IMG/VR virus record: IMGVR_UViG_2671180846_000026
Direction: 5' to 3' (one strand)
Length of the DNA: 4,217 nucleotides
Source: a virus
Lineage: Duplodnaviria; Heunggongvirae; Uroviricota; Caudoviricetes
Part shown: one piece after another, positions 1 through 4,217 of the stretch
Layout: each line of letters opens with the position of its first letter
Position numbering within the stretch: position 1 is the first letter of the stretch
Made by a program: the position numbers and the translations under genes
Notes under the pieces: generated by a model
What the model was told of the DNA's origin: nothing
Databases searched by the model: none
The model's input: the letters and a program-made list of their open reading frames with translations, nothing else

Positions 1-95
1 ATATCCCGGTGCTTGTTCAGCTCCCGCAGCGCGGCGCAGACTCGCTCCCACTTCTGGACATGATTCTTCGCCCTACGCAGTTCGCGATTTGCCAT
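1..95 (-). CDS. Hypothetical protein, partial (continues beyond window start); N-terminus MANRELRRAKNHVQKWERVCAALRELNKHRD
   Basis: ATG at 95..93 on the minus strand opens a frame with no stop to the window edge. No clear SD upstream. The same frame stays open and uses good codons upstream to a TAA at 248..246, so this may instead be the shifted C-terminal part of the 113..700 gene. Not in the ORF track because it lacks a stop inside the window. Confidence 0.35.
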   Translation of the reverse strand, partial: MANRELRRAKNHVQKWERVCAALRELNKHRD

Positions 96-112
96 ATGCA
101 GCGATGGCAAAA

Positions 113-700
113 TCAAATCATCTTCTCGCGTTGCAGTAAACGATGGCAGCGACTGCACAATGTCCGCCACAGTTTCTGTTTTAATATCTTCCTGTGTTGC
201 ATCTTTCTGTACCGGTAACGAACACCGGCTGGCTGAGGAAAGGCTTTACCATCGGTTTCCGCTACCGATTCAACTTTCGGCTCTGCTGGTAAATTATCAC
301 CTGGTATGCAGTAACGAATTTTACCGTTCTGGTTTACGCGAATCAGACGACCTTTGCTGATTGCCATTGCCAGCGTTGAAGCAACTTTGCGGGATGTTGT
401 ACCGAACAGCGTAGCCAGTTCATCCGCCGTTTGTGGTCCGCGTTGTTCAATCGTCGCGGTTAAATCGCACTCTGAGATTTTCGCTTCTGTTGCCGTGGTG
501 GTTTCTTCTGGCGCTGGCTGTTCCTGCTGAACGTTGTTATCAGCCACACGCCAGGTGTATACGCTTTTATCAACGAAGCCAGCCTTTTTCAGTTCCCACA
601 GCTCGTTCAGTACTTCTTCACGACTGATATCAAGTCGCGCAGCCAGCTCTACCGACGTGGCTTTTCCCATCGCTTTCAGTGCGTCAAAAACAGTCTCCAT
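113..700 (-). CDS. Conserved lambdoid-prophage protein with N-terminal winged-helix-like segment (possibly DUF1627 family); C-terminal ~35 aa probably out of frame
   Basis: ATG at 700..698 with strong SD (GGAGG, 6-nt spacer) 33 nt downstream of the P-like stop. 195-codon ORF. N-terminus ([28 protein letters not shown]) resembles a wHTH. The basic tail ([29 protein letters not shown]) is rich in rare codons (AGA, AGG, ATA, TTA, CGG) while the alternate frame over 95..245 uses typical codons. Family name is from memory, unverified. Confidence 0.55.
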
Positions 701-733
701 AAATTTCCTCCCGGTAAAAAATCACTTCTCAAC

Positions 734-1399
734 TCAAACAAAACCAGCCGCTTTCCGGCGTTCATATTCCTGTTTCAGCAACTCAATTGGCGTTGGCCCC
801 GACGGGCGTTTGGGGGCCGCCAGTTGTCGCCGGACTGGCGGAACGCTCAGGCCGTTACTAACATGCTTTGCCCATTTCGTCAGTTGCCGTTCTGCAAGCC
901 GTTTTAATTCCCCTTCGGTCATCTGGCGCTCAATCCCCTTTGAACGCATCTCGAGGCAAATGTGATACAGCACAGGCTGAGACCACGGGTACTTATCACT
1001 TCCGTCGTATCGCCAGGACTCATTGCGCCAGCGGCGGTACTCCTCCATCACAGCATCCACCGTCAGACCGAATGGATTGGCTCCGCTTTTCGAAATCAGT
1101 GCCACAAACTCAGCCAGGTCCGGAGGCCATGTTTCACCCGCCCGGCAGCGGTCCATGCACTGGCGGCAGACCTGCCGGATTTGCTGCTCAGTCATCGCGC
1201 CAATCTGTGCAATCCAGAGCTTCGAAGGTGCGGCCCCGTTCTTCTGGATCCAGCGGTTCGAATAAACCACCCCCATGAGTTCCCACAGCTTCCAGGCCGT
1301 TTCCGTCGCTGATAAATCCGTTTTCACGTTCCCACTGCTCACGTGCTGCCCGAATTTCCTGAACTGCCCGTGATGCGGTGCCACCTGGTGCTGCTGCAT
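734..1399 (-). CDS. Replication protein P-like (lambda P family helicase loader)
   Basis: 221-codon ORF. ATG at 1399..1397 has an SD (AAGGGG, 6-nt spacer). C-terminal two-thirds resembles recalled lambda P (YPW motif, ELKR/ELRR, C-terminal KAAGFV vs KGASV region). Start is uncertain: in-frame ATGs at 1276 and 1195. The 1195 start forms ATGACTGA with the O-like stop, a coupling-type overlap; the 1399 start implies a 212-nt out-of-frame overlap with the O-like gene. Confidence 0.65.
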   Translation of the reverse strand: MQQHQVAPHHGQFRKFGQHVSSGNVKTDLSATETAWKLWELMGVVYSNRWIQKNGAAPSKLWIAQIGAMTEQQIRQVCRQCMDRCRAGETWPPDLAEFVALISKSGANPFGLTVDAVMEEYRRWRNESWRYDGSDKYPWSQPVLYHICLEMRSKGIERQMTEGELKRLAERQLTKWAKHVSNGLSVPPVRRQLAAPKRPSGPTPIELLKQEYERRKAAGFV

Positions 1400-2228
1400 G
1401 GTTTACCCCTTTGCTGACTGGTTTAACCTGCGCCCTGACGTGATTTACGTGACGGGCGAATTTCTGCTCCCACTGAATCTGCGTAAACACTTTCCCCTCC
1501 GCTGCCCAGTAGTCCCGGAAGGCGGCAAGTTCAGCAGGTGTAAATTCTGTCTCCGGCAAAGCCATCCCCCACAACGCAGCCCGTCGTCGAAAATCCCGTG
1601 ACGGATACCAGCTATCGCTCATCGGGAATTTTCCGATGGGTTCGCTCAGGCCATACAGGAATACAGGGGGGGCTGCCTGTAACGACAAAACTTCCTGCTC
1701 ACTGGTCGGAGCACTCTCGCGTGCGTTATGTGTGGGGTTTAGATCTTTGGGTTCCTTTGGGTTCCGTGATCCGTTTTTGGGTGTCTTTGATGGAAAATTT
1801 GGGTGTCTTTGGTTATTTTCCATGCAGCTAAGAGTTCTGTTTTTGGGTCTGTTTTGTGCTGAAACATAACCATTTTCGGTACTGTTTTTATTAACAGCAC
1901 CAATTTTACCCACCTTTAAAGACTCCCGTTTTTGGGTGTATTCAGGCTCGGCAACACTTTCTTCTACACCGATAAGTCGGTACACCACAATTTGCTTTGT
2001 TCTGCCTTTTCTCTCACCGGTATCAACAATTAACCCAATCTCCATCAGGTGTCGTAAGCTGTCCTGCACAGTCTTTTTGTTCAGTTCCGTTACTTCTGCC
2101 AGTGCAGATACAGACGGGTATGCACACAAATCGGCACCGCACATATCAGCAAGCCAGGTCAATACTGACTTACTGGATGAACTGCCGGTTTTCACCTTTT
2201 TAGCCCATCGTAGTGCATCGATACTCAT
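1188..2228 (-). CDS. Replication initiator, O-like (N-terminal HTH DNA-binding domain, low-complexity P/K/N-rich linker encoded by the iteron region, acidic C-terminal tail)
   Basis: ATG at 2228..2226 with SD (AGGGG, 5-nt spacer). The track's longer ORF begins at a TTG at 2303 with no support. N-terminus MSIDALRWAKKVK...LAEVTELNKKTVQDSLRHLMEIGLI is a typical phage replication-protein HTH. Sits between the cII-position gene and the P-like gene as in lambda O-P. Contains the iteron array. Stop TGA at 1190..1188. Confidence 0.7.
   Translation of the reverse strand: MSIDALRWAKKVKTGSSSSKSVLTWLADMCGADLCAYPSVSALAEVTELNKKTVQDSLRHLMEIGLIVDTGERKGRTKQIVVYRLIGVEESVAEPEYTQKRESLKVGKIGAVNKNSTENGYVSAQNRPKNRTLSCMENNQRHPNFPSKTPKNGSRNPKEPKDLNPTHNARESAPTSEQEVLSLQAAPPVFLYGLSEPIGKFPMSDSWYPSRDFRRRAALWGMALPETEFTPAELAAFRDYWAAEGKVFTQIQWEQKFARHVNHVRAQVKPVSKGVNHAAAPGGTASRAVQEIRAAREQWERENGFISDGNGLEAVGTHGGGLFEPLDPEERGRTFEALDCTDWRDD
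1745..1939. repeat. Iteron-like direct repeats plus AT-rich tract; putative phage origin of replication embedded in the O-like gene
   Basis: Core TTTGGGT at 1748, 1758, 1776, 1798, 1842 and 1931. Perfect tandem 10-mers CTTTGGGTTC at 1745..1754 and 1755..1764. Perfect 14-mers TTTGGGTGTCTTTG at 1776..1789 and 1798..1811 (22-bp period). AT-rich tract about 1860..1920. Same layout as the lambda ori inside gene O. Confidence 0.55.
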
Positions 2229-2672
2229 ACGAACCCCTGGCAGACATTTGTTTATCTGCAAAGTAATATTGGTATTGCTGACGATACGCGTGCTTGAAAG
2301 CAATAGCTTTTTCTATAAGCTCGTCAGTCTCACGTTCCACAACAACTGGATCCGCAAAAAGCAGCCCGGACTCCACCACATCGCCATATTCTTTGTTTAA
2401 CCCGGCGATCATGTACGTAATGCTTTTTCCGTCAGTAATTTCACAATACAATCTGAAATCGCTGATCCGGATAGCCTCCATAATTGCCGGAATCAGCGCC
2501 GTGAATTTGTCACGCTTATCTCTGGTGTCGATAGCTTTCCAGCGTTCGAATATCTTCACCCGGTTAACGCCCAGCGCCCGTTGATCAACCTCGCCATCAT
2601 TAAACGTGACGCGTTGAACATCGATGTTCGGGCGTTCTTTCAGAGCCCAGAATGCTTCCGTGATTAATATCG
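2200..2672 (-). CDS. cII-position regulatory protein (possibly CP76/YdaT-like CII analogue); 5' end lies in the N-run
   Basis: Open, well-codon-adapted frame from the N-run to stop TAA at 2202..2200 (157 codons visible). No ATG, GTG or TTG near its 5' end, so the start must lie in or before the masked stretch. Position between Cro-like and O-like genes matches lambda cII. Family assignment is by position and recollection. Confidence 0.45.
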
Positions 2673-2722
2673 NNNNNNNNNNNNNNNNNNNNNNNNNNNN
2701 NNNNNNNNNNNNNNNNNNNNNN
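2673..2722. other. Run of 50 N (assembly gap or masked sequence)
   Basis: Directly visible. Interrupts the minus-strand coding region between the Cro-like N-terminus and the cII-position ORF, so the track's 228-aa read-through ORF (2200..2886) is partly an artefact of translating N. Confidence 0.99.
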
Positions 2723-2886
2723 TTGGGGTCGTACTGAAGTTCCCCGCCGGATGCCTCTTGCAGGCGCATCGCGCGACCTTCAGGAACCAGTTCCCCCCAT
2801 GCAGCAACGCTTGCCAGCCTAACTCCTGCGACATTGGCAAGCTTTGTTTTGCTGCCAAAAAACGCTATAGCATCAATTTTCAACAT
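2723..2886 (-). CDS. Cro-like HTH regulator (DicC/Cro family), 3' end hidden in the N-run
   Basis: ATG at 2886..2884 with SD (AAGGGG, 6-nt spacer). Translation MLKIDAIAFFGSKTKLANVAGVRLASVAAWGELVPEGRAMRLQEASGGELQYDP has an HTH (GSKTKLANVAGVRLASVAAW) and resembles recalled DicC. Divergent from the repressor gene across a 76-bp region. Confidence 0.65.
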
Positions 2887-2894
2887 ATCGAACC

Positions 2895-2912
2895 CCTTAG
2901 ATTTTCCTAAGG
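2895..2912. promoter_or_regulatory. Operator-like site 1 (perfect inverted repeat CCTTAG-ATTTTC-CTAAGG)
   Basis: 6-bp perfect inverted repeat with 6-bp spacer. Overlaps the predicted Cro-like SD and transcript start. Shares CTTAG-N-TTTT-N-CTA with sites 2, 3 and 4. Confidence 0.5.
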
Positions 2913-2941
2913 AAACTAGATCGTAGAGAAACCTAAGTCAA
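2913..2941 (-). promoter_or_regulatory. Putative sigma70 promoter for the Cro-like early operon (pR analogue)
   Basis: Minus-strand -35 TTGACT (plus 2936..2941), 17-nt spacer, -10 TAGTTT (plus 2913..2918). Predicted start near 2906 gives a ~20-nt leader carrying the SD. Confidence 0.4.
2921..2938. promoter_or_regulatory. Operator-like site 2 (18-mer; reverse complement ACTTAGGTTTCTCTACGA)
   Basis: 15/18 identical to site 3 when reverse-complemented. Lies in the spacer/-35 of the pR-like promoter and over the -35 of the pRM-like promoter. Confidence 0.5.
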
Positions 2942-2954
2942 GAAAAATTAGAAT
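2926..2954 (+). promoter_or_regulatory. Putative promoter for the repressor gene (pRM analogue), possibly giving a leaderless or near-leaderless mRNA
   Basis: -10-like TAGAAT at 2949..2954 ends 8 nt before the ATG at 2963. No SD before the ATG. Weak -35 (GAGAAA, 2926..2931) as in activator-dependent lambda pRM. Confidence 0.3.
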
Positions 2955-2962
2955 TACCTAAT

Positions 2963-3370
2963 ATGAAAAACGAAACCTTCGGTGCTCGCCTCTTATACAG
3001 GCGAAAAAAATTAAAACTGTCTCAGGCCGCATTAGGTAAGCTGGTCAAAGTGGCTCACGTAACAATTTCTCAATGGGAAAGAGATGAAACACAGCCAGCG
3101 GGGAAGAGATTATTCGCACTGAGCCAGGCGCTTCAGTGCTCGCCGACTTGGCTTCTTTTTGGAGATGAAGATAAGCAACCAGGCGAACCGATCCCAGATA
3201 ATCAGCCAGTCAATCTGACAGAAGATCAAAAAGAGTTGCTTCAACTGTTCGACGCACTGCCTGAGTCAGAGCAAAAGGCTCTGTTGTCAGAGATGCGTGC
3301 TCGAGTTGAGAATTTCAACAAACTTTTTGAAGAACTACTCAAAGCTCGCAAAAGAAGCGCAAATAAATAA
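2963..3370 (+). CDS. dicA: HTH-type prophage repressor, DicA-like (XRE-family HTH, no LexA-like S24 peptidase domain)
   Basis: 135-aa ORF, stop TAA at 3368..3370. HTH (LSQAALGKLVKVAHVTISQWERDE) and C-terminal segment (CSPTWLLFGDEDKQP...LPESEQ...EMRARVENFNKLFEELLKARKR) closely resemble recalled E. coli Qin-prophage DicA (also 135 aa), roughly 60% identical by eye. A homologue rather than K-12 dicA itself; symbol denotes family. Confidence 0.8.
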   Translation: MKNETFGARLLYRRKKLKLSQAALGKLVKVAHVTISQWERDETQPAGKRLFALSQALQCSPTWLLFGDEDKQPGEPIPDNQPVNLTEDQKELLQLFDALPESEQKALLSEMRARVENFNKLFEELLKARKRSANK

Positions 3371-3404
3371 CCCCCCTTTTTTTCGCAACTCTCTGTAATA
3401 AAAA

Positions 3405-3433
3405 GCACAAACTTTCAAATACTTGTGTTTTTT
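3405..3433 (+). terminator. Weak candidate intrinsic terminator downstream of the repressor gene
   Basis: Stem GCACAA (3405..3410) pairs with TTGTGT (3423..3428), five Watson-Crick pairs plus one G-T, 12-nt loop, followed by a T-run to 3433. AT-rich and weak. Confidence 0.2.
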
Positions 3434-3443
3434 ACATCAAGAA

Positions 3444-3461
3444 GCTTAGGTTTTTCTACGC
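3444..3461. promoter_or_regulatory. Operator-like site 3 (GCTTAGGTTTTTCTACGC)
   Basis: 14/18 identical to site 1 and 15/18 to reverse-complemented site 2. Immediately upstream of the -35 of the downstream promoter. Confidence 0.5.
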
Positions 3462-3468
3462 AAAAAGC

Positions 3469-3498
3469 TTGACCATAACTCTTAGGCTATTCTAAATT
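3469..3498 (+). promoter_or_regulatory. Putative sigma70 promoter for the downstream plus-strand operon (pL / dicBp analogue)
   Basis: -35 TTGACC (3469..3474), 18-nt spacer, -10 TAAATT (3493..3498). Flanked and overlapped by operator-like sites 3 and 4. Sits about 80 nt upstream of the 3578 start. Confidence 0.45.
3480..3497. promoter_or_regulatory. Operator-like site 4 (TCTTAGGCTATTCTAAAT), degenerate copy
   Basis: 12/18 match to site 3 including the CTTAGG half-site. Overlaps the spacer and -10 of the pL-like promoter. Confidence 0.35.
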
Positions 3499-3510
3499 CT
3501 ACTCATCAAG

Positions 3511-3524
3511 ACACCGCACGGTGT
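3511..3524. promoter_or_regulatory. 14-bp perfect palindrome ACACCG-CA-CGGTGT in the predicted 5' leader of the 3578 ORF
   Basis: Perfect inverted repeat seen directly. Just downstream of the predicted transcript start. Unrelated in sequence to the CTTAGG operator motif. Confidence 0.35.
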
Positions 3525-3577
3525 TCTCAGCAAACAGTTCCGCTACCCGGCGTTAAGGGGAAGCAGAGGATTTCTCA

Positions 3578-3934
3578 GTGGGCGAAGTCAAACATCAGAA
3601 TGGAAGGCGTCCAGGGATCAGCAAAGAAACAGCGATGGCGCTTTATATTGATATCAGCGCCATTGCCGGACAGGTAAGAATTATCAGAGCGGTAACTAAG
3701 CGGTATGCGCCTTTACTTCAGAAAGTCTCTGGTGAGTGCACCGAAGATATTGTCAACGATTTCGTCATCAAACTGCGAGGACTCATCTTCAGTTACAAGG
3801 TGACCACAATTTTTGCAGATGGCTCCCGCGAAACTGTCAGAGCCCTGCGGCTTAAAGGATGTGTCAAAGACTTAGCCACCACATTCTGGGCAAGAAAACT
3901 TGATTGTATTCATAACCAATTTCCTCTCGAGTAA
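3578..3934 (+). CDS. Hypothetical protein (118 aa from GTG; 99 aa if ATG at 3635), first gene of the putative repressor-controlled early-left operon
   Basis: Only long ORF in either strand over 3371..4005. GTG at 3578 preceded by AGAGGA with 7-nt spacer. Contains several rare Arg/Gly codons (AGA x4, AGG, GGA), typical of acquired genes. I do not recognise the protein. Confidence 0.5.
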   Translation: MGEVKHQNGRRPGISKETAMALYIDISAIAGQVRIIRAVTKRYAPLLQKVSGECTEDIVNDFVIKLRGLIFSYKVTTIFADGSRETVRALRLKGCVKDLATTFWARKLDCIHNQFPLE

Positions 3935-4005
3935 CAGACCCCTCAGAGGATACCACCTCGCCTGACGTGGTTAAAAGCAGGCAGCGCTAACCACAAGGAG
4001 CCGAC

Positions 4006-4217
4006 ATGCAGAAACGAGAACCCGTCATCATCGCGCCAGACTATACCGATGATGAACTTTATGAGTGGATGCACCAGAAAATTAAGGCAGCGCAGGACCT
4101 GAAATGGGCCAATGAAGCCAGGGCTAAGCAGGCTGAAAATCTGTCCGCTCTGGAGCAGGATATCACCAATCTGGAAAAAGCAGCGGCATTAAGCATTGCC
4201 AGAATGATTACATACCC
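4006..4217 (+). CDS. Hypothetical protein, partial (3' end beyond window); predicted helical/coiled-coil, N-terminus MQKREPVIIAPDYTDDELYEWMHQKIKAAQDLKWANEARAKQAENL
   Basis: ATG at 4006 preceded by strong SD AAGGAG (3995..4000, 5-nt spacer). Open for 70 codons to the window end with typical codon usage. Absent from the ORF track because no stop lies in the window. Confidence 0.6.
   Translation, partial: MQKREPVIIAPDYTDDELYEWMHQKIKAAQDLKWANEARAKQAENLSALEQDITNLEKAAALSIARMITY

Follow-up and report, generated by a model that had tools for sequence, protein, structure and literature searches.

The minus-strand open reading frame (ORF) at 113..700 of the stretch analysed here is almost certainly a gene of the DUF1627/YdaW family that was broken by a one-base deletion in one E. 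coli lineage. The stretch, called the window below, is 4217 bases long and covers the early part of a lambdoid prophage, with its immunity and replication genes. A single G of the gene strand has been lost after codon 160, between window positions 220 and 221; translation therefore quits the native frame, reads 35 missense codons and stops at 115..113, giving a product of 195 aa and not of 244 aa. The C-terminal 84 codons survive undegraded in the other frame, and it is because they persist there that this alternate frame looks like good protein. The features of the locus are as follows.

707..712, minus strand: Shine-Dalgarno sequence GGGAGG, 6 nt 5' of the ATG at 700
221..700, minus strand: native N-terminal 160 codons of the DUF1627/YdaW-family gene; ATG at 700..698, codon 160 is GTT at 223..221
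246..248, minus strand: TAA that closes the alternate frame upstream
211..229, minus strand: palindromic arms GCCGGT ... ACCGGT (gene strand; the CCGGT repeat) flanking the deletion
220..221, minus strand: site of the one-base deletion; the gene strand reads GGTGTT G CGTTACC in intact alleles and lacks the G in the window
113..220, minus strand: 35 missense codons read out of frame, up to the premature TGA at 115..113
1..218, minus strand: C-terminal coding part (L162 to D233 of the 244-aa intact protein) in its original frame, no longer translated
203..206, minus strand: A_AAG, in the phase that fits a -1 slip into the original frame; the overlap zone holds no second motif of this kind

Two reading frames at the 3' end of the gene

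The 195-aa product of 113..700 (minus strand) consists of 160 native residues and 35 residues read out of frame. A sequence-only reading of the window had reported a switch of frame near the 3' end of this gene. The switch is real and was pinned to one missing base between positions 220 and 221. The same reading had described the last ~35 residues as a basic, Cys/Trp-rich tail, and the composition agreed with this: lysine and arginine made up 37% of the tail versus 12% of the first 160 residues, while cysteine, tryptophan and histidine made up 14% versus 2.5%. It had also stated that the tail was built from rare codons, which was only partly the case. Codons that are rare in E. coli (AGA, AGG, ATA and, twice, CGG) accounted for 5 of the 35 tail codons (14%) and for 2 of the 160 native codons. 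However, they also occurred at 5 of the 72 codons of the alternate frame, so that the contrast between the tail and the alternate frame is modest and smaller than had been implied.

The alternate frame was found open from the TAA at 248..246 to the window start, with the peptide that had been quoted for it; it seems to open at 245 because this TAA closes it upstream. On the O26 chromosome the original C-terminal frame runs 33 nt past the window start to its true TGA. As had been claimed, no start codon with a good Shine-Dalgarno sequence was present among those checked in the alternate frame (GTG 170, GTG 158, TTG 116, TTG 110 and ATG 95). The best match of these starts to AGGAGG was 4/6, and ATG 95 had only 1/6.

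Family assignment and homologues

Both frames matched Pfam PF07789 (DUF1627) far above its gathering score of 28.1 bits. Profile positions 1-82 were matched by residues 84-165 of the annotated frame (144.7 bits) and positions 77-150 by the alternate frame (146 bits). The DUF1627 profile is split over two frames, and therefore one family spans both, the break falling near profile positions 77-82. Furthermore, phrog_630, a family of unknown function, matched the reconstructed protein over positions 1-242 of 244.

The reconstructed 244-aa sequence was searched against 5.8 billion proteins (E <= 1e-5), and 2724 clusters were obtained. The best 120 of the 2724 were nearly all 240-257 aa in length; 118 of these 120 covered at least 92% of the reconstructed protein, both halves included, and the other two were partial entries. 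In a 26-row alignment, all homologues read on as ...GVALPVQ(E/K)(A/D)ATQEDIK..., and only the window product leaves them after ...PQPAGV. The C-terminal block LPSLHMANRELRRAKNHVQKWERVCAALRELNKHRD was nearly invariant in the same alignment. Thus, alignment to intact homologues, the check that had been suggested along with the sequence-only reading, revealed a single-ORF protein that spans both frames. A member of the family is a single polypeptide of ~245-255 aa with a wHTH, a DUF1627 core and a C-terminal helix, whereas the window ORF ends at 195 aa with 35 unrelated C-terminal residues. Because of this difference in length from its homologues, the locus is regarded as a disrupted DUF1627 member, that is, a pseudogene.

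These results bear directly on the other explanation that had been offered for the two frames, a separate downstream gene that overlaps the first extensively, for example one encoding a protein MANRELRR... from ATG 95. As such a gene would require, the alternate frame has no stop over 245 nt of the window and a protein-like composition. However, the peptide it encodes is the C-terminal half of the same Pfam family and, in the aligned homologues, is contiguous with the N-terminal half in one ORF; its candidate starts are without a Shine-Dalgarno sequence, and neither RefSeq nor the phage records annotate a gene there. The outcome that had been named as decisive in favor of two genes, homologues with a conserved basic tail together with separate MANRELRR proteins, did not appear: the basic tail was the C-terminus of 0 of 25 aligned homologues, and no stand-alone protein starting with MANRELRR was seen among the best 120 of the 2724 clusters. 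We therefore give the overlapping gene next to no credence and retain one broken DUF1627 gene.

In the literature on DUF1627 and ydaW, no functional characterization was found beyond a listing as predicted transcription factor and a match in a screen for blockers of a retron toxin. One listing of predicted E. coli transcription factors includes YdaW among those of unknown function and notes that its length varies from strain to strain (PMC9308461). In an overexpression screen, ydaW of the Rac prophage was identified as a blocker of RcaT, the toxin of retron-Sen2 (bioRxiv 10.1101/2020.06.22.160242). In prophages, DUF1627 genes were also reported to be conserved next to the PasA/PasC sRNA loci (bioRxiv 10.64898/2026.05.13.724894).

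The one-base deletion

Megablast against complete E. coli genomes and phage records recovered alleles that were 99.7-99.9% identical to that of the window and exceeded it by one base (721 versus 720 nt). An intact CDS of 735 nt is annotated for the gene both in the Stx2a-phage/PPompW_14040 record (LC567818) and in O157:H7 LSU61 (BCI48946.1, WP_000450692.1). When the 3' 341 nt of the O26 allele were aligned with three longer alleles, 341 of the 342 columns were identical and the sole gap, at column 81, was a single nucleotide at the frame switch. The intact alleles read GGTGTTGCGTTACC at this site and the window reads GGTGTT-CGTTACC; viewed on the plus strand, a C is missing between positions 220 and 221. 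The missing G lies outside any homopolymer or repeat, and the window product diverges from the intact 244-aa protein from residue 161 onward. No further decay was observed 3' of the break, where the 341 nt were identical to those of intact alleles, and the deletion is therefore either recent or the remnant has not yet begun to drift.

If the window carried a sequencing or assembly error, the true sequence would have the extra G and the gene would be intact. Single-base indels are common in assemblies, and the run of 50 N at 2673..2722 means that the source may be a draft or masked assembly. However, indel errors concentrate in homopolymers and the deletion site is not one; moreover, 109 independent complete genomes share the deletion, among them O26:H11 11368 and many assemblies from CDC, USDA and Japan. 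These genomes were recovered with a 70-nt query centred on the site, to which they match exactly. A further 498 records matched the query at 95-99% identity; the sampled rows of this band and of more divergent alleles were all one base longer than the query and thus have the extra base. Since the exact allele occurs in 109 complete genomes, the deletion is taken as an inherited mutation and not a read error, and the lesion is called frameshifted by PGAP as well; an error in the window is highly improbable. The deletion is thus clonally inherited and shared by one strain group that includes O26:H11.

Regarding the origin of the lesion, a short direct repeat of CCGGT had been noticed near the switch. 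Its two copies do lie on either side of the switch (228..224 and 216..212 on the gene strand), although a repeated 5-mer is not beyond chance. The hairpin that the arms could form is a weak one of 6 bp (-4.6 kcal/mol, z = -1.36), which is not significant. Slippage between the CCGGT copies was considered as the cause of the deletion and rejected, as the lost G lies in the unique spacer, outside repeat and homopolymer.

Two overlapping frames could also be expected if the locus were a functional recoding site, at which a programmed -1 ribosomal frameshift or transcriptional slippage would yield both a short and a full-length product. A -1 shift would bring back the original frame, and one A_AAG stands in the right phase at 206..203, 14 nt past the deletion. 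However, no slippery heptamer of the X_XXY_YYZ type was present in the overlap of the frames, where the bare A_AAG stands alone; the sole heptamer in the gene (GGGAAAA, gene position 33) lies 450 nt upstream. No SD-like stimulator precedes the A_AAG, and the hairpin at the site does not reach significance. Whereas a programmed frameshift is conserved in divergent homologues, the two-frame layout seen here was confined to one identical allele; all other inspected alleles and aligned homologues had a single frame. Recoding as a function of this locus is thus very improbable, and an inherited deletion in a DUF1627 gene remains our reading. We consider it very unlikely, though conceivable, that low-level -1 slippage of tRNA-Lys at the A_AAG (206..203) yields a near-full-length protein, so that the deletion allele would not be fully dead. 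If this were true, the product would differ from the intact protein in ~6 residues of the predicted disordered linker, and the O26 lineage would make mostly a truncated protein with two winged helices plus a trace of full-length DUF1627 protein.

Prophage context and annotation of the locus

Positions 1..2672 of the window matched E. coli O26:H11 str. 11368 (NC_013361.1, ~1.746-1.753 Mb) at 100%, and positions 2723..3684 differed from it by one base. This difference is an A/G at position 3680, within the hypothetical gene WP_001240336.1 (window ~3635..3934, plus strand). Taken with the run of N further left, it shows that the window stems from a close relative of strain 11368 rather than from the record of that strain. 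The minus-strand genes annotated by RefSeq in the O26 locus encode a Cro/CI-family regulator, a YdaT-family protein, a DnaT-like ssDNA-binding protein (O-analogue), replication protein P and the DUF1627 protein. In this PPompW-like lambdoid prophage, the DUF1627 gene directly follows the replication genes, which encode the DnaT-like O-analogue and P; such an early location just after the replication genes is that of the family, whose genes come after P or, in a Rac-like element, after ydaV. The early region of the window was 99.9% identical to that of the PPompW prophages of O145:H28. PPompW prophages are widespread lambda-like prophages whose early regions are relatively conserved (Nakamura et al., bioRxiv 10.1101/2020.11.04.367953). 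In the same study, they were induced by mitomycin C and excised, and packaged genomes were not detected (bioRxiv 10.1101/2020.11.04.367953). As is typical of lambdoid prophages in STEC, the O26 prophage also shows cargo and decay downstream of the replication genes, namely the type I toxin gene hokD, an adhesin gene of the AcfC family (paa) and a fimbrial pseudogene with a frameshift.

Several observations concern the window itself. The run of 50 N at 2673..2722 replaces 126 nt of the O26:H11 11368 sequence, and window coordinates beyond it are offset by 76 nt relative to that reference. The YdaT-family gene has its 5' end in the replaced stretch, and the Cro/CI-family gene its 3' end; the 228-aa ORF at 2200..2886 (minus strand) is therefore an artefact that joins two genes across the run of N. 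The mechanically called ORFs 734..1399 and 1188..2303 (both minus strand) exceed the annotated genes in length. Replication protein P is annotated at 734..1195 and the DnaT-like protein at 1188..2228, with an overlap of 8 nt, and the upstream extensions of the two ORFs are probably not translated. A scan of the whole window against Rfam gave no match at gathering thresholds.

The frameshift at this locus is already known. RefSeq (PGAP) carries ECO26_RS09385, window -33..700, as a pseudogene named 'DUF1627 domain-containing protein, frameshifted'. Of the two readings that had been proposed from the sequence, a frameshifted pseudogene is the one that has stood: it agrees with the split PF07789 match, the one-base difference at 220|221, the single-protein family and the RefSeq entry. 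The extensively overlapping downstream gene has not, given 0 of 25 homologues with the basic tail, no MANRELRR protein and no start with a Shine-Dalgarno sequence. The correct annotation of the 195-aa ORF is hence a frameshifted DUF1627 pseudogene and not an intact gene, and no gene of its own should be annotated in the alternate frame. Beyond correct annotation the importance of the lesion is little. The 1-nt deletion can be used as a lineage marker.

Predicted domains and consequences of the truncation

The intact protein was modelled with AlphaFold2 from a shallow alignment of 24 sequences, and the model was of low confidence (mean pLDDT 53.9, pTM 0.24). It contains an N-terminal winged helix (residues 1-51, pLDDT ~78), a second helical/winged module (77-130, pLDDT ~50), an unstructured linker (131-190) and, downstream of the break, a long C-terminal helix (193-243, pLDDT 73-88). 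Sub-threshold matches in Pfam/NCBIfam agreed with the model, with an HTH of the ArsR/MarR/TrmB type at residues 2-48 and FeoC at 80-126; other sub-threshold matches for the N-terminal part were Pfam HTH_20, MarR and TrmB. NCBIfam gave nothing beyond sub-threshold ArsR/MntR-type HTH matches. Among solved structures, none was significantly related to the DUF1627 family, the best match being FeoC (E = 0.26).

On this model, the truncated product would keep both predicted winged-helix domains, which are putatively DNA-binding, and would lose the conserved C-terminal helix (aa 193-243) together with a portion of the linker. Long C-terminal helices commonly mediate oligomerization or partner binding. 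The helix predicted here is probably such an oligomerization or partner-binding element, and for that reason the truncated protein is most likely inactive or altered. A second consequence may concern the gene that follows. A hypothetical ORF of 54 codons (WP_001505071.1, window -194..-30, minus strand) lies just outside the window, and the TGA of the intact DUF1627 gene overlaps its ATG (ATGA). Termination 146 nt upstream may weaken translational coupling to this ORF.

Comparison with other alleles and known systems

The locus resembles known sites of programmed -1 frameshifting, such as the A_AAA_AAG of dnaX and the G/GT tail-chaperone genes of phages, in that two frames overlap and the downstream part is in the -1 frame. 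Unlike these, it has no slippery heptamer, stimulatory element or conserved arrangement, and it is hence a mutation and not a recoding signal.

YdaW of the K-12 Rac prophage belongs to the same family, as judged from strong Pfam and PHROG matches, and its gene occupies the same place directly after the prophage replication genes. Both share an N-terminal winged helix of the MarR/ArsR-like type. However, the window allele differs from the YdaW family in being frameshifted after codon 160 and in lacking the C-terminal 84 residues. K-12 ydaW itself aligned over the first 458 nt of the query only, and this copy appears to have been shortened by a different event.

Much closer is the allele WP_000450692.1/BCI48946.1 of the PPompW prophages of O145:H28 and of O157:H7 LSU61, whose DNA is 99.9% identical to that of the window. 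It has the same flanks, replication protein P upstream and the 54-aa ORF WP_001505071.1 downstream, but, unlike the window allele, it retains the G and codes for all 244 aa. In the inspected PPompW phage records and in O157:H7 LSU61, the gene is intact. The allele WP_077744273.1, found in the typical O157:H7 strains RIMD 0509939 and ATCC 43890, has the same prophage context, is 99.7% identical and is also damaged, though by a lesion of its own: codon 18 is changed from GAG to TAG (E18*, window 649), while the site at 220|221 is intact, and the product called by PGAP, from a start further downstream, has 226 aa. Over a stretch of 70 nt, one mismatch was seen in many O157:H7 genomes, which may be this change. 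Near-identical copies of the gene have thus been inactivated independently in the two lineages examined, by the frameshift of the O26:H11 type and by E18* in two typical O157:H7 strains, which suggests that neither the resident prophage nor its host needs the gene.

What the first reader, a model, noticed from the sequence alone, without database searches (positions are those of the whole stretch)
1188..1399. Long out-of-frame overlap between the O-like 3' end and the P-like 5' end; P start ambiguous
The longest P-like ORF starts at 1399 with a good SD, and the apparent similarity to lambda P seems to extend upstream of the internal ATG at 1195. That implies a 212-nt overlap with the O-like gene in another frame, and both frames look coding. 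Alternatively P starts at 1195, where ATGACTGA overlaps the O-like stop as in classic translational coupling. A real long dual-coding segment would be unusual.
Basis: partly seen in the sequence, partly recalled or inferred. Interest (0 to 1): 0.45.

Follow-up and report, generated by a model that had tools for sequence, protein, structure and literature searches.

The report
Conserved 212-base overlap of replication genes
In this prophage the gene for the helicase loader (P) most likely starts 212 bases inside the gene for the replication initiator, in another reading frame; the arrangement is conserved from Escherichia to Vibrio phages, yet public annotations usually hide it by cutting off the front of P.

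Summary
On the minus strand the initiator ORF (2228→1188) and the P ORF (1399→734) share 212 nt in different frames.

- **P start.** P most likely starts at 1399. That ATG and a strong Shine-Dalgarno site are kept in all 34 overlapping loci from about 25 enterobacterial genera. The 1195 ATG that RefSeq uses is absent in 9 of 34 loci, has a background-level SD, and would cut the compact domain II of lambda P in half.
- **Initiator frame.** It is stop-free across the overlap in 28 of 28 non-redundant loci, against 5.1% stops per codon in the same frame further downstream. It fills with stops in two orphan P genes.
- **Split constraint.** The 5' half is initiator-dominated, over a disordered P leader. 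The 3' half is P-dominated, over an open, unusually acidic initiator tail.
- **Distribution.** At least four unrelated initiator types carry the same tail. Five of five Vibrio phages examined share the layout. Lambda, phi80 and phiV10 have the classic 4-nt overlap.

I found no description of this overlap in the literature searched, and no expression data were available. I rate it a new variant of a known kind.

The parts
1188..2228 (-). Replication initiator gene ('O-like', 346 aa): N-terminal HTH, iteron-bearing linker, DnaT-type domain, then a C-terminal tail encoded inside the P gene.
   Evidence: ORF. Pfam DnaT 61 bits against a cut-off of 25, at residues 201-267; HTH_36 20.9 bits, below its cut-off of 25; no PF04492 match. 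RefSeq WP_000020556.1 has the same coordinates. PHROG 1032/3992 'replication initiation / primosomal protein'.
734..1399 (-). Full-length P-type helicase loader gene (221 aa), proposed true extent.
   Evidence: PF06992 61 bits against a cut-off of 26. PHROG 109 aligns residues 19-220 to profile positions 22-235 of 236. Homologues of 212-223 aa align end to end. The AF2 model aligns over 219 columns with the full-length lambda P chain 9oa1_Z.
1406..1412 (-). Shine-Dalgarno site (AAAGGGG) for the long P start, lying inside the initiator coding sequence (initiator motif K-G-V; T-G-G in relatives).
   Evidence: Read from the sequence. Anti-SD duplex energy is -7.9 kcal/mol here. The mean over 34 loci is -9.3, and 33 of 34 are at or below -6, against 11% of background in-frame positions.
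1397..1399 (-). Proposed P start codon (ATG).
   Evidence: A-T-G is kept at the aligned position in 28 of 28 non-redundant loci, while the initiator residues read across it vary (H/N/Y/D followed by A/V/E/G).
1304..1399 (-). Overlap, 5' half (P codons 1-32). The initiator frame dominates here (helix-like motif SRAVQ(E/Q)IRAAREQWERENG). The P frame encodes a variable, disordered leader equivalent to lambda P domain I.
   Evidence: P-synonymous codon differences are 0.24 here against 0.51 in P-only sequence. P residues 1-27 have pLDDT below 50. Initiator-synonymous differences are 0.38 against 0.475. Lambda P domain I (residues 1-29) is a disordered lasso (PMC12661323).
1188..1303 (-). Overlap, 3' half (P codons 33-70). 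The P frame dominates here (AWxLWExMGEIYSNRWxxKNGxxPSxLWIAQIG, the first helices of domain II). The initiator frame encodes an open, Gly-rich and acidic tail (...GGGLFEPLDPEERGRTFEALDCTDWRDD*).
   Evidence: Initiator-synonymous differences are 0.12 against 0.475, and P-synonymous differences 0.46 against 0.51. The chance that the initiator frame stays open sums to log10 = -19. Tail net charge is below the null mean in 28 of 28 loci, mean z = -2.3. Helices 26-46, 48-54 and 60-67 have pLDDT 77-86.
1193..1195 (-). Internal ATG (P Met69) inside ATGACTGA; this is the start annotated in RefSeq/GenBank (153-aa P). It is possibly a secondary start but not the family start.
   Evidence: RefSeq annotations. 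The codon is not a start in 9 of 34 loci, and SD energy averages -4.0 against a background of -3.0.
1274..1276 (-). Internal ATG (P Met42); this is the start used for the 180-181-aa annotations in Klebsiella, Citrobacter and Salmonella.
   Evidence: It is present in 32 of 34 loci (CTG in L023 and L026). The SD-like match averages -5.3 and comes from the W-E-V codons immediately 5' of the ATG (the short spacing is my reading of the codons, not measured). The conserved W36 and W39 lie upstream of it.
1188..1190 (-). Initiator stop codon (TGA).
   Evidence: Across relatives the initiator stop maps to P residues 58-82, mostly 70-71.
1746..1942 (.). Iteron-like direct repeats inside the initiator gene (TTTGGGTGTCTTTG x3; CCGTTTTTGGGTGT-type x3). 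This is a probable replication origin and gives context for calling the gene an initiator.
   Evidence: the repeat finder. It is analogous to ori-lambda lying inside gene O (annotation). It was not tested further.

Best explanation
The window carries the replication module of a lambdoid (PPompW/Rac-like) prophage. The helicase-loader gene P most likely begins at ATG 1399, 212 nt before the stop codon of the initiator gene, and is read in a different frame.

**What is shown**
- Both ORFs, their frame relationship (initiator codon position 1 = P codon position 3), the SD and ATG of the long P start, and the length of the overlap (about 150-230 nt) are conserved across Enterobacterales and in Vibrio phages.
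- Selection acts on both frames, but it is divided. In the first ~96 nt the initiator sequence is constrained, and P encodes only a disordered, variable N-terminal leader, the counterpart of lambda P domain I. In the last ~116 nt the P sequence is constrained (the first helices of the compact domain II), and the initiator encodes a sequence-tolerant tail that is kept open and acidic.
- The 153-aa P in RefSeq would lack domain I and half of domain II.

**What is inferred**
- Ribosomes start P independently at its own strong SD inside the initiator message.
- The initiator tail is a docking element for the P-DnaB complex.
- Because the tail is physically encoded inside the 5' end of P, any recombination that moves this P gene carries its matching initiator tail with it. 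This would explain why at least four unrelated origin-binding N-terminal domains end in the same tail.
For: **P start and extent**
- 33 of 35 intact loci from about 25 genera have an initiator ORF in the same +2 offset running 149-227 nt into the P ORF.
- The long start has a conserved SD: mean -9.3 kcal/mol, 33 of 34 at or below -6, against 11% of background positions. Its ATG is kept in every locus.
- The P segment upstream of Met69 is conserved down to 42-50% identity.
- The same segment is present in P genes that have no overlap: phiV10, Tyrion, RothC, phi80 and lambda.
- Window residue 86 corresponds to lambda P residue 94. The AF2 model has helices at 26-67 with pLDDT 77-86. Foldseek gives a full-length match to lambda P.
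- Lambda P domain II spans about residues 30-119 (PMC12661323). Deleting lambda P residues 9-86 abolishes replication (PMC3640518).

**Initiator frame**
- There are no stops in the overlap, against 5.1% per codon downstream. The resampling probabilities sum to log10 = -39 for the whole overlap and -19 for the 3' half alone.
- Two orphan P genes without an initiator have 2 and 7 stops in that frame within their first 75 codons.
- The tail is more acidic than the null in 28 of 28 loci.
- Amino-acid identity in the tail is 0.52-0.54, against 0.50 in the adjacent initiator body.

**Divided constraint and modularity**
- The synonymous-site figures show the constraint split between the two halves.
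- The tail is attached to HTH_36+DnaT, HTH_36 with a lambda-O-like C-terminal region, Phage_rep_O, DUF1376 and unclassified N-terminal domains.
- Five of five Vibrio phages examined show the same architecture.
Against: - No expression data were available: no ribosome profiling, N-terminal proteomics or reporter fusions. The start codon is therefore inferred from comparison alone.
- RefSeq/PGAP and several GenBank phage records annotate a 153-aa or shorter P.
- In the 3' half of the overlap, P-synonymous variation is only slightly and not significantly reduced (0.46, CI 0.38-0.54, against 0.51). Constraint on the sequence of the distal initiator tail is therefore weak. Much of its apparent motif conservation (EPLD, LDxxDW) is forced by the conserved P residues.
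- The summed probabilities treat loci as independent, and they are related.
- At low divergence, part of the extra conservation of the overlap could reflect mosaic recombination rather than constraint.
- The AF2 model is of moderate quality (pTM 0.52).
- The docking role of the tail is an inference by analogy with the lambda O C-terminal domain.
Confidence: 0.85

Rival explanations
1. P starts only at ATG 1195, as annotated in RefSeq. The overlap is then the trivial 8-nt ATGACTGA with termination-reinitiation coupling. The upstream P-frame ORF is an untranslated by-product of the initiator sequence.
For: PGAP and GenBank records call this start in E. coli and in phages Rac-SA53 and vB_Apl-pPE4. 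The ATGA-type junction is conserved in the Escherichia-Klebsiella clade, where the initiator stop falls at P residue 70 in 16 loci plus the window.
Against: The codon is L, F or C in 9 of 34 loci, and its SD is at background level. The P-frame sequence upstream is conserved at the protein level, including in orphan P genes whose initiator frame is full of stops. It is also present in non-overlapping lambda-type P genes. PHROG 109 and Foldseek align from about residue 19. A start at 1195 would bisect domain II (PMC12661323).
Confidence: 0.04
2. P starts at ATG 1276 (Met42), as annotated for the 180-181-aa homologues. The real overlap would then be 89 nt, and the first 41 codons would not be translated.
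For: Met42 is present in 32 of 34 loci. Half of them have an SD-like match at or below -6 kcal/mol. PGAP uses this start in Klebsiella, Citrobacter and Salmonella.
Against: The conserved W36, L38 and W39 and predicted helix 26-46 lie upstream of Met42. Two loci have CTG at this position. The SD-like signal comes from the W-E-V codons immediately before the ATG, so as I read it the spacer is too short (not measured). The upstream ATG has a much stronger, well-spaced and nearly universal SD. Even under this reading a long out-of-frame overlap remains.
Confidence: 0.08
3. Both a long P (from 1399) and a short P (from 1195, by reinitiation after the initiator terminates) are made in the Escherichia-Klebsiella clade, giving two isoforms with different abilities to contact the initiator or DnaB.
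For: ATG 1195 sits 5 nt upstream of the initiator stop in the window and in 16 related loci. In-frame N-terminally truncated isoforms are common in phages (my own knowledge, not tested here).
Against: The arrangement is not conserved outside that clade. The short form would lack half of a compact domain (PMC12661323). There is no direct evidence for it.
Confidence: 0.2
4. The overlap is real, but the distal initiator tail (the last ~35 aa) is functionless read-on. Only P is selected there, and the initiator simply lacks an earlier stop.
For: P-synonymous variation in P codons 33-69 is nearly normal (0.46 against 0.51). Tail motifs are largely dictated by the P codons. The initiator stop position varies between P residues 58 and 82.
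Against: The frame is stop-free in 28 of 28 loci, although synonymous resampling predicts it would stay open in only 6-57% of cases per locus (summed log10 = -19). The tail is more acidic than the null in every locus. Stops accumulate once the initiator is lost. No locus ends its initiator before the EPLDxEE(R/W) block.
Confidence: 0.12

Closest known systems
Bacteriophage lambda O-P replication module (also phi80 genes 15/14 and the phiV10, Tyrion and RothC primosomal-protein/P pairs)
   Same: The gene order is initiator then P-type helicase loader, downstream of cII/cro-like regulators. P belongs to PF06992 and PHROG 109. There are iteron-like repeats inside the initiator gene. P has the same overall length and domain order as lambda P.
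   Different: In those phages the initiator stop and the P start overlap by only 4 nt, with the other frame offset (+1). Here and in relatives the overlap is about 150-230 nt at offset +2. The initiator in the window is not a member of the lambda O family (no PF04492 match). This P subfamily has the motif WPPDLAEF where the lambda type has FLPSPGQF.
Long same-strand out-of-frame overlaps in phages, for example lambda Rz/Rz1 spanins and phiX174 A/B, D/E (recalled from general knowledge, not tested here)
   Same: Two proteins are read from one DNA stretch in different frames. Both ORFs are conserved in relatives. In Rz/Rz1 the two products act together, as proposed here.
   Different: Here the overlap is terminal, the 3' end of one gene with the 5' end of the next, rather than one gene embedded in another. 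Constraint is split along the overlap rather than shared codon by codon. Expression of both frames has not been shown experimentally.
Lambda O' read-through product (Yates et al. 1977, as cited in PMC3640518)
   Same: It is an initiator polypeptide that extends into the 5' coding region of P in another frame.
   Different: In lambda it needs read-through of the UGA stop, extends only 34 codons, uses a different frame offset and shows no sequence similarity to this tail. Here the extension is the normal, conserved ORF.
ATGA-type translationally coupled gene pairs
   Same: The window contains ATGACTGA at 1195-1188, which is the basis of the RefSeq annotation.
   Different: The downstream ATG is not conserved as a start (9 of 34 loci lack it) and has a background-level SD. 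It lies inside a conserved folded domain.

Membership tests
Phage_lambda_P (PF06992) / PHROG 109 P-like helicase loader | Profile match above the curated threshold | tested here: met
   PF06992 scores 61.2 bits against a cut-off of 26. PHROG 109 E = 1.3e-61, residues 19-220 to profile positions 22-235 of 236.
Phage_lambda_P (PF06992) / PHROG 109 P-like helicase loader | Four-part architecture of lambda P (disordered N-terminal lasso, compact domains II and III, C-terminal lasso) | tested here: met
   In the AF2 model residues 1-27 are disordered, helices span 26-181, a low-confidence linker follows, and there is a C-terminal helix at 204-217. Foldseek aligns 219 columns to 9oa1_Z, probability 1.0, E = 8.9e-6, although rmsd is high. 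Domain limits come from PMC12661323. The feature is met only for the 221-aa form; the 153-aa form would lack domain I and half of domain II.
Phage_lambda_P (PF06992) / PHROG 109 P-like helicase loader | Binds and loads host DnaB | not testable with these tools
   This needs biochemistry or genetics.
Lambda O family initiators (Phage_rep_O, PF04492) | Profile match to the lambda O N-terminal origin-binding domain | tested here: not met
   There is no PF04492 hit for the window protein. One relative, L021, has it fused to the same tail. The window gene is therefore O-like in role, not a family member.
DnaT-domain phage initiators ('primosomal protein I'-like) | DnaT DNA-binding domain (PF17948) above threshold | tested here: met
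   61 bits against a cut-off of 25, residues 201-267. NCBIfam DnaT scores 93 bits, below its equivalog cut-off of 201, so the protein is not DnaT itself.
DnaT-domain phage initiators ('primosomal protein I'-like) | N-terminal HTH origin-binding domain | tested here: inconclusive
   HTH_36 scores 20.9 bits, below its cut-off of 25.
Origin-within-initiator-gene replicons (lambda type) | Iterons inside the initiator coding sequence | tested here: inconclusive
   Three repeat families lie at 1746-1942. Binding and origin function were not tested.
ATGA-type translationally coupled pair (the annotated model) | The downstream gene's conserved start codon lies at the upstream stop | tested here: not met
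   The start codon is absent in 9 of 34 loci. The initiator stop maps to P residues 58-82. SD strength is at background level.
Real dual-coding (overlapping) gene pairs | Both ORFs stay intact in divergent relatives, more often than chance allows | tested here: met
   33 of 35 loci plus 5 of 5 Vibrio phages. Resampling test. Orphan-gene control.
Real dual-coding (overlapping) gene pairs | Purifying selection detectable in both frames | tested here: met
   Synonymous-site suppression is reciprocal and split between the halves. The initiator tail has an acidic bias. Sequence constraint on the distal initiator tail is weak.
Real dual-coding (overlapping) gene pairs | Both products are translated from the overlap | not testable with these tools
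   No ribosome profiling or proteomics data are available here.

The most novel reading that the evidence does not exclude
The overlap is a self-contained specificity cassette. The same ~200 nt would encode both sides of the initiator-loader contact: the initiator's conserved helix and acidic tail in one frame, and the P N-terminal lasso and first helices of domain II in the other. Recombination could then never separate a loader from its matching docking tail, and any origin-binding domain could be attached upstream. Passage of initiator-translating ribosomes over the P start site could also set the initiator:P ratio. The same layout may extend to the phage-derived VdhL loaders that replaced DciA in Vibrionaceae.
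Probability: 0.3. Interest if true: 0.75.

Novelty: new variant of a known kind. Interest (0 to 1): 0.55.

Why it matters
- **Annotation.** The module occurs in 1257 of 5426 complete E. coli genomes, including O157:H7 and other Shiga-toxin-producing strains. The loader is annotated there without its first 68 residues. Structural, functional and family-profile work on these proteins would start from a truncated sequence.
- **Overlapping genes.** Long same-strand overlaps in bacteria are usually treated as mispredictions. This one is conserved across two bacterial orders, has clear selection signatures and has an internal control (the orphan genes). That makes it a well-documented natural example of split dual coding.
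- **Phage replication.** It gives a concrete, testable proposal for how unrelated initiators recruit one loader type, and for why initiator genes recombine upstream of a fixed C-terminal module.

Tried and rejected
- **Saturated comparison.** Synonymous-site comparison across all 28 distant loci showed little difference for P codons 33-68 (0.56 against 0.59). I repeated it within the closer clade.
- **P-frame openness.** The openness of the P frame over codons 1-32, given the initiator protein, is uninformative (probability 0.14-1.0). I did not use it as evidence.
- **Lambda O' read-through.** I considered it as a possible homologue of the tail. The lambda initiator frame is open only 34 codons past the stop, at a different offset, with no similarity. 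Rejected.
- **Tail searches.** The search for homologous proteins with the 84-aa tail returned only E. coli fragments. The exhaustive search showed only that the tail is C-terminal in proteins of about 317-360 aa, plus low-complexity noise.
- **Other family libraries.** NCBIfam has no model that hits P.
- **Literature.** Six searches found no description of the overlap.
- **Frameshift fusion.** I considered a programmed +1 frameshift giving an initiator-P fusion, because phrog_15931 joins both proteins. I did not look for a slippery or stall motif. The fused ORFs I saw are singletons or frameshifted pseudogenes, such as L037. Not pursued.
- **Sequencing artefact.** Rejected. The sequence is identical or nearly identical in hundreds of complete genomes.

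Full report
**1. What is in the window**

All relevant genes lie on the minus strand.
- The initiator ORF runs from ATG 2228 to the TGA at 1190-1188 (346 aa). It has a DnaT-type domain (61 bits against a cut-off of 25, residues 201-267) and a sub-threshold HTH_36 match. It has no match to the lambda O family.
- The P-frame ORF opens just after an in-frame TAA. Its ATG is at 1399, preceded by AAAGGGG with a 6-nt spacer, and it ends at 734 (221 aa; PF06992 61 bits against a cut-off of 26).
- In-frame ATGs also lie at 1276 (Met42) and 1195 (Met69). The last sits inside ATGACTGA, across the initiator stop.
- The two ORFs share 1188-1399, which is 212 nt. Initiator codon position 1 coincides with P codon position 3.
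- The surrounding genes are a cI-like repressor, YdaS-like and YdaT-like genes, and a DUF1627 gene. The sequence is identical to a prophage of STEC strains and 99.8% identical to the PPompW phages.

**2. How it is annotated**

- RefSeq/PGAP calls P as 153 aa starting at 1195, in E. coli genomes ranging from identical to about 85% identical in DNA.
- GenBank phage records-aa, 140-aa or 136-aa versions.
- The protein database also holds 212-223-aa and 180-181-aa versions from other genera. Annotation is therefore inconsistent.

**3. Where P starts**

I fetched 37 loci from different species of Enterobacterales. Two of them (L037, L041) are frameshifted pseudogenes, which leaves 35 intact loci.
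- The P-frame similarity reaches at least residue 38 of the long form in every locus.
- The segment AWxLWExMGEIYSNRWxxKNGxxPSxLWIAQIG (residues 35-68, upstream of Met69) is among the better-conserved parts of the protein.
- The codon equivalent to Met69 is L, F or C in 9 of 34 loci. Met42 is CTG in two loci.
- The long-form ATG is present in all 34 overlapping loci. It is preceded by a GGAGG-type SD.
- The table gives the anti-SD duplex energy at each candidate start.

| Position | Mean energy (kcal/mol) | Share at or below -6 |
|---|---|---|
| Long start (1399 equivalent) | -9.3 | 33 of 34 |
| Met42 | -5.3 | 50% |
| Met69 | -4.0 | 12% |
| Background in-frame positions | -3.0 | 11% |

- Across the long-form ATG the initiator residues vary (H/N/Y/D, then A/V/E/G) while A-T-G itself does not. 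Selection is therefore on the start codon and not on the initiator residues.

Comparison with lambda P points the same way.
- Window residue 86 corresponds to lambda P residue 94.
- PHROG 109 'P-like helicase loader' aligns residues 19-220.
- The AF2 model has a disordered stretch at 1-27 and then confident helices at 26-46, 48-54 and 60-67.
- Foldseek aligns 219 columns of the model with the full-length lambda P chain.
- The lambda P structure paper defines domain I (residues 1-29) as a disordered lasso that contacts DnaB, and domain II (about residues 30-119) as compact (PMC12661323). A start at Met69 would cut domain II in half.
- Deleting lambda P residues 9-86 abolishes replication (PMC3640518).
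- Lambda-type P genes in lambda, phi80, phiV10, Tyrion and RothC encode the equivalent N-terminal region with no overlap at all.

**4. Whether the initiator frame is also real**

- In 33 of 35 intact loci an initiator ORF, always at the same +2 offset, runs 149-227 nt into P.
- In 28 loci thinned to below 90% identity, the initiator frame has no stop in the overlap. The same frame in the non-overlapping part of P has 214 stops in 4178 codons (5.1%).
- Holding each P protein fixed and resampling synonymous codons gives a 0.8-12% chance per locus that the frame stays open. The summed log10 is -39, and -19 for the 3' half alone. Both sums treat loci as independent.
- Two orphan P genes, next to ttcA and a PTS gene and with no initiator, keep the P motif. 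They have 2 and 7 stops in that frame within their first 75 codons.
- Amino-acid identity in the initiator tail (0.52-0.54) is no lower than in the adjacent initiator body (0.50).

**5. How constraint is shared**

The table gives the fraction of identical-residue pairs that use different codons, within the Escherichia-Klebsiella-Pectobacterium clade.

| Measure | 5' half (P codons 1-32) | 3' half (P codons 33-69) | Non-overlapping reference |
|---|---|---|---|
| P-synonymous differences | 0.24 (CI 0.15-0.34) | 0.46 (CI 0.38-0.54) | 0.51 (P-only) |
| Initiator-synonymous differences | 0.38 | 0.12 | 0.475 (initiator-only) |

- The 5' half is ruled by the initiator (motif SRAVQQIRAAREQWERENG) over a variable, disordered P leader.
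- The 3' half is ruled by P. There the initiator tail is weakly constrained in sequence, and many of its apparent motifs are forced by the P codons.
- Even so, the tail is kept open. Its net charge is below the synonymous-resampling mean in 28 of 28 loci (mean z = -2.3). This points to selection on P's third codon positions for an acidic tail.
- At low divergence the overlap is 2-5 times more conserved than either flank. Mosaic recombination could contribute to that.

**6. Modularity and distribution**

- The upstream proteins differ in their N-terminal parts: HTH_36+DnaT, HTH_36 with a lambda-O-like C-terminal region, Phage_rep_O, DUF1376 and unclassified types. All end in the same tail encoded inside P.
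- The exhaustive search finds the tail only at the C-terminus of proteins of about 317-360 aa, apart from fragments, low-complexity hits and one internal match in a 219-aa protein (P0145).
- Five of five Vibrio phages examined (P 31-43% identical) show the same +2 overlap of about 190-230 nt and a similar tail.
- The trait therefore defines the 'WPPDLAEF' subfamily of P loaders across two bacterial orders. It is absent from the lambda-type subfamily.

**7. Mechanism**

Shown: two conserved ORFs, a conserved internal start signal, and divided purifying selection.

Inferred:
- P is initiated independently at its own SD inside the initiator message.
- The initiator tail recruits P-DnaB, by analogy with the lambda O C-terminal domain, which binds P (my own knowledge; the lambda O 156-299 construct is used in PMC12661323).
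- Encoding the tail inside P keeps the two partners genetically inseparable, while origin-binding domains are exchanged upstream.
- A short isoform from 1195 by reinitiation is possible in the Escherichia-Klebsiella clade but is untested.

**8. Novelty**

- Six literature searches found no description of this overlap. The library searched is limited, so this is absence of evidence only.
- The Vibrionaceae loader paper does not use the word 'overlap'.
- Some gene callers already predict the long ORF, so the ORF itself is not new. The conserved dual-coding architecture and its divided constraint appear to be undescribed.
- I rate it a new variant of a known kind and of moderate interest. The main weakness is the lack of expression data.

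Noticed in passing
window 1746-1942: There are iteron-like direct repeats inside the initiator gene's linker region (TTTGGGTGTCTTTG x3 at 1746-1811; CCGTTTTTGGGTGT-type at 1764, 1830 and 1919). This is probably the replication origin, as in lambda gene O.
   Followed up: partly
window 2673-2722: A run of 50 N masks the junction between the YdaS/Cro-like and YdaT-like genes. It creates an artificial 228-aa ORF (2200-2886). In the identical RefSeq record these are two genes.
   Followed up: partly
window 113-700: The DUF1627 gene downstream of P is flagged as a frameshifted pseudogene in the identical RefSeq sequence of strain E2865. The window ORF is only 195 aa, against 238-256 aa in relatives.
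   Followed up: no
window 2200-2228: The YdaT-like gene and the initiator gene overlap by 29 nt (RefSeq coordinates). This is a second, shorter out-of-frame overlap in the same operon.
   Followed up: no
PHROG phrog_15931; L037 2438-2689; P0079, P0107: One 482-position PHROG profile is matched by both the initiator (residues 161-345) and P (residues 4-221). The family was therefore apparently built on joined initiator-P ORFs. Fused or frameshifted versions exist in databases. L037 (Leclercia) switches from the P frame into the initiator frame mid-overlap.
   Followed up: partly
L045 (lambda O C-terminus), L050 (phi80 gene 15 C-terminus) against window 1188-1230: Lambda and phi80 initiators end in ...LD(L/F)xNTDW(I/A)YGV. 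The tail here ends in ...EALDCTDWRDD, and a Vibrio phage tail in ...IDLDNGDWSSK. This may be a shared docking motif. However, in this family the motif is largely forced by the P residues LWIAQIG, so it may be coincidence.
   Followed up: partly
L047, L048, L051-L053 (Vibrio phages); PMC11087808: The Vibrio phage P homologues with the same long overlap may be related to the phage-derived VdhL helicase loaders that replaced DciA in Vibrionaceae. Those loaders always have a conserved upstream gene (OG4911). Whether that pair also overlaps by about 200 nt was not checked.
   Followed up: no
L044 (PP818812.1, 'Actinobacillus phage vB_Apl-pPE4'): A phage recorded as infecting Actinobacillus pleuropneumoniae carries this module at 92% nucleotide identity to E. 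coli prophages. That is unexpected for a Pasteurellaceae host. The host assignment may be wrong, or the phage may be an induced E. coli prophage.
   Followed up: no
L030 2492-3118; L038 2471-3040: Intact orphan P genes (208 and 189 aa) sit next to chromosomal genes (ttcA-like; PTS transporter) with no initiator upstream. They are probably remnants of decayed prophages. It is unclear why the loader ORF stays intact.
   Followed up: partly

Follow-up and report, generated by a model that had tools for sequence, protein, structure and literature searches.

Palindromic iterons in linker-coding DNA of a prophage initiator gene: the likely origin-recognition part of a PPompW-type lambdoid replication origin

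Introduction

Does the repeat array inside the initiator gene of this viral DNA belong to a replication origin, or is it only the imprint of a repetitive protein linker? The origin of phage lambda lies in the middle of gene O and combines iterons with an AT-rich tract (PMC7466680, which also reports an origin assay for phage P27). For the window (the whole stretch of DNA that was analysed, 4,217 nucleotides), an earlier note had proposed a lambda-type origin with a specificity of its own, placed within the part of the initiator gene that encodes the linker. We consider it likely that positions 1745-1944, which lie in the DNA for the disordered linker of the initiator, serve origin recognition in the replication of a PPompW-type lambdoid prophage. 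That proposal is strongly supported by comparison with relatives; protein binding, an unwinding site and origin activity are inferred. The features discussed below are collected in Table 1.

Table 1. Features of the initiator region, in coordinates of the window
Feature	Position	Strand	Basis and remarks
Initiator ('O-like') gene, 346 aa	1188..2228	-	ORF, Pfam, PHROG, AF2, Foldseek
Lambda-P-like helicase loader gene	734..1195	-	Pfam, PHROG, RefSeq annotation of identical alleles
Module junction	1744..1748	.	megablast, tblastn against Rac-SA53
Iteron 1, AATACACCC-AAAAAC-GGGAGTCTT	1919..1942	-	PWM 32.6; arms 7/9 complementary; frame gives T-Q-K-R
Decayed iteron, AAAGGTGGGTAAAATTGGTGCTGTT	1894..1918	-	PWM <8; inside the AT-rich tract
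Iteron 2 (weak), AACAGTACC-GAAAAT-GGTTATGTT	1863..1886	-	PWM 19.2; arms 7/9
AT-rich 50 bp, candidate unwinding region	1859..1908	.	GC 0.30; overlaps iteron 2 and the decayed copy
Iteron 3, AACAGACCC-AAAAAC-AGAACTCTT	1830..1853	-	PWM 29.6
AATT-centred variant element, CAAAGACACCCAAATTTTCCA	1792..1812	-	Comparison with relatives
Iteron 4 (last canonical), AAGACACCC-AAAAAC-GGATCACGG	1764..1787	-	PWM 27.8; frame gives T-P-K-N-G
Tandem 10-mers, GGAACCCAAAG twice in gene sense	1745..1764	-	TRF; codon-level comparison; family survey

The initiator and its neighbours

Three parts make up the initiator: aa 1-90 form a winged helix and aa 201-267 a DnaT-like ssDNA-binding domain, with a disordered linker at aa 91-200 between them. 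AF2 pLDDT values exceed 90 for aa 1-90 and 200-270. The entire array was found inside the ORF on the minus strand (2228..1188), as the earlier note had stated, between the coding regions of the winged helix (2228-1959) and of the DnaT-like domain (1628-1428). The P/K/N-rich linker that the repeats were said to encode is also borne out by AlphaFold2, which predicts disorder for aa 91-200 (pLDDT below 55). The protein matched phrog_1032 'replication initiation protein' (9e-91) and Pfam DnaT PF17948 (9e-17, aa 201-267), and structural searches gave DnaT 6aeq (Foldseek, TM 0.91, 58% identity) and PDB 6aep (1.7e-19). These PDB and Pfam DnaT matches were limited to aa 194-271, and the full-length DnaT architecture with its N-terminal oligomerisation or PriB-interacting domain was absent, the N-terminus being instead a winged helix of the HTH_36 type (3e-4 against Pfam HTH_36, under the family cut-off). 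Pfam searches of the initiator gave no match to a Rep_3 or RepA-family domain and one match below threshold, to RP-C (0.0078; 16.5 bits, cut-off 24.4).

The ATG of the loader gene, which matched Phage_lambda_P PF06992 (1.3e-16) and phrog_109 'P-like helicase loader' (1e-61), overlaps the initiator stop codon (ATGACTGA), and a dicA/cro/cII-like control region lies upstream. Comparison with ydaU/ydaV of Escherichia phage Rac-SA53 placed a module junction inside the initiator gene. Downstream of the junction in gene sense, positions 1188-1748 are ~90% identical to Rac-SA53, with the megablast alignment covering query positions 1-561 only and the tblastn alignment aa 161-346 only; upstream of it, the winged helix and the iterons are unrelated to ydaU. 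The DnaT-like half is 87% identical to that of YdaU, a similar P-like gene follows, and the dicA/dicC/ydaT control region is laid out alike, whereas the N-terminal half of YdaU is unrelated and matches phrog_3992 and phrog_6451 'primosomal protein'. Neither CCCAAAAACGG iterons nor the 12-mer element described below were found in Rac-SA53.

The repeat unit

TTTGGGT occurs six times on the + strand of the window (at 1746, 1756, 1776, 1798, 1842 and 1931) against 0.83 expected, and six copies were attained in 1 of 200 shuffles. These six span 195 bp; none of 5,000 first-order Markov sequences gave six same-strand copies per 200 bp, and the largest same-strand cluster reached by chance was two copies under the first-order Markov model and three under a gene-trained model. 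The at least six repeats with a TTTGGGT core that the earlier note had counted are therefore real, on one strand and beyond shuffled or Markov expectation, and its perfect 14-mers with a 22-bp period (TTTGGGTGTCTTTG at 1776-1789 and 1798-1811) and perfect tandem 10-mers (CTTTGGGTTC twice, 1745-1765 in TRF tandem-repeat analysis) were recovered as well.

The 7-mer is present but makes up only the left arm and centre of the repeat. The true unit is an imperfect palindrome of ~24 bp with the consensus AACAGTCCC-AAAAAC-GGGACTGTT, in which a CCC-containing left arm and a GGG-containing right arm enclose an A5C centre. The TTTGGGT copies at 1746, 1756 and 1798 are not full iterons, and the weak iteron at 1863-1886 (ACCGAAAATGG) lacks the 7-mer. 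A PWM built without the window gave four matches in it, every one in the linker; together with an AATT-centred variant and a decayed copy, these four iterons make up the inventory of the window.

Across the family, 67 perfect 5-bp dyads were counted around an A-rich spacer, compared with 6.8 in shuffles, and the arms covary (GTCCC/GGGAC, GTACC/GGTAC, GTTCC/GGAAC, GTGCC/GGCAC and GTCGG/CCGAC). A first reading as asymmetric direct repeats of the plasmid kind was abandoned in view of these covarying arms and of the lambda iterons. The palindromic form suggests that the iterons are bound by a dimer.

The copies in the window are weaker than those of relatives, with arm complementarities of 7/9, 7/9, 5/9 and 3/9 for the four iterons. 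Two cores are one base off the consensus, where other E. coli alleles have the canonical base: iteron 2 changes from AATGG to AACGG in the O103:H2 and O157 alleles (allele alignment), its PWM score in other E. coli alleles being 24.9-25.5, and iteron 3 changes from ACAG to ACGG in other E. coli alleles, with improved arm symmetry and scores of 31.0-35.3. The core and frame of iteron 1 are identical in Edwardsiella phage EPP-1 and nine other relatives, and the position of iteron 4, the last of the array, is kept in all close relatives. The decayed copy occupies the place of a canonical iteron at gene nt 319 in relatives (EPP-1, Edwardsiella and Enterobacter were compared), and the positional homologue of the AATT-centred variant in Edwardsiella, Serratia and Plesiomonas is AAAGACACCCAATTTTGGAGG.

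Conservation at the DNA level

Repeats in a gene may be no more than the low-complexity, P/K/N-rich linker itself, expanded by recent slippage and with no function as DNA. The region does encode a disordered linker of this composition, and the tandem 10-mer does slip, which are the two points in favour of such an origin of the array. They were weighed against a comparison of 51 relatives, in which the motif occurs in the linker-coding stretch and in all three reading frames; related loci were searched for with a 6-sequence N-terminal alignment. One DNA motif yields different peptides in three frames: ACCCAAA in the window occupies frames 0, 1 and 2 (TQKR, TPKNG/RPKN and HPNF/NPK, respectively), and across relatives CCCAAAAACGG encodes PKNG, QKR or PKT. 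Codon choice is fixed: in 18 relatives, each of the 21 PKNG peptides of the linker is written CCC-AAA-AAC-GGN, compared with codon use outside the linker of 20% CCC for Pro, 49% AAA for Lys and 64% AAC for Asn. At third codon positions, the genes of Plesiomonas, Edwardsiella and Serratia shared an identity of 0.89 in the iterons, far above that of the winged helix (0.53) and the C-terminus (0.56). With both strands counted, 121 matches of the PWM trained without the window fell in linker DNA (16 kb) and 4 in the flanks (235 kb), all but one of the matches being in gene sense, and the motif is kept in relatives whose winged helix is only 34-56% identical to that of the window (tblastn). The earlier note had named a lack of DNA-level conservation in relatives as grounds for giving up its proposal; frames, codons and third positions clearly show the opposite. 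These patterns indicate that the iterons are under selection at the DNA rather than the protein level, and an array that merely reflects its peptide is hardly credible.

The iterons also evidently travel with the N-terminal winged-helix module rather than with the C-terminal DnaT-like domain or the neighbouring genes. They accompany the winged helix where the C-terminal domain is a different one (Edwardsiella, Phg_2220_C), occur in four relatives without a detectable P-like gene (L015, L028, L033 and L038) and in others with no detectable YdaT, Cro, DicA or DUF1627 in the neighbourhood, and are absent from the YdaU gene of Rac-SA53, which shares the C-terminal half and P.

This distribution bears on another explanation, in which the palindromes are sites for a different protein, or hairpins in nucleic acid, with a regulatory role instead of one in origin recognition. 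The protein could be the CII-like YdaT, DicA/Cro or a host factor, and the hairpins could be of the primosome-assembly type or an mRNA structure. Covarying arms are also expected of hairpins, the RNA fold z-score was -3.1, and the DnaT-like domain hints at PriA-type primosome biology. Nevertheless, iterons are found where no homologue of YdaT, Cro or DUF1627 is detectable and where the DnaT-like domain is lacking, the winged-helix module being the sole feature that co-occurs with them. Each stem would be weak, at 5-9 bp only; no Rfam family was matched, no promoter- or terminator-like site was found in 1500-2400, and lambda O dimers bind dyad-symmetric iterons, sites of the same design. We regard such a regulatory role as very unlikely, and recognition by the initiator is retained as the preferred reading of the palindromes.

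The AT-rich tract

An AT-rich stretch had been described as following the repeats. The tract is real, with a GC content of 0.32 at 1860-1919, and no 50 bp of coding DNA in the window is less stable than 1859-1908, which has a nearest-neighbour dG of -59.0 (mean of the window -69.3, sd 4.8), but the tract lies within the array, with the iteron at 1919-1942 beyond it. Positional homology speaks against 1859-1908 as the counterpart of the AT-rich region of lambda, because relatives carry iterons 2-3 at this place and are not AT-rich there. At the position equivalent to the lambda region, just past the last iteron, the GC content of the window is ~50%; several relatives have an AT dip there (GC 12-20% in L016 and 18-25% in L033). 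The tract at 1859-1908 is a candidate unwinding site.

The tandem 10-mers and a family-wide element

The tandem 10-mers had been counted among the iterons. This assignment was abandoned, since relatives have GAATCTACCAAAGGAACCTAAAG at that position and codon-level comparison and the family survey connect the 10-mers with a separate, family-wide element. As aligned, the 10-mers are a diverged homologue of a tandem GAAYCTAYCA element, from the Kluyvera version of which (GGAATCTACCAAAGGAACCTAAAG) they differ by a 3-nt deletion and substitutions; the canonical repeat of this element of ~12-bp period is GAATCTACCA in Kluyvera. The family comparison that exposed GAAYCTAYCA as a second conserved element beside the iterons found 1-4 copies at a period of ~12 bp, in every case immediately behind the last iteron and in gene sense. 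The element is common to almost all of the HTH_36-type prophage initiator family, in Gamma- and Betaproteobacteria and as far as Desulfovibrio, including members with completely different iterons. In the E. coli lineage it is not canonical. GATC sites flank the 10-mers (1742-1745 and 1768-1771), and in strain 2013C_3964 the loss of one 10-mer has put the initiator gene out of frame. By eye, the 12-mer fitted none of the IHF, DnaA-box and Fis consensus sequences.

Tentatively, and with considerable doubt, the 10-mers might represent, in diverged local form, a conserved element of the origin that has so far not been described and that marks the site of unwinding or helicase loading. If so, the reader of GAAYCTAYCA would be common to all these replicons, either a host replication factor or a conserved initiator surface that works on unwound DNA, and the version in the E. 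coli lineage, which makes up 17% of complete genomes, would be re-specified or disabled.

Comparison with known replicons

The window resembles the lambda origin in several respects, for which the lambda iterons were taken from the annotation of NC_001416. The probable origin of the window, like the origin of lambda and those of Stx phages with six iterons, occupies the middle of the initiator gene, where it encodes the linker between domains; several iterons run in one orientation, each with dyad-symmetric CCC and GGG arms about an AAAAC centre (ATCCCTCAAAACGAGGGA in lambda, GTCCCAAAAACGGGAC in the family). Lambda iteron 3 has an AAATT centre and the window an AATT-centred variant, a P-type helicase loader gene follows immediately downstream, and the module is split between origin specificity in the N-terminal and the loader partner in the C-terminal part. 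The arm sequences differ, however, and for this reason a specificity distinct from that of lambda is expected. Further differences are the DnaT-like ssDNA-binding domain in the C-terminal half of the initiator, the irregular spacing of the iterons (17-66 bp), the lack of an AT-rich tract after the last iteron of the window, and the additional GAAYCTAYCA tandem element of relatives, which was absent from the 1.1 kb scanned around the lambda origin. Direct homology of the initiator to lambda O could not be demonstrated: BLASTP gave nothing, the probability in hhalign with the single lambda O sequence was 2.4%, and Pfam Phage_rep_O PF04492 was not matched at E<=0.01. The link is transitive only, in that the N-terminal halves of the initiator and of lambda O both match phrog_678 and phrog_345.

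By analogy with lambda O and its origin, dimers of the N-terminal winged helix would bind the iterons, and the A-tracts may help to wrap the DNA into an O-some-like complex. A nearby, easily melted stretch would then open, for which both the element at 1745-1764 and the AT-rich tract (1859-1908) come into question. Host DnaB would be recruited by the DnaT-like, ssDNA-binding C-terminal half and the lambda-P-like protein encoded by the overlapping gene.

Iteron-bearing theta plasmids of the RK2, F and pPS10 type share a winged-helix initiator and several iterons in the same orientation, and the short tandem repeats beside the last iteron in relatives recall the DUE 13-mers that plasmid Rep proteins reportedly bind as ssDNA. 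They differ from the window in that its initiator has no Rep_3 or RepA-family domain, its origin is inside the initiator ORF and its loader is phage-encoded; iterons of the window's family are, in addition, palindromic.

HTH_36 proteins also occur in the 'Eru' units Eru5, 6, 8, 11 and 13 of Stx phages (PMC8951638); these share the same Pfam HTH_36 motif, adjoin cI in lambdoid E. coli phages and in some cases have a YdaT-like gene as well. A term search of two Eru papers, PMC8951638 being one, gave no mention of iterons or of a replication origin. Full-text literature searches with the iteron and 12-mer strings returned unrelated papers only, those on DnaT/iterons/prophage and on HTH_36 returned no description of this origin, and nothing usable was found on oriJ/Rac. 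Most likely, the element is of an ordinary kind, in a version not described in the literature searched.

Persistence and implications of the module

The module is carried by a PPompW-type lambdoid prophage and was present in 907 of 5,426 complete E. coli genomes. PPompW prophages have been described as defective, being excised after mitomycin C but unpackaged (PMC8112680), and the array could be an origin by descent that has ceased to function in this lineage and is decaying as a relic. The weaker iterons of the window, with one copy decayed, the missing canonical GAAYCTAYCA element and the frameshift alleles produced by slippage of the 10-mer would fit such a history. Nonetheless, the initiator and P ORFs are intact in the window, 906 of the 907 E. 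coli carriers agree at 95% identity or more over a 301-bp segment, and the early regions of PPompW prophages are reported to be well conserved (PMC8112680). The module is also at the centre of two circular records labelled 'plasmid' (pZ1323HEC0067-2 and pZ1322PEC0161-3; sizes 8.5 and 15.6 kb), which consist of contiguous prophage early-region DNA, with no other replication protein among their listed genes and a typing field that reads only 'non-mobilizable'; as support for an origin they are suggestive only. Taking both sides into account, we consider a non-functional relic unlikely and keep to a working origin as the better account.

For such an origin, one stretch of DNA doubles as an array of binding sites and as a protein linker, which can serve both roles because a disordered linker tolerates any peptide that the iterons encode in any frame. 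Knowledge of the iterons offers a handle for building dv-type plasmids, for predicting cross-activation or incompatibility between co-resident prophages with the same iteron core, and for reading escape replication around induced prophages. About one sixth of complete E. coli genomes carry the module, and among its bearers are O157:H7 EDL933 and the prophages of O145:H28 that host Stx2a phages.

Repeats and gene content of the window

Six copies of TTTGGGT, against an expectation of 0.83, lie between positions 1746 and 1937, all on the plus strand, and no more than three same-strand copies per 200 bp occurred in any of 5,000 random sequences. The perfect tandem 10-mer (1745-1765) and the pair of perfect 14-mers, offset by 22 bp, were also recovered, and the repeats sit in the part of the initiator gene coding for its linker (residues ~95-165), which AlphaFold2 predicts to be disordered. 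In gene sense the core reads ACCCAAA and occupies all three reading frames. In O103:H2 strain 129 and O157 strain 180-PT54, which have different E. coli alleles, the two off-consensus cores are canonical, with AATGG becoming AACGG and ACAG becoming ACGG. An origin within the initiator gene is textbook knowledge.

The whole 4.2-kb window covers a lambdoid prophage's early control and replication region, with the minus-strand order P22-Cro/DicC-like, YdaT/CII-like, initiator, lambda-P-like and DUF1627. PPompW prophages and Stx2a-phage/PPompW composites of E. coli O145:H28 are 99.7-100% identical to it, and the 301 bp around the repeats was found in 907 of 5,426 complete E. coli genomes, including O157:H7 EDL933, nearly always at 95% identity or more. 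The Cro-like and YdaT-like genes are listed as one fused 228-aa ORF because a 50-N run, covering the end of the former and the start of the latter, masks their junction. The two operator-like clusters, one on either side of the DicA-like repressor gene, pair as inverted matches (CGTAGAGAAACCTAAG / CTTAGGTTTTTCTACG, 94%; AAATTAGAATTACCTAA / TTAGGCTATTCTAAATT, 82%), contain all four CCTAAG copies of the window, and are reminiscent of OR and OL.

Features of the window and their coordinates
Feature	Coordinates	Strand	Remarks
P22-Cro/DicC-like gene		minus	PF14549 at 2e-12
YdaT/CII-like gene		minus	between P22-Cro/DicC-like gene and initiator
Initiator gene	2228..1188	minus	346 aa
Lambda-P-like gene	1195..734	minus	ATG overlaps initiator stop codon
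DUF1627 gene		minus	after lambda-P-like gene
DicA-like repressor gene	2963..3370	plus	
118-aa ORF	3578-3934	plus	no Pfam hit; matches phrog_21318 (unknown function)
ORF downstream of repressor gene	4006-4217	plus	continues past window end
Operator-like clusters	2922-2961; 3445-3498		
50-N run	2673-2722		
Iteron 1	1919-1942		arms 7/9 complementary
Decayed copy	1894-1918		canonical iteron here in relatives
Iteron 2	1863-1886		weak; arms 7/9
Iteron 3	1830-1853		arms 5/9
AATT-centred variant	1792-1812		positional homologue conserved in Edwardsiella group
Iteron 4	1764-1787		arms 3/9
Tandem 10-mers	1745-1764		
GATC (Dam) sites	1742-1745; 1768-1771		

Selection on the repeats as DNA

Comparisons were made with 52 relatives of the initiator's N-terminal winged-helix domain (loci L001 and L004-L054; 33-80% identical by tblastn), collected by tblastn and a representative-genome scan. 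Nearly all carry repeated DNA directly after the winged-helix coding region. Amongst iteron-sharing taxa, the core CCCAAAAACGG is present in 4-7 copies per gene, always in gene sense, both in Enterobacterales (Edwardsiella, Serratia, Plesiomonas, Kluyvera, Klebsiella, Enterobacter, Scandinavium, Yersinia) and in several other Gamma- and Betaproteobacteria (Neptuniibacter, Oleiphilaceae, Sulfuricella, MAGs), and it encodes PKNG, QKR or PKT depending on frame. When the repeat was defined by peptide and not by DNA, 21 of 21 PKNG peptides were spelled CCC-AAA-AAC-GGN, whereas outside the linkers of the same genes CCC accounts for 20% of Pro codons, AAA for 49% of Lys codons and AAC for 64% of Asn codons. 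In four colinear genes the iterons had a third-position identity of 0.89, whereas the winged-helix and C-terminal regions gave 0.53 and 0.56, respectively. Additionally, with the window excluded from its training, a position weight matrix identified 121 sites in linker DNA (16 kb) and 4 in the flanks (235 kb, both strands); in the window it returned exactly four sites, all in the linker and in gene sense. The comparative evidence of codon choice, third positions, location and window matrix hits supports selection of the repeat as DNA and not as peptide. The scenario named in the earlier note as the one that would undo its proposal, a repetitive linker with no conservation at the DNA level, is thus contradicted by codons, third positions and matrix sites.

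Conserved positions reach well past the 7-mer, giving a consensus of roughly AACAGTCCC-AAAAAC-GGGACTGTT, an imperfect palindrome of ~24 bp with an asymmetric A-rich centre. Across the family, 67 perfect 5-bp dyads surround an A-rich spacer of 4-6 nt, compared to 6.8 in shuffled linkers, and the arms change in a compensatory manner between lineages (GTCCC/GGGAC, GTACC/GGTAC, GTTCC/GGAAC, GTGCC/GGCAC, GTCGG/CCGAC, ATCCC/GGGAT, CACCC/GGGTG). By analogy with lambda O, a dimeric reader of both iteron arms, such covarying half-sites fit a dimeric protein that would contact both arms; a hairpin or RNA element is an unlikely role for them.

The four annotated lambda iterons (NC_001416), of which ATCCCTCAAAACGAGGGA and ATCCCTCAAATTGGGGGA are examples, share this design of a CCC arm, an AAAAC or AAATT centre and a GGG arm, and the AATT-centred variant of the window parallels the AAATT centre. 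Lambda iterons lie in the central part of O (PMC7466680), as do those of the window in its initiator. The proposed likeness to lambda ori stands for iteron placement and design, but not for the AT-rich tract, which had been described as following the repeats. Its low GC was borne out (0.32 at 1860-1919), and 1859-1908 is the least stable 50 bp among the window's coding sequences; it lies, however, inside the array. Weak iteron 2 and the decayed copy both overlap with it. The tract was rejected as a positional equivalent of lambda's AT-rich region, since relatives have strong iterons at the corresponding positions (gene nt 319 and 352/370). In several relatives the GC minimum falls directly past the last iteron. 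In this lineage the tract is a plausible melting site.

The initiator and its proposed mode of action

AlphaFold2 models the winged helix (aa 1-90) and a DnaT-like domain (aa 200-270) confidently, with the linker between them below pLDDT 55, and the C-terminal domain resembles solved DnaT ssDNA-binding domains (phmmer 1.7e-19; Foldseek TM 0.91). The initiator is a mosaic. Phage Rac-SA53 ydaU/ydaV is ~90% identical to window 1188-1748 (aa 161-346 and the P-like gene), but the N-terminal half of its YdaU is unrelated and no iteron matches were found across 5.5 kb; Edwardsiella relatives have the same winged helix and iterons with another C-terminal domain (Phg_2220_C). For YdaT, Cro, DicA, DUF1627, P and the DnaT-like half alike, there are iteron-bearing loci that lack a homologue, and some of these six also have homologues at loci without iterons. 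The winged-helix module alone accompanies the iterons in every case, more distant relatives having other repeats at the same gene position, and the repeats are unlikely to be sites for another regulator.

The same split, with origin specificity N-terminal and the loader partner C-terminal, is the known pattern of lambdoid O genes. Direct comparison of the initiator with lambda O gave no PF04492 hit, no BLASTP match and an hhalign probability of 2.4%. Nevertheless, both proteins have N-terminal halves that match phrog_678 and phrog_345, and a third profile, phrog_391, matches the N-terminal half of the initiator and the C-terminal half of lambda O, so that there are phage initiators in which this origin-binding module is joined to a lambda-O-type P-binding domain.

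Probably, initiator-iteron binding leads through an O-some-like complex and melting to DnaB delivery. The comparative evidence suggests that the winged helices of initiator dimers bind the iterons. From lambda and DnaT biochemistry, A-tract centres would then help to bend the DNA into an O-some-like complex, nearby weak duplex would open, and DnaB would be delivered by the DnaT-like ssDNA-binding half together with the P-like protein.

A serious modifier of this reading, although an improbable one, is decay of the origin in this lineage, given that PPompW prophages are defective, being excised but not packaged (PMC8112680). Several observations speak against decay: both the initiator ORF and the P ORF are intact, the 301-bp segment is highly conserved in E. 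coli genomes, and two circular E. coli 'plasmid' records (NZ_CP148379.1, 8,461 bp; NZ_CP148543.1, 15,643 bp) consist only of contiguous early-region DNA. They carry dicA-like, cro-like and ydaT genes, the initiator with iterons, the P-like gene and downstream prophage genes; no other replication protein is amongst their listed genes, and the typing field states only 'non-mobilizable'. These records resemble natural lambda-dv-type plasmids, but could be long-read assembly artefacts.

A second, family-wide element

The tandem 10-mers, taken in the earlier note as iterons, proved to be something else. Kluyvera, Klebsiella and Enterobacter have GGAATCTACCAAAGGAACCTAAAG at that position, relative to which the window shows a 3-nt deletion as well as substitutions, and which belongs to a separate element, GAAYCTAYCA. 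This element occurs in 1-4 tandem copies with a ~12-bp period immediately past the last iteron. Its orientation is invariably gene sense but its reading frame varies (ESTN, EPIN, NLP, NLS), and nearly all of the family has it (loci L004-L054, gene nt ~380-500), also where the iterons differ entirely. Allowing one mismatch, 76 matches were found in 11.7 kb of segments after the last iteron, versus 38 in 243 kb elsewhere; there was none in 1.1 kb of lambda around ori or in Rac-SA53 ydaU, and no canonical copy in the E. coli lineage.

The HTH_36 proteins that belong to Stx-phage replication units are already catalogued (PMC8951638), and a term search of two such papers turned up neither iterons nor an origin. 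Full-text searches with the iteron and 12-mer strings gave no relevant paper and no description of GAAYCTAYCA. Most of the added interest lies in this element, whose position invites speculation about a role at the unwinding or helicase-loading step.

The tandem 10-mer is a mutational hazard for the initiator gene: in E. coli 2013C_3964 the loss of one copy has frameshifted and split it, and RefSeq annotates an HTH protein and a DnaT-like pseudogene. Many database entries for the initiator protein are marked 'partial'.

After the 12-mer element, several relatives (L001, L008-L012 and L014, at gene nt ~505-530; L045, L046) have a G+C-rich palindrome, which reads CCCCC-AA-GGGGG in the genes from Edwardsiella, Serratia, Plesiomonas and Yersinia, but CCCCCCC-GCAAGC-GGGGGGG in Zoogloeaceae. 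It is reminiscent of an inverted repeat that lies to the right of the AT-rich region in lambda. The window lacks this palindrome; there the Rac-type C-terminal module starts instead. The 10-mer/12-mer element is flanked by two GATC sites, both conserved at the same positions in relatives from the Enterobacterales (L007, L009, L014) as GGGATCCGG ... AAAGATCTAAA; they may be connected with SeqA/Dam control of initiation.

Follow-up and report, generated by a model that had tools for sequence, protein, structure and literature searches.

A 50-N run at the cro/ydaT joint of a Qin-type lambdoid immunity region very probably stands for 126 bases covering two ordinary, overlapping genes

The window analysed here, a stretch of 4,217 nucleotides from a virus of the Caudoviricetes (IMG/VR record IMGVR_UViG_2671180846_000026), contains a single N-run, which lies at 2673..2722 and consists of exactly 50 N. 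A minus-strand open reading frame (ORF) of 228 aa, 2200..2886, spans this run and includes 18 X codons in the ORF list. This raises the question of whether a Cro-type regulator is fused here to the protein encoded at the position of lambda cII, or whether two separate genes have been brought into one frame by the way in which the sequence was put together. The features that meet at the N-run are the following:

2723..2886, minus strand: 5' part of a DicC/Cro-type regulator gene (P22_Cro), with the ATG at 2886, codons 1-54 and two bases of codon 55.
2673..2722, no strand: N-run, very probably an assembly or scaffold spacer that stands for 126 nt; the only N-run in the window.
2200..2672, minus strand: 3' part of a YdaT-family gene, from the second base of codon 27 to codon 183, followed by the stop codon at 2200..2202.

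The initial annotation of this DNA had described coding sequence in the same frame on both sides of the 50 N, with the strand unstated. This is confirmed for the minus strand, where the ATG at 2886 and the stop codon at 2200..2202 share phase ((2886-2202) mod 3 = 0). The chance expectation of such an agreement is one in three. Two further ORFs of the list, 2664..2858 (-) and 2624..2737 (+), also cross the N-run in other frames, which indicates that read-through of this kind arises easily. The designation of the site as a Cro/cII junction was a fair one, given that the fragment upstream of the N-run matches Pfam P22_Cro with 47.2 bits (cutoff 30.2), and the fragment downstream matches the YdaT family (YdaT_toxin, PF06254) with 25.3 bits, close to the 24.8 bits of the resolved 183-aa protein and by a small margin above the cutoff of 21.

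The distance between the two flanks in relatives was determined by megablast of window 2200..3000 versus 5,426 complete E. coli genomes, in which 2,058 records matched. In the best 25 of the 2,058 matches the flanks are 100% identical to the window, and all 25 span 877 nt versus 801 nt in the query, which is the length that results when 50 N are exchanged for 126 bases (801-50+126). In E. coli E2865 (NZ_AP018808.1, locus L001) the left flank is identical at 2672/2672 positions and the right flank at all but 2 of 1200, and 126 nt lie between the two, at 1746468..1746593 of the chromosome. The window differs from this strain by a few substitutions and by a single 1-nt indel well to the right. 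Over its full length, the window shares 99.8% identity with E2865 and other O26:H11-type chromosomes, that of the reference strain 11368 included. All E. coli chromosomes with a match of 99.8–100% to the window, O26:H11 str. 11368 among them, show the spacing of 126 nt.

The same spacing was found farther from the window. In a survey that used 120 nt of flank per side as the query, and for which 60 records were taken evenly along the ranking of 1,028 matches, 53 of the 54 records matched by both flanks have 126 nt between them, one has 125 nt and none has 50 nt. Escherichia albertii NBRC 107761, a lone contig match to the 32 nt abutting the N-run, also has 126 nt between the flanks, with 2 substitutions. 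Ten independent assemblies encode an identical DicA-like protein, and in these the 183-aa YdaT gene was called in 10/10 and the 75-aa P22_Cro gene, overlapping it by 17 nt, in 9/10. In six of the loci that were fetched (L001 and five of these ten assemblies), both flanks are exact and the hidden segment is identical to that of E2865.

The number of bases between the flanks decides the frame. The difference between the two lengths (126 − 50 = 76) is 1 mod 3, and for this reason the two coding stretches, which are in phase 0 across 50 N and in phase 1 across 126 nt, truly lie in different frames. The agreement of phase in the window is created by the length of the placeholder, and at the true length the two stretches are out of phase. 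The length of the N-run (50) is unequal to the real distance between the flanks in resolved relatives (126 nt), and complete genomes contain near-identical, collinear counterparts of the flanks in uninterrupted sequence. On the strength of these sequence comparisons, it is almost certain that the 50 N are a spacer of arbitrary length replacing 126 real bases, and that the 228-aa ORF is an artefact laid over two ordinary genes. The initial annotation had counted an arbitrary gap length, a coincidental frame and an artefact of reading through N among its alternatives, and the 126 nt and +1 phase of near-identical resolved genomes bear this out. What is said here of the content of the gap is taken from relatives and not from a direct reading in the source strain.

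The 50 N would then be a placeholder joining two contig ends of a draft assembly, with a length that carries no information, and an ORF caller that takes NNN as an amino acid would give rise to the spurious 228-aa ORF. The fixed-length N spacers of scaffolded drafts offer a close comparison. They share with this site a pure N-run, a round length, collinear flanks and a true length (126) that departs from the one written (50), and the N-run of the window shows no difference from them.

In the resolved relatives, the hidden stretch contains the junction of two overlapping genes. In the RefSeq annotation, the genes that meet at the junction of E2865 code for a 'Cro/CI family transcriptional regulator' of 75 aa and a 'toxin YdaT family protein' of 183 aa, with a 17-nt overlap; two separate genes that overlap by 17 nt are annotated in four diverged alleles. 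Two ordinary separate genes, the outcome that had been expected to make the junction unremarkable, are what the resolved sequence of the relatives holds. Translation of the 126 nt of E2865 on the minus strand gives the Cro end ...KVYDEYRKAKRAGRLNNENHH and the YdaT start MKITTEQVCEALDTWVCRPGMTQEQAT..., the C-terminal end of Cro reading ...DPKVYDEYRKAKRAGRLNNENHH in the minus-strand translation. In the +1 frame, the YdaT start reads MKITTEQVCEALDTWVCRPGMTQEQAT-ILITEAFWA... and runs without a break into the downstream coding sequence of the window.

In all relatives the Cro stop is located 64 nt into the 126-nt stretch and the YdaT ATG 48 nt into it. The ydaT ATG precedes the cro TGA by 14 nt and the YdaT frame is +1 with respect to that of Cro, which gives the overlap of 17 nt (ATG…TGA). 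Three diverged alleles preserve this overlap; in one of them, L013, an unrelated 88-aa HTH regulator replaces the DicC-type Cro. By analogy with the relatives, the minus strand of the stretch hidden in the window would carry ...AAAGTTTATGACGAATATCGTAAGGCAAAGCGGGCGGGGCGGTTGAACAATGAAAATCACCACTGAACAGG..., and would comprise dicC/cro codons 55-75 (the last 21) with the TGA of the 75-aa regulator, as well as the start of the 183-aa protein, from the ydaT ATG up to part of codon 27.

The downstream ORF had been described as having no start codon outside the gap. This is loosely true in that the genuine ATG falls in the hidden stretch, although an in-frame GTG at 2559 and an in-frame ATG at 2481 do exist, at least 38 codons inside clear coding sequence that reaches the edge of the gap. 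Neither a P_RE-like promoter nor a terminator, an operator or an inverted repeat was detected when the resolved junction was scanned, and the window gave no match in Rfam. Judging from the geometry of the two genes and from what is generally known of gene overlaps in bacteria, translation of YdaT is probably coupled to that of Cro through the short overlap.

The alignment of alleles places a mosaic joint inside the hidden stretch, approximately 8 nt upstream of the ydaT ATG. The near-identity of allele L013 extends through ydaT and ends abruptly at the unrelated regulator gene (joint positions compared: L001 3036..3060, L013 883..910). The 88-aa regulator of L013 ends with NNENH-x-stop, a tail that is common to DicC-type proteins and is encoded by the overlap. 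The sharing of this tail indicates that each upstream regulator takes its last ~6 codons from the ydaT module. Among E. coli genomes, this ydaT 5' end is found joined to regulators that carry at least four different annotations, and homology among these variants always stops 12-36 nt beyond the ATG.

The hidden 126 nt, present in 2502 of the 5426 genomes, are more widespread than the region around them, whose 801 nt are fully covered in 978 records; each of the closest (O26-type) genomes has them at 2-3 places. A repeated segment bounded by divergent sequence is a typical fork site in a short-read assembly graph. The break at this point is probably due to the hidden segment being a module boundary that several prophages of one genome share in multiple copies. 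The one alternative joint that was characterised, of the L013 type, is found in only 19 genomes, none of them O26.

The break in the assembly could also have been caused by an insertion of more than 126 nt, such as an IS element, or by a rearrangement, specific to the source strain and located at the cro/ydaT joint, where it would have disrupted one of the two genes. Copies of IS elements often cause contig breaks in short-read assemblies and the joint is a recurrent point of recombination, which gives this explanation some footing. Nonetheless, it is improbable, given that a simple insertion would leave contig ends that abut in the reference, and the absence of 126 nt suits a collapsed or unresolved shared segment better. 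In addition, no insertion is found at the joint in the sampled complete genomes (the best 25 matches and the 54 surveyed), and the flanks stay collinear with the relatives.

Were the gap exact, the source strain would carry a private deletion of 76 nt, and DicC(1-54) would be joined in frame through a linker to YdaT(28-183). If true, this would be a natural fusion of Cro to a CII equivalent that hard-wires both early regulators into one polypeptide. The agreement of phase across the 50 N is the one observation that speaks for it, and chance would produce this in one case out of three. A spacing of 50 nt is found in none of the relatives examined (the best 25 matches, the 54 sampled, the 10 assemblies and E. 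albertii), the flanks are 100% identical to those of genomes with 126 nt, and fifty is a round number typical of a placeholder. The deletion would moreover remove the YdaT start with 27 N-terminal residues, and also the Cro C-terminus. The hidden fusion proposed by the initial annotation is contradicted by the TGA stop, the separate ATG, the +1 shift and the 17-nt overlap of the resolved relatives, and the chance that it exists in the source strain is very slight. A length-preserving mask over 50 real bases that hold a stop and a restart, for which there is nothing beyond the original suggestion, is just as implausible, since the known sequence stops at codon 55 of Cro on one side and codon 27 of YdaT on the other, 50 nt are too short for the 21 + 27 missing codons, and the relatives, with their 75-aa and 183-aa genes over 126 nt, place the Cro stop and the YdaT ATG 64 nt and 48 nt into that stretch.

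With the N-run read as an arbitrary spacer, the site matters as quality control only. Arbitrary N spacers can put adjacent genes in phase, and ORF callers that cross the N then produce fused 'proteins' which can be mistaken for new domain architectures. The DicA-type, DicC/Cro-type and YdaT-family genes themselves are known from earlier descriptions, and thousands of E. coli genomes contain them.

Upstream of the N-run, the regulator gene can be assigned with the help of its resolved counterpart. The 75-aa protein matches NCBIfam DicC over 75/75 positions with 167.6 bits (cutoff 130) and the structure of P22 Cro (1rzs) with E = 6.4e-7, and is by these matches a full-length member of the DicC subfamily. 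Operator binding and repression of dicA have been described for the DicC of K-12 and of O157 (PMC10448788). The dicC-like ATG at 2886 (-) is divergent from a DicA-type gene that starts 76 nt away:

2963..3370, plus strand: intact gene of a DicA-type (CI-analogue) repressor, 135 aa (NCBIfam DicA; HTH_3).
2887..2962, no strand: control region between the divergent dicC-like and dicA-like genes, 76 nt, with three operator-like palindromes.

The 135-aa repressor matches NCBIfam DicA over 135/135 positions with 241.6 bits (cutoff 101). Candidate operators of the form CTTAG-N6-CTAAG are located between the two genes at 2896-2911, 2922-2937 and 2947-2962, and two more palindromes of this kind are found downstream of dicA, at 3445-3460 and 3481-3496. 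The window contains 6 matches to the pattern versus 1.35 expected, a figure to be read in the light of the pattern itself having been derived from the window. A direct repeat is also present in the control region. In the Qin-type immunity region, DicA and DicC are the analogues of CI and Cro, and three operators lie between dicA and dicC (PMC10448788). The layout of the palindromes, with three between the genes and two past dicA, agrees with the O_R-like and O_L-like arrangement published for DicA (PMC10448788).

The likeness to the Qin dicA–dicC region of E. coli K-12 and its STEC relatives is extensive. Both have a 135-aa DicA-type repressor divergent from a 75-aa DicC/Cro-type regulator, three operator-like palindromes between the genes and more past dicA, and ydfC and dicB downstream, the latter two seen in the resolved relative E2865. 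Nothing substantive differs, and past dicC the early operon of the window is intact (ydaT-family, O-like and P-like genes). What the window contains is an ordinary, well-known lambdoid immunity region of the Qin/DicA–DicC type, with genes that are already described.

Downstream of the N-run, the YdaT-family gene (2501..3052 in L001) is positioned on the minus strand between the cro-type gene and the replication genes, and the 183-aa form is annotated or called in 11 resolved loci. The 183-aa protein has no sequence match in the PDB at E ≤ 0.01, and its best matches there are weak ones to the YdaT structures 8bt1 (E = 0.21) and 3c4r (E = 0.34); no NCBIfam model matches it. These scores make it no more than a distant relative of the YdaT of CP-933P, whose structure has been characterised and which has a POU-like HTH domain and a tetrameric architecture. 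YdaT has been regarded as a functional equivalent of CII, from its position and from experiments with CP-933P (PMC9986795, PMC5917428). The lambda CII family is absent among the Pfam matches at E ≤ 0.01, and the YdaT-family protein is a positional analogue only of lambda CII.

The inverted-repeat operator motif of CP-933P YdaT, TTGATT-N6-AATCAA, shows no enrichment above chance in the locus, which has 5 matches versus 3.9 expected by chance; one match with 3 mismatches straddles the ydaT ATG. Operator specificity is expected to vary among members of the YdaT family (PMC9986795). The ydaS–ydaT regions of Rac and CP-933P have the same arrangement, in which a YdaT-family gene occupies the cII position between a Cro-type gene and the genes for replication. 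The Cro of those regions is of the YdaS type, whereas that of the window is of the DicC/P22_Cro type and scores 18.8-20 bits with YdaS_toxin, below the cutoff of 30. A region that bears operators separates ydaS and ydaT in CP-933P; in the type of junction found in the window, the two genes overlap by 17 nt instead. The order of genes (repressor, cro, cII-position gene, O, P) is that of the lambda cro–cII junction. With respect to the P_RE region of lambda, the junction differs in having no intergenic spacer, and no promoter-like site or repeat was detected in it.

The next gene of the same minus-strand operon overlaps the 3' end of the ydaT-family gene by 29 nt:

1188..2228, minus strand: gene of a DnaT-domain replication protein at the O position (L001 annotation 1489..2529; DnaT domain, 60.8 bits).

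The order on the minus strand is dicC-like, ydaT-like, DnaT-domain O-like and lambda-P-like. The gene at the O position is annotated with 346 aa (start at 2228), versus the 371 aa of a TTG-initiated ORF, 1188..2303 (-). The start of the P-like gene, 734..1399 (-), is ambiguous, with 221 aa in the ORF list and 140, 153, 180 or 221 aa across records.

A DUF1627 gene, 113..700 (-), matches its Pfam family with 144.7 bits and is frameshifted in the window. The frameshift corresponds to a 1-nt indel at ~220/221 with respect to alleles L003, L006, L009 and L012, which have longer products. E2865 carries the same allele as the window, annotated there as a frameshifted pseudogene. At the other end of the window, the ORF 3578..3934 (+) has no Pfam match; in relatives, a 99-aa hypothetical protein (3635..3934) is annotated between the dicA-like gene and ydfC. 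Six substitutions with respect to E2865 fall between 3680 and 4091. At 3973, an A is missing in comparison with E2865 (a 1-nt indel); this position is intergenic and precedes the start of the ydfC-like gene at 4007.

Follow-up and report, generated by a model that had tools for sequence, protein, structure and literature searches.

In E. coli O26:H11 and its relatives, a defective lambdoid prophage sits at ompW, and the window, a stretch of 4,217 nucleotides, is its immunity region. It carries five 18-bp dyads (S1-S5, Table 1), and comparison with characterised phages makes it very probable that these are the operators of a prophage immunity switch of the P22/Qin type. The layout is three plus two sites, not two plus two. 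S1, S2 and S5 lie between the divergent genes of a DicC/Cro-like protein and a DicA-like repressor, and S3 and S4 lie at a promoter downstream of the repressor gene.

Across the 878 bp around the sites, identity is 100% with E. coli O26:H11 str. 11368 and with many O26 and related genomes, and 99.8% with the 'PPompW' prophages of O145:H28. PPompW, a lambda-like prophage inserted at ompW, is defective (PMC8112680). At least 80% of the region is covered in 751 of 5,426 complete genomes, and a large proportion of E. coli carry the ompW prophage, O26, O145 and O157 STEC among them. The gene content was derived from open reading frames, Pfam and the RefSeq annotation of the identical stretch. The minus strand encodes a DUF1627 protein, a P-like protein, a DnaT-like replication protein, a YdaT-family protein and the 75-aa P22_Cro-family (DicC-like) protein. 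The plus strand carries the HTH_3 repressor gene, a gene for a 99-aa hypothetical protein and ydfC. The P22_Cro-family gene and the repressor gene are separated by a 76-bp intergenic region. In the source genome, beyond the window, the plus-strand operon runs on to dicF (Rfam, 76.7 bits) and then dicB, 2.0-2.4 kb downstream and on the same strand as the downstream promoter. This promoter, 3' of the dicA-like gene, is predicted to drive co-transcription of ydfC, dicF and dicB. A run of N at 2674-2722 stands in for 125 nt of real sequence containing the dicC stop and the ydaT start; the 228-aa open reading frame at 2200-2886 is therefore an artefact of translation running through it. An Rfam scan of the window at E ≤ 1 gave no matches, so the region is not explained by a known RNA family.

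The first-pass annotation had described four copies of a motif CTTAG-N-TTTT-N-CTA, and the four sites are indeed where it had placed them. The pattern CTTAG-N6-CTA matches at 2896-2909 (+), 2924-2937 (-), 3445-3458 (+) and 3481-3494 (+), and the first match is also read on the minus strand, the site being palindromic. By chance, 0.07 sites are expected in the window, and none of 200 dinucleotide-preserving shuffles attained the observed count. The dyad falls exactly at the centre of each of the corresponding 18-mers, which read, in order, CCTTAGATTTTCCTAAGG, ACTTAGGTTTCTCTACGA (reverse strand), GCTTAGGTTTTTCTACGC and TCTTAGGCTATTCTAAAT. Two details of the earlier description held in part. The central TTTT is exact in the first and third sites, but the second has TTTC and the fourth CTAT. 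The first site had been called a perfect inverted repeat; this is true of its 6-bp arms (CCTTAG/CTAAGG) but not of its asymmetric centre, ATTTTC.

The relaxed pattern TTAG-N6-CTA revealed a fifth match at 2948-2961 (18-mer 2946-2963, AATTAGAATTACCTAATA), just 5' of the dicA ATG. This site, ATTAGAATTACCTAAT (2947-2962), is palindromic and adjoins the repressor start codon. Both sites that had been reported between the divergent genes are present and correctly positioned, but this third one had been overlooked. Whether the motif is similarly frequent elsewhere in the genome was checked in 152 kb of the source genome, made up of the 18.9 kb surrounding the locus, a further 34 kb that completes the prophage and its flank, and two stretches of chromosome of 50 kb each. 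The strict pattern CTTAG-N6-CTA is absent there outside its four sites. The pattern TTAG-N6-CTAA recovered three of the five sites and one unrelated place.

Table 1. Genes, promoters, terminator hairpin and predicted operators around the DicA-like repressor gene (positions in the window).
Feature	Position	Strand	Sequence or elements	Remarks
DicC/Cro-like gene	2723..2886 (5' part visible)	-		Pfam P22_Cro, 2e-12; 3' end and stop in N-run 2674-2722
S1 (OR1/Oc equivalent)	2895..2912		CCTTAG-ATTTTC-CTAAGG	Core 2897-2910; predicted operator
Predicted dicC promoter (PR-like)	2913..2941	-	-35 TTGACT (2941-2936), 17-nt spacer, -10 TAGTTT (2918-2913)	
S2 (OR2/Om equivalent)	2921..2938		Reverse strand ACTTAG-GTTTCT-CTACGA	Core 2923-2936; predicted operator
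S5 (OR3/Oa equivalent)	2946..2963		AATTAG-AATTAC-CTAATA	Adjoins dicA ATG; predicted operator
DicA-like repressor gene	2963..3370	+		135 aa; N-terminal P22 c2-type HTH, short C-terminal domain
Hairpin then T-run after dicA	3399..3434	+		Folding: -9.6 kcal/mol, z = -3.9
S3 (OL2 equivalent)	3444..3461		GCTTAG-GTTTTT-CTACGC	Core 3446-3459; predicted operator
Downstream promoter (dicBp/PL equivalent)	3469..3498	+	-35 TTGACC, 18-nt spacer, -10 TAAATT	Consensus scan
S4 (OL1 equivalent)	3480..3497		TCTTAG-GCTATT-CTAAAT	Core 3482-3495; predicted operator

The two regulators belong to known families. The DicC-like gene is annotated in NC_013361 as a 75-aa Cro/CI regulator, and its product is 83% identical to K-12 DicC over the full length. 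The repressor is 63% identical to K-12 DicA, also over the full length. Its first 69 residues match the N-terminal domain of the P22 c2 repressor (E = 1e-21, 41/68 identical, 60%), and the matches include the operator co-crystal entries 2r1j and 3jxb. The only Pfam matches of the 135-aa repressor are to HTH families, with no LexA/S24 cleavage domain, which places it in the DicA subgroup and not with canonical CI/c2. In K-12, DicA likewise has no Ala-Gly site for cleavage, and an antirepressor relieves its repression (PMC10448788). The prophage would therefore be induced as Qin is, through an antirepressor or by switching spontaneously (PMC10448788).

The predicted dicC promoter was read from the sequence and is colinear with K-12 dicCp (TTGACT-17-TATCTT) and P22 PR (TTGACT-17-ATAATT). 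Its -10 is weak, and a strict consensus promoter scan reported the downstream promoter and not the dicC promoter. The start site of the K-12 dicC promoter has been mapped (PMC3441716). The downstream promoter shares its -35 and the ensuing leader with K-12 dicBp, and both its hexamers are the same in P22 PL. The hairpin after dicA is a probable intrinsic terminator, separating dicA from the downstream promoter. It was missed by a strict terminator scan because its stem is AT-rich.

The sites fall at defined places on these elements; for S1, S2 and S5 the promoter overlap is predicted from hexamers and homology. S1 starts 3 bp downstream of the predicted dicC -10, spans the predicted transcription start and touches the dicC SD (AAGGGG, the reverse complement of 2893-2898). 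S2 has one core mismatch and occupies the -35/-10 spacer, with a one-base overlap with the -35. The earlier proposal that the intergenic sites overlap a pR-like element and the cro SD thus agrees with these positions. S5 includes a -10-like TAGAAT (2949-2954), which lies 8 nt 5' of the ATG, and there is no SD; the dicA mRNA is therefore predicted to be leaderless or near-leaderless. The paaR2 repressor gene of CP-933P has been shown to be leaderless, and phage lambda cI is described as likewise leaderless (PMC8630535). Two sites had also been said to bracket the downstream promoter, and they do: S3 ends 9 bp 5' of its -35, and S4 sits across the spacer and overlaps the -10. No third OL-type site corresponding to P22 OL3 was found upstream of S3 within 3 mismatches; 3419-3437 is the 3' arm of the terminator.

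One close parallel is the immC region of Salmonella phage P22. P22 OR2 and OR3 are bona fide c2/Cro operators, and the P22 arrangement has been known since about 1980. We compared the window with the immC of phage Emek, whose c2 N-terminal domain is 100% identical to that of P22. The two regions are colinear, with OR1, OR2 and OR3 corresponding to S1, S2 and S5, and OL2 and OL1 to S3 and S4. The centres of S1, S2 and S5 are spaced 26 and 25 bp. In P22, OR1 lies by the cro start and OR3 (ATTTAAGATGACTTAACT-ATG) adjoins the c2 ATG, like S1 and S5. OR2 overlaps the PR -35 (…TAGTCAAG); the overlap reads …TTTAGTCAAG in Emek and …CTAAGTCAAG in the window. P22 PL has TTGACC and TAAATT as in the window, with OL1 between the hexamers and OL2 upstream. 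P22 Cro and the Cro-like protein of the window are both of the P22_Cro family. The operators of both are 18-bp dyads with T3-T4-A5 in common, whereas the half-site is ATTTAAG in P22 and CCTTAG(G/A) in the window. Within its 18-bp site, the P22 repressor contacts positions 2-7 and 12-17, and the four bases at the centre are read indirectly (PMC4267663). In the window, the conserved CTTAG/CTAAG bases fall exactly at the contacted positions, and the centres are A/T-rich. P22 c2 differs in having 216 aa and a RecA-sensitive C-terminal domain, which the 135-aa repressor does not have (PMC10448788). P22 also has a third OL site, boxA/boxB nutL and then gene 24, whereas neither a third OL site nor an N-like gene was found in the window.

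The Qin prophage of K-12 has orthologous DicA and DicC, the same gene order, and dicF and dicB at the end, an arrangement on record since 1988 (Bejar et al., cited in PMC10448788). The TTAG-N6-CTAA operator core occurs there at the same five positions, with the S2- and S3-equivalents degenerate. The sites with the TTAG-N6-CTAA pattern are Oc (TTGTTAGTCATAACTAACAA) at the dicC start, Oa before the dicA ATG, and one in the dicBp spacer. S1 aligns with Oc and is the positional homologue of Oc and of P22 OR1; S5 corresponds in the same way to Oa and OR3. With one core mismatch, S2 is a much better site than Qin Om, which has two. The -35 hexamers of Qin are identical to those of the window (TTGACT on the dicC side, TTGACC on the dicB side), and the first gene after the downstream promoter is ydfA in Qin and that of the 99-aa hypothetical protein in the window. 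This site-for-site alignment with Qin and P22-type immC, the P22_Cro-family and HTH_3 genes and the shared Oc core bear out the OR/OL logic proposed in the first-pass annotation.

Within the Qin operators, experimental support is limited to Oc. DicA has been shown genetically to act through Oc, and one substitution in CTAA abolishes this action (Yun et al. 2012, PMC3441716). DicA represses dicC and dicBp, and switching requires DicC (PMC10448788). DicC ChIP-seq peaks in K-12 flank dicA on both sides, with a matching TT(A/C/T)G...C(G/A/T)AA palindrome (PMC11430063). Deletion of dicA derepresses dicBp 22-fold, and deletion of dicC is without effect (Ragunathan et al. 2023, PMC10448788). An E. 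coli transcription factor ChIP compendium (PMC12059191) and the Reg-Seq paper (PMC7567609) yielded no usable DicA motif.

A further parallel is the PaaR2/YdaS switch of the cryptic prophage CP-933P in O157:H7 (PMC8630535). This lambdoid prophage too is defective; its repressor is short and non-cleavable, and ydaT follows a divergent Cro-like gene. Its 18-bp palindromic operators at PR/PRM and at a PL-like promoter have been footprinted (PMC8630535). Its leaderless repressor gene and bistable behaviour resemble what is predicted for the switch of the window (PMC8630535). The PaaR2 repressor family differs from DicA (low sequence similarity), as does the half-site (GTTTAGTAA). CP-933P also has four equally spaced repeats, and a toxin-antitoxin pair lies within the repressor operon.

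To follow the sites across relatives, we scanned with a DicA alignment and obtained 19 genomic and 80 viral loci, of which 64 with distinct flanks and a ...SQWE... recognition helix were retained. In all 64, sites are centred about -59 and -8/-9 from the ATG, the latter being S5. The window-type loci have an additional site, S2, at -33 in every case. Nearly all of the 64 loci have one or two sites around the downstream -35, spaced 35-36 bp where both are present. The site positions are conserved across several genera. When 12 diverse representatives are aligned, no change is seen in the TTAG/CTAA half-sites (those of S1 among them), in either -35 box or in the ATG; the intervening sequence varies freely.

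The operators and the repressors vary together. Helix 2 with SQAAL, found in the allele of the window and in relatives 69-85% identical to it, goes with C-TTAG…CTAA-G operators. Helix 2 with TQR (Qin, E. albertii, E. ruysiae, Citrobacter, Rahnella) goes with TG-TTAG…CTAA-CA. The recognition helix ISLWES is found with half-sites of the TTGAG type and FKWEN with those of the TAAC or TTAAC type. The outer operator base thus covaries with repressor helix 2, and the DicC-like proteins vary in parallel with the operators. Such parallel change of operator and protein is the usual picture of lambdoid immunity types. Between the window and Qin, the core is identical, but the flanking base (C versus G), the spacer and helix 2 differ systematically: CTTAG-(G/A)TTTT with SQAAL in the window and TGTTAG-(T/C)CATG with TQRSL in Qin. 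The suggestion that the motif is specific to this immunity type therefore needs to be limited to the flank and the spacer, because the TTAG/CTAA core is common to Qin DicA.

From these homologies we infer how the switch would work, including binding, occupancy order, activation and cooperativity. Dimers of the DicA-like repressor would bind the 18-bp dyads through the P22 c2-type helix-turn-helix, contacting positions 2-7 and 12-17 (CTTAG.../...CTAAG) and reading the A/T-rich centre indirectly. With S1 and S2 occupied, the dicC (cro-like) promoter, from which ydaT and the replication genes would also be transcribed, would be blocked. Repressor on S3 and S4 would do the same to the PL-like promoter of the ydfC-dicF-dicB cell-division-inhibitor operon. 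Repressor at S1 may stimulate the weak, near-leaderless dicA promoter, as reported for K-12 Oc. The DicC/Cro-like protein would bind the same sites, chiefly S5 over the dicA -10 and start, and turn dicA off, so that the switch would be bistable. As the prophage is defective (PMC8112680), the switch may serve only to silence toxic genes.

Because S5 and one half of S2 overlap promoter hexamers, constraint on the promoters may account for some of the conservation seen at both sites. It is conceivable, though on balance unlikely, that only S1, S3 and S4 are functional repressor operators, with S5 and in part S2 conserved mainly as promoter elements. S5 would then be the dicA -10 and leaderless start, the right half of S2 would be the dicC -35, and the dyad appearance of both would be residual or would serve DicC alone. 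Several observations point this way. S5 is nearly unchanged (TTAGAATTACCTAA) among loci whose other operators differ in their flanks, showing no flank covariation, and its -10-like hexamer is kept, 8-9 nt ahead of the ATG, even where the other operators have changed (TAAGAT in L009-L013). The conserved half of S2 overlaps the dicC -35, and L003/L007-type loci are without the left half of S2. On the other hand, S2 and S5 are the homologues of P22 OR2 and OR3 both by position and by half-site sequence, and the TTAG-N6-CTAA core of S5 is perfect in all TTAG-type loci. The K-12 data bear on both sides. Om and Oa singly showed no DicA binding in vivo (PMC3441716, data not shown there), but DicC represses dicA in K-12 and O157 (PMC11430063, PMC6915034), and this needs a site at the dicA promoter.

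A quite improbable alternative is that DicA is not the main protein to recognise the sites, and that DicC alone or a host regulator such as YjdC takes this part. The palindrome of the K-12 DicC ChIP-seq peaks agrees with the core, and YjdC is reported to act as a back-up, repressing DicA targets if DicA is missing (PMC11430063). However, the operator flank covaries with helix 2 of DicA itself, binding at K-12 Oc is dicA-dependent (PMC3441716), and dicBp responds to the deletion of dicA and not to that of dicC (PMC10448788). That AT-rich intergenic DNA gave rise to the repeats by chance or through its composition, as T-rich spacers in AT-rich regions might suggest, has a negligible probability and is refuted by the shuffles, the 152-kb scan and the conserved positions in 64 loci of several genera.

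The immunity-switch arrangement is ordinary and already known from P22 and Qin, and an analogous switch of a defective prophage has been footprinted (PMC8630535). The operators of the window leave the current understanding of immunity regions unchanged. What sets the window apart is its uncharacterised operator variant, together with the helix-2 sequence that accompanies it, and a well-formed OR2-like site, which is missing from Qin. In the literature, we found no paper describing operators of this allele. We tentatively suggest, at slightly less than even confidence, that the CTTAG-...TTTT...-CTAAG/SQAAL allele has an immunity specificity of its own, without cross-reaction with Qin-type DicA (TGTTAG-..CATG..-CTAACA/TQR). 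The specificity would be set by the outer base contact (Arg versus Ala in helix 2) and by indirect readout of the spacer. If so, the several DicA-type prophages found together in one E. coli genome would have switches orthogonal to one another, each controlling its own copies of dicF and dicB. The operator list is a parts list for testing cross-regulation among DicA-type prophages in one cell, and the covariation of operator and helix 2 is a small, clean data set on the P22 c2-type recognition code.

The transcribed leader after the downstream promoter is near-identical in Qin and the window. RNAalifold on automatic alignments of this conserved leader gave only 4 pairs, or no structure; by eye, two hairpins with compensatory changes can be seen.

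Just 3' of the downstream promoter lies a transcribed leader whose conservation in Escherichia, Citrobacter and other genera is far above that of its surroundings. It is built from the motif CATCAAG, a hairpin (ACACC-GCAC-GGTGT), the segment TCTCAGCAAACAGTTCCGCTA and a second hairpin (CCC-GGCGTTAA-GGG), in that order. Both stems show compensatory changes among the loci: ACACC/GGTGT, AATCAC/GTGGTT or GTAACCAC/GTGATTAC in the first, and CCCC/GGGG, CCCTG/CAGGG or GCCG/CGGC in the second. The loop of the second hairpin, GCG(T/A)TA, is kept. The Salmonella phage P22 carries nutL (boxA/boxB) at the equivalent position. Unlike in the nutL setting, no N-like gene was found after the leader, and the leader had no match in Rfam. 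One possible role is antitermination, in the manner of nut or put sites; another is that of a stability element.

Coordinates of the leader, the gene that follows it and the antirepressor-domain gene
Feature	Coordinates	Strand	Remarks
Conserved transcribed leader	window 3505-3570	+	also L002 (a related locus) 2440-2500 and the loci of the leader comparison
99-aa hypothetical gene	window 3635-3934		past the mosaic breakpoint that follows the leader
'Phage antirepressor N-terminal domain' gene	L104 3823-4341		L104: stretch of the E. coli O26:H11 genome NC_013361

A mosaic breakpoint lies directly 3' of the second hairpin (window ~3571 onward), as seen against loci of the L022 type. In most loci whose repressor is identical to the window's, ydfA (GGGGAAATGAGGTCAGCATG) adjoins the leader; in the window and 13 other loci, its place is taken by the unrelated 99-aa hypothetical gene, for which Pfam gave no match.

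In every immunity type examined, including P22, a -10-like hexamer (TAGAAT, TAGCAT, TAAGAT or TATATT; window 2946-2965 and equivalent positions) stands 7–9 nt before the repressor ATG, and a Shine-Dalgarno sequence is absent. Thus, the sequence suggests that the mRNAs of DicA-family repressors are leaderless. A leaderless mRNA has been shown for paaR2 of CP-933P, and lambda cI is described as having the same structure (PMC8630535).

A single E. coli genome can hold as many as 11 matches to the full window, and as many as four to the 878-bp region around the operator sites. Several DicA-type regions therefore probably coexist in one cell.

Where the window has 49 N (2674-2722), the matching genome of O26:H11 has 125 nt of actual sequence (L001 8876-9000). 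Within these 125 nt, dicC ends and ydaT begins, the stop codon of the one overlapping the start of the other. Window coordinates left of the run are thus offset by 76 nt from the genome, and the 228-aa ORF at 2200-2886 is an artefact of the run.

The surrounding prophage was viewed in L001 and L104 (NC_013361 1737282-1790000). In the cryptic K-12 prophage Qin, Rem is the inducer; by analogy, the antirepressor-domain gene of the prophage seen here is a candidate counterpart that could induce the non-cleavable DicA-like repressor. IS elements have degraded the surrounding prophage, which carries the T3SS effector genes nleA, nleH, nleF, nleG and espM1, the paa adhesin and a hokD/sok module.

Follow-up and report, generated by a model that had tools for sequence, protein, structure and literature searches.

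A DicA-family immunity repressor gene without a self-cleavage domain in the PPompW prophage of Escherichia coli, with a predicted operator set and a predicted near-leaderless transcript

The 4,217-nt stretch of viral DNA analyzed here (the window) contains a gene for a 135-residue repressor, transcribed divergently from a cro/dicC-like gene with a P22_Cro domain (Table 1). In comparison with the chromosome of E. coli O26:H11 strain 11368, the window shows 100% identity over positions 1–2672 and 99.5% identity over positions 2723–4217. The window is also 99.6–99.7% identical to the prophages of O145:H28 that are named "PPompW" in GenBank, in which the repressor gene already bears the name dicA and encodes an identical protein. 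The prophage is PPompW, a defective lambda-like element of pathogenic E. coli that adjoins ompW. The PPompW elements of O145:H28 were found excised and circularized in mitomycin-C-treated lysates, and they are packaging-defective (PMC8112680).

In the annotated 40.9-kb neighborhood, int/xis, an exonuclease gene, dicB, and ydfC lie on one side of the repressor gene, the last two being annotated downstream of it in the same prophage. The other side carries the cro-like gene, a ydaT-like gene, O/P-like replication genes, hokD, a DUF968 gene, rusA, and Q, beyond which follow lysis genes, IS600, and the effector genes nleA and nleH1-2. The cro-like gene is preceded by a Shine–Dalgarno (SD) sequence, TAAGGGG, at 2894–2888 (anti-SD, −7.7). 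A run of 50 N at 2673–2722 stands for 126 nt in which the cro-like gene ends and the ydaT-like gene begins, and the open reading frame at 2200–2886 is an artifact of this mask, which fuses the two genes. The open reading frame that follows the repressor gene, at 3635–3934, has no Pfam match, and an Rfam scan of the window returned no RNA family.

Table 1. Positions of genes, promoters, predicted operators, and protein parts in the window (position 1 is its first letter; protein parts in residues).
Feature	Position	Strand	Remarks
Cro/dicC-like gene, visible part	2723–2886	−	P22_Cro domain; 3′ end under the N-run 2673–2722
Predicted operator O1	2896–2911		CTTAGATTTTCCTAAG; perfect dyad; position of K-12 Oc; overlaps the predicted transcript start of the cro-like gene
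Divergent PR-like promoter of the cro/dicC-like gene	2913–2941	−	−35 TTGACT (2941–2936), 17-nt spacer, −10 TAGTTT (2918–2913)
Predicted operator O2	2922–2937		CGTAGAGAAACCTAAG; between −35 and −10 of the cro-like promoter
Weak candidate −35 of the repressor promoter	2926–2931	+	GAGAAA; 17-nt spacer, 3/6 matches; within operator O2
Predicted operator O3	2947–2962		ATTAGAATTACCTAAT; spans the −10 and the predicted transcription start of the repressor and adjoins the ATG
Predicted −10 of the PRM-like repressor promoter	2949–2954	+	TAGAAT; also the left half of operator O3
Predicted transcription start zone of the repressor	2960–2963	+	From geometry and the K-12 transcription start site; leader 0–3 nt
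DicA-family immunity repressor gene	2963–3370	+	ATG start, 135 residues
Repressor, P22 C2-like HTH	residues 1–69
Repressor, linker	residues 70–86
Repressor, helical hairpin	residues 87–134
Terminator-like hairpin and T-run after the repressor gene	3399–3434	+	−9.2 kcal/mol
Predicted operator OL-a	3445–3460		Reverse complement CGTAGAAAAACCTAAG; just 5′ of the −35 of the leftward early promoter
PL-like (dicBp-like) promoter	3469–3498	+	TTGACC, 18-nt spacer, TAAATT; collinear with the K-12 dicB promoter region
Predicted operator OL-b	3481–3496		Reverse complement TTTAGAATAGCCTAAG; overlaps the spacer and −10 of the PL-like promoter

The start codon of the repressor gene is unambiguous, because an in-frame TAG lies at 2924–2926 and no ATG, GTG, or TTG occurs between this stop codon and position 2963. 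By sequence, the product is a full-length member of the DicA family (NCBIfam NF007257/PRK09706): the model "transcriptional repressor DicA" (NF007257) matches residues 1–135 of 135 (1.6e-72; 241.6 bits with a cut-off of 101), and the identity to K-12 DicA is 63% over the full length. Residues 2–69 match the DNA-binding domain of P22 C2 (1e-21; Foldseek TM, 0.97). In the AlphaFold2 model (mean pLDDT, 87), five HTH helices span residues 6–66 and are followed by a linker and a purely helical C-terminus, in which helices 87–98 and 101–134 form a helical hairpin. A length of 129–145 residues is kept in most of its short homologues.

The preliminary description had characterized this protein as a short HTH repressor with a helical C-terminus and no S24 peptidase domain, and had proposed a domain search as a check. 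The search returned HTH-type matches only (HTH_3, residues 12–64, 4.3e-14) and no cleavage domain, Peptidase_S24 being absent from the Pfam results for the repressor even at E ≤ 1. As a positive control, the same search detected Peptidase_S24 at 1e-17 to 1e-26 in relatives of 209–222 residues that share the N-domain, indicating that its absence from the repressor is real. The proline-rich linker segment 67–86 (GDEDKQPGEPIPDNQPVNLT) contains no A-G, and no Ala-Gly (or Cys-Gly) cleavage site was found there; the sole A-G of the repressor is at residues 46–47, within the HTH domain. A hidden or frameshifted S24 remnant downstream of the gene was rejected, as positions 3371–3577 consist of promoter and terminator DNA, the next open reading frame has no Pfam match, and most short homologues keep a similar length. 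The Pfam search with its positive control, the full-length NF007257 match, and the AlphaFold2 model agree, and it is nearly certain that the repressor lacks a self-cleavage domain. With neither a cleavage site in the linker nor a Ser/Lys S24 domain, RecA-stimulated autocleavage is not possible for this protein.

The motif TAGA-N4-CCTAAG, with one mismatch at most, occurs five times in the window, compared to 0.12 expected occurrences, and all five matches lie at two promoter regions; elsewhere in the 40.9-kb locus, only one further, weaker match was found. Three of the predicted operator copies fill the 76-bp gap that separates the divergent start codons, and the other two lie at the downstream PL-like promoter. 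The two intergenic promoters stand back to back, 7 bp separating the −35 of the cro-like promoter from the −10 of the repressor promoter. In K-12, occupation of Oc by DicA leads to repression of dicC and activation of dicA, a gene that was noted to lack a consensus promoter (Yun et al., 2012; PMC3441716). The back-to-back arrangement, with its 7-bp separation, makes relief of promoter competition a plausible cause of this dicA "activation". In the K-12 in vivo assay, DicA bound Oc alone and not Om or Oa (PMC3441716), and the occupancy of O2 and O3 is therefore uncertain. Since the operator sequence differs from that of Qin, though the layout matches that of Oc, Om, and Oa, the PPompW element is predicted to be heteroimmune to Qin.

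Because the repressor lacks an S24 domain, the preliminary description had expected induction to proceed through an antirepressor or some other route, an expectation with which the S24-less DicA-family protein, the published work on the Gifsy and DicA–Rem systems, and a Rem homologue in the same prophage are all in line. This homologue, 72% identical to Rem (1e-39), is encoded by an intact 85-residue open reading frame next to hokD, 5.4 kb from the repressor gene and beyond the window, at a position syntenic with Qin and outside the immunity region. Over the 220 nt upstream of this reading frame, the identity to K-12 reaches 97%, and the 18-nt spacer of its promoter is filled by a perfect palindrome, TTCCGG-N6-CCGGAA (TTCCGGACGGCGCCGGAA). 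A gene for a 172-residue P22_AR_N protein lies next to IS600 in the same prophage. A search for LexA boxes (CTG-N10-CAG) returned none before either the rem-like or the P22_AR_N gene, and the only strong LexA-like box in the 40.9 kb is located within a replication gene. The small Gifsy repressors, among whose homologues DicA and RacR were listed, are not cleaved; antirepressors under LexA control inactivate them instead (Lemire et al., 2011; PMC3121763). As neither candidate gene is preceded by a LexA box, such a Gifsy-style LexA–antirepressor circuit is unsupported here.

Rem itself, which was discovered through searches seeded with GfoA and FsoA, is encoded by Qin and derepresses K-12 dicBp 165-fold (Ragunathan et al., 2023; PMC10448788). 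The Rem homologue (72%) and the repressor (63%) have both diverged from their K-12 counterparts, so that cognate recognition between them is putative. Taken together, the synteny, the intact reading frame, and the K-12 precedent lead us to favor, by a small measure, Rem-type antirepression as the main induced route of derepression.

Derepression might instead proceed without an antirepressor, by a stochastic or stress-induced flip of a bistable DicA/Cro-like pair, by proteolytic instability of the repressor, or by crosstalk from a co-resident phage; in a further variant, the repressor would be a permanent silencer of toxic genes (ydaT-like, dicB, and hokD), as RacR is in Rac. Activation of K-12 dicBp that arises spontaneously or is induced by urea or heat is independent of Rem and requires DicC (PMC10448788), and the antirepressors of Gifsy and Fels function in trans between prophages (PMC3121763). 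The defective state of PPompW (PMC8112680), its YdaS/YdaT-like neighbors, and the missing LexA box of the rem-like gene point in the same direction. Against these observations stand the 165-fold effect of Rem in K-12 and the retention of an intact rem homologue with a nearly unchanged promoter region, and the routes named are, moreover, compatible with antirepression. This group of explanations is thus rather unlikely to replace an antirepressor, while being the strongest of the alternatives considered here.

The absence of a LexA box before the rem-like gene, together with the palindrome in its promoter spacer, also allows a speculative reading, which we regard as doubtful, in which induction of the switch is wired to a non-SOS signal and the palindrome is the operator of another regulator. 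If this were true, the palindrome-binding regulator would decide the derepression of DicA-family prophages, of dicB/dicF, and of PPompW with its type III secretion system (T3SS) effectors, and the excision of PPompW associated with mitomycin would represent crosstalk from co-resident SOS-inducible phages.

For the start region of the repressor gene, the preliminary description had noted that no SD precedes the ATG and that a −10-like TAGAAT ends 8 nt upstream of it, and both observations were borne out. The best anti-SD duplex in the 20 nt before the ATG has an energy of +0.2 kcal/mol, the third weakest among the 44 annotated genes of the 40.9-kb locus, and the gap between TAGAAT and the ATG is exactly 8 nt (2955–2962). 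TAGAAT aligns with TAGCAT of K-12 dicA. A strict sigma-70 consensus scan of the window called only the PL-like promoter and an intragenic match, and not the repressor promoter, which required a lenient scan because of its weak −35.

As a single hexamer in DNA of 72% AT, TAGAAT is insignificant in itself, and its significance derives instead from conservation. DicA-like loci were collected from one genome per species and each start codon was located, giving 37 loci with distinct upstream sequences, whose upstream 40-mers have a median pairwise identity of 38%. A TAnnnT hexamer ends 6–9 nt before the start codon in 35 of the 37 loci, compared to 5.5 ± 2.1 (maximum, 13) in 2000 shuffles. Nearly all of these loci lack an SD, and the start codon is ATG in all except one (36/37), the start picker having favored ATG. 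For the divergent PR-like promoter, 29 of the 37 loci show a constant spacing between the repressor ATG and the GTCAA core of the AGTCAA motif. The hexamer varies with the operator type (TAGAAT, TAGCAT, TAAGAT, TATATT, TAGGAT, and TAGTAT), with T1, A2, and T6 kept. That T6 is kept across the loci, while the other operator copies of the window do not all retain it, suggests a constraint on the hexamer as a −10 element beyond its role as an operator half-site. Relatives that carry S24 share the same promoter–ATG geometry, with a gap of 7 nt, suggesting that the leaderless design is independent of the mode of inactivation. A −10 ending 6–9 nt before an SD-less ATG, in DicA-like repressors and in their S24-bearing relatives, is a useful generalization, if an unsurprising one.

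From this geometry, the repressor transcript very probably starts within 3 nt of the AUG. The most likely start is A2961, which is the seventh nucleotide after the −10 and would give a 2-nt leader (5′-AUAUG); A2963, the A of the ATG, is the alternative. The choice of A2961 follows the geometry of K-12 dicA, whose transcription start site is the seventh nucleotide after the aligned TAGCAT. [quoted passage not shown] A ribosome-profiling study counts dicA as a known leaderless gene (PMC8794815). Leaderless transcripts have also been established for RacR, by primer extension and mutagenesis of the −10 (PMC9638921), and for PaaR2, by 5′ RACE, N-terminal sequencing, and mass spectrometry (PMC8630535).

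In the minimum free energy fold, the predicted repressor transcript is unpaired over its initial ~8 nt, and the AUG start codon, the missing SD, and the predicted unstructured 5′ end match the leaderless traits of the lambda cI type. In work attributed to Krishnan et al. from 2010, a leader of 2–3 nt is said to be expected to lower true leaderless initiation at a 5′-terminal AUG. The suggestion in the preliminary description that the mRNA may be leaderless is supported by the kept geometry, the lack of an SD, and the leaderless homologues, with the refinement that the probable start at A2961 would place two nucleotides before the AUG rather than making its A the 5′ end.

The repressor could, alternatively, be made mainly from leadered transcripts that begin upstream, at a PRE-like establishment promoter or by read-through antisense to the cro- and ydaT-like genes, with initiation through the unstructured A/U-rich region before the ATG and not at a 5′-terminal AUG. 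Lambda cI is likewise also made from a leadered PRE transcript, and the 25 nt before the repressor ATG are indeed A/U-rich. Among three promoters of racR, only one is leaderless (PMC9638921). At the present locus, no lambda PRE/CII-type TTGC-N6-TTGC was seen upstream of the repressor in an informal inspection by eye, and no other plausible plus-strand promoter was found in 2600–2975 except a poor one with a 15-nt spacer, a weak TTTTCA-15-TAGATT at 2877–2903 that would give a 53-nt leader and sits inside O1. A leadered transcript would, in addition, have no SD; the −10 keeps its place with respect to the ATG across the loci, a constraint that a leadered design does not need; and differential RNA-seq of K-12 gave the site close to the AUG as the start of dicA (PMC4681348). 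A mainly leadered origin is accordingly improbable.

That TAGAAT is an O3 half-site alone and no promoter element, its distance from the ATG reflecting the packing of operators into 76 bp, is most improbable: TAGA is indeed common to all five operator copies and the consensus scan made no call at TAGAAT, but the operator leaves positions 5 and 6 of the hexamer free (the other copies read TAGATT, TAGAGA, TAGAAA, and TAGAAT), loci with quite different operators keep T-A-n-n-n-T at the same distance, and the mapped K-12 start lies 7 nt downstream of the aligned hexamer.

Overall, we consider it likely that the gene encodes the lysogeny (immunity) repressor of PPompW, a heteroimmune DicA-family protein that is translated in a leaderless mode and relieved by an antirepressor. 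In this scheme, a repressor dimer would bind the five 16-bp pseudo-dyads, C(T/G)TAGA-N4-CCTAAG, through its P22 C2-like N-domain. At O1 and O2, the dimer would silence the divergent cro/dicC-like promoter and, at OL-a and OL-b, the leftward dicB-type operon, whereas O3, which covers the −10 and start site of the repressor's own promoter, would mediate negative autoregulation at high repressor levels. Where C2, cI, and LexA have their S24 autoprotease, the PPompW repressor would have the C-terminal helical hairpin, with a likely role in dimerization and perhaps also as an antirepressor-binding surface. The most likely agent of derepression would be the small antirepressor of the Rem type whose gene lies 5.4 kb away in this prophage, after which the Cro-like protein would hold the switch in the derepressed state. 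The maintenance transcript would arise from a weak promoter without a −35 consensus (−10, TAGAAT), starting between A2961 and A2963, and the resulting mRNA, with a leader of 0–2 nt and no SD, would be translated in the leaderless mode, as is lambda cI from PRM.

The principles involved, namely a non-cleavable repressor, antirepressor control, and a leaderless mRNA, have already been published for DicA, RacR, PaaR2, and the Gifsy repressors. To these, the PPompW locus adds an example of the DicA family that is heteroimmune as judged from its operator sequences, with a clear set of predicted operators. The type III effector genes nleA and nleH1-2 reside on PPompW, which is also an integration site for Stx2a phages (PMC8112680), and the synthesis and inactivation of its repressor therefore bear on excision, on dicB-type expression, and on crosstalk between prophages of enterohaemorrhagic E. 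coli. The importance of the locus is modest, concerning prophage behavior in enterohaemorrhagic E. coli through known principles.

Among known systems, Qin of K-12 is the closest. Its DicA is also a protein of 135 residues that falls under the same NCBIfam model, and Qin shares the divergent cro-like gene, the three intergenic operators with more at the downstream promoter, and the ydfC…dicB operon. As at the present locus, K-12 dicA has an aligned −10 just before the ATG and no SD, and rem lies next to hokD. In contrast, the operators read CTTAG-N6-CTAAG in PPompW and TTAGT/TTAGC…ACTAA/GCTAA in Qin, which implies a different immunity specificity; 8 nt separate the −10 from the ATG here, as opposed to 9 nt in K-12 dicA; and PPompW, unlike Qin, carries T3SS effectors (nleA and nleH) and keeps int/xis.

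P22 C2 resembles the PPompW repressor in its operator layout, with short half-sites around a 4–6-bp center. Unlike P22 C2, LexA, and lambda cI, the PPompW repressor has no linker cleavage site and no S24 domain, and it comprises 135 residues compared to 216 in C2.

As for lambda cI expressed from PRM, and also for RacR from PracR3, YmfK/CohE, and PaaR2 of CP-933P, the repressor gene is divergent from cro, and a weak, autoregulated promoter would lie within the operators, with a predicted start at or next to the AUG. Unlike that of lambda cI, the predicted start probably precedes the AUG by 2 nt (by 3 nt in K-12 dicA), and any activation may reflect relief of divergent-promoter competition rather than contact of the cI–sigma type.

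[quoted passage not shown] They are inactivated by the small antirepressors GfoA, GftA, and GfhA, which are encoded outside the immunity region; Tum of 186 and AntC of N15 are further antirepressors of this kind. The rem-like gene differs from the LexA-controlled antirepressor genes of Gifsy in having a different palindrome in its promoter spacer and no upstream LexA box. Finally, the combination of an HTH domain with a helical C-terminal part recalls SinR/SinI and the phi106 repressor/AimX, in which this part is an oligomerization region and a small protein acts as the antagonist, and to which full-length Foldseek matches were obtained (1b0n, 9sf2, and 9iaq); with rmsd values of 8–10 Å and ~20% identity, these matches indicate an analogy and not a membership, and it is the DicA family to which the repressor belongs.

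Two genes of L001, the annotated 40.9-kb lambdoid prophage locus that contains the window sequence, are of interest as candidate antirepressor genes. One encodes a homologue of Rem, the antirepressor of DicA in the K-12 Qin prophage; the DNA upstream of this gene shares 97% identity with the K-12 counterpart. The palindrome TTCCGGACGGCGCCGGAA makes up the entire 18-nt spacer of the rem-like promoter, and could be the operator for some further regulator. The other encodes a P22_AR_N protein, a second antirepressor candidate besides the Rem homologue, which lies in the late region with an IS600 copy as its immediate neighbour and may be truncated.

No antirepressor gene was preceded by a strong LexA-box-like sequence in the scanned 40.9-kb locus. 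The sole strong sequence of this type, TACTGTTTTTATTAACAGCA, is located within the O-like/DnaT-like replication gene, amid iteron-like GTTTTTGGGT repeats, and at least one such sequence occurred by chance in 8 of 300 shuffles.

Features of the window and of L001
Feature	Window	L001	Strand	Details
LexA-box-like TACTGTTTTTATTAACAGCA	1880-1899	19082-19101		15/20 consensus matches
50-N run	2673-2722	19875-20000		stands for 126 nt of real sequence
Terminator-like hairpin	3399-3434			12-bp A/T-rich stem, 12-nt loop, T-run; -9.2 kcal/mol
Hairpin ACACCG-CA-CGGTGT	3511-3524			within PL-like operon leader
First ORF of PL-like operon	3635-3934		+	99 aa, annotated hypothetical
YdfC-like ORF	4006 (start)
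P22_AR_N protein		6660-7178	-	172 aa; P22_AR_N (1.1e-45) and ORF11CD3 domain
Rem homologue		14582-14839	-	85 aa; 72% identity; adjoins hokD
rem-like gene promoter		14922-14951	-	TTGAAG-18-TAGAAT

The repressors of the marine gammaproteobacterial loci (L048-L050, L055, L057-L059, L061 and L063; Marinomonas, Celerinatantimonas, Arsukibacterium and Aliidiomarina) are C2-like and carry S24, and these loci retain the same back-to-back promoter design as the window: AGTCAA is followed by TAAGAT or TAGGAT, ending 7 nt 5' of an ATG without a Shine-Dalgarno sequence. Because these S24-bearing repressors keep the design, leaderless expression appears, from sequence comparison, to be ancestral to the C2/DicA N-domain clade.

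The cro/dicC-like gene ends, and the ydaT-like gene begins, within the 126 nt masked by the N run. The 228-aa ORF called at 2200-2886 is therefore an artefact, in which these two genes are merged.

The terminator-like hairpin, which lies 3' of the repressor stop codon and 5' of the PL-like promoter, would stop repressor transcripts from entering the dicB-type operon. The PL-like operon resembles the K-12 dicB operon in its leader (3500-3577), which is nearly identical and contains the hairpin; this leader may serve to stabilise the 5' end or act as a nut-like element. In contrast, the two operons have different operators and different first ORFs: ydfA/ydfB in K-12 occupy the place taken here by the 99-aa ORF, which had no Pfam matches.

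Follow-up and report, generated by a model that had tools for sequence, protein, structure and literature searches.

Positions 3371-4217 of the window (the whole 4217-bp stretch of DNA analysed here) probably represent the part of a dicBF-type early-left operon nearest its promoter, in a Qin-like lambdoid prophage with DicA/DicC immunity. The first slot of the operon appears to be taken by a mobile cassette with coding on both strands. Its forward gene, ORF1, and the ydfC gene that follows are intact in the window; the antisense partner, a zinc-ribbon gene, is a pseudogene in this copy. We identify the region as the start of a dicBF-type operon because its second forward gene is ydfC, because its -35 element and leader resemble those of dicBp, and because dicF, dicB, ydfD and an exonuclease gene come next in the closest relatives.

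Promoter, operators and operon identity

The control region and ydfC comprise the following features:

2897-2910, 2923-2936 and 2948-2961 (span 2897-2961): three operator copies in the divergent dicC-like/dicA-like promoter region
2963-3370, plus strand: gene for a DicA-family repressor of 135 aa (NCBIfam NF007257, 241.6 bits, cutoff 101)
3399-3434: A-tract, 12-nt inverted repeat (arms 3399-3410 and 3423-3434, 92% complementary) and T-tract, 3' of the repressor stop codon; a candidate weak bidirectional terminator
3446-3459, plus strand: operator copy directly 5' of the -35 hexamer, TTAGGTTTTTCTAC
3469-3498, plus strand: sigma-70-like promoter of the dicBp type, TTGACC-18-TAAATT, with a -35 alignable with that of K-12 dicBp
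3482-3495, plus strand: operator copy over the spacer and -10, TTAGGCTATTCTAA
3504-3564, plus strand: conserved 5' leader, common to K-12 Qin and phages with other immunity types
4006-4217, plus strand: ydfC (ORF2), truncated at the window end after the first 70 of its 72 codons

The repressor gene lies directly upstream of the early-left unit and is divergent from a dicC/cro-like gene, which relatives annotate as dicC. The operator motif, TTAG-N6-CTAA, occurs at five sites in the 4217-bp window at ≤ 1 mismatch (1.07 expected by chance; five reached in 1 of 200 shuffles), and these are confined to the divergent repressor/cro promoter region and both sides of the 3469-3498 promoter. A preliminary description of this DNA had proposed an early-left, repressor-controlled unit behind a promoter flanked by the operator motif of the immunity region, and both proposals are borne out. 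In K-12, dicBp is repressed by DicA (PMC10448788); operator placement, together with this published work, suggests that in the lysogen the DicA-family repressor encoded next to the 3469-3498 promoter presumably silences it.

Homology to K-12 Qin dicBp covers the promoter -35 and ∼60 nt of leader. The leader is made up of two modules whose mosaic breakpoints lie near 3504 and 3537, and its 3' end is the Shine-Dalgarno (SD) region serving the first cistron. Folding of the leader RNA was not significant (z = -0.37), a search for covariation in it found none, and Rfam gave no match anywhere in the window at E ≤ 1. A put/nut-like RNA in the leader was considered and is unsupported by the fold and covariation results.

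The second forward gene begins at ATG 4006 after AAGGAG, the strong SD for which it had been singled out before. Its product is YdfC, with 68 of 70 residues identical to the K-12 protein (97%); it also belongs to phrog_1744, and relatives annotate the gene as ydfC. The closest relatives are 98.9-99.2% identical over 3371-4217 and carry dicF, dicB, ydfD and a recE-like exonuclease gene further downstream. Since the window stops at 4217 inside ydfC, the placement of dicF (Rfam RF00039, 76.7 bits) and dicB, ∼1-1.4 kb beyond, is read from these near-identical loci. The K-12 transcript runs ydfABC-dicF-dicB-ydfD (PMC10448788, PMC5069750). In the window, ydfA-ydfB are not the first cistrons; ORF1 stands between the leader and ydfC. 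Gene content around dicF has already been noted as variable between prophages (PMC5069750).

The K-12 Qin operon (dicA, dicBp - ydfA ydfB ydfC dicF dicB ydfD) is thus the closest known system, sharing the DicA-family repressor directly upstream, the homologous -35 and leader, ydfC and, in the 99%-identical relatives, dicF, dicB and ydfD. It differs in three respects. First, the window repressor is only 63% identical to K-12 DicA and the operator sequences are different, and therefore the immunity specificity differs from that of K-12 Qin. Second, the ORF1/zinc-ribbon cassette and an antisense promoter take the place of ydfA-ydfB. Third, an additional 135-aa ORF (phrog_1363) follows ydfC in the relatives of the window.

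The preliminary description had favoured a novel, uncharacterised two-gene module for host takeover or anti-defence, replacing the dicB operon of Qin or the N, kil and cIII genes of lambda. The confirmed early-left position would suit such a module, as would the lack of a known function for ORF1, YdfC and the zinc-ribbon protein alike, and the S-type zinc-ribbon protein gave a weak PADLOC match to the candidate defence protein PDC-M14A (E = 7e-6). Nevertheless, we consider this explanation highly unlikely: ORF2 is YdfC, the unit appears to be the dicBF operon itself rather than a substitute for it, and ORF1 and ydfC are no fixed pair. In some loci ydfC accompanies ydfA-ydfB or another cassette, and in others the ORF1 cassette has no ydfC beside it. 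Pfam domains N_peptide, Lambda_Kil and Lambda_CIII were absent from ORF1 and YdfC, as was DUF1391, and PADLOC matched neither protein. Of the supposed two-gene module, one gene, ORF1, is left without a known function, ORF2 having found its place in a named, functionally uncharacterised family. The comparison of the slot across related prophages that had been called for revealed the dicBF context, with ydfA-ydfB swapped for the ORF1 cassette.

ORF1 and the antisense zinc-ribbon gene

The cassette comprises a forward gene and, on the opposite strand, a small gene with a predicted promoter of its own:

3578-3934, plus strand: ORF1, 118 aa from GTG 3578, with a 99-aa core from ATG 3635
3982-3947, minus strand: antisense promoter block, -35 TTAACC at 3974-3969, 16-nt spacer, extended -10 TGgTATCCT (-10 at 3952-3947)
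3946-3914, minus strand: 5' UTR of the zinc-ribbon gene, with a hairpin CCTCT...AGAGG whose 3' arm includes the SD GAGAGGAAA; ATG at 3913-3911
3913-3713, minus strand: zinc-ribbon gene (NCBIfam ECs_2282 family) of 66 codons and a stop, fully contained in ORF1

The 19-codon GTG extension of ORF1 (3578-3634) is variable and missing from distant homologues, and ATG 3635 is the start used in PHROGs and RefSeq. Residues 20-118 matched phrog_21318, a family without assigned function, over profile positions 1-99 of 99 (E = 1.5e-66). The earlier statement that this 118-aa ORF belongs to no family therefore holds for Pfam and NCBIfam, where we found no match, and for function, but not for PHROGs. An AF2 model of ORF1 was moderately confident (pLDDT 68) and predicted a helix-helix-helix-beta hairpin-helix arrangement. 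Searching 1.84 billion representatives with an HMM recovered diverged full-length relatives. The ORF1 core spans 93-118 aa.

The opposite-strand gene and its promoter had escaped the preliminary description. Sequence conservation points to a genuine zinc-ribbon gene in relatives of the window: its family comprises 66 protein clusters across Enterobacterales, with lengths of 63-76 aa, and M1, K5, C8, C11, E14, C33, C36 and G37 are invariant across clades that share 25-30% overall identity. In the window, the gene is a pseudogene. All four Cys codons are present, and codon 14, which specifies the invariant Glu14, has changed from GAA to TAA (3872-3874) by a single base, an A at 3874 where intact alleles have C. 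The same base change replaces a nearly invariant Phe of ORF1 with Leu. An intact allele from E. coli EC22, which differs from the window at base 3874 alone across the zinc-ribbon ORF, scored 57.3 bits against NF047912 (cutoff 37).

Upstream of the zinc-ribbon gene, an invariant inverted repeat, GCCTG-N13-CAGGC (3982-3960), covers the antisense -35. Clades E and S both retain the promoter block, and in phage mEp460_ev081 it stands 5' of a different cargo gene. The 5' UTR hairpin, predicted to occlude the SD, is kept in relatives with changed arms (CTTGG/CCAAG, GCTGG/CCAGC and CCTTCTT/AAGAAGG). For the zinc-ribbon protein, AF2 gave a poor model from seven sequences (pLDDT 52), unfit as a structure-search query, and a search of contigs of GTDB species representatives with the zinc-ribbon alignment gave spurious matches only. 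Lar/RalR zinc-ribbon proteins of Rac-like prophages are likewise small CxxC...CxxC proteins from a lambdoid early-left region. Membership in the Lar family was rejected, with scores far below threshold (TIGR03655, 15.7 bits, E = 0.014, cutoff 39.6; phrog_6422, E = 0.0098), and what resemblance there is probably does not extend beyond the Cys knuckles.

Selection on the two overlapping frames

In the overlap, forward codon positions 1, 2 and 3 face zinc-ribbon positions 3, 2 and 1. Among changes that are nonsynonymous in the forward frame, those synonymous for the zinc-ribbon frame had occurred at 106 of 340 possible sites, as opposed to 52 of 974 for those that alter the zinc-ribbon protein (odds ratio 8.0, p = 1e-31). 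The pattern persisted when transitions and transversions were taken apart, and in each of three clades. Substitution densities at zinc-ribbon positions 3/1/2 were.41/.18/.06 in clade E,.30/.19/.08 in clade K and.97/.55/.31 in clade S. Another comparison, in which forward-synonymous changes exceeded doubly nonsynonymous ones (odds ratio 2.5), was discarded as a selection test: it is confounded by zinc-ribbon codon position 1 versus 2, and the excess vanishes for transversions.

These counts bear directly on whether ORF1 might be the only real gene, the zinc-ribbon frame being an annotation artefact, i.e. a shadow ORF with chance CxxC pairs. Such an artefact would agree with the interruption of the frame here and in many O157-type prophages that keep ORF1, with its poor AF2 model and with its orientation against the operon. 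However, it would not be expected to display an eightfold odds ratio, invariant Cys, Glu14 and Gly37 residues at such low overall identity, or a conserved promoter, 5' UTR hairpin, SD and ATG of its own. In clade K, moreover, the ORF1 residues that face the CPEC motif have gone from FWAR to LRAG while CPEC itself is kept. We regard the artefact explanation as very improbable.

The opposite question is whether ORF1 is a mere shadow of the zinc-ribbon gene, the slot being a single oppositely oriented moron and the forward frame being open by chance or by quirks of codon usage, with no forward protein made. Amino-acid-level constraint on ORF1 is undetectable inside the overlap, because changes that are zinc-ribbon-synonymous and forward-nonsynonymous accumulate there as fast (0.312) as synonymous changes in the forward-only part (0.291). 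Overlap substitutions in all of E, K and S fit the zinc-ribbon frame only, and RefSeq omits ORF1 wherever the zinc-ribbon gene is intact. A frame relation with position 2 opposite position 2 is also the one that yields long shadow ORFs.

Four observations argue against a mere shadow. First, zinc-ribbon codons that would create stops in ORF1 are specifically avoided: TTA, CTA and TCA make up 1 of 143 Leu and Ser codons of the zinc-ribbon core (∼20-33 expected), both frames being open in 19 of 20 lineage representatives. In an internal control, 1 of 94 CTN and TCN codons ended in A, compared with 57 of 362 codons of other four-fold families (p = 1.6e-5). The p values of the codon tests are optimistic, as the lineages are related and non-independent. 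Second, ORF1 outside the overlap shows the periodicity of a forward frame (76/51/37 changes at codon positions 3/1/2) and a deficit of nonsynonymous changes (107 of 605, versus 58 of 199 synonymous; odds ratio 1.9, p = 8e-4; omega ∼0.6). Third, ORF1 is recognizably homologous between clades whose zinc-ribbon proteins share only ∼30% identity, both over its full length in hhalign (P = 2e-6 to 2e-11) and in its N-terminal, non-overlapping part alone, which aligned in register (P = 6e-5 to 5e-4). As judged by these alignments and counts, the non-overlapping N-terminus is conserved as protein. Fourth, distant loci have an SD and a start codon right where the conserved block ends. Among E. coli-clade sequences, the forward-only part is about as changeable as flanking non-coding DNA; polymorphism in this clade alone had suggested a shadow ORF as the sole explanation, which we dropped given the distant clades, the codon avoidance and the conservation of the N-terminus. 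In sum, we find it unlikely that ORF1 is a shadow only. The preliminary description had allowed that the 3578 ORF might prove not to be conserved as a coding sequence; it is so conserved. Purifying selection is clear on the zinc-ribbon frame, and on the forward frame it is seen only outside the overlap and as stop avoidance.

ORF1 could also be translated for the sake of translation, as a spacer whose ribosomes cover the transcript against Rho-dependent polarity on ydfC-dicF-dicB, the polypeptide itself being functionless. An open frame with seemingly neutral amino-acid changes in the overlap, the modest omega outside it and the invariable orientation of ORF1 with the surrounding operon are compatible with this. 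Yet a spacer would need neither a conserved length of ∼95-105 aa nor an N-terminal segment whose protein sequence has been preserved across deep divergence; AF2 predicts a compact fold with moderate confidence, and both frames are kept in quite different operon contexts. We accordingly give the spacer explanation little credence, and favour a cassette that is read on both strands.

Mobility of the cassette and a possible switch

Outside the dicBF context, the ORF1 cassette occurs just downstream of the N-peptide gene in other phages, after cro and beside baseplate genes, both frames being kept. Each partner has been lost on its own: the zinc-ribbon gene in the window, in PPompW prophages and in many O157-type prophages, all of which keep ORF1, and ORF1 in a Yersinia lineage, where it is cut by a CTA codon and the zinc-ribbon gene is kept. 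These lineages represent natural knock-outs of each partner.

We envisage that the operon transcript runs from the Qin-shared leader through the variable first-cistron slot into ydfC and, in the nearest relatives, dicF, dicB, ydfD and the recE-like exonuclease gene, and that ORF1 would be co-transcribed with it. The zinc-ribbon gene may behave like a moron, its own promoter being active during repression of the operon. Upon derepression, operon transcription would cross it in the opposite direction; transcriptional interference and pairing of sense with antisense RNA might therefore confine the two products to alternative states. We tentatively propose that the cassette is an old antiparallel overlapping gene pair that moves as one unit among Enterobacterales prophages, with the zinc-ribbon protein produced in the lysogenic state from its own promoter and ORF1 once the early operon is derepressed. 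The sense-antisense arrangement could then act as a switch that ties, e.g. a defence, exclusion or toxin-antidote-like function to induction.

Whether bacteria have long antisense overlapping protein genes is still a matter of dispute (e.g. PMC7457138). Cases from EHEC and Pseudomonas (ano, laoB, pop, asa and olo; PMC5960689, PMC5810103, PMC7103648, PMC6294744, PMC9927249, PMC8850804) resemble the cassette in that an ORF is fully embedded antisense in another and has its own promoter and SD. As summarized there, they are single-locus overlaps on annotated chromosomal genes with RNA-seq and Ribo-seq support, whereas the cassette is known from sequence alone; one report (PMC9927249) states that its three genes lie outside phage-derived regions. 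Unlike these cases, the embedded gene is here the more strongly constrained one, and both frames persist in many genera, spanning at least three deep clades, in a mobile prophage cassette. A literature text search for the locus tag ECs2282 or ECs_2282 found no paper, and we found no earlier description of the ORF1/zinc-ribbon pair.

The cassette offers a comparative test case for such overlaps, since many genera keep both frames, and one strand is covered by a curated HMM and the other by PHROG families. Public annotation is one-stranded: PHROGs and most gene callers take ORF1, NCBI PGAP takes the intact zinc-ribbon gene, and RefSeq genomes disagree systematically as to the strand on which this locus is annotated. 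Recognition of the promoter-proximal slot of dicBF operons as a swappable cassette site should also aid in reading such prophages.

The zinc-ribbon gene further recalls morons such as lambda rexAB and P22-type sieB, which are likewise small genes with their own promoter beside the immunity region, opposing the early-left operon. It has no sequence relation to Rex or SieB and, unlike them, is nested within another gene instead of standing between genes. The exchange of cargo behind the same promoter block in mEp460_ev081 is moron-like as well, and at an Enterobacter locus (L015) the zinc-ribbon gene adjoins a SieB-family gene in the same orientation.

Identity of the early operon and its repressor

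The window belongs to a lambdoid prophage and corresponds to its immunity and replication region; the repressor encoded there is 63% identical to K-12 DicA.

Features of the immunity region and of the operon start
minus strand of the window: replication and cII/YdaT-like genes, cro/dicC-like gene
2897-2910, 2923-2936, 2948-2961: operator copies in the divergent promoter region
2963-3370, plus: DicA-family repressor gene (NF007257, 241.6 bits against a cutoff of 101)
3446-3459, 3482-3495: operator copies bracketing the early-left promoter
3469-3498: predicted promoter TTGACC-18-TAAATT (consensus scan)
3578-3934, plus: ORF1, GTG start, 118 aa
from ATG 4006, plus: ORF2, behind AAGGAG

The operator, TTAG-N6-CTAA, was defined by repeat and pattern searches allowing at most one mismatch, and occurs exactly five times in the window; the chance expectation is 1.07, and five copies were reached in 1 of 200 shuffles. 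As the preliminary description had stated, the promoter at 3469-3498 is flanked by the motif that also occupies the divergent promoters, and both the 118-aa ORF and a second ORF are present. Its likeness to the K-12 arrangement suggests that this promoter would be repressed by the adjacent repressor. On the minus strand, a run of 49 Ns (masked or unsequenced, 2674-2722) breaks ORF 2200-2886, the counterpart of which in relatives is two genes, one dicC/cro-like and one of the YdaT family.

Megablast with the whole 847 bp of 3371-4217 returned PPompW prophages of STEC at 98.9% identity and E. coli E2865 at 99.2%; the region is found at ≥ 80% coverage in 926 of 5,426 complete E. coli genomes and partially, mostly as ydfC, in 3,953. 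The gene order in the relatives is dicC / dicA, ORF1, ydfC, a 135-aa ORF, dicF (Rfam RF00039, 76.7 bits), dicB, a ydfD-like gene and a recE-like exonuclease gene. Alignment with the cryptic K-12 prophage Qin revealed a common -35 hexamer and a common leader of ∼60 nt (3504-3564), divergence beginning exactly at ydfA-ydfB (K-12) or ORF1 (window), and re-convergence at the ydfC start codon, with 68 of 70 YdfC residues identical. The Qin promoter dicBp is known to be repressed by DicA and to give a ydfABC-dicF-dicB-ydfD transcript, in which ydfA, ydfB and ydfC are without known function (PMC10448788, PMC5069750). These comparisons identify 3371-4217 as the start of the known dicBF operon. What had been proposed as a novel two-gene module, with the dicB operon of Qin merely in the equivalent slot, is thus that same operon, and the supposedly new second ORF is YdfC. 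The 135-aa ORF (4878-5285 in locus L001, just past the point where the window ends) belongs to phrog_1363, of unknown function, and is missing from K-12 Qin.

As an early-left module, then, the region is ordinary. Its noteworthy part is the first cistron, a mobile cassette with a conserved ORF on each strand that public resources annotate inconsistently.

ORF1 and the antisense zinc-ribbon gene

ORF1 had been described as belonging to no assignable family; residues 20-118 match phrog_21318 (E=1.5e-66), a family without known function, and searches of Pfam, NCBIfam and PADLOC gave no match. Homologues occur in Klebsiella and Citrobacter down to 56% identity, and an exhaustive HMM search yielded a small family including diverged full-length members. 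AF2 predicted three helices, a beta hairpin and a further helix with moderate confidence (pLDDT 68). The 19 codons between GTG 3578 and ATG 3635 vary (4 synonymous versus 15 nonsynonymous polymorphisms) and are missing in distant homologues, so the conserved core probably starts at ATG 3635. GTG 3578, which holds the position of the K-12 ydfA start behind the leader SD and is ATG in one variant, is a candidate alternative start.

At the same place, RefSeq annotates ORF1 in E2865 and, in EC22, a minus-strand 66-aa 'ECs_2282 family putative zinc-binding protein' (CPEC...CKNC; 57.3 bits against the NF047912 cutoff of 37). Where the zinc-ribbon gene is intact PGAP calls it alone, and where it has the stop PGAP calls the forward ORF of 99 aa (NZ_AP018808, NZ_CP060892; window 3713-3934); in phage records from GenBank the forward ORF is the one annotated throughout.

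Features of the antisense unit, all on the minus strand
3974-3969: -35 TTAACC of the predicted promoter, followed by a 16-nt spacer and the extended -10 TGgTATCCT (-10 at 3952-3947)
3960-3982: inverted repeat GCCTG-N13-CAGGC over the -35, invariant in all clades having the block
between -10 and ATG 3913: 5′ UTR hairpin, the 3′ arm of which contains the SD
3913-3713: zinc-ribbon gene (ECs_2282 family, NF047912)

The zinc-ribbon ORF is identical in window and EC22 except at base 3874, where the window has A in place of C. This converts the invariant Glu14 codon GAA to TAA, and in ORF1 a nearly invariant Phe to Leu. The zinc-ribbon gene is therefore a pseudogene in the window, and the antisense partner has been lost in this copy. 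All 11 phage records of PPompW carry the TAA-14 allele, as do 20 of the loci sampled from IMG/VR; most of the remaining loci, and three isolated phages, have an intact gene.

We compared three deep clades of the cassette (ORF1 plus zinc-ribbon gene), namely E (window type), S (Klebsiella phage ST974-OXA48phi18.2 type) and K (phage KP12 type), and further lineages from Pantoea, Rouxiella, Atlantibacter, Serratia and Yersinia. Zinc-ribbon proteins are ∼30% identical between clades, with Glu14, Gly37 and the four Cys invariant. The AF2 model of this protein was poor (pLDDT 52 with 7 sequences), and the only functional hints are two sub-threshold similarities, to Lar-type proteins (E about 0.01) and, for the S-type protein, to the PADLOC candidate PDC-M14A (E=7e-6). 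The S-type forward protein matches the K-type family phrog_29546 (E=2.6e-8).

A conserved block, also seen as an isolated 38-bp megablast match to unrelated phages, precedes the zinc-ribbon ATG and is nearly identical in clade E, Citrobacter/Klebsiella/Enterobacter loci and clade S. Its hairpin arms vary with pairing kept (CTTGG/CCAAG, GCTGG/CCAGC, CCTTCTT/AAGAAGG). The inverted repeat, unlike and unrelated to the TTAG-N6-CTAA operators, looks like a candidate binding site for a dimeric regulator. In phage mEp460_ev081 (3082-3351 of locus L004) the same promoter and 5′ UTR precede a different 66-aa minus-strand gene, phrog_34441, in the same operon slot; because the cargo differs behind one block, the block appears to behave as a reusable moron 'socket'. 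With a predicted promoter, a putatively regulated 5′ UTR and exchangeable cargo, the zinc-ribbon unit has the anatomy of a moron. It points against the early operon, towards the repressor gene, and in one Enterobacter locus (L015) adjoins a SieB-family gene in the same orientation.

Selection on the two strands

Forward codon positions 1, 2 and 3 face zinc-ribbon positions 3, 2 and 1 respectively. Change densities in the overlap at zinc-ribbon positions 3/1/2 were.41/.18/.06 (E),.30/.19/.08 (K) and.97/.55/.31 (S), the pattern that marks the zinc-ribbon strand as coding.

Pooled changes in the overlap
zinc-ribbon-synonymous, forward-nonsynonymous: 106 of 340 possible, rate.312
zinc-ribbon-nonsynonymous, forward-synonymous: 48 of 386 possible, rate.124
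nonsynonymous in both frames: 52 of 974 possible, rate.053

Selection on the zinc-ribbon frame was strong (OR 8.0, p=1e-31) and significant separately for transitions and transversions. A core of ∼27 nt within 3785-3815 (zinc-ribbon codons 36-44, CGHLVTEDE; ORF1 LIFSYKVTT) had zero synonymous changes in nine loci that differ at 32% of other zinc-ribbon third positions, and 3780-3808 was without polymorphism among 26 E. coli-type haplotypes. Dual coding may be most tightly constrained in this core; alternatively, it may hold an element acting as RNA or DNA, or may have recombined recently.

A pure shadow ORF, open only as a by-product of the opposite gene, seems an unlikely description of ORF1. 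Both frames are open in all haplotypes of clades K (20) and S (43); no clade E haplotype interrupts the forward frame, and only two alleles there, TAA-14 and a second truncated one (L102), interrupt the zinc-ribbon frame. Both also stay open in Pantoea, Rouxiella, Atlantibacter and Serratia. Among these further lineages the exception is one from Yersinia, in which ORF1 is cut by a CTA Leu codon of the zinc-ribbon gene. On the Y. enterocolitica contigs L197/L198 (∼2690-2800) this change, synonymous for an intact zinc-ribbon gene, ends ORF1 after 34 codons; the allele is found on 23 contigs and amounts to a natural reciprocal knock-out.

TTA, CTA and TCA, which read as forward-strand stops, made up 1 of 143 Leu and Ser codons in the zinc-ribbon core of 20 lineage representatives, whereas the long ORFs of the same loci predict ∼33, and codon usage like that of E. 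coli predicts ∼20. As an internal control, A-ending codons numbered 1/94 in CTN and TCN versus 57/362 in the other four-fold families of the same genes (p=1.6e-5; as the lineages are mutually related, this and the other p-values are optimistic). None of 42 possible forward-stop-creating changes occurred in the overlap. Across all clades, zinc-ribbon Leu is CTC or CTT in 43 of 53 cases and never TTG or TTA, and Ser is AGT in 32 of 90, a usage atypical of Enterobacterales that fits codon choice being imposed by the forward frame.

Outside the overlap, ORF1 changes at positions 3/1/2 numbered 13/12/6, 20/10/10 and 43/29/21 in the three clades (total 76/51/37), a periodicity in the forward frame, with an excess of synonymous over nonsynonymous changes, 58/199 versus 107/605 (OR 1.9, p=8e-4). 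Profile-profile comparison related the forward proteins of different clades (E-S, P=2e-6; E-K, 5e-8; S-K, 2e-11), as did the non-overlapping N-terminal 26-31 residues alone (4e-4, 6e-5 and 5e-4), aligned in register with the motif L-x-I-D-x-S/T-x-I/V-x-x-Q/K-V/I. Inside the overlap, zinc-ribbon-silent amino-acid changes in ORF1 proceed at the rate of forward-only synonymous ones (.312 versus.291); selection is demonstrable for the open forward frame and the N-terminus, not for ORF1 sequence in the overlap. This equality of rates would suit a shadow ORF, and equally an ORF translated as a spacer avoiding polarity, which we consider just as improbable. Given these rates and the kinship of the lineages, we keep both readings beside the favoured one, that the forward frame is maintained, with its openness and N-terminus apparently under selection.

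The cassette and its slot in other genomes

The cassette lies directly after the repressor gene in clade E, after a cro-like gene in Citrobacter and Klebsiella, after an N-peptide gene in Pantoea, Rouxiella, Atlantibacter and Yersinia, and beside baseplate or tail genes in clade K and Serratia. In every case ORF1 runs along the local operon and the zinc-ribbon gene opposes it. Such varied contexts with constant orientation argue that ORF1 and the zinc-ribbon gene are a fixed pair, and ORF1 and ydfC are not. In a lysogen, the zinc-ribbon gene would be expressed from its own promoter, and convergent transcription together with RNA pairing could render the two products mutually exclusive.

The first-cistron slot is a cassette site: phages with the same leader hold other genes in it, for example ydfA/ydfB-like genes or, in mEp460_ev081, a 121-aa ORF with an antisense gene, and mosaic breakpoints recur at 3504 and 3537. 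The leader (3504-3564), for which we found no Rfam match and no significant fold, is itself modular, with recombination breakpoints exactly at those two positions. Module 3504-3536 contains the hairpin ACACCG-CA-CGGTGT; module 3537-3564 (GTTCCGCTACCC(C)GGCGTTAAGGGGAA) is found again in phages whose repressors differ, and even in S-clade loci. Whichever first cistron is installed takes its SD region from this leader. The repressor-proximal region also gathers accessory genes: one E-type variant (L020/L021, 2031-2509) carries a PaaA2-ParE toxin-antitoxin pair between the repressor gene and ORF1, and another locus (L017) has an HSDR_N-domain gene in the same neighbourhood.
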